In this document: one piece after another, positions 1 through 64,000 of the stretch
Layout: each line of letters opens with the position of its first letter
Numbering within the stretch: the stretch's first letter is position 1
Sequence record: NC_047838.1
Length of the DNA: 64,000 bases
Direction: 5' to 3' (one strand)
Notes under the pieces: model-generated
What the model saw: only the letters and a program-made list of their open reading frames with translations
The model's database searches: none
What the model was told of the DNA's origin: nothing
Position numbers and translations under genes: made by a program

Positions 1-2
1 GT

Positions 3-929
3 ATCACCACGATTGTTGATATGGGCGATACGTTTGACAATAGAACTGGTATCAATTTTGCTGCCCTTGCATGGGCAAAAGATAATTACTACGATAGACT
101 TCAGAAGATGGGAGTCAAAGTTCATACCATCGTCGGTAATCATACAGCGTACTATAAAAACACTAACACCATTAACGCAGTTGATCTTCTGCTGCGTGAA
201 TATGATAATGTTGAAGTCTACTCTGCACCTGAAGAGGTTAAGTTAGACAATCTCAAAGTTCTTTTTATACCATGGATTAATCAAGAAAATGAAGCAGACA
301 CTCTTAAGATTATTGAAAAGACAACTTGCAACTGCGCGATGGGGCACCTTGAACTCCAAGGATTTAGAGTTAATCGACAGATCGTCATGGAGCATGGTAT
401 GGAGTGCTCACTATTTGAGAAGTTCAGTCATGTCTTCTCCGGTCACTATCACACTAGATCGACAGATGGGAAAATCTCGTACCTAGGTAATCCATATGAG
501 ATGTTCTGGAGTGATGTGAATGATGCTCGTGGATTTCATATCTTTGACACAGAGACTTTAGAAAGAACTCCTGTCAATAATCCTCATAGAATGTTCTACA
601 ACATTTACTATGAGGACACTCCACATCAGACATTTGACACCAGGGAATATGAAAACAAGATTGTAAAAGTTGTTGTTCGTAAGAAGACTGACACTAAAAA
701 CTTTGAAAAGTTTGTAGATAAACTTTACTCGTCAGGTATTGCCGAACTAAAGGTTGTTGAAAACTTTGACTTTAGCGGTTGGTATGATAAGGAAGTTGAT
801 ATGGTTGAATCTGAAGATACGATGTCAATCCTGAATAGATATATTGAAGAAGCAGAGGTCCCTCTTGATAAGTCTTTGATTCAAAAAATCATGAACGAAG
901 TATATCAGGAAGCATGTGAGCTGGTGTAA
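3..929 (+). CDS. gp47: T4 gp47-like recombination endonuclease subunit (Mre11/SbcD-like), 5'-truncated by window edge
   Basis: Metallophosphoesterase motifs DxGDxFD, VGNH, GHYH; directly upstream of gp46; frame stays open to the window start. Confidence 0.95.
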   Translation: MTTIVDMGDTFDNRTGINFAALAWAKDNYYDRLQKMGVKVHTIVGNHTAYYKNTNTINAVDLLLREYDNVEVYSAPEEVKLDNLKVLFIPWINQENEADTLKIIEKTTCNCAMGHLELQGFRVNRQIVMEHGMECSLFEKFSHVFSGHYHTRSTDGKISYLGNPYEMFWSDVNDARGFHIFDTETLERTPVNNPHRMFYNIYYEDTPHQTFDTREYENKIVKVVVRKKTDTKNFEKFVDKLYSSGIAELKVVENFDFSGWYDKEVDMVESEDTMSILNRYIEEAEVPLDKSLIQKIMNEVYQEACELV

Positions 930-1201
930 TGTATATCTTAACAATCTATGGAAAAGAGACGGAAGGTGCATATTCTGTAGCAGATGATGAAGGAGATCAG
1001 ATTCTTTATCTGTTTGAAGAGGAAGACGATGCGATGAGATATGCTATGATGTTGGAGGACGACGGAAGTCCTGACATGCATGTGATTGAAGTAGAAGATG
1101 AGATAATGATCAAAACCTGTGAGATGCATGACTATAAGTATGCAGTAATCACAAAGAACGACCTTGTAATTCCTCCAGACGCTAGTCATGATTTTGTTTG
1201 A
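929..1201 (+). CDS. Acidic hypothetical protein between gp47 and gp46
   Basis: 90-aa ORF whose start overlaps the gp47 stop and whose end overlaps the gp46 start. Confidence 0.75.
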   Translation: MYILTIYGKETEGAYSVADDEGDQILYLFEEEDDAMRYAMMLEDDGSPDMHVIEVEDEIMIKTCEMHDYKYAVITKNDLVIPPDASHDFV

Positions 1202-2900
1202 AAAGATTCGTTGGAAAAACTTTCTGTCAACGGGTAATCAATTTACTGAATTTGCACTCAACGAAAACTCTACCAATCTGATTATTGGCACAAACGGTGC
1301 AGGTAAGTCAACTGTATTGGATGCCTTGACGTTCTCTCTGTTTGGTAAACCTTTCCGTAAGATCAACAAACCTCAACTTATCAACTCTGTGAATGAGAAG
1401 GATTGTAAGGTAGAGGTTGAATTTACGATTGGTGACACGAATTGGAAAGTGGTTCGTGGAATCAAACCTGCTGTATTTGAGATCCATAGAAACGGTTCTG
1501 TAATGGATCAATTTGCTGCAGCCCTGGATCAGCAGAAGTGGTTGGAACAAAATGTTCTGAAGATGAACTACAAGTCATTCACTCAGATTGTGATTCTTGG
1601 TAGTAGCACGTTTGTTCCTTTCATGCAACTCCCTGCAAATAGCAGGAGAGAAGTGATTGAAGATTTACTTGATATCAAAATCTTTTCTTCCATGAATAGT
1701 ATTTTGAAAGATAAGATTAGGATGGTGAAGGAAGATATCAAAGTTCTTGATCTTAAGAAAGAGTCTCTGAACGATAAAGTTCAAATGCAGGAGAACTTTA
1801 TCGAAGAGTTGGAGGATCGTGGTAAGCAAAATATCAAAGACAAAGAACGCAAAATTCTTAGTCTCTTAAATGAAGAAAAGGATTTGATGAATGCTTGTGA
1901 TGGAATGAATGAGGAACTTCAAAGTCTCAACAAAAATCTTCAAAATCATTCAGGTGCCACGGATAAACTTCGCAAACTTGGAAACTTAAAGGGAAAGATT
2001 TCTCAGAAGGTATCTACGATTACTAAAGAGCATAAGTTTTTTACTGAAAACACGGTTTGCCCTACCTGTAATCAAGAGATTGAAGAGACCCTCAGAATAA
2101 ATAGAATTAACGACGCTCAAACTAAAGCAAAGGAGTTGCAATCCGGTTATAAAGAACTGGAGGGGGCAATTAAAGAGGAAGAAGAGCGAGAGCGTCAATT
2201 CACCACTCTATCAAAGGAGATCTCAAACCTCAATAATGACGTTTCTCAAAACAATATTAAGATCGCTGGATGTCAACGACAAGTCAGGGATCTGGAATCG
2301 GAAATTCAAAGAATTACCGAGCAACTTGCAAACAGAAATACTGAGCATGAAAAGTTAGAGACCTTCAAGGACAACCTTAAAACTACATACGACGAGTTAT
2401 CTTCAAAGAAGGACACTATTTGCTATTACGATTTTTCGTATAGTTTACTTAAAGACGGTGGAGTAAAATCTAAAATCATTAAGAAGTATCTGCCCCTGAT
2501 TAATCAGCAGGTGAACCGTTATCTACAGATGATGGACTTTTATATTAACTTCACGCTTGATGAGGAGTTTAGCGAAACCGTCCAGTCCCCAATTCATGAA
2601 GATTTTTCTTATGCTTCTTTCAGCGAGGGAGAGAAGATGAGAATCGACTTAGCACTCTTGTTTACCTGGAGAGAGGTGGCAAGAATGAAGAACTCTGTCA
2701 ACACAAATCTATTGATTATGGATGAAGTGTTTGACAGTTCTCTTGATGGATTTGGAACAGAGGAGTTCATCAAGATTATTAAATACGTTGTGAAAGATGC
2801 AAACATCTTTATCATCTCTCACAAGACTGGTCTAGAGGACCGATTTGATAACGTTATGAGATTTGAAAAAGTTAAAGGATTCAGCAGGATGGTATCATGA
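1188..2900 (+). CDS. gp46: T4 gp46-like recombination ATPase (Rad50/SbcC)
   Basis: Walker A GTNGAGKST, coiled coil with CPTC zinc hook, signature FSEGEK, Walker B LLIMDE. Confidence 0.97.
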   Translation: MILFEKIRWKNFLSTGNQFTEFALNENSTNLIIGTNGAGKSTVLDALTFSLFGKPFRKINKPQLINSVNEKDCKVEVEFTIGDTNWKVVRGIKPAVFEIHRNGSVMDQFAAALDQQKWLEQNVLKMNYKSFTQIVILGSSTFVPFMQLPANSRREVIEDLLDIKIFSSMNSILKDKIRMVKEDIKVLDLKKESLNDKVQMQENFIEELEDRGKQNIKDKERKILSLLNEEKDLMNACDGMNEELQSLNKNLQNHSGATDKLRKLGNLKGKISQKVSTITKEHKFFTENTVCPTCNQEIEETLRINRINDAQTKAKELQSGYKELEGAIKEEEERERQFTTLSKEISNLNNDVSQNNIKIAGCQRQVRDLESEIQRITEQLANRNTEHEKLETFKDNLKTTYDELSSKKDTICYYDFSYSLLKDGGVKSKIIKKYLPLINQQVNRYLQMMDFYINFTLDEEFSETVQSPIHEDFSYASFSEGEKMRIDLALLFTWREVARMKNSVNTNLLIMDEVFDSSLDGFGTEEFIKIIKYVVKDANIFIISHKTGLEDRFDNVMRFEKVKGFSRMVS

Positions 2901-3613
2901 GAGTTTTAGTTACAGGTCACAACGGGTTTATTGGTCGCAACGTTTTCTTAGATTGGCAACAGACCCTGGGTGTCAACAACGTTGATGGTATTGATTATCC
3001 TGATGATATTGGAGACTTCGATGGTGGTGACTACGATCTCGTTATTCACCTTGCAGCATATGCTGATATCAGAGAGAGTTTGAAGGAACCACAACTCTAT
3101 TATGAGAATAATGTGATCAAGGCAAAGAAGTTATTTGAGTGGTGTAGAAAGACAAACACAAGACTTCTGTATGCTTCCTCAAGTGCAGTAGAAGAAGAAT
3201 ACTGGGAGAATCCATATGCTATGACAAAGTGGATTAATGAAGTCATGGCTCCACCTAATTCAGTTGGTATGAGGTTCACAACTGTCTATGGTCCTGATAG
3301 TCGCCCCAATATGATGTATAGAATGCTTGAGGACAAGACAGCAAAGTATGTCACTAATCATAAGCGTGATTGGATTCATGTCAAAGATGTATGTCGTGCC
3401 ATTCATTACCTAGCATCCTCTAGTATTACGGGTCCTGTTACTATTGGTACAGGTAAATCAGTTTCTGTGAAAGCACTTGCTGATGCTATGGGTATGGGAC
3501 ACCTTCCTGTCGTGGAGGATACGCCTGGAGAGAGAATGGACAATCAAGCAGATATCTCAAGACTTAAGAAGATTGGGTGGTTCCCTACGGTAAATATTTT
3601 TGACACAGTATAA
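2897..3613 (+). CDS. NAD-dependent epimerase/dehydratase (extended SDR)
   Basis: TGHNGFIG Rossmann motif, HLAA, YASSS, YAMTK (YxxxK). Confidence 0.9.
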   Translation: MRVLVTGHNGFIGRNVFLDWQQTLGVNNVDGIDYPDDIGDFDGGDYDLVIHLAAYADIRESLKEPQLYYENNVIKAKKLFEWCRKTNTRLLYASSSAVEEEYWENPYAMTKWINEVMAPPNSVGMRFTTVYGPDSRPNMMYRMLEDKTAKYVTNHKRDWIHVKDVCRAIHYLASSSITGPVTIGTGKSVSVKALADAMGMGHLPVVEDTPGERMDNQADISRLKKIGWFPTVNIFDTV

Positions 3614-3671
3614 AGTTCTGTGTCTAGAATGTAAATTTAACAAAAACTTAATTAAGTTAGCATACGACTGC

Positions 3672-3677
3672 TAAATA
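3672..3677 (+). promoter_or_regulatory. T4-type late promoter TAAATA
   Basis: TAAATA in the intergenic region upstream of the ORF at 3747. Confidence 0.55.
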
Positions 3678-3746
3678 ATAACAGAATTGGGGATAGCAAG
3701 ATGCTCTAAACGTCTTCGTTATTTTTTATTGTAATTGGAGAGAGTC

Positions 3747-3929
3747 ATGCACAACATCATCTCACACAATCAACTAGCCGGTTGGAAACAAAGCGTGGAC
3801 CATCTAGATAGAACCATTACACACGCTAATCAACAATCTGACGCATTAAACGATTATTACAACTGCCTGATTGAGTGTGATGAGAGACAACACATCTGTA
3901 AACGAATTTGCAAAGAAGTCTTAGAGTAA
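3747..3929 (+). CDS. Small Cys-rich hypothetical protein (CxxxC-x6-CxxxC)
   Basis: ATG 3747 with GGAG upstream; MHNIISHNQLAGW...CLIECDERQHICKRIC. Confidence 0.75.
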   Translation: MHNIISHNQLAGWKQSVDHLDRTITHANQQSDALNDYYNCLIECDERQHICKRICKEVLE

Positions 3930-3935
3930 ACTGTA

Positions 3936-3992
3936 GACACAAGGAGAACTGTCACTAAGTGCCCCCCGCTTCGGCGGGGGGTTTAGTATTAT
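3936..3992 (+). promoter_or_regulatory. Candidate phage early-promoter module: GAC..ACTGTCAC motif plus -10 TATTAT
   Basis: ACTGTCAC 3949-3956 lies about 30 nt upstream of TATTAT 3987-3992; same arrangement at 6272-6328. Confidence 0.5.
3962..3984 (+). terminator. Intrinsic terminator with UUCG tetraloop
   Basis: CCCCCCGC-TTCG-GCGGGGGG-TTT. Confidence 0.75.
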
Positions 3993-4013
3993 AAGGGCAT
4001 CGACAGGACAAGC

Positions 4014-6134
4014 ATGACCGTTAAGCACGAAATCAAATCTCAACTCGCTAAACTCCTTGCAACTGAAGATCTGATCGTGGAGCACAAGCAAGTTCAAACT
4101 GCTTGCTTCAACGTTCACACTCGTGTCCTTACCCTCCCTATGTGGGAACGAGCAAGCAACACTGTCTATGATCTTCTGGTGGGTCATGAGGTGGGACATG
4201 CTCTTTTCACTCCAGATGAAGACTGGATCAAACGTAAAAGGATTCCTCCTCAATTTGTGAATGTGGTTGAGGATGCTAGAATCGAAAAGATGATGAAGCG
4301 TAAGTATGCTGGACTTGCAAAGACCTTCTACCATGGGTACAAAGAATTACACGAAGAGGATTTCTTCGCTCTATCTGATAGCGACATCGCTGATTTTAAT
4401 CTTGCTGATCGTGCAAATCTTTACTTTAAGATCGGTAATTTTCTAGACCTTTCTTTTACTGAGGAAGAAAAAACAATCATCCGTATGATTGACGGATGCG
4501 ATGACTTTGAAGATGTTCTTATTGCTGCAGAAGCACTCTACAAATTCTGCAAAAAGAAACAGGATGATGATGTAAAGAAACCTGCTAATCAAACTGAGAA
4601 CCAGCAACCTGCATCTGAGATTGTTGATGAGGATGCTAAGGAAGAAGTTCAGCATGAGTCTGATGATCAGACTGAAGATTCTCAAGAACCTATTTCTACA
4701 AGTCAAGAGATTGAATCTGACGAGAAAGATGATGACCTGCAGGTTGAGACTGCTGAGTCTCTTAGCAATAATCTGAAGGACCTGATTGACGAGAACTCTA
4801 GCGAAACTGTTTATCTGGAAGTTCCTAAGGTCAATCTTGATACTGTGATTGCCAGTAACGCTGATGTGCATGATTACATCAACTGGTGGTGGTCTCGTTA
4901 TGATGAGTTTGAAACTCCTGTCTTTGAAGAGTCTGATCAGGAGTTTGTCAAATTCAAACGTAATGCACAGAAAGAGGTAAACTATCTGGTAAAAGAGTTT
5001 GAGTGTCGCAAGGCAGCAGACTCATACGCTCGTGCCTCTACTGCTCGTACCGGTGTACTTGATACATCTAATCTGCATACCTATAAGTTCAACGAAGACC
5101 TTTTCAAGAAAGTCACAGTTCTTCCTGACGGTAAGAATCATGGTCTAGTGTTTGTCCTTGATTGGTCTGGGTCCATGTCTCAGGTCATGAAGGATACTTG
5201 TAAGCAACTGTTCAATCTGGTTTGGTTCTGTAAGAAGGTAAGCATTCCTTTTGAAGTCTATGCATTTACTAACGAGTGGAACCGTCAGTATGTTGACAAG
5301 GAAGGTGAGATTGTATTTCCTAAGAACACGCCGCACTTTGAAAAGAAAGAAGGTTTGCTTGCGGTTGATCATGACTTCTCTCTGATGAACATTCTTTCCA
5401 GTAAAGTTTCTGGTAAAGAACTAGAGAAACAAATGATTAGCATCTGGCGTCTTGCATATTCTTTCGGTCGCGCTTATTCTTCGTTGTATGCATGGCCAGA
5501 TCGTCTATCACTCTCTGGTACTCCTTTGAATGAGTCTCTTGTTTGCTTGCATCAGATCCTTCCAAAGTTTCAACGTGAAAACAAACTTCAGAAAGTTCAG
5601 TGTATTATCCTGACTGATGGTGAAGCAAATGCTCTAGCACAGTACAAAGAAATCAAACGTTATTGGGAGAAGGACTCTGAACCATACATCGGACACAAAC
5701 GTATTGAACCACACACAACTATTCTTCGTGATCGTAAACTTGGCACCACATATAGGTTTGGATATTCTTATCATGAGTTCACCGATGTGATGCTGCGTAA
5801 TCTTAAGGACAAGTTTCCTGAAGTAAACTTTATCGGTATGCGTGTTCTTGCATCTCGTGATGTTGGTAGTTTCATGCGTCTTCATAATCATCCTGGTGGT
5901 GACGAATTTCTTCGTCTTCAAAAAGAGTGGAAGAAAGAAAAGAGTTTCTGTATCAAGAACTCTGGATATGATGCATACTTTGGTTTGTCCTCAAACAACT
6001 TGTCTCAAGATTCGGAGTTTGAAGTTGATGATGGTGCTACTAAAGCAAAGATCAAATCTGCATTTGTCAAATCTTTGAAGGTTAAAAAACTAAATAAGAA
6101 AGTCCTAGGAGAGTTTATTTCTTTGGTGGCATGA
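4014..6134 (+). CDS. N-terminal HExxH metallopeptidase-like domain plus C-terminal VWA domain (CobT-like partner of MoxR ATPase)
   Basis: GHEVGH zincin motif, acidic linker, MIDAS motif LDWSGSM, GTPLNE, ILTDGE. Confidence 0.85.
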   Translation: MTVKHEIKSQLAKLLATEDLIVEHKQVQTACFNVHTRVLTLPMWERASNTVYDLLVGHEVGHALFTPDEDWIKRKRIPPQFVNVVEDARIEKMMKRKYAGLAKTFYHGYKELHEEDFFALSDSDIADFNLADRANLYFKIGNFLDLSFTEEEKTIIRMIDGCDDFEDVLIAAEALYKFCKKKQDDDVKKPANQTENQQPASEIVDEDAKEEVQHESDDQTEDSQEPISTSQEIESDEKDDDLQVETAESLSNNLKDLIDENSSETVYLEVPKVNLDTVIASNADVHDYINWWWSRYDEFETPVFEESDQEFVKFKRNAQKEVNYLVKEFECRKAADSYARASTARTGVLDTSNLHTYKFNEDLFKKVTVLPDGKNHGLVFVLDWSGSMSQVMKDTCKQLFNLVWFCKKVSIPFEVYAFTNEWNRQYVDKEGEIVFPKNTPHFEKKEGLLAVDHDFSLMNILSSKVSGKELEKQMISIWRLAYSFGRAYSSLYAWPDRLSLSGTPLNESLVCLHQILPKFQRENKLQKVQCIILTDGEANALAQYKEIKRYWEKDSEPYIGHKRIEPHTTILRDRKLGTTYRFGYSYHEFTDVMLRNLKDKFPEVNFIGMRVLASRDVGSFMRLHNHPGGDEFLRLQKEWKKEKSFCIKNSGYDAYFGLSSNNLSQDSEFEVDDGATKAKIKSAFVKSLKVKKLNKKVLGEFISLVA

Positions 6135-6280
6135 GCGACAAACAGTTACCCGAATGGAAGGTTAGAGCACTACAAGACCCTTCTGTGAACGATAAGCAAG
6201 CACGAATCATCATGGATGGTCCAAAGTGTTTGACTGATGCGTGGTTCCTCCAGGCGATGAAATTTAAATATGGACGATAA
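6131..6280 (+). CDS. Small hypothetical protein (49 aa, not in ORF track)
   Basis: ATGA overlap with the upstream stop; MSDKQLPEWKVRALQDP...MKFKYGR. Confidence 0.6.
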   Translation: MSDKQLPEWKVRALQDPSVNDKQARIIMDGPKCLTDAWFLQAMKFKYGR

Positions 6281-6328
6281 TTAGACTGTCCACCAGGGGG
6301 TCATGTGACCCCCTTTTCCGTATATAAT
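6272..6328 (+). promoter_or_regulatory. Candidate early-promoter module: GGAC..ACTGTCCAC plus -10 TATAAT
   Basis: ACTGTCCAC 6285-6293, TATAAT 6323-6328; same spacing as the module at 3936-3992. Confidence 0.55.
6295..6317 (+). terminator. Intrinsic terminator
   Basis: AGGGGGTCA-TG-TGACCCCCT-TTT. Confidence 0.7.
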
Positions 6329-6350
6329 AACTTCAGTTCAAACAAAGCAA

Positions 6351-7427
6351 ATGGGTCTGTCTAAAGAAAGCATCATCGAATGTCTTCGTGAGTCTTATGG
6401 CGAGTCTGTGACTTCTGCCGAGATCAAGGCATATTGTCAGATGAATGACTTTAACTACCAGACTGTTACTAACAAACTGACTGACTACAAAGTTGGTCGT
6501 GGCAAGTGGAACCTTGAAGTAACAAAGGAGACTGTGCAAGAACTGGAAGTATCTTATAGTGCTCCTGCCGCACTTCCGGCAATCGAACAAAACCTTATTC
6601 CTCAGAAAGATGATACCTTCGTCAGCTTTGGTAATTTCAGTGACGTTAAAAAAATTATTAAGTCCGGTCTCTTCTACCCTACGTTTATCACGGGTCTCTC
6701 GGGCAATGGTAAAACGTTTTCTGTCGAACAAGCGTGTGCCCAACTCGGACGAGAACTCATCCGAGTCAACATCACAGTAGAGACTGATGAGGACGATCTC
6801 ATCGGTGGTTTCCGTCTTGTCAACGGAGAGACTGTTTGGCACAACGGACCAGTCATCGAAGCTCTGCAACGGGGTGCTGTTCTGCTCCTTGATGAGATTG
6901 ACCTTGCATCTAACAAGATTCTTTGCCTTCAGTCCATTCTTGAAGGTAAGGGTGTATTCCTGAAGAAGATTGGCAAATGGGTTTCTCCTGCAGAGGGTTT
7001 CCAAGTGTTCGCTACTGCCAACACTAAAGGCAAAGGTTCTGATGATGGTCGCTTTATTGGCACTAATGTTCTGAATGAAGCATTCCTTGAGCGATTCCCT
7101 GTGACCTTTGAGCAAGAGTATCCTTCTGCTGCTATTGAACAGAAGATTCTTGGCAAGATCTGCAAGGATGAAGAGTTCTGCAAGCGTCTCTCTGACTGGG
7201 CAGACATCATCCGTAAGACCTTCTATGATGGTGGTATTGAGGAGATTATCTCCACTCGCCGTCTGGTTCACATCGTGAAGGCATACAGCATCTTCAACGA
7301 CAAGGCAAAGGCAATTCAAGTTTGCGTCAATCGTTTCGACGATGAAACCAAGCAGGCATTCTTGGAATTGTATGATAAAGTCGATGCTGACTTTGTGATG
7401 CCCGTTGACGAAACCCCTACAGTTTGA
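6351..7427 (+). CDS. cobS: MoxR/CobS-like AAA+ ATPase
   Basis: Walker A GLSGNGKT, Walker B LLLDEID, ATANTKG, LNEAFLERF; family usually annotated CobS in cyanophages. Confidence 0.9.
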   Translation: MGLSKESIIECLRESYGESVTSAEIKAYCQMNDFNYQTVTNKLTDYKVGRGKWNLEVTKETVQELEVSYSAPAALPAIEQNLIPQKDDTFVSFGNFSDVKKIIKSGLFYPTFITGLSGNGKTFSVEQACAQLGRELIRVNITVETDEDDLIGGFRLVNGETVWHNGPVIEALQRGAVLLLDEIDLASNKILCLQSILEGKGVFLKKIGKWVSPAEGFQVFATANTKGKGSDDGRFIGTNVLNEAFLERFPVTFEQEYPSAAIEQKILGKICKDEEFCKRLSDWADIIRKTFYDGGIEEIISTRRLVHIVKAYSIFNDKAKAIQVCVNRFDDETKQAFLELYDKVDADFVMPVDETPTV

Positions 7428-7433
7428 TATAAT
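7405..7433 (+). promoter_or_regulatory. Sigma70-like promoter
   Basis: TTGACG-17 nt-TATAAT with extended TGn. Confidence 0.7.
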
Positions 7434-7434
7434 T

Positions 7435-7947
7435 ATGGCTAACTCCTGGTCCTTTCTACACGATGAAATGAACATGTCTAATCAAGACTATTGGTATGAA
7501 GACGGATTCAGTTTGACTGGTAATCCTACTGCTGCACCTGATACTATCAACTTTAGTAGTACTACCATTGCTGCTCAACCAGTTCCGATGGATTATCTTT
7601 CCCTTGGCGGTGAAGATTCTGTTTCCTTTAACTTAAATATGGAAGAAAAGAACACACAAAGTAAATACAAATATAGTGAGGATGTAATCCTCAAAGAACT
7701 GCAAGATTATATTACTGGCACGTACAATCAGCATTATTCTGCTGGTGATGATAAAATTCAGACACTTGATCTGATTGAAGCGTGTGGTGATGGTGAATCC
7801 TTCTGCCGCAGTAACATCCTCAAGTATGCCTCTCGTTATGATAAGAAAGGCACCGCCCGACGTGACATTATGAAGATTTTGCATTATGCTGTACTTCTGA
7901 TGCATTTTAACGACAAGAATGCACAACGTGAAACCTACCCTCAGTGA
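7435..7947 (+). CDS. DUF3310-like protein (start uncertain)
   Basis: C-terminal QHY...FCRSNILKYASRYDKKG...DIMKILHY pattern typical of DUF3310 (T7 gp1.7-related) domains. Confidence 0.6.
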   Translation: MANSWSFLHDEMNMSNQDYWYEDGFSLTGNPTAAPDTINFSSTTIAAQPVPMDYLSLGGEDSVSFNLNMEEKNTQSKYKYSEDVILKELQDYITGTYNQHYSAGDDKIQTLDLIEACGDGESFCRSNILKYASRYDKKGTARRDIMKILHYAVLLMHFNDKNAQRETYPQ

Positions 7948-8630
7948 TGAAAACTCGACCCGCTATGAAACTCTCTGATAAGACTATTTCTGTGTTGAAG
8001 AACTTCTCTTCAATCAATCAGTCTATTCTGTTTAAGGAGGGTAACAAACTTCGCACTATTAGTGTGATGAAGAACATCCTTGCAGAAGCAACTGTATCTG
8101 AAGACTTCTCCAAAGATTTTGGTATCTACGATCTCAACCAGTTCCTTAATGGTTTGAGTCTGCACTCTAGTCCTGAACTTGACTTTGCTAATGACGGATA
8201 CGTTGTCATTCGTGAAGGTCGGTCTCGGTCTAAGTATTTCTTTGCTGACCCTAATGTAATTGTCACTCCTCCCGACAAAGCAATCACTCTTCCTAGTGAG
8301 GACGTTTGCTTTGAACTGAGTACGGATCAACTGGACAAACTTCTCAAGGCAGCAGCAGTTTATCAACTGCCAGACATCTCTGCAGTTGGTGAAGCAGGTG
8401 TGATCAAACTGGTTGTTCGTGACAAAAAGAACGACACTTCTAACAATCATGAGATTGTTGTGGGTGAGACGGACTCGGAGTTTGTCTTCAACTTCAAGGT
8501 AGAGAACATCAAGGTTCTGCCTGGAACTTATGAGGTGGTAGTGTCTCAGAAACTTCTTTCTCGATTCACTTCTAAGAACCATGACCTCACTTACTACATC
8601 GCACTTGAACCCGACTCCACCTTCGGGTAA
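7947..8630 (+). CDS. gp45: Sliding clamp gp45
   Basis: MKLSDKTISVLKNFSSINQSI, FGIYDLNQFL, YYIALE; synteny with gp44/gp62. Confidence 0.95.
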   Translation: MKTRPAMKLSDKTISVLKNFSSINQSILFKEGNKLRTISVMKNILAEATVSEDFSKDFGIYDLNQFLNGLSLHSSPELDFANDGYVVIREGRSRSKYFFADPNVIVTPPDKAITLPSEDVCFELSTDQLDKLLKAAAVYQLPDISAVGEAGVIKLVVRDKKNDTSNNHEIVVGETDSEFVFNFKVENIKVLPGTYEVVVSQKLLSRFTSKNHDLTYYIALEPDSTFG

Positions 8631-8720
8631 GAAGGATTATCAAGGTCCCCTCTACGCTCCCTGGTGGAAAGTTGAGGAGGGGAAAAAACAATTTCGTGAA
8701 TGGTTGAAAAAACAACAATA

Positions 8721-9056
8721 ATGAAACACATCCTTTTTACCCTTAAGGGTTGTCCGTTTGAACTCCTTGACGATAAAGAGTTCATTCGGATGCTTTTGTT
8801 TAGAGCAACAAAAGAATGTAAGTCTACTCTTCTCAATCTAGCAGTACATAAGTTTGATCCTCAAGGGGTGACTAGTATTGCTATGCTTGCGGAGAGTCAT
8901 ATCTCCATTCACACTTGGCCAGAGAAAGGCATGGCAGTTTGTGATGTCTTTACTTGTGGTGATACCGCTACACCTCAAGATGGTGTAGAATATATGAAAG
9001 AACAATTGAAGGCAACTGATATTGTTTCGCATGAATTTGTCCGACCTTTGGAATGA
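8721..9056 (+). CDS. speD: Pyruvoyl-dependent S-adenosylmethionine decarboxylase-like proenzyme
   Basis: LAESHISIHTWPE self-cleavage motif, DVFTCG. Confidence 0.9.
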   Translation: MKHILFTLKGCPFELLDDKEFIRMLLFRATKECKSTLLNLAVHKFDPQGVTSIAMLAESHISIHTWPEKGMAVCDVFTCGDTATPQDGVEYMKEQLKATDIVSHEFVRPLE

Positions 9057-10003
9057 TTATGAGTGACCAGTTTCTTTGGGTAGAAAAATATCGACCCAAG
9101 ACTATCGAAGAGTGTATACTTCCTGACAATACTAAAAAAACCTTTCAAGATTTCCTAGATAAAGGTGAGATACCTAACATGCTGCTTGCTGGTCCTGCAG
9201 GGTGTGGTAAAACAACTGTAGCTAAAGCACTTTGCAACGAACTGGGGGTAGATTACTATGTCATCAATGGATCCGATGAGGGACGCTTCCTTGATACGGT
9301 CAGAAATACTGCAAAAAATTTCGCTTCGACCGTATCACTTTCGTCAACTGCTAGACACAAAGTCATCATCATCGACGAAGCTGATAACACAACAAACGAC
9401 GTACAACTCCTCCTTAGGGCGTTTATTGAGGAGTTTCATGGCAACTGCAGATTCATCTTCACCTGCAACTTCAAAAACAAAATCCTCGAACCACTTCATT
9501 CCCGTACAACAGTGGTTGAATTCGGAATTGGGGGAAAGCAAAAACCTGCCATCGCCGCCGCCTTCTTCAAACGTATCCAACAAATCTTGGATGCAGAAGG
9601 TGTTGAATATGATAACAAGGTCCTGGTAGAACTGATTAACAAGCACTTCCCTGATTGGCGACGTGTCTTGAATGAATGCCAACGCTACTCTGCTGGTGGT
9701 AAGATTGACTCTGGCATTCTTGCAACCTTTAGTGATGTAAAAGTAAATGACTTGGTTAAGAAACTTAAGGAAAAAGATTTCCCCGAAGTACGTAAATGGG
9801 TTGTCAATAACTTGGACAACGATACTAGTGTACTTCTGCGTCGTATTTACGATGCTTGTTATGATTCCATGGTTCCGAATAGTATTCCTGCTGCTGTGCT
9901 TACTCTTGCTAAGTATCAGTATCAGATGGCATTTGTCGCGGATCAGGAGATAAATATGCTTGCGTGTCTAACCGAAATTATGGTGGAGTGTGAATTCAAA
10001 TGA
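9053..10003 (+). CDS. gp44: Clamp loader large subunit gp44
   Basis: WVEKYRP, GPAGCGKTT, IIIDEAD, FPDWRR. Confidence 0.97.
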   Translation: MIMSDQFLWVEKYRPKTIEECILPDNTKKTFQDFLDKGEIPNMLLAGPAGCGKTTVAKALCNELGVDYYVINGSDEGRFLDTVRNTAKNFASTVSLSSTARHKVIIIDEADNTTNDVQLLLRAFIEEFHGNCRFIFTCNFKNKILEPLHSRTTVVEFGIGGKQKPAIAAAFFKRIQQILDAEGVEYDNKVLVELINKHFPDWRRVLNECQRYSAGGKIDSGILATFSDVKVNDLVKKLKEKDFPEVRKWVVNNLDNDTSVLLRRIYDACYDSMVPNSIPAAVLTLAKYQYQMAFVADQEINMLACLTEIMVECEFK

Positions 10004-10194
10004 AAACCCCTAGACAAAAGAAATCCAGAACGTATTACTACTTCTGGGCGTTCATGGCACTTACAGTATTCTTTGGACAACTGTATGTTGGATATGGATA
10101 CCGTCTCATGCATGGAAGTATGTTAGATTTGATGGATAAAGTTGATGGAGTGCTTCTTCATGCAACCCCTGATAAGGGACCTAACTTCCTATGA
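10000..10194 (+). CDS. Small membrane hypothetical protein
   Basis: One hydrophobic helix; ATGA overlaps on both sides. Confidence 0.6.
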   Translation: MKTPRQKKSRTYYYFWAFMALTVFFGQLYVGYGYRLMHGSMLDLMDKVDGVLLHATPDKGPNFL

Positions 10195-11045
10195 AGTCTC
10201 TGAAAACTCCTCTTCGTTATCCTGGCGGTAAGAGTCGCGCATGTGTGAAGATGGATCCCTATATTCCTGATCTGCGCGAATACAAAGAATATCGTGAACC
10301 ATTCCTTGGTGGTGGTAGTGTAGCGATTCATATTACTAAAAAATACCCAGACCTTAAAATCTGGGTGAATGATTTGTACGAACCCCTTTACAACTTCTGG
10401 ACAGTTTTGCAGAACAAAACTCTGGGGTACAAAATGTATAAGAGACTGCAGGAACTTAAGTCTAGATATCCAGATCAAGGATCTGCTAGAGGTTTATTTT
10501 TAGAAGCAAAGGACTTAGTAAATGATTATTCCATTTCCCCTGTATATCGCGCTTGTAGTTTCTACGTTATTAACAAGTGCTCTTTTTCTGGTCTCACTGA
10601 ATCCAGCTCCTTCTCAAGACAAGCGTCAGATAGCAATTTCTCGATGCGTGGAATTGATAAACTCCCTGGATACACCCAACTCATCCGAAACTGGAAGATA
10701 ACCAATCAGTCCTATGAAACTTTGATGGATAATGAGTGGGATACTTTTGTGTATCTTGATCCACCATATGATATCAAAGATAATCTGTATGGTAAGAAGG
10801 GATCTATGCATAAAGGATTTGATCATGACCAGTTTGCAAAAAATTGTGATGAATGTTTTATGCCTCAGTTGATTAGTTACAACTCTAATCAACTTGTGAA
10901 GGATAGATTTACTAAGTGGCGAGCAGCAGAGTTTGACTTGACTTATACCATGCGTTCAGTTGGTGAATACATGCGTGAACAAAAAGATCGCAAAGAACTT
11001 TTACTTTTTAATTATGGAACTGAAGGATTGGCTGAACTCAATTAA
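10191..11045 (+). CDS. dam: DNA adenine methyltransferase (Dam-like)
   Basis: LRYPGGKS, EPFLGGGSV (motif I), YLDPPY (motif IV). Confidence 0.93.
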   Translation: MKSLKTPLRYPGGKSRACVKMDPYIPDLREYKEYREPFLGGGSVAIHITKKYPDLKIWVNDLYEPLYNFWTVLQNKTLGYKMYKRLQELKSRYPDQGSARGLFLEAKDLVNDYSISPVYRACSFYVINKCSFSGLTESSSFSRQASDSNFSMRGIDKLPGYTQLIRNWKITNQSYETLMDNEWDTFVYLDPPYDIKDNLYGKKGSMHKGFDHDQFAKNCDECFMPQLISYNSNQLVKDRFTKWRAAEFDLTYTMRSVGEYMREQKDRKELLLFNYGTEGLAELN

Positions 11046-11382
11046 TTTCACGAAGGAAGATCTGAGTGAAGAAACTAGCGATTACCCTCCATATATCGTT
11101 AATCGTTGTCTGTCTGGGCACCTTGATTGTGTCATGTACGCTAACGAGATGAACAAGTATCCTAATTTAGATAAAGATATGCAATATTCTTTTTATCTAA
11201 ATACTTTGAGGAAAAGAAAGAGATTCTCTCCCTGGCTCCGAAAGGATAAAGTCACGGACCTAGAAAGCGTCAAAAAATACTATGGTTATAGTAATGAAAA
11301 AGCATCCCAAGCTCTGAAAATCCTGACTAAAGAACAGATTAACTTTATTAAACAACGACTTGATATTGGAGGGAAGAAATGA
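11014..11382 (+). CDS. gp62: Clamp loader small subunit gp62
   Basis: MELKDWLNSIN, YPPYIVNRCLS, RKRKRFSPW, YYGYSNEKA. Confidence 0.92.
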   Translation: MELKDWLNSINFTKEDLSEETSDYPPYIVNRCLSGHLDCVMYANEMNKYPNLDKDMQYSFYLNTLRKRKRFSPWLRKDKVTDLESVKKYYGYSNEKASQALKILTKEQINFIKQRLDIGGKK

Positions 11383-11816
11383 CTAATACTGTAGAACCTA
11401 CGGTTGATTGGTCTCAAGATCAAATGGTAGAGGTTCTCCTTAATGAACCTGATGATTTTCTGAAAGTCAGAGAGACGCTAACTAGAATCGGAGTCGCGTC
11501 CCGTAAGGAGAAAAAACTCTACCAATCATGTCACATCCTGCACAAGCAGGGCAGGTACTTCATCGTTCACTTTAAGGAACTGTTTGCCCTGGATGGTAAG
11601 CACGCTAACCTGACCGTGAATGACGTGCAGAGACGCAATCGCATCACACGTCTGCTTGCTGACTGGGGACTTATCTCAGTTGTCAAAGAAGACACCGTGC
11701 TTGATATTGCTCCCTTGAATCAAATCAAAGTGTTAGCATACAAGGACAAATCCGATTGGATTTTGGAACAGAAGTACAACATTGGGAAAAAGGGTAAGAC
11801 CCAAGAAGAAGCATAA
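11379..11816 (+). CDS. regA: Translational repressor RegA
   Basis: DDFLKVRETLTRIGVAS, LYQSCHILHKQG, YFIVHFKELF. Confidence 0.96.
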   Translation: MTNTVEPTVDWSQDQMVEVLLNEPDDFLKVRETLTRIGVASRKEKKLYQSCHILHKQGRYFIVHFKELFALDGKHANLTVNDVQRRNRITRLLADWGLISVVKEDTVLDIAPLNQIKVLAYKDKSDWILEQKYNIGKKGKTQEEA

Positions 11817-11867
11817 ATAGAACGTCGCTTTCGTGCGCGACACGCTACATACGGAATATACGCTACT

Positions 11868-11897
11868 AAAGGGGGGATACCAACACCCCCCTTTTTT
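11868..11897 (+). terminator. Intrinsic terminator after regA
   Basis: AAAGGGGGG-ataccaaca-CCCCCCTTTTTT. Confidence 0.7.
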
Positions 11898-11973
11898 ATG
11901 CTTTCTTGTATAATTAGTATGTACGCCGTAAGGGTACACACAACACACTCTCGCTTAAATAAGGAGAAGTCAA

Positions 11974-12405
11974 ATGACTAACTTAATGAAGTTTAATGCT
12001 GCCGATTTGGATCAGTTGATGGATAAGATTGTCCGCAACTCTATCGGGATGGACGACTATCTAAACAACGTTTTCCATACTCAAACACAAAGCAACTATC
12101 CCCCATATAATGTCGTTCAGTTGAATAATACTGAGACTAAACTTGAGATTGCTCTTGCCGGATTCACCAAAGATGAGGTCAAGGCATTTACAGAATATGG
12201 TAAACTCACAGTAAAAGGGGAGAAGGAAGCAACCACCGAGGAGGGTCAATACCTTCACAAAGGACTTGCTTATAGGAACTTTGAAAGATCCTGGACTCTC
12301 GCGGAGGGAACTGAGGTAACAGATGTGAACTTTGAAAATGGACTTCTCACTATTCTTGTTAAGAAGATTGTCCCCGAACACCATGCTCGTAAGGATTATC
12401 TCTAA
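11974..12405 (+). CDS. hsp20: Small heat shock protein (Hsp20/IbpA family)
   Basis: NYPPYN, LEIALAGF, YLHKGLAYRNF, FENGLLTI. Confidence 0.95.
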   Translation: MTNLMKFNAADLDQLMDKIVRNSIGMDDYLNNVFHTQTQSNYPPYNVVQLNNTETKLEIALAGFTKDEVKAFTEYGKLTVKGEKEATTEEGQYLHKGLAYRNFERSWTLAEGTEVTDVNFENGLLTILVKKIVPEHHARKDYL

Positions 12406-12433
12406 ATATAATTGAATATCGTCGTCGCAGACG

Positions 12434-12474
12434 GAGGGGTAACTGGCCAAATCCAGTTGACACCCCTCTTTTTT
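12434..12474 (+). terminator. Intrinsic terminator after hsp20, overlapping the next promoter
   Basis: GAGGGGT-AACTGG...CCAGTT-gac-ACCCCTC-TTTTTT. Confidence 0.75.
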
Positions 12475-12485
12475 ATTGCTAGAAT
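12457..12485 (+). promoter_or_regulatory. Sigma70-like promoter for the gp43 unit
   Basis: TTGACA-17 nt-TAGAAT with TGn. Confidence 0.7.
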
Positions 12486-12506
12486 ATATGGAGGTTAGAA
12501 TACGTT

Positions 12507-12881
12507 ATGACAATTAAATTGATGCTGCTCAAATCAGGTGAAGATATCATCACCGATGTTTCTGAGATGTGCGTGGGCACAGAAGAGAACAAACGAGTCA
12601 TCGGTTACTATATGAATCGACCATGCATCGTCAAGATGGTCAACCCTAATGTGGTTAAGGAAGATGCAAAGGAAAAGAAAGCAGGATATGAAGTCACCAT
12701 GTTCCCCTGGATTCCTCTGACTCCAGATGAGGACATTCCTGTCCCTGCTGACTGGGTGATCACCATGGTCAACCCAACTGCTAAACTCAAAGAAATGTAC
12801 ATCGAAGACATCGTTAACTATGGAAAAGACAATCAAGGCGATACTGCTGACAACCAATCAGATTCTGATCAGTCAGATTGA
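12507..12881 (+). CDS. Hypothetical protein upstream of gp43
   Basis: GGAGG SD; MTIKLMLLKSGEDII...FPWIPLT. Confidence 0.75.
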   Translation: MTIKLMLLKSGEDIITDVSEMCVGTEENKRVIGYYMNRPCIVKMVNPNVVKEDAKEKKAGYEVTMFPWIPLTPDEDIPVPADWVITMVNPTAKLKEMYIEDIVNYGKDNQGDTADNQSDSDQSD

Positions 12882-13077
12882 TGAGATAGGGGCAGATATT
12901 GGTCAACCAGATTGTAAGTTGACCAGTCCATTTGTTCTCCAGCAAGACGGAACACTTGAACCATGGTTAATTTCTGTGTCACGTCAAGACGTTTTTATGA
13001 TTAGTTCTGATAAGATTATTACTCTTACAGAACCCATGCCCACCCTAGTTGAAAAATACGAACAACTTACTAAGTAA
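12820..13077 (+). CDS. Hypothetical protein upstream of gp43
   Basis: 85 aa; stop overlaps gp43 ATG; predicted beta-rich. Confidence 0.7.
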   Translation: MEKTIKAILLTTNQILISQIDEIGADIGQPDCKLTSPFVLQQDGTLEPWLISVSRQDVFMISSDKIITLTEPMPTLVEKYEQLTK

Positions 13078-15572
13078 TGCACTTCTACACTAATGTTCAG
13101 TTGATTGGAAATCAAGTCCTCGTTAGGGGAGTTGATAATGGAAAGAGGTATGAGCATCGTGATGAATTTTATCCAACACTGTTTGTTAGATCGAAGAGAG
13201 ATTCAAAATACAAGACACTCAACGGAGAACCGGTAGAGCCAATTAAACCTGGCACCGTCCGTGAGTGTCGTGACTTTTACAAGAAGTATGATGAAGTAGA
13301 TGGGTTTCCCATCTACGGGAATGACAGATACGTATATCAATACATTTCAGAAAAGTATCCTCAGGACGAGATCAAGTTTGATATCAGTCAGATTAAACTG
13401 GTAACTCTTGATATTGAGACTACTGCTGAGAAAGGATTTCCTGATGTAGAATCTGCATCGGAAGAGATCCTGGCAATCACAATTCAGGACTACACCACCA
13501 AGCAAATCACCACCTGGGGCGTCAAACCTTTTGTCAACAAACAAAAGAATGTCACCTATCACTACTGTGAGACAGAGCAAAAACTTCTATCATCCTTTAT
13601 CAATTACTGGATGCAGGATGTCCCGGATGTGGTGACTGGTTGGAACATTCAACTTTTCGATATCCCATACATCTGCAAGCGTCTCAATCGGGTGCTTGGA
13701 GAGAAGTTGATGAAGCGTTTCTCTAACTGGGGACTTGTTACTGAGGGTGAGATTTATGTTCAAGGTAGGAAGCACGTCACGTTTGATGTGGGCGGTCTGA
13801 CTCAACTTGACTATCTGGATCTGTATAAGAAGTTTACTTACAAGGCACAGGAATCTTATCGACTTGATTACATCGCAGAGGTAGAACTAGGGCAGAAGAA
13901 ACTGGACCACTCTGAGTTTGATACCTTCAAAGATTTCTATACTCACGGTTGGCAGAAGTTCATCGAGTATAACATCGTTGACGTAGAACTTGTGGATCGT
14001 CTTGAAGACAAGATGAAACTTATTGAACTTGCCTTGACTATGGCCTATGATGCTAAGGTAAATTATGCCGATGTGTTCTATCAAGTTCGCATGTGGGATA
14101 ACATCATTTATAACTATTTGAAGAAGAGGGATATTGTTATTCCTCCTAAGAACAGGTCTACCAAAAACGAAAAGTATGCAGGTGCCTATGTCAAGGAACC
14201 GATTCCAGGAAAGTATGATTGGGTGGTCAGTTTTGACCTTAATAGTCTGTATCCCCATCTTATTATGCAGTACAATATTTCCCCAGAGACACTCTTGGAT
14301 GAAAGACATCCCACAGCTTCGGTTGATAGAATCCTTGCGGAAGAAATAAACTTTGAGTTATATAAGGACAACGCAGTATGTCCAAATGGTGCCATGTACC
14401 GTAAGGATGTCCGTGGATTCCTTCCTGAGTTGATGGATAAGATGTATGGTGACCGTGTGATCTTCAAGAAGAAGATGATTCAGGCAAAGAAAGAATATGA
14501 AAAGACTCCTACAAAGACTCTGGAGAAAGAGATCGCCCGGTGCAACAATATCCAGATGGCTAAGAAGATCTCACTCAACTCTGCTTATGGTGCTATCGGT
14601 AATCAGTATTTTAGGTACTATCAACTGGCCAATGCGGAGGCGATTACGCTTTCTGGTCAAGTCTCTATCCGTTGGATTGAGCAGAAGATGAATGATTATC
14701 TAAATAAACTGTTGCAAACAACCGAAGAGGATTACGTTATTGCGTCCGACACAGACTCAATTTATCTTAATCTTGGACCTCTTGTTAATAAATTTTTTGG
14801 TGCTAAGTCTAGCGACAAAGCAGCAGTTGTTTCCTTACTTAACAAGATCTGCGAAGAGAAGTTTGAACCGTATATCGATCAGTGCTACCAAAATCTGGCG
14901 ACGTATGTCTCGGCATATGATCAGAAGATGCAAATGAAGCGTGAGAATATTGCTGACCGTGGTATCTGGACTGCGAAGAAGCGATACATTCTCAACGTGT
15001 GGGATAGTGAGGGTGTCCGTTATGAGGATGCCAAACTCAAGATGATGGGTATTGAGGCAGTCAAGTCATCGACTCCTGCTCCATGCAGGAAGATGATTAA
15101 GGATGCCTTGAAGTTGATGATGAATGGCACAGAGGAAGATGTAATTGACTTCATCGATAAGAGTCGTGAGGAGTTTAAGAAGTTGCCCCCAGAGCAAATT
15201 TCATTTCCTCGTTCTGTTTCTGATGTTGTGAAGTATAAGTCTCATTCTGACATCTATATCAAAGGGACTCCTATTCACTGTCGTGGAGCACTTCTCTACA
15301 ATCACTACATTCTCAAGAATAAACTTGACAACAAATACTCTCTCATTCAAAACGGAGAGAAGATCAAGTTCTGCTATTTGAAGAAACCAAATAGTATTCA
15401 TGAGAACGTGATTTCTTTTATTCAAGACTTTCCTAAGGAACTTGATATTGACAAGTACATCGACTATGACTTACAATTTGAAAAGAGTTTTGTTGAACCT
15501 CTAAAGGCAATCCTTGACGCTATCGGTTGGAACGTCGAAAAAACTGTAAACCTGGAACTATTTTTCTCCTAA
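13077..15572 (+). CDS. gp43: Family B DNA polymerase gp43
   Basis: Exo DIET, SFDLNSLYP, KISLNSAYG, SDTDS; 831 aa with no intein-sized insertion. Confidence 0.98.
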   Translation: MHFYTNVQLIGNQVLVRGVDNGKRYEHRDEFYPTLFVRSKRDSKYKTLNGEPVEPIKPGTVRECRDFYKKYDEVDGFPIYGNDRYVYQYISEKYPQDEIKFDISQIKLVTLDIETTAEKGFPDVESASEEILAITIQDYTTKQITTWGVKPFVNKQKNVTYHYCETEQKLLSSFINYWMQDVPDVVTGWNIQLFDIPYICKRLNRVLGEKLMKRFSNWGLVTEGEIYVQGRKHVTFDVGGLTQLDYLDLYKKFTYKAQESYRLDYIAEVELGQKKLDHSEFDTFKDFYTHGWQKFIEYNIVDVELVDRLEDKMKLIELALTMAYDAKVNYADVFYQVRMWDNIIYNYLKKRDIVIPPKNRSTKNEKYAGAYVKEPIPGKYDWVVSFDLNSLYPHLIMQYNISPETLLDERHPTASVDRILAEEINFELYKDNAVCPNGAMYRKDVRGFLPELMDKMYGDRVIFKKKMIQAKKEYEKTPTKTLEKEIARCNNIQMAKKISLNSAYGAIGNQYFRYYQLANAEAITLSGQVSIRWIEQKMNDYLNKLLQTTEEDYVIASDTDSIYLNLGPLVNKFFGAKSSDKAAVVSLLNKICEEKFEPYIDQCYQNLATYVSAYDQKMQMKRENIADRGIWTAKKRYILNVWDSEGVRYEDAKLKMMGIEAVKSSTPAPCRKMIKDALKLMMNGTEEDVIDFIDKSREEFKKLPPEQISFPRSVSDVVKYKSHSDIYIKGTPIHCRGALLYNHYILKNKLDNKYSLIQNGEKIKFCYLKKPNSIHENVISFIQDFPKELDIDKYIDYDLQFEKSFVEPLKAILDAIGWNVEKTVNLELFFS

Positions 15573-15742
15573 TGGACCTGCCTATTAACGATAAAGAACT
15601 TGCTACTATTGTTAGCGCACTTCGCCTTGGTGGAGATGCTGCTCTTTATCAGAAGATGACTAGAATTAAAGAGATCCGCGATGCTAACCCAGGCGGACCT
15701 TACAAAAAGATTGCCCGCGAAGAATTTGGATTTGTTATTTAA
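15572..15742 (+). CDS. Small hypothetical protein
   Basis: TAATG coupling on both sides; MDLPINDKEL... Confidence 0.65.
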   Translation: MDLPINDKELATIVSALRLGGDAALYQKMTRIKEIRDANPGGPYKKIAREEFGFVI

Positions 15743-16746
15743 TGGATTTTTTAAAAGAGATTGTAAAAGAGATTGGCGATGACTACACCAAACTCGCATC
15801 CGATATTGATGAGACTGAAACTTTTGTTGATACAGGTTCGTACATTTTTAACGGACTTGTTTCAGGGTCTATATTTGGTGGTGTATCTGGGAATAAGATT
15901 ACTGCCATTGCTGGCGAGTCTAGCACTGGCAAAACTTTCTTCAGTTTGGCAGTCGTCAAGAATTTCCTTGATTCTAATCCTGATGGTTATTGTCTATATT
16001 TTGACACTGAAGCCGCTGTTAACAAGAGTCTTATTGCAAGTCGGGGTATTGATCTAGATCGCCTGGTTGTTATCAATGTTGTTACAATTGAAGAGTTTAG
16101 AAGCAAAGCATTACGTGCTGTAGATATATACTTAAAAAAACCTGAAGACGAACGCAAACCCTGCATGTTTGTCCTAGACTCCTTGGGTATGCTTTCTACG
16201 GAGAAAGAAATTACTGACGCACTCAACGACAAACAAGTCCGCGACATGACCAAATCTCAACTGGTCAAAGGTGCGTTCCGAATGCTCACACTCAAACTTG
16301 GACAAGCAAATGTTCCGCTCATTGTCACAAATCACACATACGATGTCATCGGAGCTTACGTACCGACTAAAGAAATGGGAGGAGGCAGTGGCCTCAAGTA
16401 TGCCGCCAGTACGATCATTTATCTCTCAAAGAAAAAAGAAAAGGATGGAACGACTGTTATCGGAAACCTTATCAAAGCTAAGACTGCTAAGTCGCGTCTG
16501 AGTAAGGAGAACAAAGATGTTACGGTGCGTCTTTATTACGATGAGCGTGGTCTTGATCGATATTATGGTCTTCTGGAACTCGGTGAACTGGGTGGTCTCT
16601 GGAAGAACGTTGCTGGTCGATATGAGATAGATGGTAAGAAAGTCTATGCTAAGGCAATCTACAAGGACCCAGAACAATACTTTACTCCTGAGGTGATGGA
16701 GAAACTTGATGAGATTGCTCGTCAAGAGTTTAGTTATGGATCATGA
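15742..16746 (+). CDS. uvsX: RecA-like recombinase UvsX
   Basis: AGESSTGKT, FVLDSLG, VTNHTY, MGGGSGLKYAAS. Confidence 0.96.
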   Translation: MDFLKEIVKEIGDDYTKLASDIDETETFVDTGSYIFNGLVSGSIFGGVSGNKITAIAGESSTGKTFFSLAVVKNFLDSNPDGYCLYFDTEAAVNKSLIASRGIDLDRLVVINVVTIEEFRSKALRAVDIYLKKPEDERKPCMFVLDSLGMLSTEKEITDALNDKQVRDMTKSQLVKGAFRMLTLKLGQANVPLIVTNHTYDVIGAYVPTKEMGGGSGLKYAASTIIYLSKKKEKDGTTVIGNLIKAKTAKSRLSKENKDVTVRLYYDERGLDRYYGLLELGELGGLWKNVAGRYEIDGKKVYAKAIYKDPEQYFTPEVMEKLDEIARQEFSYGS

Positions 16747-17285
16747 TCAAGATTCTCAAGACTGGAATCAACGTAGATAAAGTCATTCAGCAACTGAAGA
16801 AATATCCAGGAGACTGGGACCACCAGAAGAATCTGGACCGGTCTCAGTCTCTTGTTGACAGAGGGTTTGCAGACTTGCCAGTCAGCGCACTTCAACTTAT
16901 AATAGGTGGGGTCAAACACAAAGATGATTTTGTGGGTGACTCTGAGATTAACGTAAAGACTCCGGCATACGCTCATCATAGTGAGATCAGAAAGATCATA
17001 CGCAAGCATTTTAAGAAAGCAGACATTCACAGATGCGGTTTTCTTTCACTTCCTATTGATGAGATTGTAGGAGCACATATTGACGAGGGTACATATTACC
17101 TGACAAGGAATCGCTATCATCTTTCTATACTCGGACGCTATCAGTATTTTTGCGGGAAAGAAAGTGTGATTGTGGAACCAGGAACTCTTCTGTGGTTCAA
17201 CAATAAATTACCTCATGGCACCGTTAACATCGGTGATGAGACACGCATAACATTTGTATTTGATATCCCTCATGGACAAAGTTGA
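16743..17285 (+). CDS. 2OG-Fe(II) oxygenase, aspartyl/asparaginyl beta-hydroxylase-like
   Basis: HID...PHGTVN facial triad, RYHL, RITFVFD. Confidence 0.8.
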   Translation: MIKILKTGINVDKVIQQLKKYPGDWDHQKNLDRSQSLVDRGFADLPVSALQLIIGGVKHKDDFVGDSEINVKTPAYAHHSEIRKIIRKHFKKADIHRCGFLSLPIDEIVGAHIDEGTYYLTRNRYHLSILGRYQYFCGKESVIVEPGTLLWFNNKLPHGTVNIGDETRITFVFDIPHGQS

Positions 17286-18648
17286 AATCCTTATCCTAAG
17301 AAACCTACTCTTTAATGAGGAATATCTTCGTAAGGTTGTTCCTTTTATCAAGGCAGAATATTTTGAGGAGATAACTCAGAAAGTAATCTTTGAAGAGATT
17401 TGGAACTTCGTTCAAGAATATAATCAAGCAACGACAAAGGAAGTTCTCTGTATTGAGATTGAGAAACGTAGCGATATTACCGATGCTTCGTTTAAAGAAA
17501 TCACGCAACTGATTAGTTACTTGGAAGATGTTCCAACAGACTATGATTGGTTGCTAGATACCACAGAGAAGTGGTGCCGTGATCGTGCTATCTATCTGGC
17601 ACTAATGGAATCCATCGCTCTTGCAGATGGAAAGGATAAAGAAAAGGATCGTGATGCGATCCCCAGCATTCTGTCAGATGCTCTGGCAGTTTCATTTGAC
17701 ACCCATGTGGGTCATGATTACTTACTCGATTATGAGGCGAGATATGAATCCTACCATCGCAAAGAAGACAAGATCGAATTCGACCTTGAGTTTTTCAATA
17801 AGATTACGAAAGGTGGTCTCCCGAACAAAACGCTTAATATTGCTCTTGCTGGCACTGGGGTCGGGAAATCTCTGTTTATGTGTCACGTCGCATCTGGAGC
17901 TCTCCTCGACGGAAAAAACGTATTATATATCACGATGGAAATGGCTGAGGAAAAGATTGCAGAGAGAATTGATGCTAATCTTCTCAACGTCCCTATCCAG
18001 GAGATAACAGAACTTCCTAAGGTGATGTTTGAGGATAAGGTGACAAAGTTAGCACAGAAAACTCAAGGCACTCTTATAATTAAAGAGTATCCAACGGCAT
18101 CTGCACATGCTGGACACTTTAGGGCACTTCTTAATGAACTTGCACTTAAGAAGTCATTTAGACCTGATATTATTTTCATCGATTACCTTAATATATGTGC
18201 TTCCAGCAGGTATCGCGGAAACAGCACTGTCAATTCATATAGTTATATCAAAGCTATTGCTGAAGAGCTTAGAGGACTGGCTGTTGAAGCAAACGTCCCT
18301 ATCGTATCTGCCACGCAGACCACTCGTTCTGGTTATGGTAGCTCTGATGTTGAGCTTACTGATACTAGTGAGTCCTTTGGTCTCCCTGCTACTGCTGATC
18401 TTATGTTTGCCCTTATTTCTACAGAAGAGCTTGAGGGGTTGGGACAAATTATGGTGAAGCAGTTGAAGAATCGTTATAATGATTTGTCGGTGTTCAAGCG
18501 TTTTGTGGTTGGCATCGACCGTGCCAAGATGCGACTCTATGATTGTGAACAGACAGCACAGAATGATATTCTTGACAGCGGTCAGGATGAAGAGTATAAT
18601 TATGAAGAATCAAAACCAAAGAAATCGTTTGAGGGGTTCAAGTTTTGA
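17272..18648 (+). CDS. gp41: Replicative DnaB-like helicase gp41
   Basis: LAGTGVGKS, ITMEM, IFIDYLN, SATQTTR, SESFGLPATAD. Confidence 0.97.
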   Translation: MDKVEILILRNLLFNEEYLRKVVPFIKAEYFEEITQKVIFEEIWNFVQEYNQATTKEVLCIEIEKRSDITDASFKEITQLISYLEDVPTDYDWLLDTTEKWCRDRAIYLALMESIALADGKDKEKDRDAIPSILSDALAVSFDTHVGHDYLLDYEARYESYHRKEDKIEFDLEFFNKITKGGLPNKTLNIALAGTGVGKSLFMCHVASGALLDGKNVLYITMEMAEEKIAERIDANLLNVPIQEITELPKVMFEDKVTKLAQKTQGTLIIKEYPTASAHAGHFRALLNELALKKSFRPDIIFIDYLNICASSRYRGNSTVNSYSYIKAIAEELRGLAVEANVPIVSATQTTRSGYGSSDVELTDTSESFGLPATADLMFALISTEELEGLGQIMVKQLKNRYNDLSVFKRFVVGIDRAKMRLYDCEQTAQNDILDSGQDEEYNYEESKPKKSFEGFKF

Positions 18649-18959
18649 ACGGATACTATTCAGTTTTCAATCCCCGTGGAGAGAAAATCGCTGACTGCGG
18701 TATCGAAAGAGATGCAGTCAATCTTATTGGTATGAGAAACCGTCGATGGGATGGTCATTACTACCAATTCAATCCTCTTCCTGGCGAGATCGTTGAAACC
18801 AAACTTCTTGAAAGACCTAAACTTCCTACTAAAGACATCGTAGTCAACATGGATGGTGGAGTCGGTGGATCATGGAGAGAGGTTGAGACCATCGAAATCA
18901 AAGGACAAAAATTACATCTACAGCAATCAGATTTACCCAAAGCAAATTATGACCGTTGA
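18645..18959 (+). CDS. Hypothetical protein
   Basis: TTG start overlapping the gp41 stop; ends overlapping mazG. Confidence 0.6.
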   Translation: MNGYYSVFNPRGEKIADCGIERDAVNLIGMRNRRWDGHYYQFNPLPGEIVETKLLERPKLPTKDIVVNMDGGVGGSWREVETIEIKGQKLHLQQSDLPKANYDR

Positions 18960-19353
18960 CACCGCTAAATATCTTGAGTTCGTTGAAGGAGTGACCAGTC
19001 CTCCTAGTCTTGACTGGCCTGTGCTTGCTGCTCGACTGAGTGAACTAGAAGTTAATGACTGCAACGTCACTCAACTGATGACTGCTGCACTTGGTTTGAC
19101 TGCTGAGTCTGGTGAGTTTACTGAAGTTGTGAAGAAGATCTTCCTGCAGGGTAAACCCTACACCGAAGAGAATATCTTCCACATGAAGCGTGAACTGGGT
19201 GATATCTGCTGGTATCTTGCTCAGGCATGTATGGCACTCGACACCACCTTTGATGAAGTCATCGAGATGAATGTTGAGAAACTTCAGTCTCGCTATCCTG
19301 GTGGTAGTTTTGATGTTCACAAGTCTGAGAATCGTCAAGACGGTGACGTTTGA
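18949..19353 (+). CDS. mazG: MazG-like nucleotide pyrophosphohydrolase
   Basis: ALGLTAESGEFTEVVKK, ELGDICWY, NVEKLQSRYP. Confidence 0.92.
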   Translation: MTVDTAKYLEFVEGVTSPPSLDWPVLAARLSELEVNDCNVTQLMTAALGLTAESGEFTEVVKKIFLQGKPYTEENIFHMKRELGDICWYLAQACMALDTTFDEVIEMNVEKLQSRYPGGSFDVHKSENRQDGDV

Positions 19354-19365
19354 CCCTTCGGGGTT
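19352..19365 (+). terminator. UUCG hairpin after mazG (terminator or processing signal)
   Basis: GACCC-TTCG-GGGTT directly upstream of tRNA-Ala. Confidence 0.5.
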
Positions 19366-19367
19366 GC

Positions 19368-19440
19368 GGGGTTATAGCTCAGTTGGTAGAGCGCCTGCTT
19401 TGCAAGCAGGATGTCAGCGGTTCGAGTCCGCTTAACTCCA
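19368..19440 (+). tRNA. tRNA-Ala(UGC)
   Basis: Acceptor GGGGTTA/TAACTCC, anticodon arm CCTGC-TTTGCAA-GCAGG, TTCGA T-loop; CCA not encoded. Confidence 0.95.
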
Positions 19441-19446
19441 TAAATA
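19441..19446 (+). promoter_or_regulatory. Late promoter TAAATA
   Basis: Immediately after tRNA-Ala, 13 nt upstream of the ORF at 19460. Confidence 0.6.
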
Positions 19447-19459
19447 TCTAAAAAGGGTA

Positions 19460-20758
19460 ATGGCGAAAAGTCTCCTTGATACAGATTTATATACTAAAAC
19501 AGTCACGGTTATCAACGACAACCTTTATGATCTGGGTATGTCAATTGATACTAAAAGAACTGAAGGATCATACATCTTTGTTATGTGTGATGAGGATAGA
19601 CTCGAAACTCAAGAGTCTTTGGAGATGGAAATTGAGAGAGTTTCTGGACTTCGTTGCAGCAGAAAATATGTCAAGTCAAAATCATCAACAGATTTAACGC
19701 AGGTTGAGGGGTTTGGAAAAAAATTAAATATTGTTTTTAAAAACACCAGGGGTGGGATGCAGGAAACCACCCTCAATTCTACTATTACTGAATTGTTTCC
19801 AGCTATTGCTTTTGAAGCAGGTATTAGTACAGATCTTGATCCGGCTATATTTTATAATAAACTTGTAGAGGCAAACGATCCAAAATTTGGTGCGTATAAA
19901 AATAAGAGTGCATATGATGCGGGCAAACCATTTTTAGATAAAGCACCAACTTCCTCTAAATTTGAGGAGAAAACAACAAACGCTCAAGCAATTACAGAGT
20001 GGTTGATTGGTGAGAACAAAAGAAAAAAAATTAAAAAAGTTGTCTGGGGATATCGCAATAATTTAAAACCAGATGGAGTTGCACCCAATCACAAGGGAGA
20101 TATTTTTGCTGTTTTTGATGATGGTAATATTTTAGGAATCTCCTTGAAGGCAGGTGGAGCAAAAACTGCTGAACCACAATTTAACAGTTACGTAAGACCT
20201 ATCTTTACTTCTTTTGGAATGCTTAATGACTATGCAAAACTTGAGAAACAATCTTACGAGACTTTCTACAAAGGTATCCCTGGGATTACGCCTGAGAATA
20301 CTTATGGAAAGCAACAAATGACAAAAGTCATAGGTGCCTTTGAAAAAAATAATTTAAAACAATATGAAATGCTATATGATGCACAACTTGAATTTGTGAG
20401 AGAGTATATTTGTGACATGATGAACAAATATCCTGCCAAAGCAAAGAATTGGTTGTTGCGTGAAGTTGCAGCAGAACAAGAAGGTGTTCCCTTGATTGTT
20501 TTGAAAGCAGCAGGTAAGACAACTAAGATTGTTGACGACGAGAATGTAATTAAGGATTGTGTTCAGACATCTAAAAAAGCAAATGGAATAAAAGCATACC
20601 CTTCAAAAACATCAAAACAAAATTGGCATATTGATTTAACGTGTAGAACTCATACTACAACCTTGAATTTTTCTATTAGAACAAACAAAACTGGGATCAG
20701 TCATAAATTGGGTCAGTATATCAATCTCGCAGTTAAGTTTAACGGAATCGCTAAATAA
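19460..20758 (+). CDS. Putative PD-(D/E)xK (restriction-endonuclease-like) nuclease
   Basis: KGDIFAVFDDGNILGISLK matches D-x(10-12)-(S/E)xK; visibly AT-richer codon usage than neighbours. Confidence 0.55.
   Translation: MAKSLLDTDLYTKTVTVINDNLYDLGMSIDTKRTEGSYIFVMCDEDRLETQESLEMEIERVSGLRCSRKYVKSKSSTDLTQVEGFGKKLNIVFKNTRGGMQETTLNSTITELFPAIAFEAGISTDLDPAIFYNKLVEANDPKFGAYKNKSAYDAGKPFLDKAPTSSKFEEKTTNAQAITEWLIGENKRKKIKKVVWGYRNNLKPDGVAPNHKGDIFAVFDDGNILGISLKAGGAKTAEPQFNSYVRPIFTSFGMLNDYAKLEKQSYETFYKGIPGITPENTYGKQQMTKVIGAFEKNNLKQYEMLYDAQLEFVREYICDMMNKYPAKAKNWLLREVAAEQEGVPLIVLKAAGKTTKIVDDENVIKDCVQTSKKANGIKAYPSKTSKQNWHIDLTCRTHTTTLNFSIRTNKTGISHKLGQYINLAVKFNGIAK
20752..20757 (+). promoter_or_regulatory. Late promoter TAAATA
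   Basis: Overlaps the upstream stop, 23 nt before ATG 20781. Confidence 0.6.
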
Positions 20759-20780
20759 TGTATAAGGATTATCAATATAA

Positions 20781-22016
20781 ATGAAAAGTTTATTTCAGTT
20801 CCTAAATGAGGCGCAATCACAAGCGTCGATGCAGGCGAAAAAACTGAATTTGAAAAGCGATGGCCATGGAGGTTGGTTAGACTCCAAGGGTAAATTTGTT
20901 GCGACTACAGAAGATGGTAAGTTAAAGTTTTTAGATAAGAAACAAGCAAAAGCACAAGATGAACCAAGTGCAAAACCAAAAGCAACTCAAGCAGAACCTG
21001 AAGCAAAGACTAAGAAACCTGCAACTCAAGAGACTGGCACGAAGAAAGCAGAAGCAGGTGATGGAGATCAAACTTCTGGGGAGACAACAGAAACCCTGAC
21101 CGTTGCATTCGGTCGTTTTAATCCACCGACTGTAGGACATGGTAAGTTACTTGCCGCGGCCAAGAAAGCGTCGGCAGGTGAAGACATGAAGATCTATCCT
21201 TCACGTTCACAGGATGCTAAGAAGAATCCTCTTGATCCTGACATGAAGGTTTCGTTTATGAAGAAAATGTTCCCTGATTATGCAGAGAACATTATTAATG
21301 ATGATGAGATGAAGTCTATCTTCAACGTTCTCACCACGGCAGATGAGCAAGGGTATCGCAACGTCAACATCATCGTAGGTTCAGACCGTCAATCTGAGTT
21401 TGAAAATCTGGCAACCAAATATAATGGTGACCTGTATAACTTTGAGAACATCCGTGTTATCTCTGCTGGTGTGAGAGATGCGGATGCTGAAGGTGTTGAG
21501 GGAATGTCAGCATCTAAGATGAGAAAGGCAGTCATGGATGATGACTTTAAAGCATTCCGTAGTGGCACACCAAAAGAATTGGATGATGGCGACACTCAGG
21601 CATTATTTGATGCAGTCCGTGCTGGCATGGGTATCAAGAAAAAGAAAGCAGAAGTTGCTGAGATGTGGCAGATTGCTCCCAAGTATGATCAAAGAGGTCT
21701 GCGCGAGCAGTATGTGAACGGACTAATCTATCGTCTTGGTGATATTGTAGAAAGTCTGCATACAGGATTGGTTGGTACGATTATCCGCAGAGGAACTAAT
21801 CACCTGATCTGTGTCACGAAAGAGGACTATATGTTTAAGTCCTGGATCCGTGATGTCATGGAATACACTGAGAAGAAAATGGAACGTCGTATGAGAGTTC
21901 CTGGAAAACCAAACACACTCGAAGGAACTGGTGGTTATACGAAGAATGCTATGGCAGCAACTGGCACATCTAGTATCAAGAATTTCATAAATAAGTATAA
22001 GATTAAAAAGTCATAG
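20781..22016 (+). CDS. HIGH-superfamily nucleotidyltransferase (cyanophage cytidyltransferase; NadM/NMNAT-like fold)
   Basis: AFGRFNPPTVGH (HxGH), IIVGSDR, SASKMR; low-complexity N-terminal extension. Confidence 0.85.
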   Translation: MKSLFQFLNEAQSQASMQAKKLNLKSDGHGGWLDSKGKFVATTEDGKLKFLDKKQAKAQDEPSAKPKATQAEPEAKTKKPATQETGTKKAEAGDGDQTSGETTETLTVAFGRFNPPTVGHGKLLAAAKKASAGEDMKIYPSRSQDAKKNPLDPDMKVSFMKKMFPDYAENIINDDEMKSIFNVLTTADEQGYRNVNIIVGSDRQSEFENLATKYNGDLYNFENIRVISAGVRDADAEGVEGMSASKMRKAVMDDDFKAFRSGTPKELDDGDTQALFDAVRAGMGIKKKKAEVAEMWQIAPKYDQRGLREQYVNGLIYRLGDIVESLHTGLVGTIIRRGTNHLICVTKEDYMFKSWIRDVMEYTEKKMERRMRVPGKPNTLEGTGGYTKNAMAATGTSSIKNFINKYKIKKS

Positions 22017-22023
22017 AATTACC

Positions 22024-23628
22024 ATGTCTAATGGAATCGGTAAAAATCCTTTAAACGATATTTCAAAGGTATACTTAGATCAAATCGTTGAGAAGAAGAA
22101 AGACGATACCTATCTTGAACCTGACATGAAGAAGCGTCAGGCAAATAATGAGAAGGCACGCAAAGAACTTGCCAAGGGTCCTCAAATGAAGAACCCCCAT
22201 TTTGAATCTGCTGAGAAGAGTGGTTGGGATGCTGTCAATTCCCTCGCAGATGTATATAAGAATATGAATGAAGAAGAAGTTGATGAAGCGATGAGTTCAT
22301 ATGATAGAAATCGTAAGAGAGCAGCACAGAGAGCAGCAGACAGAAATGCTGCCAGAGCAGCAGGTAAGACAGGTGTAGTTCCTGGAGTTGGATATGTGTC
22401 TCCTAGAAAGGAGAAAGAATCATATGTTGATTCTGCAGGCACAACCAGACATAAGTCAGGCGCAAAGATGGAAGCACTTGATCCTGTCGGTAAGGAAGAC
22501 GGTGATGTTAATAATGATGGTAAGAAAGACAGCACCGATTCTTACCTGATGAAGCGCCGCAAGGCAATTGGTAATGCGATGAAAAAGAAACTCAAAGAGT
22601 CAAGATCACTCTCTGAGGTTATGACTGATGAGGTTGATGAAAAACCCATCAAAGAAAAGAACGTAAAGAATAAGATCAAAATTAGTCCTAAACTGGGTGA
22701 AGCAGTTGAGGACCTTGGTGGTGAACTGCTTGAAATGACTGAAGTTGATGAAGCAGTCTACGGTGGCACTCCTAAAGAGGAACCAAAAGACAAGCGCATG
22801 GTTGTCACTAATGCTGATAAGAAAGGAAACACACCTGCTTATCGTGCATTCAAAGCAGGTGACAAGCGTTACAAGGCTGCTGATCACATGAAAGAAGAGC
22901 AGGTTGATGAAGAGAAGAAACCTTTACCCAAGACAAAGATGTTCCGCAAAGCGGGCAACTTAGGACGTGATGCAATTAGCACTCCTATCGATCCTGAGAA
23001 ACGTCAGAAGGCATACGATCGTTCTAAGAAGATTATCAAAACTTTGAACCAGAATGAGGATGTAAGCCTGGGAAAGTCACCAGAAACCTCAGAAATTCCT
23101 GAGGAGATGTCTCCACAGGAGATTCAACTTCAAAAGAAAAAAGCAACCATCGATAAGATGATTGCTCAAAGAAGAAAGACTGAACTTGCAAAAGGTAATG
23201 CTCCTACCAAAACCATGGGTGAAGGCAAGGGAGATCCTTGCTGGGACACTCACAAGCAAGTTGGTATGAAGAAGAAAGGAAACCGTATGGTTCCTAATTG
23301 TGTTCCCAAGAATGAGGAAGTAGAACTTGATGAACGTACCCGTTTCGCAAAAGAAACAGGTAAAGATTTCAAGACTGGTAATCCATCTGAAAAGGGTGGC
23401 ACCAGAACTGGCAAGTCTGCTTTTGATAAAGTAAGTCGCGATATGCGTAAGACTGGTGGTGTAATGTCCTCCAGAGGCAAAGGTATTCAACCTCAAGGTA
23501 AGAAGAAGGTCAAAGGTGCTAAGGGTTACAAAGGTGTAACTCCTGTAGATAAGATTAGGAACAGACTTGCTCAAAAGAGAGCAGCAAAACCTAACCCCTA
23601 TAGAGCAAGAGCAGGTGAGTCCGACTGA
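22024..23628 (+). CDS. Modular Lys/Arg- and Glu-rich late protein (probable head-internal protein)
   Basis: Basic modules separated by EEEVDEA, EVDEA, EEQVDEE, EEVELDE; TAAATA at 21988-21993. Confidence 0.7.
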   Translation: MSNGIGKNPLNDISKVYLDQIVEKKKDDTYLEPDMKKRQANNEKARKELAKGPQMKNPHFESAEKSGWDAVNSLADVYKNMNEEEVDEAMSSYDRNRKRAAQRAADRNAARAAGKTGVVPGVGYVSPRKEKESYVDSAGTTRHKSGAKMEALDPVGKEDGDVNNDGKKDSTDSYLMKRRKAIGNAMKKKLKESRSLSEVMTDEVDEKPIKEKNVKNKIKISPKLGEAVEDLGGELLEMTEVDEAVYGGTPKEEPKDKRMVVTNADKKGNTPAYRAFKAGDKRYKAADHMKEEQVDEEKKPLPKTKMFRKAGNLGRDAISTPIDPEKRQKAYDRSKKIIKTLNQNEDVSLGKSPETSEIPEEMSPQEIQLQKKKATIDKMIAQRRKTELAKGNAPTKTMGEGKGDPCWDTHKQVGMKKKGNRMVPNCVPKNEEVELDERTRFAKETGKDFKTGNPSEKGGTRTGKSAFDKVSRDMRKTGGVMSSRGKGIQPQGKKKVKGAKGYKGVTPVDKIRNRLAQKRAAKPNPYRARAGESD

Positions 23629-24092
23629 TGCCTGCTCTCTCTAAAAAACAACAGCGATTCTTTGGAATCGTTCGTGCGATTCAAAAAGGAGAACAAGCAC
23701 CTACCACTCCTGAAACTGCTAAGGCAGCAAGGGATATGAAGAAGGGTGATGTAAAAGATTTTGCATCAACCAAACATAAAGGTTTGCCTGAGAAAAAGGT
23801 CAAGAAAGAAGAGACTGATTACAAGTCAAGAGATAAAATTATGAAGAAAGCAAATCCTCTTCATAAACATCTTTACAAGAACCTTCATAAGAAGGATAAG
23901 ACTGGTGATGTAAATGAAGAAAGTAAGTATGATAGGTATGATACTGAAAAGAAAAAGTTTGCCAAGACCGACAAACGAATGAAGTTTGGTAAGTTCTATG
24001 ACAAGGCAAAGGAGGCAAAGAATCGTCTTCGTCCTGGTGAAGTGAAACGTTACGACAAAAAACTTGGTAAGTACGTTTCTAATAAAGATTGA
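23628..24092 (+). CDS. Basic hypothetical protein with similar EE-linked modules
   Basis: MPALSKKQQRFFG..., KKEETD, VNEESK; TGATG coupling. Confidence 0.7.
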   Translation: MPALSKKQQRFFGIVRAIQKGEQAPTTPETAKAARDMKKGDVKDFASTKHKGLPEKKVKKEETDYKSRDKIMKKANPLHKHLYKNLHKKDKTGDVNEESKYDRYDTEKKKFAKTDKRMKFGKFYDKAKEAKNRLRPGEVKRYDKKLGKYVSNKD

Positions 24093-24122
24093 CGATATAT
24101 ATAATAGTTACTGAGGTTCATC

Positions 24123-24326
24123 ATGCTCGCATTCCTTTTACCTTTAGCATCTAAGATTATTTCTGATGCAGTTGCCAAGATTCCAGAGAACGAGGAACTT
24201 GGAGAGAAGTTAGTTGAGATCTGCTTAGTCATCTTAGGCAAGGCAGTTAAGCTTACAAAAACCGATATGGACGACCAATTATTGGAGGTCGTAACCAAAG
24301 CAATCGCTGCCCGTGAGGGTGAGTGA
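24123..24326 (+). CDS. Small hypothetical protein
   Basis: 67 aa with GAGG SD. Confidence 0.65.
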   Translation: MLAFLLPLASKIISDAVAKIPENEELGEKLVEICLVILGKAVKLTKTDMDDQLLEVVTKAIAAREGE

Positions 24327-24329
24327 TTT

Positions 24330-24337
24330 TATAAATA
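24330..24337 (+). promoter_or_regulatory. Late promoter TATAAATA
   Basis: Exact T4 late consensus upstream of 24370. Confidence 0.75.
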
Positions 24338-24369
24338 TCTAATATCAAGTAAATTTTAGAGAGAAAGAC

Positions 24370-25173
24370 ATGGCACTCTGGGGAAATACCGATGCAATTA
24401 GTGTGAAGAGTGGTGGCACCGTTGCTATTAATTATGCTACAGGGGCTGTAACTGGTGCTGGCACTAGTTTTGGTGTGAGTGGTTTTGCTGATGTTGGCGA
24501 CATCCTGAGAGTTGGAACTCGTGTAGGAACTGGTACATATTTTGGTGATGCTGTAATCGTTGCTGTTGCAAGCACAATTTCTTGCACCATCGGATCCACG
24601 ATTGGTCTGCTTCATGCTGGTCCTAATGCACACACTTCAACTGGTGCAACTACCTTCCAGGTAAGCAGACTTCCAAAATACACCACCACGCAGCCTCGCT
24701 TCAGTCAGGACACTGACTTTAATAAAGCGGATGCTACCACAGCAACCGTAACAACTGCATCTGCAACTGGTGTAGCTGGTGTTGGAACAGATATTATTCC
24801 TGTTTCAGTATTAGGTGTTGTCAATACTAATAGCGATACTCTCGTAAATGACAGCAACAACATTAAGATTTCCTCAGTTAATGCAACACAAGTAAGTCTT
24901 GCATCAACAATCTCTGCTGGAATCTCTACTGGAGACACCTTGACCTTCCAGAGAACTGCTGGTGGATATGAAGCAAATGTCTATGCTGTTGCTGAAGGTG
25001 GTAAGGAGTCTGCTGCTGGTGGACAGTACCAGGTTGACCATGCTGGTTGGGTTGGTGTTACCACATACGTTGACAACCATGGCAACCTGAGAGTCAAGAA
25101 AGAGACTCTCGTCGCGATGTCTGGTATTACTACGGGCAACGTACCTCTCTATGATTCTGATCCCCTTGCATGA
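24370..25173 (+). CDS. Probable virion structural protein (Gly/Thr/Ala-rich)
   Basis: Late promoter; MALWGNTD N-terminus and HAGWVG/ETLVAMS C-terminus resembling cyanophage structural proteins. Confidence 0.6.
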   Translation: MALWGNTDAISVKSGGTVAINYATGAVTGAGTSFGVSGFADVGDILRVGTRVGTGTYFGDAVIVAVASTISCTIGSTIGLLHAGPNAHTSTGATTFQVSRLPKYTTTQPRFSQDTDFNKADATTATVTTASATGVAGVGTDIIPVSVLGVVNTNSDTLVNDSNNIKISSVNATQVSLASTISAGISTGDTLTFQRTAGGYEANVYAVAEGGKESAAGGQYQVDHAGWVGVTTYVDNHGNLRVKKETLVAMSGITTGNVPLYDSDPLA

Positions 25174-25180
25174 TGACTGA

Positions 25181-25573
25181 ATGATCTTTAATGAATTGAA
25201 TGAGGATAACTTCCTCCTCTTCGCTATTAAAAATTATGAAAATCCTCAGGCAGTTACCAAAGAGGATTTTGATAAAGATCTAAATCACTTTAAGTATATC
25301 AAACGATTACTGAAGCGATATAAGAATACGGGTCAACTTAAGACTCATCTTCTTTTAAACCACTTTATCATTCTTTATAATATTTTTGGTGAAGCAACAA
25401 CACCCATGTTGTTCTTTAAAATTGAAGAGGATTTGTGGTCTTCCATGAAAAGTTTTATCATTTTTCTTGGAAGATTTCCTGAATATCCTCACTCATCGAT
25501 TCATGATATCCAGGTCGATATGTTTTGTTTATCGGAACTCTACAAGATCTATAATGAAAAAGAGTCCTCTTGA
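25181..25573 (+). CDS. Hypothetical protein
   Basis: 130 aa; MIFNELNEDNFLLFA...HLLLNH. Confidence 0.75.
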   Translation: MIFNELNEDNFLLFAIKNYENPQAVTKEDFDKDLNHFKYIKRLLKRYKNTGQLKTHLLLNHFIILYNIFGEATTPMLFFKIEEDLWSSMKSFIIFLGRFPEYPHSSIHDIQVDMFCLSELYKIYNEKESS

Positions 25574-25766
25574 TAAGATTATTCAGATGATTCGTGAGGA
25601 TGCTCCCACGAATGCGATGGCACATGGGAAGATTGCAGGGTCAGTAGAGGCTGGAGATGATCCTCCAGTAAGAAAGAAAAAGAAAAAGAATTATGCATAT
25701 GGTGGTCACGGCAGCAGGAGAGTCTGGTTAGATTACTTCAGAAAGCAAAATGGCAGAGCAAATTAA
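25554..25766 (+). CDS. Small basic hypothetical protein
   Basis: MKKSPLDKII...; overlaps both neighbours. Confidence 0.6.
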   Translation: MKKSPLDKIIQMIREDAPTNAMAHGKIAGSVEAGDDPPVRKKKKKNYAYGGHGSRRVWLDYFRKQNGRAN

Positions 25767-26151
25767 ACTTGCGGTCCTAGAAGAGAAACTTCAAAACTTT
25801 GAGACATTAGTCTCTAGGTTGGACTCTGCTATTGAAAAAATTGCTGAGGTAAATAATAACGTGAGTAGGATGCTTGCCGTTCATGAGGAAAGAATTACGA
25901 AGCAAGAGGAAATCGACGCGGTGTTGTTTGATAAAATCGACAAACTCCGTGATAAAATGGACAGCGATCATGACATCGTTACTCAACGATTATCATTATT
26001 GGAACGGAAACTTTGGATTGGCATCGGAATACTGGGAGCAGTTGTAGCACTTACCAATCCTCAAGCAATCAAGACTCTCAGACCCTTGTTATCCTCTGCT
26101 GAAAGTGCTATAGTGGCACCAGCAGTTGCTTTTGTGGATGGATCATATTGA
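25750..26151 (+). CDS. Coiled-coil protein with C-terminal transmembrane helix
   Basis: Heptad pattern followed by LWIGIGILGAVVAL. Confidence 0.7.
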   Translation: MAEQIKLAVLEEKLQNFETLVSRLDSAIEKIAEVNNNVSRMLAVHEERITKQEEIDAVLFDKIDKLRDKMDSDHDIVTQRLSLLERKLWIGIGILGAVVALTNPQAIKTLRPLLSSAESAIVAPAVAFVDGSY

Positions 26152-27106
26152 CTCCAAGTTTATTGGACTCGTATCTTCACGGTTAGAAAAATTCAAGAGG
26201 GTAAAGGCGAATCTGTATAACTTTCGCTGCCCCATCTGTGGAGACTCTAAGAAGAACAAGAGTAAGACTAGAGGTTATTTGTATGCCGTGAAGGCAAACA
26301 CTAACTTTAAGTGCCACAACTGTGGTGCTTCGATGTCACTTAACAACTTCTTGAAAGAAGTGGATCCTGTTATCCATAAGCAATATACTATGGAGAAGTT
26401 CAAGCAGGGACATACTGGTAGAAACTTTGTTACTGAAGAACCTGTCTTCAAGTTTGAGGCACCTAAATTTAAGAAGAAACTGAAACTTCCTAAGGCATCT
26501 GAGCATCCTAGATCTGCCGGATATCTAACGGCACGGAAACTCAATCCCGATGATTTCTACTATGCCAAACACTTTAAGAAGTTTGCCAACAGTCTCAAAC
26601 CAACCTTTGATAGTGAGGAGCATGATGAAGAACGCATCATTATTCCTCTTTATTATGAAAAGAACTTAATTGGATTCCAGGGAAGATCCCTAGGTCCGAG
26701 CAAGGTTAAATACATTACCGTGATGCTTGATGATGACGCACCAAAAATCTACGGATTGGATAACATCAGAAGAGATGCTCCAGTCTACGTTACAGAAGGA
26801 CCTTTCGACAGCACGTTCATTTGCAACGCGATTGCTATGTGCGGAGCTGACGCTGATGTTGGTCGTTGGGGGATTAGCAATCCTGTGTGGATCTATGATA
26901 ACGAACCACGCAATAGAGAGATCACCAACCGTATCTCCAAAACAATTGATGCAGGTTACTCTGTAGTTATCTGGCCAAATGGCATAGATGATAAGGACAT
27001 AAATGATATGGTGATGTCTGGACTGGACGTGCAGTCTGTGGTAGAATCAAACACTTATAGTGGATTAGAAGCAAAACTTAAATTCAACACTTGGAAGAAG
27101 ATATGA
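26138..27106 (+). CDS. gp61: DNA primase gp61
   Basis: FRCPICGDS...CHNC zinc finger, TOPRIM YVTEGPFDS, DNEPRN, KDIND. Confidence 0.96.
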   Translation: MDHIDSKFIGLVSSRLEKFKRVKANLYNFRCPICGDSKKNKSKTRGYLYAVKANTNFKCHNCGASMSLNNFLKEVDPVIHKQYTMEKFKQGHTGRNFVTEEPVFKFEAPKFKKKLKLPKASEHPRSAGYLTARKLNPDDFYYAKHFKKFANSLKPTFDSEEHDEERIIIPLYYEKNLIGFQGRSLGPSKVKYITVMLDDDAPKIYGLDNIRRDAPVYVTEGPFDSTFICNAIAMCGADADVGRWGISNPVWIYDNEPRNREITNRISKTIDAGYSVVIWPNGIDDKDINDMVMSGLDVQSVVESNTYSGLEAKLKFNTWKKI

Positions 27107-29400
27107 GTAACGGTATTAAAGTTCAGAAGAGAGATGGGCGAATTGAGTCTCTTGACCTAGACAAGATGCATTTGATGGTTGACGAGGCAACCAAGGGTCT
27201 TGCAGGGGTGTCTGCGAGTCAAGTTGAGATGAAGTCGGGTATCCAGTTTTATGATGGCATCACCACCGCAGAGATTCAAGAAATTCTGATTAAGGCAGCA
27301 AGTGATCTGATTGATTTAGATCACCCGAACTATCAGTTTGTAGCAGCACGTCTGCTTCTCTTTAGTCTCCGTAAGAGTCTCTACGGAAAGATGAGAGAAC
27401 TTCCTCATCTTGAGAATCACATCTATAGTTGTACAAATATTGATGTGTATGACAAAGAGATCTTCGTCAAGTATTCAAAGGAAGAGATTGATAAGGCAAA
27501 CGGATATATTGATCATCACCGTGATTTCTTGTTCACCTATGCTGGTTTGAGGCAGGTTGCGGATAAATACCTAGTACAGGACAGGAGCAGTGGCGGAGTC
27601 TATGAGACTCCTCAGTTCATGTACATGATGATTGCTCTCACTATCTTCCAAGAATATCCTAAAGACACTAGGATGTCTTACGTTAAGAGGTACTATGACG
27701 CAATCTCCAGACACCGACTCAACATTCCCACACCTATCATGGCAGGAGTGCGAACTCCACTTCGACAGTTTGCTAGCTGTGTTCTTGTTGATGTTGATGA
27801 CACCCTCGATTCTATCTTTAGCTCTGATATGGCAATTGGCCGCTACGTTGCACAAAGGGCGGGAATCGGTATCAACGCAGGTAGAATCCGTGGCATCAAC
27901 AGTAAAATCAGAGGTGGAGAAGTCCAGCACACTGGCGTTGTTCCGTTTCTCAAAAAATTTGAATCGACTGTCAGATGCTGTACGCAAAATGGCATCAGAG
28001 GTGGATCAGCTACGGTTCACTTTCCAATCTGGCACCAAGAAATCGAAGACATCATCGTACTCAAGAACAACAAAGGAACCGAAGACAACCGCGTAAGAAA
28101 ACTTGACTACTCTATCCAGATTACAAAACTTTTCTACGAACGTTTCATCCAAGATGCGGAGATTAGCTTATTCTCACCGCATGACACGCCGGGTCTCTAT
28201 GATGCTTTTGGGACTGATCGTTTTGACGACTTATATGTTAGTTACGAACGAGATGAGTCTATTCCTAGAAAAACTATCGGGGCACAAAAATTGATCCTTG
28301 ATCTTCTCAAGGAGAGAGCAGAGACTGGTCGAATCTATATCATGAACCTTGACCACTGCAATACTCACTCTTCCTTCAAAGACAAGGTAGAGATGTCTAA
28401 TCTTTGTCAAGAAATTACTCTGCCAACTTATCCTCTTCAGCATATTGATGATGAGTTTGGTGAGATTGCTCTGTGTATTCTGTCTGCCATCAACGTTGGT
28501 AAGGTCAAGTCTGATGAGGAGTTGGAAGATCTCTGTGATCTTTCTGTACGTTCCCTTGATGAATTGATTGATTATCAGGAGTATCCAGTCAAGGCAGCAG
28601 AGGTCGCTACAAAGGCACGTAGGTCCCTTGGAATTGGTTTTATTGGTTTGGCACACTATCTTGCTAAACTTGGATTTAAATATGGATCTCAAGAGGCATG
28701 GGATGCTGTTCATGGTCTCTCAGAATCATTCCAATTCTACCTCCTTAAGTCATCAAACAAACTTGCTCAGGAGAAAGGACACTGCTCTAACTTTGGTCGC
28801 ACTAAGTATGCAGATGGTATCCTGCCGATTGATACATACAAGAAGGATGTAGATGAAATCAGCACTCAGGAGTATCAGCATGATTGGGAGTCTCTTAGAG
28901 CATCTATCTTGGAGACAGGACTGCGACACAGCACTCTGTCCGCACAAATGCCTTCAGAGAGTAGTTCCGTTGTGTCAAACGCAACCAACGGAATCGAACC
29001 ACCGCGTGGATTTTTGTCCATTAAGAAATCAAAGAAAGGACCTCTTAAGCAGGTTGTTCCGTCTTATACAACGTTGAAAAATAACTACACACTTTTGTGG
29101 GACATGCCTGATAACACAGGTTACATAAATGTGGTGGCAGTTATGCAAAAATTCTTTGATCAAGCCATATCTGGTAACTGGTCGTATAATCCCGAACACT
29201 TTGATGATAATGAGGTCCCTGTTTCTGTGATGGCAAATGATCTGCTGACTACATATAAGTATGGTTGGAAGACTTCATACTATCAAAATACAAATGACCT
29301 CAAGAGTGATGAGGTTGAGGAGGAGAAGTCTGACTTAAATAATCTGTTAAACGAATTAGAACAAGCCGAGGAGGGAGAGTGTGAATCCTGTGCAGTTTAA
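27103..29400 (+). CDS. nrdA: Class Ia ribonucleotide reductase alpha subunit
   Basis: ATP cone VQKRDG, PTPIMAG, SCVL, SNLCQEI, AQMPSESSS, C-terminal CESC. Confidence 0.98.
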   Translation: MSNGIKVQKRDGRIESLDLDKMHLMVDEATKGLAGVSASQVEMKSGIQFYDGITTAEIQEILIKAASDLIDLDHPNYQFVAARLLLFSLRKSLYGKMRELPHLENHIYSCTNIDVYDKEIFVKYSKEEIDKANGYIDHHRDFLFTYAGLRQVADKYLVQDRSSGGVYETPQFMYMMIALTIFQEYPKDTRMSYVKRYYDAISRHRLNIPTPIMAGVRTPLRQFASCVLVDVDDTLDSIFSSDMAIGRYVAQRAGIGINAGRIRGINSKIRGGEVQHTGVVPFLKKFESTVRCCTQNGIRGGSATVHFPIWHQEIEDIIVLKNNKGTEDNRVRKLDYSIQITKLFYERFIQDAEISLFSPHDTPGLYDAFGTDRFDDLYVSYERDESIPRKTIGAQKLILDLLKERAETGRIYIMNLDHCNTHSSFKDKVEMSNLCQEITLPTYPLQHIDDEFGEIALCILSAINVGKVKSDEELEDLCDLSVRSLDELIDYQEYPVKAAEVATKARRSLGIGFIGLAHYLAKLGFKYGSQEAWDAVHGLSESFQFYLLKSSNKLAQEKGHCSNFGRTKYADGILPIDTYKKDVDEISTQEYQHDWESLRASILETGLRHSTLSAQMPSESSSVVSNATNGIEPPRGFLSIKKSKKGPLKQVVPSYTTLKNNYTLLWDMPDNTGYINVVAVMQKFFDQAISGNWSYNPEHFDDNEVPVSVMANDLLTTYKYGWKTSYYQNTNDLKSDEVEEEKSDLNNLLNELEQAEEGECESCAV

Positions 29401-30571
29401 GGTGTCGTCAGTGGAAGATGTGAAAACTAAAGTTAAAGGCATGACTGTCTTTAACACCGAACAAGTTAATACTAAAAAGCAACCGATGTTCTTCGGTAAA
29501 CCTCTGGGAGTCCAGAGATACGATTCATACAAATACCCAGTATTCGATAAACTTACAACGCAACAATTAGGATACTTCTGGAGACCAGAAGAAGTTTCAC
29601 TACAGAAAGACCGTGGGGATTATCAAACACTTCGCCCAGAACAAAAGCATATCTATACCTCTAACCTCAAGTACCAGATTATGCTTGACTCCATTCAAGG
29701 GCGTGGTCCTGGGATGGCTTTTATTCCTTACTGTAGCTTACCTGAACTAGAGGCATGTATGGAGGTCTGGGGATTCATGGAGATGATCCATAGTCGCTCC
29801 TACACATACATTATCAAGAACATCTACAGCGACCCCTCAGAGGTCTTTGATAAGATTGTCACCGATGACCGTATCCTAGAGCGTGCTAGCAGCGTCACAC
29901 AGGGGTATGACGACTTTATTCAGAGTGCTCATCAATATGATGGTAGCACCATGTGGGAACTTGCCACGGAGGGACATATTGGAGGTCAATATGATCGCCG
30001 TGAGGTGAAGCGTAAACTTTATAGAGCAGTTGCAAATGTCAACATCCTGGAAGGAATACGGTTTTATGTTTCTTTTGCTTGCAGTTTTGCTTTTGGTGAA
30101 CTTAAACTCATGGAGGGTTCTGCAAAAATTATCTCCCTTATTGCTAGAGATGAGAATCAACACCTCGCCATCACCCAAAACATTCTGAACAAGTGGAGAT
30201 CAGGTGATGATCCTGAGATGAAGCAGATCATGAAAGAAGAGGAGGAGTGGACTCTCAAAGCATTTGATAATGCAGTCAACGAAGAGAAACGTTGGGCAGA
30301 CTATCTGTTCAGAGATGGATCGATGATTGGTTTGAATGACAAGTTGCTTCAGCAATATGTTGAGTGGATTGCTAATCGTCGTCTGAAAGCGATTGGTCTG
30401 AAACCACAGTATGATATTGCAGCAAGTAACAACCCTCTGCCCTGGACGCAGCATTGGATCTCTTCTAAGGGTCTTCAGGTAGCACCACAGGAGACTGAGG
30501 TAGAGTCCTACGTTGTCGGTGGTATCAAGCAAGATGTGAAAAAGGACACATTTAGTGGTTTTAAGCTCTGA
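29381..30571 (+). CDS. nrdB: Class Ia ribonucleotide reductase beta subunit
   Basis: FWRPEE, EMIHSRSY, LEGIRFYVSF, RDENQH, PQETEVESY. Confidence 0.98.
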   Translation: MNPVQFKVSSVEDVKTKVKGMTVFNTEQVNTKKQPMFFGKPLGVQRYDSYKYPVFDKLTTQQLGYFWRPEEVSLQKDRGDYQTLRPEQKHIYTSNLKYQIMLDSIQGRGPGMAFIPYCSLPELEACMEVWGFMEMIHSRSYTYIIKNIYSDPSEVFDKIVTDDRILERASSVTQGYDDFIQSAHQYDGSTMWELATEGHIGGQYDRREVKRKLYRAVANVNILEGIRFYVSFACSFAFGELKLMEGSAKIISLIARDENQHLAITQNILNKWRSGDDPEMKQIMKEEEEWTLKAFDNAVNEEKRWADYLFRDGSMIGLNDKLLQQYVEWIANRRLKAIGLKPQYDIAASNNPLPWTQHWISSKGLQVAPQETEVESYVVGGIKQDVKKDTFSGFKL

Positions 30572-30579
30572 TTGTTGCT

Positions 30580-30606
30580 TAAATAGGGAGGAGTGATTCT
30601 CCTCCC
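30580..30606 (+). promoter_or_regulatory. Late promoter TAAATA followed by an 8-bp hairpin
   Basis: TAAATA 30580-30585; GGGAGGAG-tgatt-CTCCTCCC without U-tract. Confidence 0.5.
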
Positions 30607-30621
30607 ATCGTGCCTAGAAAT

Positions 30622-30765
30622 ATGTTGACTAAAGACGAGATCAAGGTTAGAGTCTTGAAGTTGAAAAACGAATTGATTCATGAACAAGAACCTGTGATGT
30701 ACAAAGATCTTGCTCATAAATACCTCAATAAGGTATTAGACATTCTGGATGAGTATCGAAGTTGA
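30622..30765 (+). CDS. Small hypothetical protein (47 aa, not in ORF track)
   Basis: MLTKDEIKVRVLKLKNEL...DEYRS; overlaps the next gene. Confidence 0.55.
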   Translation: MLTKDEIKVRVLKLKNELIHEQEPVMYKDLAHKYLNKVLDILDEYRS

Positions 30766-31192
30766 TTATGAAAACCCCTGGATATTTGAAGGAACCCCTT
30801 TTTTATCTGAGAATATTGACGATAACTTCGGTTTTGTCTATCTCATTACAAATCTCACAAACAATCGCCAGTACATCGGTAGAAAATACTTTTGGAAGTT
30901 CCGAACTCCAAAAGGTAAAAAACGAAAAGTAAAATCCGAATCTGATTGGAAAAACTATTATGGGTCTTGTCCAGAACTTAAAGAAGACATTGAACGAATG
31001 GGGCGACAGAATTTTAGTCGCACTATCCTCTCAGTACATAAAACATCTGGCAAAACAAACTTTGAAGAAACAAGACAACTCTTCGTCAACGGGGTACTCA
31101 CCGAGACCCTTGACAGCGGAGTCCCAAGATACTACAATGGAAACATCCTCAACAGATATTTCCGAAAAGACTACTATGAAGGAGACGGTTGA
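30749..31192 (+). CDS. GIY-YIG family endonuclease (Seg-like, short)
   Basis: GFVYLITNLTNNRQYIGRK, YYGS, YYNGNI. Confidence 0.85.
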   Translation: MSIEVDYENPWIFEGTPFLSENIDDNFGFVYLITNLTNNRQYIGRKYFWKFRTPKGKKRKVKSESDWKNYYGSCPELKEDIERMGRQNFSRTILSVHKTSGKTNFEETRQLFVNGVLTETLDSGVPRYYNGNILNRYFRKDYYEGDG

Positions 31193-31403
31193 CATCGTTA
31201 ATCACATTCGTGAATGGGCAGTTGATCAAGTAGAATCTAAGGATGACTTTGATGAAATTGCAGATAGGTTTGCACTCATCGAAGAATACAAGGAATGGTT
31301 CAACCTTGAAGACGACCTTGAAATTGTAAGTCTTGACCAAATCAAAGAAGACGAGTATAATGACTTTGTTGATTACATGAATGACGGCATGGAACGCGGT
31401 TGA
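31176..31403 (+). CDS. Acidic hypothetical protein
   Basis: MKETVDIVNHIREWA...; real start internal to ORF-track call 30960. Confidence 0.65.
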   Translation: MKETVDIVNHIREWAVDQVESKDDFDEIADRFALIEEYKEWFNLEDDLEIVSLDQIKEDEYNDFVDYMNDGMERG

Positions 31404-31412
31404 TTCTTATTT

Positions 31413-31486
<74 letters not shown>

Positions 31487-31538
31487 CTGGGCATCAGGAG
31501 AGACCACCACCACCTCCTCTCCTGTGTAAGACCCGCTT

Positions 31539-31609
31539 GCGAGTGTGGTGTAGCGGTAACATGCGAGCCTTCCAAGCTCTTGTCACGGGTTCGATCCCCG
31601 TCACTCGCT
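31539..31609 (+). tRNA. tRNA-Gly(UCC)
   Basis: GCGAGTG/CACTCGC acceptor; loop CTTCCAA. Confidence 0.93.
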
Positions 31610-31610
31610 T

Positions 31611-31730
31611 AACGGATTAGCGACATCCGTGCTCACATCTCCGAGAGAAAAAAGAATCGGAACAACAACCCATGTGAGAGAGGGGTGGGATCCCCCTTGG
31701 TGCTACCGCTGCTGACGAGTAGCGGTTATT
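31611..31730 (+). ncRNA. Candidate multi-stem structured RNA between tRNA-Gly and tRNA-Asn
   Basis: ACGGAT/ATCCGT; CTCACAT/ATGTGAG enclosing TCCGA/TCGGA; AGGGG/CCCCT; ACCGCTGCT/AGTAGCGGT. Confidence 0.55.
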
Positions 31731-31735
31731 CTCAA

Positions 31736-31808
31736 TCCTCTATAGCTCAGTTGGTAGAGCAGGTGACTGTTAATCACCCTGTCCCTGGTTCGAGTCCAGG
31801 TGGAGGAG
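31736..31808 (+). tRNA. tRNA-Asn(GUU)
   Basis: TCCTCTA/TGGAGGA; GGTGA-CTGTTAA-TCACC. Confidence 0.95.
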
Positions 31809-31811
31809 TAC

Positions 31812-31883
31812 GGGAGTTTGGCGCAGCGGTAGCGCATCTGCTTTACACGCAGCTGGTCACTGGTTCGATCCCAGTAACTCCCA
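31812..31883 (+). tRNA. tRNA-Val(UAC)
   Basis: GGGAGTT/AACTCCC; loop TTTACAC; one mismatch at the top of the anticodon stem. Confidence 0.9.
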
Positions 31884-31907
31884 TTCCCTCTAAGAGGTCT
31901 ATGAAAA

Positions 31908-32156
31908 ATGATTACCGTAAGATGCAAAGAATGTGGAAAGGAATTGACTTCCACTAGTAAGGTTCAATTCTGTGGTTGCCCCAACCAAGTAAGAGTTGTG
32001 GACAACAAAGTTGGTGCTGTTGACTTGGATAAAGTCGTAATGGTATCTAACAACGTAGAGAATAAGATTAACAGTCATTTCTCTAGATCAGAACTCCTCT
32101 ATCAAGAGGAGAGACGTAGGCGCAAAGTTCGTAGACTGGACTTTGAAGTCAAATAA
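31908..32156 (+). CDS. Small Zn-ribbon hypothetical protein
   Basis: CKEC...CGC; GAGG SD. Confidence 0.7.
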   Translation: MITVRCKECGKELTSTSKVQFCGCPNQVRVVDNKVGAVDLDKVVMVSNNVENKINSHFSRSELLYQEERRRRKVRRLDFEVK

Positions 32157-32243
32157 GGAAGAGTGGTCGAGTGGTTTATGGCACTGGTCTTGAAAACCAG
32201 CGAGGGTGCAAGTCCTCCGTGGGTTCAAATCCCACCTCTTCCG
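32157..32243 (+). tRNA. tRNA-Ser(UGA)
   Basis: GGAAGAG/CTCTTCC; CTGGT-CTTGAAA-ACCAG; long variable arm; 87 nt. Confidence 0.95.
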
Positions 32244-32319
32244 TTATAATTTCCTAATATTTAATATTTTTGTAACAGTCTGATACACTAGATAGGTTGT
32301 AGGCAATCTTTCTACCACC

Positions 32320-32475
32320 ATGCATCCCGACGAGTTACAAAACTGGCAGATTATCAAAGAGAAATTTGAGGAAAACGGCACAACAGACAACTACTTTTAC
32401 AAGCGAGCTTGTGCTATAGTAAGCGGGCAACCGGACCCGATGAGTAATTTACCAAATGTCTCACAGGATGGATGA
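32320..32475 (+). CDS. Small hypothetical protein (51 aa, not in ORF track)
   Basis: MHPDELQNWQIIKEKFEENG...YFYKRACAI. Confidence 0.6.
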   Translation: MHPDELQNWQIIKEKFEENGTTDNYFYKRACAIVSGQPDPMSNLPNVSQDG

Positions 32476-32638
32476 GATCAAACCTGAGCACTACCTTACT
32501 AAAAAAGAGTGCCAGGAGATGATCGACAAAGCAATTGACAAACACAATAAAACTGCTACAGTTATAAGTGCCATCCTCGGCGGTATCCTCCTTGCGTTTT
32601 ATTCGCATGGTGTGCTATCATTAGTAGGTCGAGTGTAG
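32456..32638 (+). CDS. Small membrane protein
   Basis: C-terminal hydrophobic helix ISAILGGILLAF. Confidence 0.65.
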   Translation: MSHRMDEIKPEHYLTKKECQEMIDKAIDKHNKTATVISAILGGILLAFYSHGVLSLVGRV

Positions 32639-32689
32639 GCTGCGGTAACCCCCTTGGTAGTTCAGGGTTAGCGGCGACAGGAACTACCA
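32639..32689 (+). ncRNA. Candidate H-type pseudoknot immediately 5' of tRNA-Pro
   Basis: TAACCC/GGGTTA stem (extendable by GCTGC/GCGGC); loop TGGTAGTTC is complementary to downstream GAACTACCA. Confidence 0.5.
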
Positions 32690-32692
32690 CCA

Positions 32693-32766
32693 CGGGGTGT
32701 AGCTCAGTTTGGTAGAGCACTCGCTTTGGGAGCGAGTGGCCGAAGGTTCAAATCCTTTCACCCCGA
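32693..32766 (+). tRNA. tRNA-Pro(UGG)
   Basis: CGGGGTG/CACCCCG; CTCGC-TTTGGGA-GCGAG. Confidence 0.95.
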
Positions 32767-32958
32767 TTGCTTATACATAATGGCAAGATGCAATTTTTTT
32801 CTGTGGAATACTGGCAGGAGAACTGGGAAACTCTCATGGAGAGAGTGGAGAATGGGGAAACAATTGGTGTAGAGAATGAGAACGGAGATAGAGCAGTAAT
32901 GGTTCCAGCGGATGATGAAATCATACGCTTATACACAGATCACGAAGAAGGATCGTAG
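32767..32958 (+). CDS. Small hypothetical protein (true start probably internal)
   Basis: ...VEYWQENWETLMERVENGETIGV... Confidence 0.55.
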   Translation: MLIHNGKMQFFSVEYWQENWETLMERVENGETIGVENENGDRAVMVPADDEIIRLYTDHEEGS

Positions 32959-33031
32959 GGGGGTTTAGCAATCTGGTGAATGCAGCAAACTCATAATTTG
33001 CCTAAGGTGAGTTCGATCCTCACAACCCCTA
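32959..33031 (+). tRNA. tRNA with CAU anticodon (elongator Met or Ile2; not initiator)
   Basis: GGGGGTT/AACCCCT; GCAAA-CTCATAA-TTTGC lacks the three G-C pairs of initiator tRNA. Confidence 0.88.
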
Positions 33032-33060
33032 TTGACGGTTCTCCGTCATTCCCTTATAAT
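33032..33060 (+). promoter_or_regulatory. Sigma70-like promoter
   Basis: TTGACG-17 nt-TATAAT. Confidence 0.75.
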
Positions 33061-33082
33061 ACTAAGGTCAACAAGCAAGAAA

Positions 33083-33295
33083 ATGACACTGACTAGTAAG
33101 TTCAAGAAAGACATTCAAACCCTCCGTGGTGCTGTAAACGGTGAGTTTTTCCTTGATGTGAAGAATCCGAAACTTCTCAAAAAGGTTCGTCGTTATTATG
33201 AGAATAACGGAGTTGTATTTTCTGGCGATGCTCTTGACGACTATGATATTCTAATGGAGCAAATCGCAATTGATCTTGAAGCAGTAGAGGCATGA
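33083..33295 (+). CDS. Hypothetical protein
   Basis: MTLTSKFKKDIQTL... downstream of the promoter. Confidence 0.7.
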   Translation: MTLTSKFKKDIQTLRGAVNGEFFLDVKNPKLLKKVRRYYENNGVVFSGDALDDYDILMEQIAIDLEAVEA

Positions 33296-33525
33296 AAATT
33301 CTTCTAGAGCGTTTCCCTTATCGTTATGTTGAGTCTGGCACACTTGAAAATGGTATGCCAGACTATCGCATTCAAAAAGCACATGAGTATACCAAGCGAT
33401 ACTCTGACATGTATCTTCTTGACAATCAGATGCAACTTCTGACTGCCATGGATGATTTTGAATACACCAAATGGTTGGACCCTGCAGGTGTTCCTTGCTA
33501 CATCAAAGACTCGGTAAGTCGTTAA
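33292..33525 (+). CDS. Hypothetical protein
   Basis: MKILLERFPYRYVE...; ATGA coupling. Confidence 0.7.
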   Translation: MKILLERFPYRYVESGTLENGMPDYRIQKAHEYTKRYSDMYLLDNQMQLLTAMDDFEYTKWLDPAGVPCYIKDSVSR

Positions 33526-33594
33526 ACTAGCCCTGGTCGGGATACCCCCAAGTCACGGATGGACTATAACAGAACTGGTGGAGTCATTAGACCC
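33508..33594 (+). ncRNA. Candidate structured RNA with repeated GACT/AGTC pairing blocks and a UGGUG motif
   Basis: GACT-cggta-AGTC; GGTC(33535)/GACC(33590); AGTC-acggatg-GACT with alternative partner AGTC 33582. Confidence 0.4.
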
Positions 33595-33634
33595 TCTAAA
33601 AACTAAATAATACAAGAGTAAATTCTTTAGTAAA

Positions 33635-33835
33635 ATGGCAACAAAAGGAACGGCAGCAAAGTCTGCAAGTGGTGCATCGATGTCTAAGTATGATGTCGAA
33701 GTAGAGGCACGACTTAATCAAATTGAAGCGAGACTCGCAGAGATGGAAGTTAAACTTTATGAAGGTTCTGACGACTCTGTGAAAGCACAGTTGGAAGATC
33801 TTATTAAAAGACTACAGCGCAAAATGAGTTTCTGA
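33635..33835 (+). CDS. Small coiled-coil late protein
   Basis: TAAATA at 33604-33609; MATKGTAAKSASG... Confidence 0.7.
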   Translation: MATKGTAAKSASGASMSKYDVEVEARLNQIEARLAEMEVKLYEGSDDSVKAQLEDLIKRLQRKMSF

Positions 33836-33930
33836 TGGTTTCTTGCTTTACCTAAGAGCAAGTGGTGCGGATGGAGGTAACACTCCCGCCCTGTTTCTTG
33901 CTTCAGGTTAAAGAGCAAGTGGCGTGCATG
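33836..33930 (+). ncRNA. Probable wcaG RNA motif (tandem hairpin-pseudoknot units with two UGGYG)
   Basis: Two units X-TTTCTTGCTT-X'-TAA(A)GAGCAAG-TGGYG, upstream of a WcaG-type SDR gene; family assignment from memory of the Rfam description. Confidence 0.6.
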
Positions 33931-33942
33931 AAAGACCTTACG

Positions 33943-33972
33943 AGGGGTGGTTGTGTAAACCGCCCCTTTTTG
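33943..33972 (+). terminator. Intrinsic terminator with overlapping extended -10 promoter (TGcTATGAT 33972-33980)
   Basis: AGGGGTGGTT-gtgta-AACCGCCCCT-TTTTT. Confidence 0.7.
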
Positions 33973-34005
33973 CTATGATATATAAGGAGGAAAATTACTA
34001 TTATT

Positions 34006-35091
34006 ATGTCTCAGTATAAGAAGACAGCACTTGTTCTTGGTGCTGGTGGATTTATTGGAAGTCATATGGTCAAACGCCTACGCGCTGAGGGATATTGGGT
34101 GCGCGGTGTGGACCTTAAGGATACTGAGTTTTCATCGACTCAAGCACATGAATTTGTCACCGGTGATCTACGTGATGTGAGGTTTGTTCGTGAGTGTATC
34201 CAGTTCAAAGGATACCCTGGCAACTTTAATGCAAACGTACCTTATCAGTATGTTGAACCTTTTGATGAGATCTATCAGTTTGCTGCTGATATGGGTGGAG
34301 CAGGATTTGTCTTTACTGGAGAGAATGATGCAGAGATTATGCATAACTCCTGTACTATTAACTTGAATGTTCTTGAGGAAGTTCGTAAACTGAACGAGAC
34401 CTTCGATGGTGTTGTAAAAGAATGGACGGAAGCAAATCGTCCTAAGTTGGATCAACCCACCAAGATCTTCTACTCTGGATCTGCTTGCATGTATCCTGAG
34501 TATAATCAACTTGACCCTGATAACCCTGATTGCCGTGAAGAATCAGCATACCCAGCAGCACCAGACTCAGAGTATGGGTGGGAGAAACTCTTCAGTGAGC
34601 GGTTGTATCTCGCTTATAATAGGAATCATGGCATTCCTATTTGTATTGCTCGCTACCACAATATCTTCGGACCAGAAGGAACCTGGGAGGGAGGAAGAGA
34701 GAAAGCGCCAGCTGCAATCTGCCGCAAGGTCGCTTATCTCCCGGAGTCGGGTGGAGCAATCGAGGTGTGGGGAGATGGTCTACAGACTCGTTCCTTCCTG
34801 TTCATTGATGAATGCATCGAAGCGACTTGGAGACTAATGCAGTCTGACTTCCAAGGACCTGTGAATATTGGTTCTGAAGAGATGGTTACAATCAATCAAC
34901 TCGTGGATACCGTTGCTAAAGTTTCTGGTAAGGATGTGAACAAGATTCATATCGATGGTCCTCTTGGAGTCCGTGGTCGTAACTCTAACAACGATCTGAT
35001 TCGTGAGAATCTTGGATGGGATTATCAGATGACTCTTGAGGAGGGCATCGCTAAAACTTATGCATGGATTGAGGAGCAAACTAAACAGTGA
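34006..35091 (+). CDS. GDP-mannose 3,5-epimerase-like SDR
   Basis: GAGGFIG, AADMGG, SACMYP, YGWEK, GTWEGGREKAPAAICRK, WGDGLQTRSF closely follow GME motifs. Confidence 0.88.
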   Translation: MSQYKKTALVLGAGGFIGSHMVKRLRAEGYWVRGVDLKDTEFSSTQAHEFVTGDLRDVRFVRECIQFKGYPGNFNANVPYQYVEPFDEIYQFAADMGGAGFVFTGENDAEIMHNSCTINLNVLEEVRKLNETFDGVVKEWTEANRPKLDQPTKIFYSGSACMYPEYNQLDPDNPDCREESAYPAAPDSEYGWEKLFSERLYLAYNRNHGIPICIARYHNIFGPEGTWEGGREKAPAAICRKVAYLPESGGAIEVWGDGLQTRSFLFIDECIEATWRLMQSDFQGPVNIGSEEMVTINQLVDTVAKVSGKDVNKIHIDGPLGVRGRNSNNDLIRENLGWDYQMTLEEGIAKTYAWIEEQTKQ

Positions 35092-35894
35092 TTGGATTTA
35101 ATTATCTTGGCAAACTGGGGCAACTTGGAAATCAAATGTTCCAGGTTGCTGCCCTGAAAGGTATTGCTGCCAATCGTGGTTTTAACTTTTGCTTTCCAAA
35201 CCATGATGAAGTTTTTGATGATGGTATCGGAAACAAACTGCACATCGAATTGTTCAAACCATTCAAGTTGTCTCGCACCAGTCAACTGAATCTTCAGGCA
35301 ATTGATCCTGACAGACCTGTAGTTCAGGAGCAAGGATTTCAATTCAACGAAACTCTGTTTAATGAGTGTCCTGACTGGGTGAGTCTGTATGGATTCTTCC
35401 AGACTGAAAAATACTTCAAGCATATTGAAGATGAGATCCGTGAGGACTTCTCATTTAAGGATGAGATTGAGGGACCATGTAAGGAGATGATTGAAGCAGT
35501 TGAAGAACCGATTGGTCTTCACATTCGTAGAGGAGATTTTCTTACGAATAACGCTAATCACAACAATCTGACCCTTGAATACTATGCTGAAGCATTAGAT
35601 AAATTTAAGTCAGATAGAAATGTGATTATTTTTTCTGATGATACTGAGTGGTGTAAGCAACAGGAACTGTTCTCTGGCGATAGATTCCTTGTCTCAGAAA
35701 GTGGCAACCCATATGTTGATCTCTGTCTGATGAGCATGTGCTCTGACTTTATTATTGCCAACAGCACGTTCTCCTGGTGGGGTGCATGGTTGGCGAATAG
35801 AGGTACAGTCATCGCTCCTAAGAAATGGTTCGGACCTAATAACGCACACCTAGATACTAGTGACTTATATCCTGAGAGTTGGACTGTGATATGA
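35088..35894 (+). CDS. GT11 alpha-1,2-fucosyltransferase-like
   Basis: GQLGNQMFQ, HIRRGDF, ANSTFSWWGAWL. Confidence 0.92.
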   Translation: MIGFNYLGKLGQLGNQMFQVAALKGIAANRGFNFCFPNHDEVFDDGIGNKLHIELFKPFKLSRTSQLNLQAIDPDRPVVQEQGFQFNETLFNECPDWVSLYGFFQTEKYFKHIEDEIREDFSFKDEIEGPCKEMIEAVEEPIGLHIRRGDFLTNNANHNNLTLEYYAEALDKFKSDRNVIIFSDDTEWCKQQELFSGDRFLVSESGNPYVDLCLMSMCSDFIIANSTFSWWGAWLANRGTVIAPKKWFGPNNAHLDTSDLYPESWTVI

Positions 35895-36607
35895 AACTTG
35901 CCGTTGTTTTTATTGGCACAGGTGACTATATTAACTTCTTACCTTCATATTATGAGGCATGTGAAGAGTTTCTAGTCCCTAATACTGAGAAGACATACTT
36001 TGTTTTTACTGATGGTGACATCGGTGATCCTCCAGAGAATGTGAAACTGTATGAGCAAGAGCATCTGCCTTGGCCATATATCACTCTGGAGCGTTTTAAG
36101 TATATCTTAAAAGCAGAGTCTGACCTAGCAGAATTTGATTATGTTCTCTTCCTAGATGCAGACACCCGTGTGGTTGAGACTGTGACTGAGGAAGAATTGT
36201 TCACCGACAAGAAATATATTGGTGTTCATCACCCCTGCCATTTCTTGGGTATGCCACCTCATGACAACCCTCCTGGTGCCTTTGAGACACGCTTTGAATC
36301 TGCTGCTGGTATTTCAGGTGATGATGACACCTCAATTTACTTCCAGGGGTGTCTGTGGGGAGGTAAGATGCCCTATGTTCTTGATATGATTAGGGAGTTG
36401 GCACAGAGAACTCAGTTTGATTTAAATCGTGATGTCATCGCACAGTGGCATGATGAGAGTCAGATGAATAAATTCTTTTGTGAACGCAGAGAAGACGTTC
36501 ATGTGATGGGACCAGAATATGCATACCCAGAATGCTTTGGAGCATACTGCACCTTTGAACCCAAAATCGTGCATCTAGCAAAGGACAATTCAAAGTATCA
36601 GCAGTAA
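35891..36607 (+). CDS. GT6 alpha-1,3-galactosyl/GalNAc transferase-like
   Basis: FIGTGDY, YFVFTD, FLDAD (DxD), YFQGCLWGG, WHDESQMNK. Confidence 0.9.
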   Translation: MKLAVVFIGTGDYINFLPSYYEACEEFLVPNTEKTYFVFTDGDIGDPPENVKLYEQEHLPWPYITLERFKYILKAESDLAEFDYVLFLDADTRVVETVTEEELFTDKKYIGVHHPCHFLGMPPHDNPPGAFETRFESAAGISGDDDTSIYFQGCLWGGKMPYVLDMIRELAQRTQFDLNRDVIAQWHDESQMNKFFCERREDVHVMGPEYAYPECFGAYCTFEPKIVHLAKDNSKYQQ

Positions 36608-37287
36608 TGTTTAACAGGTATGTAAATAAAGCAGACTTGCTTATCTACAGTAAGTTTATTTTAGATAATCAGTATCCTGATAGATACAGGATGAAGAACG
36701 ATCAAGAGCAGCACCTTTATAAGACACCTGATTGTTATTCAAAGTGGGCGTCTATCCTGATGATGTTTAATGAGATTAAAAAGGATGGTATAAAGGTTGT
36801 CGATCTGGGTGTAGGTGAGGGACCAGTTCCACATATTATCTGTGACCAAGGATATGATGTCACAGGTGTTGATAATATGAGAATAGATCATCCATTTAAG
36901 ACTAGTCTGGTACAGATGATTTTAAGAGATGCCATCGAATTTCTTACAGATATTGAGGAAGAATCAGTTGATGTATTTACTGACAGTTGCTCTGTAACTC
37001 ACTTTGATTTTGGTGGTGGACAAAATCCTGGATGGAAAAATGTGTTATCTAGTGTGTATCAAAAATTAAAACCAGGTGGATACTTTCTAATCGCTAGTGA
37101 TTGTCATGCTCTACCTGAGAGAAAAACAAACGGAGAGTTTTTGTTAGGAGAGGAAATTGCTGCTACTGCAAAGGAGTGTGGATTTACGTTGACCACAGAG
37201 TTTAATAATGATAAGATGGATATAATTTATAGAAACGCTGGTCGAGAAACAGACTTATCCGTTGCAACCTTTATGTTAAAAAAATGA
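36607..37287 (+). CDS. Class I SAM-dependent methyltransferase-like
   Basis: VVDLGVGEG motif I, LKPGG. Confidence 0.75.
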   Translation: MFNRYVNKADLLIYSKFILDNQYPDRYRMKNDQEQHLYKTPDCYSKWASILMMFNEIKKDGIKVVDLGVGEGPVPHIICDQGYDVTGVDNMRIDHPFKTSLVQMILRDAIEFLTDIEEESVDVFTDSCSVTHFDFGGGQNPGWKNVLSSVYQKLKPGGYFLIASDCHALPERKTNGEFLLGEEIAATAKECGFTLTTEFNNDKMDIIYRNAGRETDLSVATFMLKK

Positions 37288-37820
37288 TTAAACTTGTTAT
37301 TCTTGATGTCGATGGTGTAATGACTGACGGCAAGAAGTATTATGATCGTGACGGTAATGTCGTGATGAAAAACTTCTGTGATAAAGACTGGACTGCAGTC
37401 AAACGCTTTCGTGCGATTGGAATCCCTGTTGTATTTTTGACAGGCGACCCCTTCAACGCCAAAATTCTAAGTAATAGAAACTTACCATACGTTGTCAATC
37501 GTGGTGAAGGATTTCATAGAGATAAGGTAAATTTCCTTGATGAGATTCTTCTTGACTACAATTGTGGAGCAGAGGATGTTGTTTATCTGGGTGACGATCT
37601 GTTTGATTATGGTATAATGGAGGCAGTAGGACACCCTTACTCCATGGCAGACTCTCCTGCTATGCTTCAGAACATTTCTGTGCCTCTTGCCTGCAAGGGT
37701 GGAGAGAATGCTATCATGTATCTGTACGAAGATCTGGAGGAACTGGAGATTATTCCTCGTATTCCTTATGATGTTGTCATGGAAAAAATCTACGAACTTG
37801 ATTTGAAGGAAAAATTCTGA
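37284..37820 (+). CDS. KdsC-like HAD phosphatase
   Basis: LDVDGVMTDG, YLGDDLFD. Confidence 0.85.
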   Translation: MIKLVILDVDGVMTDGKKYYDRDGNVVMKNFCDKDWTAVKRFRAIGIPVVFLTGDPFNAKILSNRNLPYVVNRGEGFHRDKVNFLDEILLDYNCGAEDVVYLGDDLFDYGIMEAVGHPYSMADSPAMLQNISVPLACKGGENAIMYLYEDLEELEIIPRIPYDVVMEKIYELDLKEKF

Positions 37821-38491
37821 TGAAAGATATTTCTCTTTATGGTCACTTGACGATTGATACGATTGTCGATGGTGTTAAAGAAAGAAAGACTCTGGGTTCT
37901 ATGGCAAACGTCTGGAAAGCGTTGCTAGAACTAGATGCGACCCTTGATATTGGTCTCTCACCTATTGATGTGGGTCAAGCGTTGATCTATATCGATAAAC
38001 CTGCTGCTCAACGGTACTCAAAGGTGCAGTTGAGTCTGGTAGAACATCAGGCAAAGATCTACTCATCGAAGATTCATCACCTGATTTACCTTAATGAGTT
38101 GACTCGGACTGATTTCATCCCTGCTCTGGACGGTATTATCACCGCAGACATCTGTCCTGGTAGGTCTGTCAATAAAGAGTTACTCAAGCATGTAGACTAT
38201 CTGTTTATTTCTGATGAGGATATTGATGGTGACTTGTCTGACTACACAGAGGTAACAAGAGGATGGGTAATTCTGCATAGTGCCTCTGGTAGTGTGGTCT
38301 CAAACGGTGAGAAGGAGTTTTTCTACAAGTTGCCAGAGGATTTGATGCTCAGGGATGTGAATGTCCTTGGTGCAGGTGATACATTTGCCTCTTGTTTCTT
38401 GCATAAATTACTACAGAATGAAGGAGATATCCACAACTGGATTGAATTTGCTCATTTAAAGACGACTGAAATCATTAGGAATTCAATATGA
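37820..38491 (+). CDS. PfkB/ribokinase-family sugar kinase (divergent)
   Basis: C-terminal DVNVLGAGDTF signature. Confidence 0.75.
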   Translation: MKDISLYGHLTIDTIVDGVKERKTLGSMANVWKALLELDATLDIGLSPIDVGQALIYIDKPAAQRYSKVQLSLVEHQAKIYSSKIHHLIYLNELTRTDFIPALDGIITADICPGRSVNKELLKHVDYLFISDEDIDGDLSDYTEVTRGWVILHSASGSVVSNGEKEFFYKLPEDLMLRDVNVLGAGDTFASCFLHKLLQNEGDIHNWIEFAHLKTTEIIRNSI

Positions 38492-39645
38492 AACCAAATA
38501 TCCTTGTCCCTATGGCAGGACTTGGGAGCCGCTTCATCAAAGAAGGGTTCAAGGTTCCCAAGCAGTTAATTAATATCAAAGATAAACATCTGATTGACAT
38601 CTCTCTTGATTGTTTGGATTATGAGGGATGCAATCTTATTTTTGTGGTTCGTGATGAGACAGTCTATAATCACCACATGGACGAACTTCTGCGTAAGAAG
38701 TTTGGTGACGACATCAAAGTAGTTATTCTCGATAAACTAACAGATGGATCGGTTTCTAGTTGTCTTTACGCCGAAGAATATATTGACAACGATGCTCCTC
38801 TTATTATTCATACTCTGGATATTGAGTTTAGACCCGTTTTTAATCCTCATGTTATGACAGAGATGGATGCTGATGGACTGATCCTCACATTCAAATCAAA
38901 CTCTGCAAACTACAGTTATGCTAAGGTCGGTGACGATGGATTTGTCACGGAGACTGCAGAGAAGAAAGCAATTAGCAATAATGCCTGTGTAGGAATCTAT
39001 GGATTCAAGAAAGGATCTGACTTCTGCAAGTATGCACGAGACATGATCAACCGTGACCTACGCACTAAGAATGAGTTTTATATCTCTCCACTTTACAATC
39101 TTTTGATTGAAGACAACAAACAGATCAAGACACGATCTGTAGATAAAATGCATGTCTTTGGAACTCCTGATGAATATCACTTCTACAAAGATAATGTCAC
39201 TCGTCGTATTGGTGATAAACCTATTGCCATTTGTTCTGATCATTCTGGCTTTGAGGCAAAAGAAATCTTCAAAGAAGTTCTAGACAAGCATGGTCTGGAG
39301 TATATTGACTTTGGAACTGTGTTGAATCGTGATTGTGACTACCGTGATTACATCGCATCAGCAGTCAAATCTATCGGTGAGCGTGATTGTGACTATGGAT
39401 TTGGGTTTTGTCGCACAGGTCAAGGTGTGAATATCTGTGCAAACAAGTACAAAGGTATTAGATCTGCTCTGATTTATGATAATTTTGCTATGGAAATGTC
39501 AATCCGACACAACTGTGCAAACTTTTTTGCTATCCCAGCAAAGGATGCAGACTATGATGTATTAGATAAGTATCTTGAGATCTGTTCCTCCAATACCTTT
39601 GATGGTGGTCGTCATCAGATTCGTATTCAGGAGTTGGAGAAGTGA
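38488..39645 (+). CDS. Fusion: sugar-phosphate nucleotidyltransferase plus RpiB/LacAB isomerase
   Basis: N-term VPMAGLGSRF...PK; C-term SDHSG, CRTGQG, HNCAN, FDGGRH. Confidence 0.88.
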   Translation: MKPNILVPMAGLGSRFIKEGFKVPKQLINIKDKHLIDISLDCLDYEGCNLIFVVRDETVYNHHMDELLRKKFGDDIKVVILDKLTDGSVSSCLYAEEYIDNDAPLIIHTLDIEFRPVFNPHVMTEMDADGLILTFKSNSANYSYAKVGDDGFVTETAEKKAISNNACVGIYGFKKGSDFCKYARDMINRDLRTKNEFYISPLYNLLIEDNKQIKTRSVDKMHVFGTPDEYHFYKDNVTRRIGDKPIAICSDHSGFEAKEIFKEVLDKHGLEYIDFGTVLNRDCDYRDYIASAVKSIGERDCDYGFGFCRTGQGVNICANKYKGIRSALIYDNFAMEMSIRHNCANFFAIPAKDADYDVLDKYLEICSSNTFDGGRHQIRIQELEK

Positions 39646-39962
39646 TTGAAGCAAATATTCAAGACTTTCATGGGGGATGGTTCGTAGGAGACTTCGATCC
39701 ATCCCTTTTCAAGAACCCATTTTTTGAGGTTGCACACCATAAACATGAGAAAGGATGTGAAACATTCCCTCATTTTCACAAAGTCACTAATGAGTTGAAC
39801 TATATTGTGAGTGGTGAACTCATGGTTTCTGGTAAACATTTGAAAGCAGGAGACATGTGGATCTATGAACCGAATGAAGTCTCTGATGTTGAGTTCCTTG
39901 AGGACTCTGAATTGATTATTGTAAGGTGGCCATCTATTCCCTCTGATAAGTATCCAGCATGA
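39642..39962 (+). CDS. Small cupin
   Basis: GWFVGDF, PHFH...ELNY, PNE. Confidence 0.75.
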   Translation: MIEANIQDFHGGWFVGDFDPSLFKNPFFEVAHHKHEKGCETFPHFHKVTNELNYIVSGELMVSGKHLKAGDMWIYEPNEVSDVEFLEDSELIIVRWPSIPSDKYPA

Positions 39963-40711
39963 AACTAGCACTTTGTTTTTCGGGGCAACCCAGGTTCACA
40001 GAGGAGTGTTCTGGTAGCATTCTTGCTAATGTTATCCAAAATCATGACGTTGATGTCTTCGCACACCTGTGGTTTGACGAAGATTTGCAGACAAAACCCT
40101 ATAAATTTGGTGGAACTGGTGCATGGGAGGCACAGAGAATCCAAGAGAATGCTATTGAGACCTTCCAAAAGATCTACCAACCTGTCAGTCTGGCAGTAGA
40201 AAAGAGCAAATTCTTTGGTGATCCTGACCTTGATGCTGACTTTGAGGCATCAGAAGCAAAGTATTGGCCAGGTGGTATTGAAGAGCAACCAGACTTTCAG
40301 AAGAGACAAATCAACAACAGTCTCTCATATTTCTACAGTCTCTGTGAGGCAAATAGATTAAGAAAACTGTATGAATATGATAATAAGATAAAATATGATT
40401 ATGTAATTAGATGTAGAACCGATAGCGTGGTGCAAGTTCCCATCCCATATGAGAAATTTGACCCTAATGCAATCCATTTTACGTCACTTCAAGCACCTCC
40501 ACCGTTCCTGAATGACTGGTTTAACTTCGGTGGACCCGAAGCGATGGAGTCATTTATGGGTGTATTCCCTCTCCTTCGCAGTTTGATCCGCTCAACTAAG
40601 GAGAGACGTGAGGGAACATGGTGCATCGAACTAATTCATGTGGAGTTGCTAGATAGAATGGGCATCCCCATGCAGAGGCATCCAATCCCCGTCACACTTC
40701 CAAGATTCTGA
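39959..40711 (+). CDS. Putative glycosyltransferase-like protein (paralog of 44799)
   Basis: LALCFSGQPR...YDYVIRCRTD...NDWF. Confidence 0.55.
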   Translation: MKLALCFSGQPRFTEECSGSILANVIQNHDVDVFAHLWFDEDLQTKPYKFGGTGAWEAQRIQENAIETFQKIYQPVSLAVEKSKFFGDPDLDADFEASEAKYWPGGIEEQPDFQKRQINNSLSYFYSLCEANRLRKLYEYDNKIKYDYVIRCRTDSVVQVPIPYEKFDPNAIHFTSLQAPPPFLNDWFNFGGPEAMESFMGVFPLLRSLIRSTKERREGTWCIELIHVELLDRMGIPMQRHPIPVTLPRF

Positions 40712-40712
40712 T

Positions 40713-42287
40713 ATGAAAGTTGTAATTCCCATGTCTGGGATGAGTCGTAGATTCTCAGTAGCAGGTTATAAAGATCCAAAATACCTTTTAGAGATTGATG
40801 GCATGACTGTCATCGAACATATTGTCAATCTGTATCCAAAAGACTCAGAGTTTGTATTCATTATTAATGACAAACATGAGAAAGAGACTGAAGTAGTTGA
40901 AGTTTTGAACCGTATTACAGATGATCCGACCATCATTACCATCAATCAACATAAGAAAGGACCAGTTCATACGGTATTAGAGGCAGAGAGATTTATCGAT
41001 GATGATGAACCTGTCATCGTTAATTACTGTGACTTCTCTATGAAGTGGGACTACGATGACTTTGTTTCTCACGTCGAAGACACCGAGTGTGATGGGTCTG
41101 TGATCTCATATACTGGATTCCACCCTCACATGCTGGGTAGTGATAACTATGCTTTCTGTAGATTAAGAGAAGGATCATATCAGATCGAAGAGATTAGAGA
41201 GAAGCAACCATTTACTGACAACAAGATGTCAGAGTATGCCTCTACTGGCACTTACTATTTCAAGAAAGGTAAGTATATCAAGCATTATTTTCAGCAATTG
41301 ATTGATGAAGAAATCAGTTGTAAGGATGAATATTATGTCAGTCTTGTTTACAACTTGATGATTAAGGATGGACTTTATAACACCGTATATGAGGTCCCAA
41401 ACATGCTTCAGTGGGGAACACCACTAGATGTGAAGATGTATCAGCAGTGGTCAAATTACTATGCTGACAATATGAATGGCATCAAACTTCTTAAAATTAA
41501 GGGATGCACCACCGTCATTCCCATGGCAGGTGCAGGTAGTAGATTCTCAAAAGAAGGATACGGAGTTCCCAAACCATTTCTTGAAGTGAATGGTGGATAT
41601 ATGATCAATCAGGCACTCCGATGCCTTCCTGAAACTGATAATAAGATCTTTGCATGTCTCAGATCTCATATGAGTATGCTGCCCCTAGAGGACTTTGAAA
41701 ACGTTGTTTGGATTGATGAGGTCACAGAGGGACAAGCTTGCACCACAGAATTATTGGTTGACAAAGTGAACGAGGGTGATTCAATTCTACTCTCTGCATG
41801 TGATAATGGTGCTCTCTATGACTCAGATAAGTTTGCAGACCTTATTGAGAATGTTGAGAATGATATTGTAGTCTGGAGTTATAGAAATAATTACACAGCA
41901 CACCACAATCCCAACATGTATTCGTGGTTAGATGTGGATGATGATGGAAATGTTAACAAGGTAAATGTCAAGAAATTCCCATATGGATCAAACCCTGTAG
42001 ATGAATATGCTATAGTAGGGACTATGTTCTTTAGAAATAAAGAAGTTTATAAAAAATCTCTTGAACGACTGTATGAAATCGATGAGAGAGTTAACGGTGA
42101 GTTCTATGTAGATACACTATTGAACACCGCAATAGAACTTGGATACAAGGTCAAGAATTTTGAGATTGATCACTATATTTGTTGGGGAACACCTAACGAT
42201 TTAAAGACTTATAGATACTGGCAAAGATTTTTTACATCTGTAGATTGGCACCCTTATGACTACTATAAAGATTTCTTCACAGATTAG
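40713..42287 (+). CDS. Tandem double sugar-nucleotidyltransferase-domain protein
   Basis: Two N-terminal signatures VIPMSGMSRRF and VIPMAGAGSRF, each ending WGTP. Confidence 0.85.
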   Translation: MKVVIPMSGMSRRFSVAGYKDPKYLLEIDGMTVIEHIVNLYPKDSEFVFIINDKHEKETEVVEVLNRITDDPTIITINQHKKGPVHTVLEAERFIDDDEPVIVNYCDFSMKWDYDDFVSHVEDTECDGSVISYTGFHPHMLGSDNYAFCRLREGSYQIEEIREKQPFTDNKMSEYASTGTYYFKKGKYIKHYFQQLIDEEISCKDEYYVSLVYNLMIKDGLYNTVYEVPNMLQWGTPLDVKMYQQWSNYYADNMNGIKLLKIKGCTTVIPMAGAGSRFSKEGYGVPKPFLEVNGGYMINQALRCLPETDNKIFACLRSHMSMLPLEDFENVVWIDEVTEGQACTTELLVDKVNEGDSILLSACDNGALYDSDKFADLIENVENDIVVWSYRNNYTAHHNPNMYSWLDVDDDGNVNKVNVKKFPYGSNPVDEYAIVGTMFFRNKEVYKKSLERLYEIDERVNGEFYVDTLLNTAIELGYKVKNFEIDHYICWGTPNDLKTYRYWQRFFTSVDWHPYDYYKDFFTD

Positions 42288-43368
42288 ATACTGGGACCAA
42301 AGTCCAACTAGAAGAATCACACCTACGGACAGGAATGGTAGGACAATTGAGGTAGCATATTTTCATCTCGCTCAATTCACAGGATATTCTAAACATTATC
42401 CTCTTCCACTTCTTTACTCTTATAAGAATAAAAAACTCTCTCTACCTTTGAGAGAAAAGTTCATGTCTTTGGACAGAGGAACAGTCTATGAAGCAAGTGA
42501 TATGTTTTTTGAGGATGAACTTCCTGAGGTGCAAAAGACAGTAGACATTCCCGTGTTTTACTTCGTGTATAACATGGCAAACTATTACCATTTTATCTAC
42601 GATACACTGCCATATCTGTACTCTTACTTTAATGAGAAGAAGATTCACCCTGACATGAAACTCCTTGTCAGTCCGCCTGAGGGTCAGGATGATCTGTATC
42701 CTTTCGTATGGGACTCTTTGAACATGCTGGGGATTACGAAAGATGATGTGGTGTTTCTTGACCCAGAAGTGATGTATAACCGTGTATGTGTGTCATCTTC
42801 TCTGACACATAATGGTCTCTCTAACTGTCCACCCCATGACGGTGTGTTTGAGATTTTGAATAGTTTGAAGAGTGACTATATTGGTCCAGAAAAGATTTAT
42901 ATCTCACGTCGCACCTGGGTTCACAATAAAAAAGACAACATCGGAACGGACTATACAGAACGTCGTCGCTGTGTAAATGAAGATCAGATGGCACAGATCT
43001 TTAAACTGTATGGATTTAAAGAAATTTTCTGTGAGAACTTGACAATGGAGGAGAAGATTGGTATGTTTAGGACTGCAAAATATGTCGCAGGTCCTATAGG
43101 TGGTGGGATGTGCAATCTTATTTTCTCTCCTTCAGAGACCAAAGTTATGTCAATCAATAGTCCTACATTCATGGATGTGAACTTGAGATTCGCATACTCT
43201 ATGGTTCATACCGATCTCTTTAACTTTGAACATACAGAGTTTGTGGATAGGCAGGAGGAGAGTGTTGAGAGTGAGGGATCTCTATCTATTACTGGGGGTC
43301 TTAATTCACCTTGGCAAGTTGATCTAAATAAACTATCCAAAATTCTTGATAAATGGATTCAATCATAG
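42256..43368 (+). CDS. GT61/DUF563 glycosyltransferase-like
   Basis: NYYHFIYD, KIYISRR, ENLTMEEKI, GPIGGGMCNLIF. Confidence 0.8.
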   Translation: MTTIKISSQIRYWDQSPTRRITPTDRNGRTIEVAYFHLAQFTGYSKHYPLPLLYSYKNKKLSLPLREKFMSLDRGTVYEASDMFFEDELPEVQKTVDIPVFYFVYNMANYYHFIYDTLPYLYSYFNEKKIHPDMKLLVSPPEGQDDLYPFVWDSLNMLGITKDDVVFLDPEVMYNRVCVSSSLTHNGLSNCPPHDGVFEILNSLKSDYIGPEKIYISRRTWVHNKKDNIGTDYTERRRCVNEDQMAQIFKLYGFKEIFCENLTMEEKIGMFRTAKYVAGPIGGGMCNLIFSPSETKVMSINSPTFMDVNLRFAYSMVHTDLFNFEHTEFVDRQEESVESEGSLSITGGLNSPWQVDLNKLSKILDKWIQS

Positions 43369-44015
43369 AGTTAGCAAGGACGTTAGGTCCATATGCTATA
43401 TGCGGGGAGGGTAACGTCTCCGTGAAGGATGATGACTGTTTCTGGGTGAAAGCAAGTGGTACATCACTTGACACTCTTGAGAAGAAAGATCTTGTCGCGT
43501 GCAAGATGAGTGGTGTGCCTTTTGATTCTCTGGGCATCAAACCAAGTATTGAAACTTCTTTTCATGCATGGTTGCAGCGTGAGTTTGATGCTATCAAGTA
43601 TGTGGCACACACTCATCCTCCCAAGACGATGCAGGTTGTGTGTTCAGAGCAGATTTACTCGTTTGCTGAGCATAGATTGTTTCCTGATCAGGTGGTGAGG
43701 AACGGTGCAAAGTCTTGCGTCGTGCCATATGCCATGCCAGGTAAACCACTTTTAGAAGAAATTAAGAAGAGTGTTCTTGCATTTATAGAGGTTGAGGAAT
43801 ATTTTCCTAAATTGATCTTACTGCAGAATCATGGTATAATTGTAGCGTCTACCTCACACAAAGAGTGTATTGCATCTACTCTGATGTGTGAAAAATCTGC
43901 AGAGATCTTTATTGGTGCAAAGGTTCTGGGTCAAACTAGATTCCTTTCTGCTGAAGAGGTTGAAGAAATTGACAAGTGTCCAAGCGAAGAAAGAAGGAGA
44001 ATGATGTATCGATGA
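43353..44015 (+). CDS. Class II aldolase/adducin family protein
   Basis: GNVS, KPSIETSFH, AHTHP, LLQNHG. Confidence 0.88.
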   Translation: MDSIIELARTLGPYAICGEGNVSVKDDDCFWVKASGTSLDTLEKKDLVACKMSGVPFDSLGIKPSIETSFHAWLQREFDAIKYVAHTHPPKTMQVVCSEQIYSFAEHRLFPDQVVRNGAKSCVVPYAMPGKPLLEEIKKSVLAFIEVEEYFPKLILLQNHGIIVASTSHKECIASTLMCEKSAEIFIGAKVLGQTRFLSAEEVEEIDKCPSEERRRMMYR

Positions 44016-44320
44016 TAATCTACGTTGATATTGACGAGACCATTTGTCATAGAGAAACTTCTACTGACTTTGGAGTGACGCATGACTATACGAAAGCAAA
44101 ACCCATTCAAGAAAACATAGATAAGATTAATAAGTTGTATGATGATGGTCATACAATTGTCTATTGGACTGCACGAGGCAGTAGAAAACAGATTGACTGG
44201 ACTGAACTTACTAAGAATCAATTGGAAGAGTGGGGTGCCAAGTATAATGAACTGAGAACTGACAAACCTTTCTATGATCTTTTTGTTGAAGATAAATCAT
44301 GTGTGATCGAACAACTTTAA
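44012..44320 (+). CDS. Minimal HAD-superfamily phosphatase
   Basis: YVDIDETIC, WTARG, KP, DK. Confidence 0.8.
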   Translation: MIIYVDIDETICHRETSTDFGVTHDYTKAKPIQENIDKINKLYDDGHTIVYWTARGSRKQIDWTELTKNQLEEWGAKYNELRTDKPFYDLFVEDKSCVIEQL

Positions 44321-44802
44321 AAATTATTTCTCACCGAGGTAATATTAAAGGACCTCAACCAGACAAAGAAAATAGACCTAGTTACATCGATTGTGCTATT
44401 GGTAATGGATATCAGGTAGAGATTGATGTCAATCTACGTGATGGTGAACTGTGGTTAGGTCATGATGAACCTCAGTATAAGATCAATCATAAGTGGATTG
44501 ATGAGAGAGCAGATTATCTGTGGTTGCACTGCAAGGACTTTGATGCGGCTAGAGAGTGCTGGCAATATCAAGCATTCTGTCACTCTGGTGATCCATTCGT
44601 TTACACCTCTAACGGTAAGATCTGGTTGCATGGTGAGAATGACAACCTATATACCCTTGACGACATGACTATTATTCCAGTCATTAACGAAGAGGATTCA
44701 AAGTCCTTTGGCACTATGTTGCTGAGAGGGTCTACACAATTTTTTGGAATGCCTTTTGGTGTTTGTACTGACTACCCTGCCATTATTGGAGAATATGTAT
44801 GA
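44299..44802 (+). CDS. Glycerophosphodiester-phosphodiesterase-like (short TIM barrel)
   Basis: ISHRG...EN...VEIDV...LGHD...VCTDY. Confidence 0.7.
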   Translation: MCDRTTLKIISHRGNIKGPQPDKENRPSYIDCAIGNGYQVEIDVNLRDGELWLGHDEPQYKINHKWIDERADYLWLHCKDFDAARECWQYQAFCHSGDPFVYTSNGKIWLHGENDNLYTLDDMTIIPVINEEDSKSFGTMLLRGSTQFFGMPFGVCTDYPAIIGEYV

Positions 44803-45554
44803 GTAAGAAATTTGCGGTTTGTTTTTCTGGGTATCCTAGATTCGTTAGACAACAATTTAAGAGCATCAAAGAGAACTTCTTAGATGGTCTGGGTGACTAT
44901 GATGTCTACGCTAAGTTCCAATGGAAAGACGATTACGAAAATATTCAGATTCATCATGAGTATGATGATAAGTTTGAGGTCAACGAACTTGAGGACTTCA
45001 AAGAACTGTATGCAGACAAACTGAAGAAGATTGAGGTTATTGAACCATACAAGTTTGACTTAGAGTTTAGTGACCAGAGTGCTGAAGGAGATATGTTCCT
45101 GTCCAAAGAGCAGGCAAAGGATGTTGGATATCGAATGAAGTGCCAGTTCCAAGGTATTGCTGACTGTATTGACATCATCGACAATATCGAGGACTATGAT
45201 TATGTTGTCCGCATGAGGACTGATGTGACCTTCATGTCTGAGATTGAGATGAAGGACCTTGAGACTGATGTCATCATGAATCAGGATGGTTTTGTTGCTG
45301 GTCGTGATCGTCCCTGGTCTGATTGGTTCTTCATCTCTCCGGTCAAGGATGTTCAGTTCTTTCATGATATGGCAAAGATTGAGGAGCACTTTAGTGGGGG
45401 TGTCAGACACACCCATAACGTCCTTGCAGAGGTCGGACGTAAGTATGGCATGGAATACTTTGAGTTCTATGTTAGAACTCCCACAGCAACTGGTGGTGAT
45501 ATTGGCACACCGTTTAAGAAACAAACTAACAAGTATACTGTTATTGCACGATGA
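44799..45554 (+). CDS. Putative glycosyltransferase-like protein (paralog of 39959)
   Basis: FAVCFSGYPR...YDYVVRMRTD...SDWF. Confidence 0.55.
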   Translation: MSKKFAVCFSGYPRFVRQQFKSIKENFLDGLGDYDVYAKFQWKDDYENIQIHHEYDDKFEVNELEDFKELYADKLKKIEVIEPYKFDLEFSDQSAEGDMFLSKEQAKDVGYRMKCQFQGIADCIDIIDNIEDYDYVVRMRTDVTFMSEIEMKDLETDVIMNQDGFVAGRDRPWSDWFFISPVKDVQFFHDMAKIEEHFSGGVRHTHNVLAEVGRKYGMEYFEFYVRTPTATGGDIGTPFKKQTNKYTVIAR

Positions 45555-46567
45555 CTACAGTTTTTGCCAAGGCACCGTTGCGTTTAGCGATGGCAGGTGG
45601 CGGAACTGATCTTCTGCCATACTGGAGACATTATGGTGGTGTGGTATTGAATGGGACGATTGACCAGTATGCTTACTGTAAGATTGAACCATACCATGAG
45701 TGGTTGTTTAAGAGTGTTGATCTTGAAGAGGAGGAGGGGTATTTTCCTCTAGGTGATCAGTATGTTGACACAAAATTAAAACTGCTGATCAATACATATC
45801 AATACCTTACAAAGGGTATTGATAGGCATCCTGTTAAGATCACAACATTTGTTGAGGCACCTCCTGGTAGTGGTCTTGGTAGTTCTAGTGCTCTTGTAGT
45901 AGCACTTATCTCTGCTATTGCTGAGTATTACAGCATCCCTCTAGGCGAATATGATGTTGCAGAGTATGCTGTAGAGATTGAAAGAAATATTTGTAACCTT
46001 CCAGGTGGTAAGCAGGATCAATTTGCTGCTGCATTTGGTGGGTTTAACTTTATTGAGTTCTTGCCTGACGGTAGGACAATTGTGAATCCTTTGAGACTTA
46101 ATCCAAAGACTCAGAACATGCTTGAGTTGAGCACGGTCTTGTATTACGTCGGCAAACCAAGGATGGACGAGAGAGTTATTGAGAATACTTCACTTAATCT
46201 CCTCAATAACGATGAAGCAACTCTACAAGCAACACATAGAATCAAATCTGCTGCCATAGAATACAAGAGAAGTCTTCTTCTAGGTGATGTTGATAAGATC
46301 TGTGAGACCATGAACACCTATTGGAAGAACAAAATTCAGACTAATGAGAAGGTTGTCTCTCCTGAGTTGCTAGATAGTTATGAGTTTGCTCTTAAGAACG
46401 GAGCGAAAGCTGCTAAGATATCTGGTGCTGGTGGCGGTGGTCACATGATTCTCTTCACAGATTTTGAGAGGAGACATCAACTTATTTCTGCTCTGAAAAA
46501 GAGAAAGAAGGGAAGAGTGGTGCCATTTAAGTTCGTCAAACATGGGGTTGATGTATGGAGACCGTAG
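45551..46567 (+). CDS. hddA: D-glycero-D-manno-heptose 7-phosphate kinase (GHMP)
   Basis: KAPLRLAMAGGGTD, PPGSGLGSSSA, GGKQDQFAAAFGG, KISGAGGGG. Confidence 0.9.
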   Translation: MTTVFAKAPLRLAMAGGGTDLLPYWRHYGGVVLNGTIDQYAYCKIEPYHEWLFKSVDLEEEEGYFPLGDQYVDTKLKLLINTYQYLTKGIDRHPVKITTFVEAPPGSGLGSSSALVVALISAIAEYYSIPLGEYDVAEYAVEIERNICNLPGGKQDQFAAAFGGFNFIEFLPDGRTIVNPLRLNPKTQNMLELSTVLYYVGKPRMDERVIENTSLNLLNNDEATLQATHRIKSAAIEYKRSLLLGDVDKICETMNTYWKNKIQTNEKVVSPELLDSYEFALKNGAKAAKISGAGGGGHMILFTDFERRHQLISALKKRKKGRVVPFKFVKHGVDVWRP

Positions 46568-46905
46568 AACTTCATCCAAAAGGATGGGGATACGAAAAAT
46601 GGATTGTCAATACTGATGAGTATTGTGGCAAACTTCTCTTCTTTGAAGAAGGAAAGAGGTGTTCGTGGCACTATCATAAACTGAAAGATGAAACTTTCTA
46701 TCTTCAGTCTGGTAAGATGTTGCTTTATTATGGAGACTCTGACGATCTGAACTTAGCAAAGGACCGTATCTTAGAACCAGGAGACAAGTTTCATATCTAC
46801 CGTGGATTGAGACATCAGATGGTTGCAGTTGAACCGTCTGAACTTTTTGAATTTTCAACACAACATTTTGAAGATGATAGTTACAGAGTTATCAAAGGGG
46901 ACTAA
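46555..46905 (+). CDS. Cupin, mannose-6-phosphate-isomerase type II-like
   Basis: KGWGYE, CSWHYHKLKDETF, HQM. Confidence 0.75.
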   Translation: METVELHPKGWGYEKWIVNTDEYCGKLLFFEEGKRCSWHYHKLKDETFYLQSGKMLLYYGDSDDLNLAKDRILEPGDKFHIYRGLRHQMVAVEPSELFEFSTQHFEDDSYRVIKGD

Positions 46906-47524
46906 GTTATATCTGCTGGTAGGTGGTCGTGGAACTAGATTAGCGTCTGTAACTAACGGTAAACCTAAACCTCTTGTAGATATTCAAGAGCAATCATTCC
47001 TTGATATTGTTTTAGACAACTTATCTGGGTTTGATGTCACCTTGATATGCTCTGATTTAAACTACGAATACTTTAAAACTTACCGTAGGTCTGGTTATGA
47101 AGTATTCAACGAAGGCATTCCCTCAGGAACTGGTGGATTTTTACGGAAAGTAAATCTACCAGATTCTTTTTATGTGATGAATGGTGACACCTTTTTCTCT
47201 GGTGATTTGAACCTGGATTGTGATGAGTCAACTATCTTTGTTGCTGAAGAAGATGTGACTCATGACGTTGGATACATCCAAGGAGAGGATGGAAAGGTGA
47301 AATGTTTTGTAGAAAAGAATCCTGATGCATCTGGTAAGGAACTTGTGAGTCTTGGTATCTACAAATTGTTTAAGAAAGATATAGATATTCCGAATAAGTT
47401 GCCCGTCAGTATGGAATATGATATACTACCAAAGATGGAACTATGTTACAAAATTCTAAAGACTAGAAGGTTCGACATCGGAACTCCTGAAAGATTACAA
47501 ACATTCAAAGACTGGGTATGTTAA
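46874..47524 (+). CDS. hddC: Heptose-1-phosphate guanylyltransferase-like
   Basis: LLVGGRGTRL...KPL, GTGG, MNGDTF, FDIGTPE; next to hddA; start uncertain. Confidence 0.8.
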   Translation: MIVTELSKGTKLYLLVGGRGTRLASVTNGKPKPLVDIQEQSFLDIVLDNLSGFDVTLICSDLNYEYFKTYRRSGYEVFNEGIPSGTGGFLRKVNLPDSFYVMNGDTFFSGDLNLDCDESTIFVAEEDVTHDVGYIQGEDGKVKCFVEKNPDASGKELVSLGIYKLFKKDIDIPNKLPVSMEYDILPKMELCYKILKTRRFDIGTPERLQTFKDWVC

Positions 47525-48336
47525 AGATTATTGGTGCCACCGGTAATGTTGGCAAAAGACTTTTAGAAAAATCTCTTGATGTTTGGCATGATGATGTAGA
47601 AGCGATTGCTACACGTCTTGATAAAGATGAATTGGAATATGATTTTGACTCTCTTAATCATGAAGATGTGATTGCTTTTTGTGCAGCAATCTCTGAACCG
47701 ACTGTTTGTGCTAATAATCCTGAACTGGCTAGGAAAGTCAACGTAACTAAAACGATTGAGTTTATTGAAAAGTCAACTCAGAGGGGAGCAAGAGTTGTGT
47801 TTCTCTCAAGTGATGCGGTGTATGGTAATATTGATAATCAATTTGATGAGCAGTGGCATAAAGATCCGATTGGTGTCTATGGTGAGATGAAGTCTGAAGT
47901 TGAGGAATATTTCAGAGGAAGTCCTGATGTCAAAGTGCTTAGGTCATCGTTCAACTTCTTCAAAGAGGATAGATTTACATCGTATCTGCAGAAGTGTGCA
48001 TTAAATCATGAGGTTGCGGAGGTATTCTCTCCTTTTGAAAGATCTATTATTCATCGTGATGATACAGTTGATGCTATACTAAGTCTTTCTAGAAACTGGG
48101 AGGGTCCTCAGTTCATCAATTGTGGTGGTCCTCATACTATTTGTAGGTCTGAGTTTGCTCAAATTTTGAAGGAAGAGGTGTTCCCTTCTCTTCAAATTGA
48201 GATTGTCAGACCACCTGAAAAATTCTATCAAGACAGACCTGGCACGGTATCGATGATCTCAAATCCTCTTGTTAATGTGCTTGGCAGACCACAAAGAACG
48301 TTGAGAGAGGCAATTCGCATGGAGTTTGACGTATGA
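47518..48336 (+). CDS. dmhB: GDP-4-keto-6-deoxy-heptose reductase-like SDR
   Basis: GATGNVG, AAISEP, SSDAVYG, YGEMKSEVE; resembles Yersinia DmhB as recalled. Confidence 0.7.
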   Translation: MLKIIGATGNVGKRLLEKSLDVWHDDVEAIATRLDKDELEYDFDSLNHEDVIAFCAAISEPTVCANNPELARKVNVTKTIEFIEKSTQRGARVVFLSSDAVYGNIDNQFDEQWHKDPIGVYGEMKSEVEEYFRGSPDVKVLRSSFNFFKEDRFTSYLQKCALNHEVAEVFSPFERSIIHRDDTVDAILSLSRNWEGPQFINCGGPHTICRSEFAQILKEEVFPSLQIEIVRPPEKFYQDRPGTVSMISNPLVNVLGRPQRTLREAIRMEFDV

Positions 48337-49352
48337 AAAGAGTATTGATCACCGGAATCACAGGTCAAGTTGGTTCTCAATTAGCAGATTATATTCTCAA
48401 TAACACCGATTACGAAGTAGTTGGTATGATGCGGTGGCAAGAACCACTTGATAACATCTATCACCTGACTGATCGTATCAATAAGAAAGACAGAATCAGC
48501 ATTTACTATGCTGATTTGAATGATGGCATGTCCATCAGGAGAATGATTGAGGAGATTAGACCCGACTATATCTCTCATCTTGCTGCACAGTCATATCCAA
48601 AGACATCGTTTGATATTCCTATCGAAACTCTGCAAACAAACATCATCGGCACCGCTAATTTGCTTGAGGCAATCCGTCAGACACCAAAGTATGACCCTGT
48701 GGTGCATGTTTGCTCGTCATCTGAGGTCTATGGTAAGACACCGACAGGAGTTGTGCTTAATGAAGACACTCAAATGCATGGAGCAAGTCCATATAGTATC
48801 AGCAAAATTGGAACAGATCACCTAGGAAAATTCTATGGTGAGGCATATGGTCTGAAAACATTTATGACTCGTATGGGAACTCATACTGGACCTAGAAGGA
48901 GTGATGTTTTCTTTGAGAGCACGGTAGCAAAACAGATTGCTTTGATTGAAGCAGGTTATCAAGAACCTTATGTGTACGTTGGCAACTTGTCCAGCACTAG
49001 AACATTTCAAGATGCACGAGATGCGGTAAGAGCTTACTACCTGTTGCTTGAAGCAAGTGCTGAGGGTAGGATTGCACCAGGAGAACACTTTAATATCGCT
49101 GGTGACGAGGCATATAACCTGGAGGATGTTGTTAACCTGTTGCTGAGTTTTAGCACAAAGAGAGGTATTACAGTCAAAACTGATGTAAATCGTCTGAGAC
49201 CTATCGATGCAGACTATCAGATGTTTGACAACGCTAAAATTAAAAGTGTGATTGATTGGAAACCTGAGATTCCTACCAGACAAATGTTTCTTGATCTTTT
49301 AGTCCACTGGAGAGAGCAGATTAAGGGTGGTCGTGTGCCCCTGAATCGTTGA
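48333..49352 (+). CDS. dmhA: GDP-manno-heptose 4,6-dehydratase
   Basis: TGQVGSQLADY, MMRWQE, TSFDIPIETLQTN, RMGTHTGPRRSDVF, RPIDADYQ; resembles Yersinia DmhA as recalled. Confidence 0.85.
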   Translation: MKRVLITGITGQVGSQLADYILNNTDYEVVGMMRWQEPLDNIYHLTDRINKKDRISIYYADLNDGMSIRRMIEEIRPDYISHLAAQSYPKTSFDIPIETLQTNIIGTANLLEAIRQTPKYDPVVHVCSSSEVYGKTPTGVVLNEDTQMHGASPYSISKIGTDHLGKFYGEAYGLKTFMTRMGTHTGPRRSDVFFESTVAKQIALIEAGYQEPYVYVGNLSSTRTFQDARDAVRAYYLLLEASAEGRIAPGEHFNIAGDEAYNLEDVVNLLLSFSTKRGITVKTDVNRLRPIDADYQMFDNAKIKSVIDWKPEIPTRQMFLDLLVHWREQIKGGRVPLNR

Positions 49353-49377
49353 CTTGAGAGACAATATATACTATGAT
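49349..49377 (+). promoter_or_regulatory. Internal sigma70-like promoter in the glycan island
   Basis: TTGACT-17 nt-TATGAT in the only sizeable gap of the island. Confidence 0.65.
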
Positions 49378-49397
49378 TGAAGAAACATATTGTCTGT

Positions 49398-50369
49398 ATG
49401 AAAATTGTTATCTGGGGTCATCCCCTTGGGACGCATACTCATTCATATTCTAATCACGGATATTACCGAGCATTTAAACAACTAGGACATGATGTCCACT
49501 GGTTCCCTGATGAAGAACCACCAGAGGACTTTGACTTCTCCAACACCATCTTTATTGGTGAGGGAGATAGTGGTGCAAAACATATTCCCATCAACGACAC
49601 TAGCACATACTTCATGATGTACCTTCCTGATCCCAGGAGGTTTGATGGTGTCAAGAATCTAATCGATGTTCGTCTGACTGCAAAGAACTGTAAGGATCAC
49701 ATCTACGACTTCTCATTTGACGCGAGCAAGTGTAAGTCCATGGGTCCTAGCGTGTGGTTTGAACCTAAGAAAGAAGGTCTCATTCACTTCAAGAACGACT
49801 ATGTAGACGCAGAGATTCCTGATACAAACAAGATGTATATCAGTTGGGCAACGGATCTGCTGCCTGATGAGATTGACTTTGATGAGATGTATCGTGAGCG
49901 TGAGAAAGCTATCTGGTTCTGTGGAACAATCTCACCTCATGGTCAAGCAGAGAACTGGTCTAACTGGGAACCATTTATTGAGCAGTGTTCTAGTCATGGC
50001 TTAGATTTTCATTATAACGATGTGTGGCAGAATCCTTTGTCATTTGCTGATGTAATGGATCTGACCCGTCGATCTATGCTTGGTATCGATATTCGTGGTA
50101 AGTGGCACGTAGAGACCCGTGTGGTGACCTGTCGTGTGTTTAAGAACATCAGTTATGGTCATCTCGGCATGACTAACTCAGAGCAGATCTATCAAGAGAT
50201 GGATGGCAATATGATTTACAATCCTGATCCTGCTCAACTATTCCATGATGGAATGAAGAATCGAACCAACTTTGATTTGATTCGTAAAGGTATGCAGTAT
50301 GTCAAAGAGAATCACACATACATCAATCGTGCTACCTCCCTGTTGAAAGTATTTGAAGAAGTATCATGA
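49398..50369 (+). CDS. Putative GT-B glycosyltransferase (CgeB/DUF3880-like C-terminus)
   Basis: RAFKQLGHDVHW; RVFKNISYG; KENHTYINR. Confidence 0.6.
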   Translation: MKIVIWGHPLGTHTHSYSNHGYYRAFKQLGHDVHWFPDEEPPEDFDFSNTIFIGEGDSGAKHIPINDTSTYFMMYLPDPRRFDGVKNLIDVRLTAKNCKDHIYDFSFDASKCKSMGPSVWFEPKKEGLIHFKNDYVDAEIPDTNKMYISWATDLLPDEIDFDEMYREREKAIWFCGTISPHGQAENWSNWEPFIEQCSSHGLDFHYNDVWQNPLSFADVMDLTRRSMLGIDIRGKWHVETRVVTCRVFKNISYGHLGMTNSEQIYQEMDGNMIYNPDPAQLFHDGMKNRTNFDLIRKGMQYVKENHTYINRATSLLKVFEEVS

Positions 50370-51172
50370 ATAAAGCAACTATTGTCTCTGCTCTCTTTAA
50401 TATTGAGAGAGAGGTTATGGATGGTAGACCTTGGGAGGAGTATCTTAAATGGTTTGACATCTTTCTGAAACTTAAGACACCGATGGTTCTCTTTGTCACA
50501 GAGGACCTTGTGGAGTTTATTGACGAAAGACGTAAGGATATTCCAACTAAAGTCATCGTTCAGAAGACAGAAGACATCCCATACTTCTATCTTCATGACC
50601 AGATTCAAGAGATTCTTGACTCTGAAGAATACAAAGAGAAGATCTCTGATCCTGATAGGATTGAGTGTAATCATGCTATGTATTCTGTTATTCAGTATTC
50701 CAAATTCCCTTGGATGAAGAAAGCAGCAGAACTGAATCCACATGACTCTGATGTATTCTTCTGGTTGGATGCTGGTGGATCTAGATTCTTCGGTGACTTT
50801 GACCTGAACAAAGAGTTCCCAGGTAAACCCGCATATGAATCCCTGGAGGAGATGGGTGAAAGTTTCTTGATTCAGATGAATTGTGATTACTACCCTGATC
50901 TATTTCAGAAGAAAGAACTCACCCTGTCATACCTCTTTGACAATAGATCATATGTTCTGGGTTCTCTGTTTGGTGGACATAAGAACTCTGTTGCAAAGGT
51001 GTGTGATATGGTAGAGGACATTCTGTTGAACAGAATGATCAAGAAAGGTAATGTAAATAACGAACAGATTGCTCTAGGATACTTGGTTAAGAAGCATCCT
51101 GATGAGTTTTCTGTGTACTCCAGGACGAATGGAGAGCACATGGACATCTTTAACGTATTAGCAAGCGAATGA
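50366..51172 (+). CDS. HtrL/YibB (WlaTC)-family glycosyltransferase-like
   Basis: TIVSALF, YSVIQYSKF, FWLDAG, NEQ. Confidence 0.75.
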   Translation: MNKATIVSALFNIEREVMDGRPWEEYLKWFDIFLKLKTPMVLFVTEDLVEFIDERRKDIPTKVIVQKTEDIPYFYLHDQIQEILDSEEYKEKISDPDRIECNHAMYSVIQYSKFPWMKKAAELNPHDSDVFFWLDAGGSRFFGDFDLNKEFPGKPAYESLEEMGESFLIQMNCDYYPDLFQKKELTLSYLFDNRSYVLGSLFGGHKNSVAKVCDMVEDILLNRMIKKGNVNNEQIALGYLVKKHPDEFSVYSRTNGEHMDIFNVLASE

Positions 51173-52122
51173 AAGTAGCAATTGTTGGACCTGGCATCAT
51201 GCCTATCCCACCTACAGGATGGGGTGCAGTTGAGATTCTGATCTGGGATCAGAAACTTGCTCTTGAGAAACTGGGTCATGAAGTTCAGATTGTAAATACA
51301 CCTAACCCTGTTGAAATTATTCAACAGATCAACGCATATCGACCCGACTTTGTTCATGTTCAGTATGATGACTTTGTTGAGGTTGTTCCCTACATTCAGT
51401 ATCCTTGTGCGATTACCAGTCACTTTGGATATCTAGAGCAACCAAGTAGGTGGGATTACTATGGTCCTAGGGTAGCAAAGAAATTTGTAGAACTTAAACC
51501 AAATGTATTCTGTTTGTCTCAGGGCATTAAGGATACTTACAATAGTATGATGGGATTTAAAGATGAGAATCTTTTTGTCACACCTAACGGAGTCAACCTC
51601 ACTAACTTCAAAGTTTCTGACAATCCTGAGTGTCCTGACAAGTCTATCTACCTTGCTAAGATTGACTATCGTAAGCGTCAGCACATGTTCCAGAGTATTG
51701 AGAGTCTGTATTTTGCTGGCAATAATGCAGACCCCCGCTTTGATGTAAACACCAGATACCTGGGTGAGTGGTCCAAGGATCACCTCTATAACAACCTGAC
51801 AGAGTTTGGCAACCTAATCCTACTGAGTGATGGTGAAGCACATCCTCTGGTCTGTCTTGAGGCATTTGCTGCAGGTCTTGGTGTGGTTGTAAGTGAGTGG
51901 GCTGCTGCCAACCTAGATACTAGTAAGGGATTTATCACAGTCATACCCGAATCGAAGATTAGCGATATCGAGTTTGTAGAATCGGAGATTATTAAGAACA
52001 GAGAATACTCTGCAGCAAATCGGGAAGAGATTCTTGACTATGCAAAAGAGTTTGAATGGTCTAGAATAGTTGATGAATACTATGTGCCCGCGATGAACAA
52101 GATTATTGAGAGATATCAATGA
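51169..52122 (+). CDS. GT4-like glycosyltransferase
   Basis: IPPTGWGAVE, PNGV, RKRQH, EAHPLVCLEAFAAGL. Confidence 0.82.
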   Translation: MKVAIVGPGIMPIPPTGWGAVEILIWDQKLALEKLGHEVQIVNTPNPVEIIQQINAYRPDFVHVQYDDFVEVVPYIQYPCAITSHFGYLEQPSRWDYYGPRVAKKFVELKPNVFCLSQGIKDTYNSMMGFKDENLFVTPNGVNLTNFKVSDNPECPDKSIYLAKIDYRKRQHMFQSIESLYFAGNNADPRFDVNTRYLGEWSKDHLYNNLTEFGNLILLSDGEAHPLVCLEAFAAGLGVVVSEWAAANLDTSKGFITVIPESKISDIEFVESEIIKNREYSAANREEILDYAKEFEWSRIVDEYYVPAMNKIIERYQ

Positions 52123-53693
52123 AGAATCTGGTTAGTATTTTTGCAGGTCATGATGCAAACATTTCTTTCTATAGTGCAAAGGAAGATAAGTATTACACAA
52201 TTGAGATTGAGAGACTTGTAAAGAAGAGATATTTTCGTCTGCATGTAGATAATGACGAGCAGACTGTTCGTGATATTCTTTTCGAGTGTAGAAATATTGC
52301 TGCCACAGAGTGGGGTATCACTAACGACTATGAGACAGTTCTCGTCTCATCTGATGGTTGGATTAGTCCACCATCCATCATCAAAGAGGTGTTCAACACA
52401 GAGTCTGTGAAGACTGTTGCCCGACACCATGAGACCCATGCTGCTGCAGCATTCTACAAGTCCCCATTTGATGAGGCACTTATCATCTCCTACGATGGTG
52501 GTGGCGATGATGGATTCTTTAACGTCTATCGTGGAGGACCTGATGGTATTGAAAGTTTTGAAAGCATTCAGGCAGACTTTGGTGGTGCCTATCTTTTGTG
52601 TGGATCTCTAATTCGTGAGGTAGCAGAGAAGAGTAGACATCAACTTGCTCTGTCTGGAAAGTTGATGGGTCTCTGTGCATATGGAAACGTCGTAGAGGAA
52701 TACATTCCTGCATTTGAGAAGTTCTTCTTTGACAAGGACTACAAGAGACTTGCAGAGGAAACTGGTCTGCCTCTAAAGAATGTTGATGATCCATGGGCAA
52801 ATCCTCTGGAGAACTGGGTCTTTGAGGGTCAGCAAGGATACGATATTGCTGCTACGGCACAGCAGGCATTTGAGAATGCATTCTTTACTGTCTTGCAGAG
52901 ATACGAACCCGATCTTCCCCTGGTCCTTACAGGTGGATGTGCCCTTAATGTGCTGGTAAATGAGAAGATCAAACAGGTAAGCACGCGACCTTTGTATGTC
53001 CCACCTGATCCCCATGATGGTAGTCTTTCTTTAGGACACCTGTTCTTGTATAAGAAACCAACCAAGAAAGTAGACATTACATATGCTGGTCTGCCTCTGG
53101 TTGACCGACATAGACTGAAGCGTGAGATCAAAAACTATAATGCCAAGAAGATTACCAAGGCAGATGCTGCTGAACTTCTGAAGCAAGGCAACATTATTGG
53201 ATTTGTGTATGGAGATTCTGAGGTAGGACCACGCGCACTAGGTAATCGTTCTATTGTATGTGACCCTAACATCAAGGAGATGAAGGACATCTTGAATGCT
53301 AAGGTCAAGTTCCGTGAATGGTATCGTCCCTTTGCTCCTTTCTGTAAGAAGGAAGAAGCACACAGATACTTTGACTCACCTAACTTTGAGAACCTTGAGT
53401 ACATGAGCTATGCTCCTAAGGTTCGTGAAGAATATATTGAGAAACTGCCATCCATCACTCATGCTGACAATACTGCTAGACTGCAGACTGTCACAGAAGA
53501 GTCACACGCACACTTCTATGAGTTGCTTACAGAGTTTGGTAAGATCTCAGAGACTAACGTGCTGCTGAATACTTCATTCAACATCAGAGGATTCCCTGTT
53601 CTCTCTTCAATTGAGGATGCTTTGTATGCTCTAAATAACACGCAAATGGATTATGTGGTGATTGAAGATTATCTTTTTGGTAAAGCAGAATGA
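52119..53693 (+). CDS. Carbamoyltransferase (NodU/CmcH family)
   Basis: HHETHA, DGGGD, GKLMGL, GGCALN, GPRALGNRS, REWYRPFAP, LNTSFN. Confidence 0.93.
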   Translation: MKNLVSIFAGHDANISFYSAKEDKYYTIEIERLVKKRYFRLHVDNDEQTVRDILFECRNIAATEWGITNDYETVLVSSDGWISPPSIIKEVFNTESVKTVARHHETHAAAAFYKSPFDEALIISYDGGGDDGFFNVYRGGPDGIESFESIQADFGGAYLLCGSLIREVAEKSRHQLALSGKLMGLCAYGNVVEEYIPAFEKFFFDKDYKRLAEETGLPLKNVDDPWANPLENWVFEGQQGYDIAATAQQAFENAFFTVLQRYEPDLPLVLTGGCALNVLVNEKIKQVSTRPLYVPPDPHDGSLSLGHLFLYKKPTKKVDITYAGLPLVDRHRLKREIKNYNAKKITKADAAELLKQGNIIGFVYGDSEVGPRALGNRSIVCDPNIKEMKDILNAKVKFREWYRPFAPFCKKEEAHRYFDSPNFENLEYMSYAPKVREEYIEKLPSITHADNTARLQTVTEESHAHFYELLTEFGKISETNVLLNTSFNIRGFPVLSSIEDALYALNNTQMDYVVIEDYLFGKAE

Positions 53694-54547
53694 AATTTGA
53701 ATTAGGAGATTATACGATTGAGTGTGACATAGATCCTACTCAAGAGAACAACGCTAGTGATGAGAGAGTTCCGATTGAGAGTATCGGATTCATCTATAAC
53801 TGTCTTTTCAAACAGAAGAGAGCATTTGAGCACTCTGTAGAAGCAATCAGGGAGGTTTATCCTGATGCAAAGATCTATGCTGTCTCTGATGGTGGTCTTG
53901 ACTACTCATACATGGAGGATGAGAACTTTAAGTTCTCCATGGAAGAAGATACCGTGTCTGATCTGAAGAAGGTTGGAGGTGAAAACTTCTTAAGTGAAGA
54001 GTGTCAGATGTATATTAAGAGAGGCATGGCAGCAACTCTTGATCGCCTGGAGCGTGGTATCGAATACTGTGGTAATCCAGAGTGGATCTGCATGACAGAA
54101 CCTGATGTATTGATCCGTGGTAAGTTGACTGCTCCCGTTAATGGAAAACTCCTTGGATCACGTATCAATTGTGGGTGGAGAACACCAAAAGCACTTGAGC
54201 AATTCATGGGTCTCAACGAAGTGATTGCTGAAGTCGAGGGATCTATTCCAGTTCTGAGATGGGGTGCTGTTCCTGTAGTATTTCATACAGAAACTTTTCT
54301 GAAAGCACTTAAAATATACAAAGAAAACTTTAATATTGTAGACAAGTTCTCTGAGAAACATTACTCACCAGGCACCTTTGACTTGTTTATTGGTCTGGTC
54401 TTTGCTTTAATTGGTGAACCAGAAGTCTTTAACTCTGAGGTAACTGAGTGTCTTAGAAACCCTGGATGGCAGACATCAGGTCATCCAATTGTCCATCAAT
54501 ACAGAGAATATTACGAACAAAGCGATTTTTACGGAGTACCAGCATGA
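53690..54547 (+). CDS. Putative GT-A glycosyltransferase-like hypothetical
   Basis: AVSDGG, MTEPD; island context. Confidence 0.45.
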   Translation: MKFELGDYTIECDIDPTQENNASDERVPIESIGFIYNCLFKQKRAFEHSVEAIREVYPDAKIYAVSDGGLDYSYMEDENFKFSMEEDTVSDLKKVGGENFLSEECQMYIKRGMAATLDRLERGIEYCGNPEWICMTEPDVLIRGKLTAPVNGKLLGSRINCGWRTPKALEQFMGLNEVIAEVEGSIPVLRWGAVPVVFHTETFLKALKIYKENFNIVDKFSEKHYSPGTFDLFIGLVFALIGEPEVFNSEVTECLRNPGWQTSGHPIVHQYREYYEQSDFYGVPA

Positions 54548-55284
54548 ACAGGATTGAAGATTACGCAGCACTAAAGAACAGAATCAACAAGTGGTTGGTT
54601 GATTATTTTGATAAAAGCAAGTCGGGGTGCTTTGTTGTAGGTGTGTCTGGTGGTATTGATTCTGCAGTTGTATCCACGCTGGCTGCTGAGACTGGTAAGC
54701 AGGTGTATGCCTTGAACATGCCTATTCATCAGAAACCAGAGCAAGAAGGACTATCTGCTGCCCATATCGAATGGTTGGAGGAGAAATATCCTAACGTAAC
54801 TGGTATGAGATTTGATTTGACTGGACTCTTTGAGTCATTCAAAGATACGATAGGTAAGATTAACGAGACCAATCACTCTCTTGCTAACACCAGATCACGT
54901 CTGCGGATGGTGACCCTATATCAAATCGCAGGAAGATATGGTGGTCTTGTGGTTGGTACAGGAAATAAGGTTGAGGATTACGGTGTAGGATTCTATACTA
55001 AATATGGTGACGGTGGAGTTGACATCGCTCCTATCGCAGACCTTTATAAAACTGAAGTATGGGAACTTGGAAAATTCTTGGGAGTTGACTCAAGGATTAT
55101 TGAAGCAAAACCAACTGATGGATTATGGGATGATGGTAGAAATGATGAAGACCAACTAGGTGCTTCTTACGAAGACCTAGAGTATGCCATGGAGCATGGC
55201 ACCGGACCTGCTGTTAGAGTCTTGCATGACTTTCACGCGCAGAACAAACATAAGATGCAACCAATCCCTACATTCAAACTATGA
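54544..55284 (+). CDS. nadE: NH3-dependent NAD+ synthetase
   Basis: VSGGIDSAV, NTRSRLRM, GTGNKVE, FYTKYGDG, PIADLYKTEV, PTDGLW, DEDQLG. Confidence 0.93.
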   Translation: MNRIEDYAALKNRINKWLVDYFDKSKSGCFVVGVSGGIDSAVVSTLAAETGKQVYALNMPIHQKPEQEGLSAAHIEWLEEKYPNVTGMRFDLTGLFESFKDTIGKINETNHSLANTRSRLRMVTLYQIAGRYGGLVVGTGNKVEDYGVGFYTKYGDGGVDIAPIADLYKTEVWELGKFLGVDSRIIEAKPTDGLWDDGRNDEDQLGASYEDLEYAMEHGTGPAVRVLHDFHAQNKHKMQPIPTFKL

Positions 55285-56060
55285 CGGCAACGATTGAAGA
55301 TGTAAAAGAGTATTGGAATAGACAACCATGTAATGTCAAACATTCCAAGAAAGAAGTTGGCACAAGAGAATACTTTGAAGAAGTAGAAAGAAAAAGATAC
55401 ACCGCAGAACCACACATTCCTAGATTTGCTAACTTTCCTGCATGGAAGGGTAAGAAAGTTCTAGAGATTGGATGTGGTCTTGCGACTGAGGGTATCAACT
55501 TTGCTCATGATGGTGCTGATTATACAGCAACTGATCTCTCTGCTGAGTCACTTGATCTTGCTAAAAAAAGATTTGAAGTCTATAATAGGGAAGGTAAATT
55601 TTATCAAGGGAATGCAGAAGAATTAGATTCTTTTCTTCCTAGACAAAAATTTGATTTGATTTATTCCTTTGGTGTCATTCACCATAGTCCTAATCCAAGT
55701 AAGATCTTTGACCAGATCTATGAATACATGGATGAGAACAGTGTTTTGAAAATTATGCTGTATGCAAAGGACTCATGGAAAGGTTACATGATTGAGGCAG
55801 GGCACGATCAACCAGAAGCACAGTATGGTTGCCCTATCGCCAACATGTATACTAATGATGAGGTCAAAGAACTGATGCGACATGGATTTGATATCTTGTC
55901 AATTGAACAAGATCATATCTTTCCATATCAAATCGAACCATACAAGCGAGGTGAGTTTGTAAAAGAACCCTGGTTTGAAGCCATGCCCGATGATATATTC
56001 AACGCAGTGAAGAAGAAACTTGGTTGGCATTTACTTATTACAGCACGGAGATCACGATGA
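55281..56060 (+). CDS. Class I SAM-dependent methyltransferase
   Basis: VLEIGCG, FDLIYSFGVIHH. Confidence 0.88.
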   Translation: MTATIEDVKEYWNRQPCNVKHSKKEVGTREYFEEVERKRYTAEPHIPRFANFPAWKGKKVLEIGCGLATEGINFAHDGADYTATDLSAESLDLAKKRFEVYNREGKFYQGNAEELDSFLPRQKFDLIYSFGVIHHSPNPSKIFDQIYEYMDENSVLKIMLYAKDSWKGYMIEAGHDQPEAQYGCPIANMYTNDEVKELMRHGFDILSIEQDHIFPYQIEPYKRGEFVKEPWFEAMPDDIFNAVKKKLGWHLLITARRSR

Positions 56061-57295
56061 CTAGAAGACTGTCTACAAAAGTTGCGATGATCGGTGTAGG
56101 CAAGTTAGGTCAAGCCTGCGCCGAAGTGATGGCAGAAACATATCCTGTAGTTGGATATGATGTTATGCCAAGAGAACCCAGAAACTTCAGGATGGTTGAT
56201 ACTGTCCAGGAAGCAGTAGAGTTTGCAGATATCGTTTTCATCGCTGCTCCTACTCCTCATGACCCTCTGTATGATGGTCGCCAACCAACTGCACACCTAC
56301 CCAATAAAGACTTTGACTACACAATTGTCAAAGAGATTATTGGTAATGTGAATCAGTATGCAGACAAGTCTAAACTTGTGGTGCTGATTTCTACAGTTCT
56401 TCCTGGCACTACACGTCGTGAACTGGAACCTCTGATCACTAATGCACGTTTTGTGTATAATCCTTACCTGATTGCCATGGGCACCGTGGGTTGGGACTTC
56501 TCTAATCCAGAGATGGTGATGATTGGAACTGAAGATGGATCAGAGACTGGTGATGCCAGAGAACTGATTAACTTCTATCGTCCTATGATGATCAACGATC
56601 CACGCTATGTGGTCGGCACCTGGGATGAGTGTGAATGTATTAAGATCTTCTACAATACCTTTATCTCTGCCAAACTCAGTCTGGTCAATATGATCCAGGA
56701 CGTTGCAGAGAAGCAAGGTAATATCAACGTTGATGTGGTCACAGATGCTCTGAAGAACTCTAATCAGCGTATCATGGGTCCTCGCTACATGAAGGCAGGC
56801 ATGGGTGATGGAGGTGCCTGTCACCCTAGAGATAACATCGCCCTGCGTTGGATGTCTGATAACCTTGAACTGGGTTATGACATCTTTGATGCGATCATGG
56901 AGGCAAGAGAGATTCAAGCAAAGAACCTTGCAAAGAAACTCCTTGAACCTGGTCTACCTGTAGTCATCATCGGTAAGGCATATAAACCACACGTTCACTA
57001 TGTGGATGGTTCATATAGTATTCTGGTTGGACACTATGTTGAAGAACTTGGTGGCACCGTGTATTATGATGATGACTACACAGGTGACAAACCTCCTGCA
57101 GATCTGGGTGCTGCATCCTATCTGCTAGGACATGATCCAGAGTCTGCTTTCCTTGGTTGTCTTGATCCTGACCCTGACAAGGAAGAGTCTTCTATCTTCC
57201 CTGCGGGATCTGTGGTTATTGACCCCTGGAGAAAGTGCCCTGACATTCCAGGATGCACCGTAGTTCACTATGGCAATACTCGATTGAAGAAATGA
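56057..57295 (+). CDS. ugd: UDP-glucose/GDP-mannose 6-dehydrogenase family
   Basis: IGVGKLG, PTP, STVLPG, K...N, GGACHPRD catalytic Cys, KAYKP. Confidence 0.9.
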   Translation: MTRRLSTKVAMIGVGKLGQACAEVMAETYPVVGYDVMPREPRNFRMVDTVQEAVEFADIVFIAAPTPHDPLYDGRQPTAHLPNKDFDYTIVKEIIGNVNQYADKSKLVVLISTVLPGTTRRELEPLITNARFVYNPYLIAMGTVGWDFSNPEMVMIGTEDGSETGDARELINFYRPMMINDPRYVVGTWDECECIKIFYNTFISAKLSLVNMIQDVAEKQGNINVDVVTDALKNSNQRIMGPRYMKAGMGDGGACHPRDNIALRWMSDNLELGYDIFDAIMEAREIQAKNLAKKLLEPGLPVVIIGKAYKPHVHYVDGSYSILVGHYVEELGGTVYYDDDYTGDKPPADLGAASYLLGHDPESAFLGCLDPDPDKEESSIFPAGSVVIDPWRKCPDIPGCTVVHYGNTRLKK

Positions 57296-58128
57296 CCGAA
57301 CTTGATAGGAACAAATCTGCATACAAGTTGCAGAACTTTGGTCCCGTATACTGCATCAACCTGGATGATCAGGAAGATCGATGGGAGTATATGGAGAATC
57401 AATTTAAATATTGGGAGGTCACAGATTATCATCGCATCTCTGCTTATGATGGTAGAGACGATGACCTGAGTGATATTCTGACAGGTAGATATCCTACTAA
57501 TATGTTGACGGGTGAGATTGGTTGCACAACCTCTCACCTTCGTGCCATGAAGCACTTTCTTGAAACATCTGATTCGCCTTATGCAATCATGATGGAGGAC
57601 GATTGTGATCTGGATATTGTTAGGTTCTGGAACTTTACCTGGGATGACCTGTATGCACAGTTTCCATATGACTGGGATGTGGTTCAACTTGCGATCATCT
57701 GCACGGGAGATCTGCATGTCAAACTACACAAGAGATTTGTAAATGATTTCTCTACTGCTTGCTATGTCATCAGCAGGTATCATGCCGAGAAACTTGTGCG
57801 TCTCCACTGCCGTGGTGAGAAATATAAACTGGATCAAGGCGTCAAACCCAGACCAGTTGCTGATGATCTGATTTATAATTCAGGTAATACGTTTGCTATC
57901 CCTCTCTTGATGTATAAGATTGAGCTAGGATCTAGCATTCATGAGGATCATATTGATGCTTTCCATAGGGGTAATCATGAGGCACTATGGAACTACTGGT
58001 CTCAACATGGAGCAAATGTTGACATCGCAGACTACATGAACTATGATCCTTACCTCGGTCGAATCACCGAGAACTCTGCTGCTCAACGAGCAAAAGAGGC
58101 ACAAGAGGCGGAAAACCCATCCGCTTGA
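57292..58128 (+). CDS. GT25 glycosyltransferase
   Basis: CINLD..DR, GEIGCTTSHL, MMEDD, TACYVIS. Confidence 0.88.
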   Translation: MTELDRNKSAYKLQNFGPVYCINLDDQEDRWEYMENQFKYWEVTDYHRISAYDGRDDDLSDILTGRYPTNMLTGEIGCTTSHLRAMKHFLETSDSPYAIMMEDDCDLDIVRFWNFTWDDLYAQFPYDWDVVQLAIICTGDLHVKLHKRFVNDFSTACYVISRYHAEKLVRLHCRGEKYKLDQGVKPRPVADDLIYNSGNTFAIPLLMYKIELGSSIHEDHIDAFHRGNHEALWNYWSQHGANVDIADYMNYDPYLGRITENSAAQRAKEAQEAENPSA

Positions 58129-58158
58129 CAGAAAGTTAAGAAACTGTTAGTATAAATA
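58125..58158 (+). promoter_or_regulatory. Overlapping sigma70-like and late promoters
   Basis: TTGACA-17 nt-TAGTAT (TGn) overlapping TATAAATA 58151-58158. Confidence 0.7.
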
Positions 58159-58260
58159 CTTAACCTTTTGTCTTAATATAACAAAAGGTAACGGGGAGTT
58201 GTCGATTCCCCTTTCATCTGCGGGTAACCATTCCGCAAGTAAACAACGAGGTAAAAACAA

Positions 58261-58626
58261 ATGATCAAATCTGTATTCGCGGCTACTGCTGCTCTGTCCA
58301 TGTCCGCAGGCGCTGCCCTTGCAGGTCCCTACGTCAACGTAGAAGCAAATGCTGGTTGGGTTGGAGATGACTACACTTCAACGACCACAGATATCCACGT
58401 AGGCTACGAGGGAGAAGTTGGTGCTGCTTCATACTACGTCCAGGCTGGCCCTGCGATCGTGGCTGTTGACGGCGTTGACACCGAAACTCAGTTCTCTGGT
58501 AAAGCAGGTCTGGGTATCCCCGTTTCGGATGCACTTAGTGCATATGGCGAGGTTTCCTTCCTGACTGCTGATGACGACGATGACTTCGGCGTTGGTGGTA
58601 AACTGGGTGTCAAGTACAACTTCTGA
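58261..58626 (+). CDS. Small outer-membrane beta-barrel-like protein with signal peptide
   Basis: Signal MIKSVFAATAALSMSAGAALA; alternating beta strands; C-terminal GVKYNF (BAM-type). Confidence 0.8.
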   Translation: MIKSVFAATAALSMSAGAALAGPYVNVEANAGWVGDDYTSTTTDIHVGYEGEVGAASYYVQAGPAIVAVDGVDTETQFSGKAGLGIPVSDALSAYGEVSFLTADDDDDFGVGGKLGVKYNF

Positions 58627-58660
58627 GTTGTAGAGTAGACATATAAACATCTAGATGTAC

Positions 58661-58690
58661 GGGGTTCCTGACGAGGGACCCCATTTTTTT
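58661..58690 (+). terminator. Intrinsic terminator
   Basis: GGGGTTCC-tgacga-GGGACCCC-A-TTTTTTT. Confidence 0.8.
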
Positions 58691-58743
58691 ATGCTTGGTT
58701 TTAGAGAGAGTAAAATTTGGGTTAAACTGTGCAATATAGTAAG

Positions 58744-58762
58744 GTTTACCTTTTCTTAAATA
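58744..58762 (+). promoter_or_regulatory. Possible Pho-box-like direct repeat upstream of the beta-barrel/pstS unit
   Basis: GTTTACCT and CTTAAATA 11 bp apart; imperfect matches to YTTAAYYW. Confidence 0.25.
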
Positions 58763-58822
58763 CAGGATTCATTTATCCTGTTAAAATGTATGGGTAAACT
58801 TAAGCAATTTACGCACAAAGAA

Positions 58823-59191
58823 ATGAAAGCATTCGCAGTTGCCCTGCTCGGATTGGCGGTTACCGCCCCAGCAATGGCAGGTCCATATGTATCCACCAAG
58901 TCCGAGTTCAAGGGCGATGAAGATGGATATAGTAAAACAGTTCACCAATCGCGTATTGGTTACGGAACCAAACTTAGTAATGGCATCAAACCCTATGTTG
59001 AAGTCGGTGCAGGTCTCTCTGCTGCCGATGGTGTAGAGGTCTTTGACGGTGATCGTTTCACCGTTGCAGAAGTCGGAGCATCAATCCCCATTACTGAATC
59101 TTTCTCTGCAAAGGCAAAGTTCGAGCACAAGTGGGGCGAAGACGATGCCCGTGATTGGAAGTTTGAAGTCGGTACGAAGTATAAGTTCTGA
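58823..59191 (+). CDS. Second small beta-barrel-like protein with signal peptide
   Basis: MKAFAVALLGLAVTAPAMA-GPYV; C-terminal GTKYKF. Confidence 0.78.
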   Translation: MKAFAVALLGLAVTAPAMAGPYVSTKSEFKGDEDGYSKTVHQSRIGYGTKLSNGIKPYVEVGAGLSAADGVEVFDGDRFTVAEVGASIPITESFSAKAKFEHKWGEDDARDWKFEVGTKYKF

Positions 59192-59202
59192 GGAATTGAA
59201 AA

Positions 59203-60198
59203 ATGAAACGTTCACTTCTCCTTGCGGCAGGTTTAACTGCTGCTATCAGTATTCCCGCAGTTGCACAGGCTTTCTGGTGGGGTGGGGACAAGAAGGCAGA
59301 CGCCCCTGTTGCCTTCAAACTCAACGGGGCAGGTGCGACCTTCCCTGCTCCTTTGTATAACTCCTGGTTCCAATCTTTTGCTAAAGAAACTGGAAATAAA
59401 GTGAACTACCAAGCAGTTGGTAGTGGTGCTGGAGTACGTCAGTATAATGCTAAGACTGTTGACTTTGGTGCCTCTGATGGTGCTGTGTCAGATGCTAAGC
59501 AGAAACTGCCGATGATTCACGTCCCTATGACTGGTGGTGCTATTGTTCCTGCTTACAACTATCCTGGTTGTGATGCCAAGATGACTCAGACTCAACTCGC
59601 TGATGTCTTCCTTGGCAAGATTACCAACTGGTCTGAGTTTGGTTGTGCCGACAAGAACATCTTGACTGTTCATCGTTCTGATGGTTCTGGCACTACTAAA
59701 GGTTTCACCAATTCTCTGTCTGCGTTTTCTCCTGAGTGGAAAAAGACCATAGGAACTGGTAAGTCAGTTCAGTGGCCTGTTGGTGTTGGCGGCAAAGGTA
59801 ACTCCGGTGTTGCTGGTACTATCAAGAACCAGATCGGCGCTATCGGTTATCTGAACTATGGTTATGTGAACGGTGGTAAGTTCCAACAGGTTGCTCTGCA
59901 AAACAAGGCAGGTAACTTTGTGAAAGCAAACAGCGAAACCTCCGCTGCTGGACTTGCCAAGATCGTCCTAGACGATAAACTTCGTGGGGCAGATCCAAAT
60001 CCTGCAGGTGCGAATGCTTACCCAATCGTATCTCTGACTTGGATCCTTGCCTATCCTGAATCCAAAACTGGAGTAAAGGAAACTCTTCGTTATATGTTGA
60101 GTGAAAAAGCACAATCGGTTTCAGATTCTCTGGGATATGTACCTCTTCCAGAGTCTCTTCGACAGAAATCTCTTGCTGCTGTAGACTCAATTAATTGA
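59203..60198 (+). CDS. pstS: Phosphate-binding protein PstS
   Basis: GAGATFP, YQAVGSGAG, DFGASD, RSDGSGTT, GGKGNSG, IGYL, YPI. Confidence 0.96.
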   Translation: MKRSLLLAAGLTAAISIPAVAQAFWWGGDKKADAPVAFKLNGAGATFPAPLYNSWFQSFAKETGNKVNYQAVGSGAGVRQYNAKTVDFGASDGAVSDAKQKLPMIHVPMTGGAIVPAYNYPGCDAKMTQTQLADVFLGKITNWSEFGCADKNILTVHRSDGSGTTKGFTNSLSAFSPEWKKTIGTGKSVQWPVGVGGKGNSGVAGTIKNQIGAIGYLNYGYVNGGKFQQVALQNKAGNFVKANSETSAAGLAKIVLDDKLRGADPNPAGANAYPIVSLTWILAYPESKTGVKETLRYMLSEKAQSVSDSLGYVPLPESLRQKSLAAVDSIN

Positions 60199-60219
60199 TA
60201 TAAGTATAAATCACTACAG

Positions 60220-60246
60220 AGGAACCCTTGACAGGGTTCCTTTTTT
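60220..60246 (+). terminator. Intrinsic terminator whose loop is a -35 box
   Basis: AGGAACCC-TTGACA-GGGTTCCT-TTTTT. Confidence 0.8.
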
Positions 60247-60256
60247 ACTATATAAT
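60228..60256 (+). promoter_or_regulatory. Consensus sigma70 promoter for the hli cluster
   Basis: TTGACA-17 nt-TATAAT. Confidence 0.8.
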
Positions 60257-60282
60257 ATGTAAAGATTTGCAACATAAAGTAA

Positions 60283-60486
60283 ATGACTGTAACGACGAAC
60301 GAATTTGGTCAACAGAATCTGTTCGCCAAAGAACCCCAGATGGTAGTAGAATCTTACAACCGTAAGGGGCTTGAATCGCCACAACAATACGCAGAGACCT
60401 ATAATGGTCGTTGGGCTATGATGGGAATCGTCTCTGGTTTCATCTCATATGCCTTCACCGGTAACTTCTTCTTCGGCATCTTCTGA
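60283..60486 (+). CDS. hli: High-light-inducible protein
   Basis: AETYNGRWAMMG (ExxNGRxAMxG). Confidence 0.92.
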   Translation: MTVTTNEFGQQNLFAKEPQMVVESYNRKGLESPQQYAETYNGRWAMMGIVSGFISYAFTGNFFFGIF

Positions 60487-60572
60487 TGACGGAGACTGTA
60501 TTTACGGTTACTTCAATTGCCTTCCTAGTTCTGCTAGGATATTCTGTACAACAACTTGCTGAAACTTATTGA
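60486..60572 (+). CDS. 28-aa membrane peptide (not in ORF track)
   Basis: TGATG coupling on both sides; MTETVFTVTSIAFLVLLGYSVQQLAETY. Confidence 0.55.
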   Translation: MTETVFTVTSIAFLVLLGYSVQQLAETY

Positions 60573-60796
60573 TGGAAAACTCCCTTCTTGAAATTCTTAC
60601 TTATTATGTGATTGGAGGTGCCCTTTTGATTGGTGCCCCAGGAGTATTCTTCTTTGTTGTATTCATGTCTGCCCTTCAAAATACCAAGGGTCGCATGGTT
60701 GGTTACAAAGACCACAAAACATATGGTGATTCTTCTATCTACGAGAACACACCTTCCGACAATAGTAAATTTTACCTTACACTAGAAAATGTTTAA
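60572..60796 (+). CDS. Single-pass membrane hypothetical protein
   Basis: YYVIGGALLIGAPGVFFFVVF helix. Confidence 0.65.
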   Translation: MENSLLEILTYYVIGGALLIGAPGVFFFVVFMSALQNTKGRMVGYKDHKTYGDSSIYENTPSDNSKFYLTLENV

Positions 60797-60899
60797 CGAA
60801 AAAGCAGAAAAACTGAATGGACGCGCAGCGATGGTCGGTTTCGTCGCCGCTGTTGGATCCTATCTCGCAACAGGTCAAGTCATCCCAGGTTTGTGGTGA
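60789..60899 (+). CDS. hli: Short high-light-inducible protein (36 aa, not in ORF track)
   Basis: MFNEKAEKLNGRAAMVGFVAAVGSYLATGQVIPGLW. Confidence 0.92.
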   Translation: MFNEKAEKLNGRAAMVGFVAAVGSYLATGQVIPGLW

Positions 60900-60904
60900 G
60901 CGAC

Positions 60905-61036
60905 ATGTTACTCATAGCAACTTCCATGATAGGAGGGTTTATCTTTGCTGCCCTATTGACTGATGGAAATGTTGATGATGATGACAACGGTCCAGACGGT
61001 GGTCTTATGACCCCTGCATACGTCCCAAACTCTTGA
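60905..61036 (+). CDS. Small membrane peptide with acidic tail (43 aa, not in ORF track)
   Basis: MLLIATSMIGGFIFAALL-TDGNVDDDDNGPDGGLM. Confidence 0.6.
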   Translation: MLLIATSMIGGFIFAALLTDGNVDDDDNGPDGGLMTPAYVPNS

Positions 61037-61061
61037 CAAGAAAAATTTAATATTCTATAAT
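61033..61061 (+). promoter_or_regulatory. Consensus sigma70 promoter
   Basis: TTGACA-17 nt-TATAAT. Confidence 0.8.
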
Positions 61062-61064
61062 ACG

Positions 61065-61087
61065 GGAGCAAACATGCTCCTTTTTTT
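61065..61087 (+). terminator. Intrinsic terminator overlapping the predicted start site of the upstream promoter
   Basis: GGAGCA-aaca-TGCTCC followed by a T-run. Confidence 0.65.
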
Positions 61088-61483
61088 ATGCTCGCTACAA
61101 TTCTTGCACTAACGGCAATCGATTATGATCACCTAGCAAGGACCATTCAAGTTGAAGCAGCGAAGGGAACGATGGATGAGTATTGCGTGGCAGTATCGGT
61201 CTTGAATCGTGTTCGCTCACCACGTTTTCCTAACACGGTCGCTAGTGTTGTGTATTCTCCTGGACAATATGAGGGTTTCAGCAAATGGCGACCGGTTGCT
61301 AATCCTGACCTTGTAAATAGACTTAAGTCCGTAGAGGGTCGCAAGAACCTTCTAAAGGCATACAGCATCATCGGGGATCGAACTGACTTCAAAGGTCAGA
61401 GTCAACTCAAATACAGGGTTGCATCTGAAGACCCGATGTGTCATACTAAAGGAAACTTCTATCACCACTTCTGGCAGACATGA
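61088..61483 (+). CDS. SleB/Hydrolase_2 cell-wall hydrolase
   Basis: IQVEA, VLNRVRSPRFPNTV..VV...QYE. Confidence 0.85.
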   Translation: MLATILALTAIDYDHLARTIQVEAAKGTMDEYCVAVSVLNRVRSPRFPNTVASVVYSPGQYEGFSKWRPVANPDLVNRLKSVEGRKNLLKAYSIIGDRTDFKGQSQLKYRVASEDPMCHTKGNFYHHFWQT

Positions 61484-61875
61484 TTACCACTCTCACAGAC
61501 GCTCTCAGAGGCATTCTAGGTCTCAATAAACCTATTGATGAAGAGAAAGTTGAATGTGCTATTGATGAGGATGTCGTAGAGTGTTCTGAAATGGATGCTC
61601 CTTCATATACAGGTATTCCAGCACCTGTATATCTAAAAGATGATGAGTGGTTTGGTCCTGCTTCTGAATACACAGAGAAGCAAAAAGATTATATGGTACA
61701 GGAAACTGAAATCAAACGCCAAGAGTTTGAAAAAAGTTTTTCTGTAGAACCTGAAGATATTCATCAGGTAATGTACGAGATGGCAACCAATAGTGGTGCT
61801 ACTACGGTTCAACTTGATCCTATTGGTGGATCAGAAAACTTCCAAGGAGGATCTGAGAACTTCCATGAACGATGA
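61480..61875 (+). CDS. Acidic hypothetical protein
   Basis: ATGA coupling; 131 aa. Confidence 0.65.
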   Translation: MITTLTDALRGILGLNKPIDEEKVECAIDEDVVECSEMDAPSYTGIPAPVYLKDDEWFGPASEYTEKQKDYMVQETEIKRQEFEKSFSVEPEDIHQVMYEMATNSGATTVQLDPIGGSENFQGGSENFHER

Positions 61876-62086
61876 TTGGCGATATAGTGACGATAAATTA
61901 AAACTTCGTCAGCAAGCACTTACCATTCTTCTTGCAAAGTATGGAAGTGAACTTGACAGCACTAGAAAATCAAAGTATACTAGTCAATCTATATACGAAT
62001 GTGCCCATGACTGGGTATCTCAAGGTAATGTAAATTGTAATGGCATTACCGCATACTACGAGGCTTACTATGCAAAAGGTAATTAA
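61865..62086 (+). CDS. Hypothetical protein
   Basis: MNDDWRYSDDKLKLRQ...IYECAHDWV. Confidence 0.65.
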   Translation: MNDDWRYSDDKLKLRQQALTILLAKYGSELDSTRKSKYTSQSIYECAHDWVSQGNVNCNGITAYYEAYYAKGN

Positions 62087-62312
62087 TGTTTTAGCAGTTC
62101 TATCGTTCTTAGGAACTGCTGGTATCATCGGTGGAGGAACAGTTGTTTATCTCCGTCGTGATGCTATCGCTGAAAGTGTCAAAGAGCGTGTTGCTAAAGC
62201 GGCAACAGAGGCGATTGCAGGAGCACTTCCTGGTATGCTAGACGCTGCTATGCCCGAACTTCCTGCTGCTACTGGCGGCGCTATCCCTTCTACAACTGGT
62301 CTTCCTTTCTGA
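62070..62312 (+). CDS. Membrane-anchored hypothetical protein
   Basis: N-terminal helix INVLAVLSFLGTAGIIGGG; Pro-rich tail. Confidence 0.65.
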   Translation: MQKVINVLAVLSFLGTAGIIGGGTVVYLRRDAIAESVKERVAKAATEAIAGALPGMLDAAMPELPAATGGAIPSTTGLPF

Positions 62313-62313
62313 T

Positions 62314-62991
62314 ATGAAAAAACTTATGATGGCACTGGCAGCAGCACTTATGACTGCTCCAGTTATGGCAGACCCAATCACAGAAGATGAGTTCTTCACC
62401 CCTCATGCTCAGGGGTGCATGTTGCTCCAAGAATGCACCGATCATGTTCAAGAACTTAAAACAGTTTCTGACCTCAACAAGCATGAGGAACTGGCTGATA
62501 TTGATTACGGTATTGTTGCTGATGAGTTTAACTCTCTCGTCCGATCACTTAATAAGGTCGGAGCTAAGGTTTTTCTAGCAGATATGCGATACTTCCCGGT
62601 TGGTCATCGTGGAGTATATCATACTGTAGGTAACAACTTCTTTCTGAATGTGGCACATATGCATCGTCCTGGCACTATGATGTCAGTTATGCGTCATGAA
62701 GGATGGCACGCTGCTCAGGATTGCATGGCAGGAACAATCGAGAACAACTTTATCGCTATCATTCATGATCAAGAGGATGTACCTCGCATGTATCAGGCAA
62801 TCGCAAAGAGTGCTTATCAGTCTCAACCAAAGGCAATTCCTTGGGAGAAAGAAGCATACTGGGCAGGTCATACTGAGGGCATGACTGCGGCAGCACTTGA
62901 GTCCTGTGCTGCAGGAACCATGTGGACTGATTTTGATCCCACACCCATGACTCGTGAATGGTTGGTTGAAAACGGATTCCTTTCTAAATAG
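62314..62991 (+). CDS. Secreted zincin-like metallopeptidase candidate
   Basis: Signal MKKLMMALAAALMTAPVMA; RHEGWHAAQDC (HExxH) and downstream EKEA. Confidence 0.65.
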   Translation: MKKLMMALAAALMTAPVMADPITEDEFFTPHAQGCMLLQECTDHVQELKTVSDLNKHEELADIDYGIVADEFNSLVRSLNKVGAKVFLADMRYFPVGHRGVYHTVGNNFFLNVAHMHRPGTMMSVMRHEGWHAAQDCMAGTIENNFIAIIHDQEDVPRMYQAIAKSAYQSQPKAIPWEKEAYWAGHTEGMTAAALESCAAGTMWTDFDPTPMTREWLVENGFLSK

Positions 62992-63012
62992 AGTTGCCTT
63001 TGCTGGTGACTC

Positions 63013-63468
63013 ATGCCCGAAGAAGTAAAGAAGGAAGAACCTAAAAAGAAAGGTCCTTTTGGCAGACTGAAAGATAAAGTTGAGGATGCTGATGAACAGA
63101 TGGCAGTCATCAGCACCTTAGTAAGACTAGGTATTCTAGTTTGGTCTGGTGGTATTCTTACTCTTAACTATGTGACCATTCCTGGTTTGCCGCAGCAGAA
63201 GATCGATCCGACCTTCATAGCCAGCGTGTTCACTGGGGTTTTAGCTACGTTCGGGGTTCAGACGGCGAAGAAGTCTGGTGATGGCACGATGAAGATGAAT
63301 GGTGCTAATGGTGTCGCTGCTGCTGGTGGACCTGGTGCGATCACCAAGGCAGACCTTGAAAGACTGATCGCTGCTGCTAAGGAAACTGCACCTGCACAGA
63401 CCATCAGAGTCGAGCAAGGACCAATCAAAATCGTAACCGATTCAGAACAACCTCCATACAAAATGTGA
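63013..63468 (+). CDS. Two-helix membrane hypothetical protein
   Basis: TAAATA just upstream; two hydrophobic segments. Confidence 0.7.
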   Translation: MPEEVKKEEPKKKGPFGRLKDKVEDADEQMAVISTLVRLGILVWSGGILTLNYVTIPGLPQQKIDPTFIASVFTGVLATFGVQTAKKSGDGTMKMNGANGVAAAGGPGAITKADLERLIAAAKETAPAQTIRVEQGPIKIVTDSEQPPYKM

Positions 63469-63469
63469 T

Positions 63470-64000
63470 ATGAAACCTTACCTCAAGTGGACTGCCATTA
63501 GTCTTGGCAGCGTAGTAGCGATTGCACACATCGGTGTGCTGGGACATTTGGTTAGGAGAGAACCTGATAGGATTCAGGTCCCGACCATCAACATCCCACG
63601 CGGTACTCCATATTCCTCTTACAAAATAGAGGCGGGTAAGGACGGATATACAATTGAATACAAAGCAAACGATCCTGCTATTCTCGAATCCCAGAGATCA
63701 TTACATCTTGATCAAGATAAGAAAGGACTCTTTGGCGGAAAAACTGAGCAGAGAAGAGAGTGGAGACGTGATCAATATACTGCCGAAGGTGTGAGGAACA
63801 TAGGAGGTGCCGGAACGCTGGCAAGCGAGGGAAAGTCTGCGAAAGACGTAGAGTGCATCGTGGCGGACGCTGGAGCACGGTCACAAGGTGCGATGGCGGG
63901 TAGTGCTGTTGCTACGGGTGTTCTTGTCCCTGCAGTTGTAAACGTCCCATACATCGGATGGTTGGCAGCAGGTTGGGCAGCATTACTTGGTCAGAATATT
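63470..64000 (+). CDS. Membrane hypothetical protein, 3'-truncated by window edge (not in ORF track)
   Basis: MKPYLKWTAISLGSVVAIAHIGVLG... frame open to the window end; glycine-zipper-like C-terminal part. Confidence 0.7.
   Translation, partial: MKPYLKWTAISLGSVVAIAHIGVLGHLVRREPDRIQVPTINIPRGTPYSSYKIEAGKDGYTIEYKANDPAILESQRSLHLDQDKKGLFGGKTEQRREWRRDQYTAEGVRNIGGAGTLASEGKSAKDVECIVADAGARSQGAMAGSAVATGVLVPAVVNVPYIGWLAAGWAALLGQNI

Follow-up and report, generated by a model that had tools for sequence, protein, structure and literature searches.

To our knowledge, no enzyme other than GmhA has been described that starts nucleotide-heptose synthesis; in their canonical forms, GmhA and GmhB serve the ADP- and GDP-heptose routes alike. 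Sedoheptulose 7-phosphate (S7P) is abundant in infected cyanobacteria. Two described cupins that act on sugars are relevant here. For the D-lyxose isomerase TsLI, the published sugar and metal contacts are K62, H75, H77, K86, E88, H143, E156 and D163, among which K62, K86, E156 and D163 are catalytic or sugar-binding residues whose mutation kills activity (PMC8378251). The cupin of CapF, which depends on Zn, epimerizes a UDP-keto sugar (PMC5393024). No paper describing a cupin-type S7P isomerase turned up in a full-text literature search.

The window that we analyzed, 64,000 nucleotides long, corresponds to positions 124001-188000 of the genome of Synechococcus phage Bellamy, which is 204,930 bp and 100% complete (CheckV). 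While a picocyanobacterial cluster has the gene order hddA-gmhA-hddC-gmhB, the order in Bellamy is hddA-cupin-hddC. We propose that this cupin, gp216, is probably, at about even confidence given its sequence and surroundings, an isomerase converting S7P to heptose-7-P, an unrelated-fold stand-in for GmhA. The genes that matter for this proposal are as follows.

37284-37820, upstream of gp216: KdsC-like HAD
38488-39645, upstream of gp216: NTP-transferase fused to RpiB (PF02502, 111 bits)
43976..44320, + strand: small HAD phosphatase gp212 (phrog_1238), candidate GmhB substitute; RefSeq start 44012
44299..44802, + strand: 167-aa protein phrog_34507, within the module; no Pfam match
44799..45554, + strand: 251-aa phrog_13607 protein
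45551..46567, + strand: HddA-like GHMP kinase, putative D-glycero-D-manno-heptose-7-P 1-kinase (GHMP_kinases_N/C)
46555..46905, + strand: gp216, metal-binding cupin, candidate S7P/heptose-7-P ketol isomerase; 116 aa, ATG start
46874..47524, + strand: HddC-like sugar-1-P nucleotidyltransferase (NTP_transferase); RefSeq start 46874, longest ORF start 46823
47518..48336, + strand: 272-aa RmlD-like SDR, putative 4-reductase, DmhB/WcbJ-like (RmlD_sub_bind, Epimerase)
48333..49352, + strand: GMD-like NDP-sugar 4,6-dehydratase, putative GDP-heptose 4,6-dehydratase, DmhA/WcbK-like (GDP_Man_Dehyd, 247 bits)

The gp216 gene starts 13 nt before the end of the HddA-like kinase gene. Since its product has more than 4,400 homologues and an AF2 model with a pLDDT of 97.7, which is a cupin barrel, gp216 is a genuine gene rather than a chance ORF. 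Cupin_2 is its single Pfam match (31.6 bits), and Pfam and NCBIfam return no SIS-family match. The sequence carries the canonical G-x5-H-x-H-x4-E-x6-G, with H87 as the histidine of the second motif. A sequence-only reading of this DNA had placed a cupin ORF between hddA and hddC, which the ORF, the Cupin_2 match and the profiles of the flanking genes confirm. The family is widespread in marine cyanophages and also occurs in archaea and candidate-phyla bacteria; the genome scan for it used an alignment of 9 sequences. ESM Atlas matches fell in "viral cupin" clusters only, and exact-sequence look-ups of the Binatia and Saccharibacteria cupins returned no record.

The closest characterized relatives of gp216 are D-lyxose/D-mannose isomerases. 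Two D-lyxose isomerases, 2y0o (1e-10) and 7nzo (4e-10), match the family profile along almost the entire domain, and the top Foldseek matches of the gp216 model are 7nzp, 7nzo and 2y0o. The TsLI contacts align with K26, H39, H41, K44, E46, H87, E99 and E106/D108 of the family, which are invariant or near-invariant, including the metal-site residues H39, H41, E46 and H87. K26, K44 and E99, the counterparts of K62, K86 and E156, are invariant or at least 90% conserved, while D163 aligns with E106, an invariant D108 lying two residues further. For the D-lyxose isomerase model PF07385, gp216 gives no Pfam match and its P-SSM2 orthologue scores 17.4 (cut-off 20.8); some relatives pass (P0249, 30.3; P0212, 27.2). 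For PF01050, the type II PMI model, gp216 has no match at E<0.01, Binatia relatives reach 22.3-22.5, under the 23.6 cut-off, and the fusion relative P0212 passes with 24.9. The earlier label of type II PMI-like cupin was therefore not borne out: judged by profile and fold comparisons, gp216 is more similar to D-lyxose isomerase than to type II PMI.

The neighbors of gp216 resemble a heptose pathway. The HddA-like kinase has NCBIfam HddA as its best match (279 bits, under the 600 cut-off) and shares 38% identity along its entire length (E 6e-74) with the picocyanobacterial HddA adjoining true gmhA, hddC and gmhB. The HddC-like transferase matches NCBIfam HddC best, weakly (62 bits), and shares 30% identity with the host HddC. 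The RmlD-like SDR gives weak NCBIfam rmlD and heptose_epim matches, and the GMD-like dehydratase scores 168 bits against TIGR01472 gmd, under its 415 cut-off. The phrog_13607 protein has a paralogue at 39959-40711 with a weak DUF7796 match.

RefSeq calls gp212 a phosphoheptose isomerase, and we considered whether it might be a hidden GmhA. This was rejected. Its sequence shows HAD motifs (DIDET / TAR / DK...EDK), it matches Pfam HAD_PNKP, the NCBIfam HAD phosphatases EcbF-BcbF and BT0820, and the PNK phosphatase phrog_415, and it has no similarity to GmhA (E 0.86). Its P-SSM2 orthologue matches the capsule biosynthesis protein 9iqw in the PDB (1e-10). On these motifs and profiles the name given to gp212/phrog_1238 is a misnomer, the protein being a phosphatase. 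Through this label, a phosphoheptose isomerase has entered published cyanophage genome notes where the gene actually encodes a phosphatase. The labels of the cupin, "cysteine dioxygenase" or "putative nucleotidyltransferase", fare no better. No cysteine dioxygenase model is among the Pfam and NCBIfam matches of gp216, and the only dioxygenase link is a generic cupin-fold match to 4qm9 in Foldseek; by sequence, the RefSeq/PHROG "cysteine dioxygenase" label is a misnomer.

No canonical gene fills the GmhA or GmhB step in this phage. The sequence-only reading had noted that both were missing from the 24-kb island and called for a search of the rest of the genome; the absence extends to the entire 204,930-bp genome, island included, in which we found no SIS_2, SIS or TIGR00441 gmhA and no TIGR00213 or other canonical GmhB. 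SIS domains are also missing from phages P-SSM2 and S-CAM1, and all three phages nonetheless encode kinase, nucleotidyltransferase, phosphatase and heptose-type SDRs. Nor do hosts often supply the step: among 151 sampled Cyanobiaceae (picocyanobacterial) genomes, a strong GmhA-like protein of ~200 aa was found in ~24 (~16%).

Profile matches confirm the two HADs (37284 and 44012) and the RpiB domain (C terminus of the 38488 ORF) that had been noticed upstream. The KdsC-like HAD and the NTP-transferase-RpiB belong to a separate module, together with a PfkB-like kinase and a second, unrelated cupin. That cupin (39642-39962) was rejected as a gp216 paralogue, with 9/27 residues matching near the metal motif and the K26/K44/E99 signature unaligned. 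The RpiB domain (38488-39645) had been suggested as another replacement for GmhA. This suggestion fails as a general explanation, since RpiB is missing from P-SSM2/S-CAM1-type modules that also lack GmhA. As for the idea that a HAD replaces GmhB, it stands for the 44012 HAD (phrog_1238), which travels with the cupin, and not for the KdsC-like HAD at 37284 in its separate module.

We then compared cupin loci across phages. Among sequenced cyanophages, the 35 records with the cupin coincide one for one with the 35 that have a heptose-type kinase (31 HldE-N-like PfkB, 4 HddA). For neighbors in the cupin modules, the top-scoring models are rfaE domains I and II and ADP-heptose 6-epimerase. The Bellamy cupin, from a GDP-type module, shares 85-88% identity with cupins from ADP-type CTP>PfkB>HAD>cupin modules, and the two types intermix on a quick tree with SH-aLRT support only. 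The phrog_1238 HAD accompanies the cupin in both module types and is its commonest neighbor (46 of 54) in the well-flanked IMG/VR loci that we used for viral context, with a 10-kb neighborhood. Fusions follow the same lines. The 20 multidomain representatives that were scanned include four PfkB-cupin, four CTP_transf_like-cupin and one HAD-cupin protein, as well as one HldE-like PfkB+CTP+cupin protein with a HAD nearby, and not a single SDR-cupin fusion.

The analysis shows the cupin fold, conservation of the metal-site and catalytic residues, the genomic setting, domain fusions, co-occurrence with kinases and a lack of both GmhA and GmhB; from these we infer the substrate, product and step order of the following scheme. 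Gp216 would be a minimal metal-dependent cupin aldose-ketose isomerase of the D-lyxose/D-mannose isomerase type, converting S7P to D-glycero-D-manno-heptose 7-phosphate, the usual GmhA step. The HddA-like kinase would then phosphorylate O1, the small HAD phrog_1238 would strip the 7-phosphate in place of GmhB, the HddC-like transferase would activate the heptose, and the GMD-like dehydratase and SDR would carry out 6-deoxygenation. A variant, indistinguishable from this scheme, would have the HAD act before the cupin, which would isomerize free sedoheptulose.

The proposal that the cupin replaces GmhA, made in the sequence-only reading, thus gains from gene order, kinase co-occurrence, fusions, conserved residues and the scarcity of GmhA in hosts and is now the reading with the most support, but cupin/SIS co-occurrence and kinase-free genomes count against it. 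SynMITS9220M01, the closest relative of Bellamy at this locus, has a second module with a SIS-like isomerase beside the cupin module, and in a Saccharibacteria cluster the cupin and a true GmhA are 6 kb apart. Furthermore, ~15 of 40 cupin-bearing cellular genomes encode a GmhA-like protein, and therefore an anticorrelation between cupin and gmhA, which had been put forward as a check for hddA neighborhoods, does not hold generally at genome level. No kinase lies within 10 kb in 13 of the 54 viral loci, and in two complete viral genomes of 203 kb the cupin (74% identical) is accompanied by the HAD and SDRs but by no PfkB or GHMP kinase anywhere.

Such genomes bear on other readings of the family. 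In them, the cupin sits among SDRs and a UDP-GlcNAc 2-epimerase, much like capE/F/G, as would be expected of a CapF-like metal-cupin epimerase or ketoisomerase that acts on an NDP-4-keto-6-deoxy sugar before the SDR, heptose-7-P coming from elsewhere. This has a precedent in the Zn-dependent CapF cupin and its UDP-keto sugar (PMC5393024), and the SDR and dehydratase that adjoin gp216, the SDR or GMD-like genes found within 10 kb in 40/54 viral loci and the cupin-gmd pairs of Binatia are in line with it. We nevertheless find it quite unlikely. It leaves the GmhA gap unfilled in phages whose hosts mostly lack GmhA, 13/54 loci have a kinase and no SDR within 10 kb, and P-SSM2-type modules have no 4,6-dehydratase. 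Cupins 85-88% identical in ADP- and GDP-type modules would be odd for a nucleotide-binding enzyme, and the fusions are with kinase, adenylyltransferase and HAD rather than SDR. In sequence the family matches D-lyxose isomerase better than CapF by about six orders of magnitude, the equivalents of the isomerase-specific K62, K86 and E156 are invariant, and Binatia would be left without any PMI.

The Binatia genomes point to a hexose reaction in relatives. They have a true gmd with the cupin directly upstream (~50% identical), a GMP-only ManC and no recognized PMI other than the cupin, and therefore these relatives probably run the hexose version of the reaction proposed for gp216, a family-level point in favor of that proposal. 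Gp216 might likewise be a plain minimal PMI, turning fructose-6-P into mannose-6-P to boost GDP-mannose-derived sugars, with modules that use mannose or another source of heptose-7-P. The passing PF01050 score of P0212, the GMD-like and GDP-Man/UDP-Glc dehydrogenase genes of the kinase-free viral genomes, and the name "mannose-6-phosphate isomerase-like" that IMG gives to some members agree with this. However, for the phage protein we consider it unlikely, since linkage to an HldE-like or HddA-like kinase is strict in cultured cyanophages (35/35 records), the rfaE I/II and ADP-heptose 6-epimerase-like neighbors point to a reaction requiring heptose, and the cupin occupies the gmhA slot. A Synechococcus elongatus control matches PF01050, and if marine hosts do too, there would be no gap for a phage PMI to fill; the "PMI" label of the Thermococcus cupins comes without an assay in its paper. 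Least probable of all, and in our view improbable, is a different cupin chemistry or no catalytic role on sugars (dioxygenase, KdgF-like ring opening, sugar-binding regulator), considering that no Pfam or NCBIfam dioxygenase model was matched, that the family lies among sugar-nucleotide enzymes and forms fusions with them, and that the invariant residues correspond to those of a sugar isomerase site.

More broadly, the S7P isomerase reading would make this a new enzyme family which, with the 100-aa HAD, forms a two-gene, nucleotide-agnostic front end replacing GmhA and GmhB in ADP and GDP pathways and allows heptose to be made by phages whose hosts have no heptose metabolism; on sequence evidence we rate this whole claim as possible, a little short of even. 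If true, it would provide a new entry route into heptose-sugar synthesis, add an enzyme family to the pathway behind LPS, capsules, S-layer glycans and ADP-heptose signaling, and account for the production of heptose sugars by abundant T4-like cyanophages in picocyanobacteria, most of which have no such pathway. The corrected labels for the cupin and phrog_1238 matter as well because the wrong ones propagate widely.

How does gp216 compare with known enzymes? With GmhA (TIGR00441, PF13580) it has no sequence or fold kinship, GmhA being an alpha/beta SIS protein and gp216 a beta-barrel cupin with a His/His/Glu/His metal site; what they have in common is the proposed reaction, the hddA-X-hddC slot and the presence in ADP- and GDP-heptose modules. 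The C-terminal cupin of S. aureus CapF (Cap5F/FnlB) is equally similar in fold, but its sequence similarity to the family is weak (E 6e-4 over 64 residues) and it is fused to an SDR and epimerizes a UDP-4-keto sugar, whereas the fusion partners in the phage family are kinases and transferases. The type II PMI domain of ManC/AlgA/XanB (PF01050) is a small metal cupin turning a ketose-P into a manno-aldose-P, as proposed for gp216, and the 113-aa Thermococcus cupins deposited as PMI (7zvm, 7zvy) are similarly small metal cupins; gp216 differs from type II PMI in its linkage to heptose-type kinases, its lack of linkage to ManB/ManC and its lack of a PF01050 match. D-lyxose/D-mannose isomerases share with gp216 the cupin barrel and the H-x-H...E...H metal site, the equivalents of K62, K86, E88 and E156 and an N-x3-YC-x-K-x-L motif, and their conversion of a ketose to a manno/lyxo-configured aldose is the chemistry that we propose. 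However, they are 170-230 aa long, while gp216, at 116 aa, lacks their N- and C-terminal extensions, and those characterized act in catabolism on free, unphosphorylated pentoses and hexoses, while gp216 would act on a phosphorylated heptulose in nucleotide-sugar synthesis.

Synechococcus phage Bellamy (MF351863 / NC_047838), whose bases 124001-188000 make up the window, is a 204,930-bp T4-like cyanomyovirus of the Kyanoviridae, isolated on Synechococcus WH8109. Its glycan genes form a block, all on one strand, that begins near 34 kb in the window, extends past 56 kb, and encodes kinases, nucleotidyltransferases, SDRs, methyltransferases, a carbamoyltransferase, and transferases of families GT11, GT6, GT61, and GT4. 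ORF, Pfam, and NCBIfam analyses bear out that the cupin gp216 lies between hddA-like and hddC-like genes, as the sequence-only reading had it, and the two upstream HADs and the RpiB domain that it reported are real, the RpiB domain being fused to an NTP-transferase.

Features of the glycan block (window positions, + strand)
37284-37820, KdsC-like HAD, second module
37820-38491, truncated PfkB-like kinase, second module
38488-39645, NTP-transferase–RpiB (sugar-phosphate isomerase) fusion, second module
39642-39962, 106-aa cupin unlike gp216 (phrog_24762), second module
44012-44320, gp212, ~100-aa PNKP/EcbF-like HAD with DxDxT (PHROG 1238)
45551-46567, HddA-like GHMP kinase (NCBIfam HddA, 279 bits), 3' end overlapping the gp216 ORF
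46555-46905, gp216, 116-aa cupin, sole Pfam match Cupin_2

Across its whole length, the HddA-like kinase shares 38% identity with a cyanobacterial HddA. The next genes after gp216 encode, in order, a nucleotidyltransferase like HddC, an SDR like RmlD, and a 4,6-dehydratase like GMD (Pfam/NCBIfam), a set that corresponds to the pathways by which Yersinia and Burkholderia make 6-deoxy-manno-heptose. The lack of GmhA and GmhB, originally noticed in the island, extends to the complete phage genome, in which SIS, SIS_2, TIGR00441 (gmhA), and TIGR00213 (GmhB) have zero matches. The second sugar-activation module (37284-39962) runs parallel to the HddA-type one and accompanies it in 6 to 9 IMG/VR loci. 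Each module has one phrog_13607 paralogue (39959-40711, with a weak DUF7796 match, and 44799-45554), whose homologue in SynMITS9220M01, the closest relative at this locus, is annotated "capsular polysaccharide biosynthesis protein." At 40713-42287 lies a 524-aa protein with two tandem MobA-like/IspD-like nucleotidyltransferase domains, with a GT61 glycosyltransferase and a class II aldolase downstream.

Database names are misleading here. RefSeq calls gp212 "phosphoheptose isomerase" and gp216 "cysteine dioxygenase," both taken from PHROG labels, and the former label has spread from PHROG 1238 to the RefSeq and GenBank entries of many cyanophages. However, gp212 and the orthologous proteins of P-SSM2 and S-CAM1 display the HAD motifs DxDxT, T/S, and K...DD, match HAD_PNKP, the EcbF/BcbF capsule phosphatase, a PNK-phosphatase PHROG, and the solved "capsule biosynthesis protein" 9iqw (1e-10), and showed no similarity to GmhA. 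PHROG 1238 covers the genes at window 44012-44320, L001 5661-6005, and L002 5685-6008. This rules out gp212 as a GmhA in disguise. Judged by their sequences, these proteins are phosphatases rather than isomerases, and there is therefore no hidden GmhA in Bellamy.

A profile built from 30 sequences of the cupin family has as its top matches the D-lyxose ketol isomerases 2y0o (1e-10) and 7nzo (4e-10), aligned over almost the whole domain, followed by quercetinases, a Thermococcus "PMI" (6e-5), and CapF (6e-4). D-lyxose isomerases were again first in Foldseek with the AF2 model of gp216 (pLDDT 97.7). These enzymes convert xylulose to lyxose and fructose to mannose, and sedoheptulose to D-glycero-D-manno-heptose is next in the same stereochemical series. 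In TsLI, mannose, fructose, and Mn are contacted by K62, H75, H77, K86, E88, H143, E156, and D163, and mutating K86, E156, or D163 abolishes activity (PMC8378251). An HMM alignment maps these residues to K26, H39, H41, K44, E46, H87, E99, and E106, each of them invariant or conserved to 90% or more across 62 family members; the counterpart of D163 is tentative, with E106 aligned to it and an invariant D108 two residues further.

Orthologues of gp216 (57-91% identity) occur in 35 phage records; these coincide exactly with the 31 cyanophage records that have a PfkB kinase plus the 4 that have HddA. P-SSM2, S-CAM1, and most other phages show the order HldE-domain-II-like adenylyltransferase, HldE-domain-I-like PfkB kinase, small HAD, cupin, HldD-like SDR. 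This is an ADP-heptose-type set, and no SIS protein was found in the whole genomes of phages that carry it (P-SSM2 and S-CAM1). As the cupin of a GDP-type module (GHMP/HddC), gp216 shares 85-88% identity with its counterparts in ADP-type PfkB/cytidylyltransferase-like modules (L006-L008), and a quick ML tree intermixes both contexts inside one viral clade. The two module types have unrelated kinases and transferases, yet both contain the cupin and the phrog_1238 HAD, which are thus the nucleotide-agnostic parts. Where a GmhA-bearing picocyanobacterium has hddA-gmhA-hddC-gmhB, Bellamy has hddA-cupin-hddC. Since a strong GmhA-like protein (~200 aa) is present in only ~24 of 151 Cyanobiaceae genomes, most hosts would be unable to provide heptose-7-P; the others have no match or a weak ~320-aa match alone, which we would guess is KdsD-like. 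A homologue 71% identical to the cupin lies on a 130-kb contig of the Prochlorococcus sp. AG-409-P03 single-cell genome (host or co-sorted phage DNA), where no gene in the surrounding 10 kb on either side is recognizable as a kinase, HAD, or SDR.

In 54 IMG/VR loci whose flanks each span 6 kb or more, the neighbors within 10 kb of the cupin include a phrog_1238 HAD in 46, a kinase in 41, an SDR or GMD-like protein in 40, and SIS in 1. Fusions were scanned in 20 multidomain proteins among 50%-identity cluster representatives, where the cupin is joined to a PfkB kinase (4), a cytidylyltransferase-like domain (4), both in an HldE-like 587-aa protein with a HAD two genes off (1), a phrog_1238-type HAD (1), or NUDIX (1), and never to an SDR. 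One uncultured operon (L177 2614-7470) encodes an aminotransferase, a CTP-transferase–cupin fusion, a Zn-ADH, a transketolase-like E1 protein, a PfkB kinase, an SDR, and a 110-aa ORF, and may be a route for building and activating a higher-carbon sugar. NodU/NolO-type carbamoyltransferases co-occur with the family in cyanophages (window 52119-53693), Binatia MAGs (L074 5750-7528), and a contig of uncultured origin that encodes a PfkB-cupin fusion (L176 378-2096), a hint that the end products of these loci may commonly be carbamoylated sugars.

Besides the IMG/VR neighbor counts, several observations speak against gp216 as a GmhA replacement. The expected anticorrelation between cupin and gmhA did not hold, with a GmhA-like protein in ~15 of 40 cupin-bearing cellular genomes. 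A Saccharibacteria cluster combines an SDR, the cupin, an HldE-type kinase, and a GT9 heptosyltransferase, with HddA-GmhA ~5-6 kb downstream. The SynMITS9220M01 announcement (PMC7378029) counts a "phosphoheptose isomerase" as one of that phage's heptose genes, and the gene so annotated (161866-162372) is truly SIS-like. It lies a few kilobases downstream of a Bellamy-like module, in a second, cupin-less set absent from Bellamy (L095 15923-21518, phage 160922-166517: GHMP kinase, 168-aa SIS-like isomerase, HAD-cytidylyltransferase fusion, SDR epimerase, GT4-carbamoyltransferase fusion). Cupin and SIS isomerase thus coexist in one phage, with exactly one isomerase candidate per module.

That gp216 makes heptose (7-phosphate) from sedoheptulose (7-phosphate) is, in our judgment, an evenly balanced proposition. 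The phrog_1238 HAD would act either after the kinase, like GmhB, or before the cupin, on S7P; its sequence fits either order. Binatia-type MAGs (five genomes, including one closed chromosome) provide an independent check on the family: in them, a cupin of ~50% identity immediately precedes a true gmd (479 bits). Their ManC has no PMI domain, because its coverage stops at position 352 (3-352 of the 467-position GMP_PMI model); PF01050 matches only the cupin itself, below threshold, and type I PMI is absent from four of the five. In these genomes the cupin probably serves as the absent phosphomannose isomerase and would carry out the proposed reaction on a hexose. An unlikely alternative for gp216 is a plain PMI, which would account for the Binatia data and for kinase-less viruses. 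The latter speak against the heptose reading and include two complete 203-kb genomes (L126 [IMGVR_UViG_3300013114_000447] and L152) that lack PfkB and GHMP kinases throughout; their cupin and HAD sit amid methyltransferases, a sugar dehydrogenase, a UDP-GlcNAc 2-epimerase, and several SDRs, a layout reminiscent of capE/F/G. A plain PMI leaves unexplained, however, why the cupin is so strictly linked to heptose-type kinases and to an HldD-like epimerase. A keto-sugar epimerase, which we find rather unlikely, would explain the SDR neighbors, but the pathway hole would stay unfilled, the fusion partners fit poorly, sequence similarity is far weaker than to D-lyxose isomerases, and free movement between ADP and GDP modules would not be expected of an NDP-sugar-binding enzyme. 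Some other function altogether seems very unlikely. Most observations would be reconciled by an isomerase that accepts both F6P and S7P.

Our literature search found no description of a cupin-type S7P isomerase and none tying cyanophage heptose genes to a cupin. In the canonical pathways GmhA and GmhB are the shared parts, a position held here by the cupin and the phrog_1238 HAD. As an enzyme, gp216 would be of a known kind, the metal-cupin ketol isomerases, but a new and minimal form in a new pathway role.
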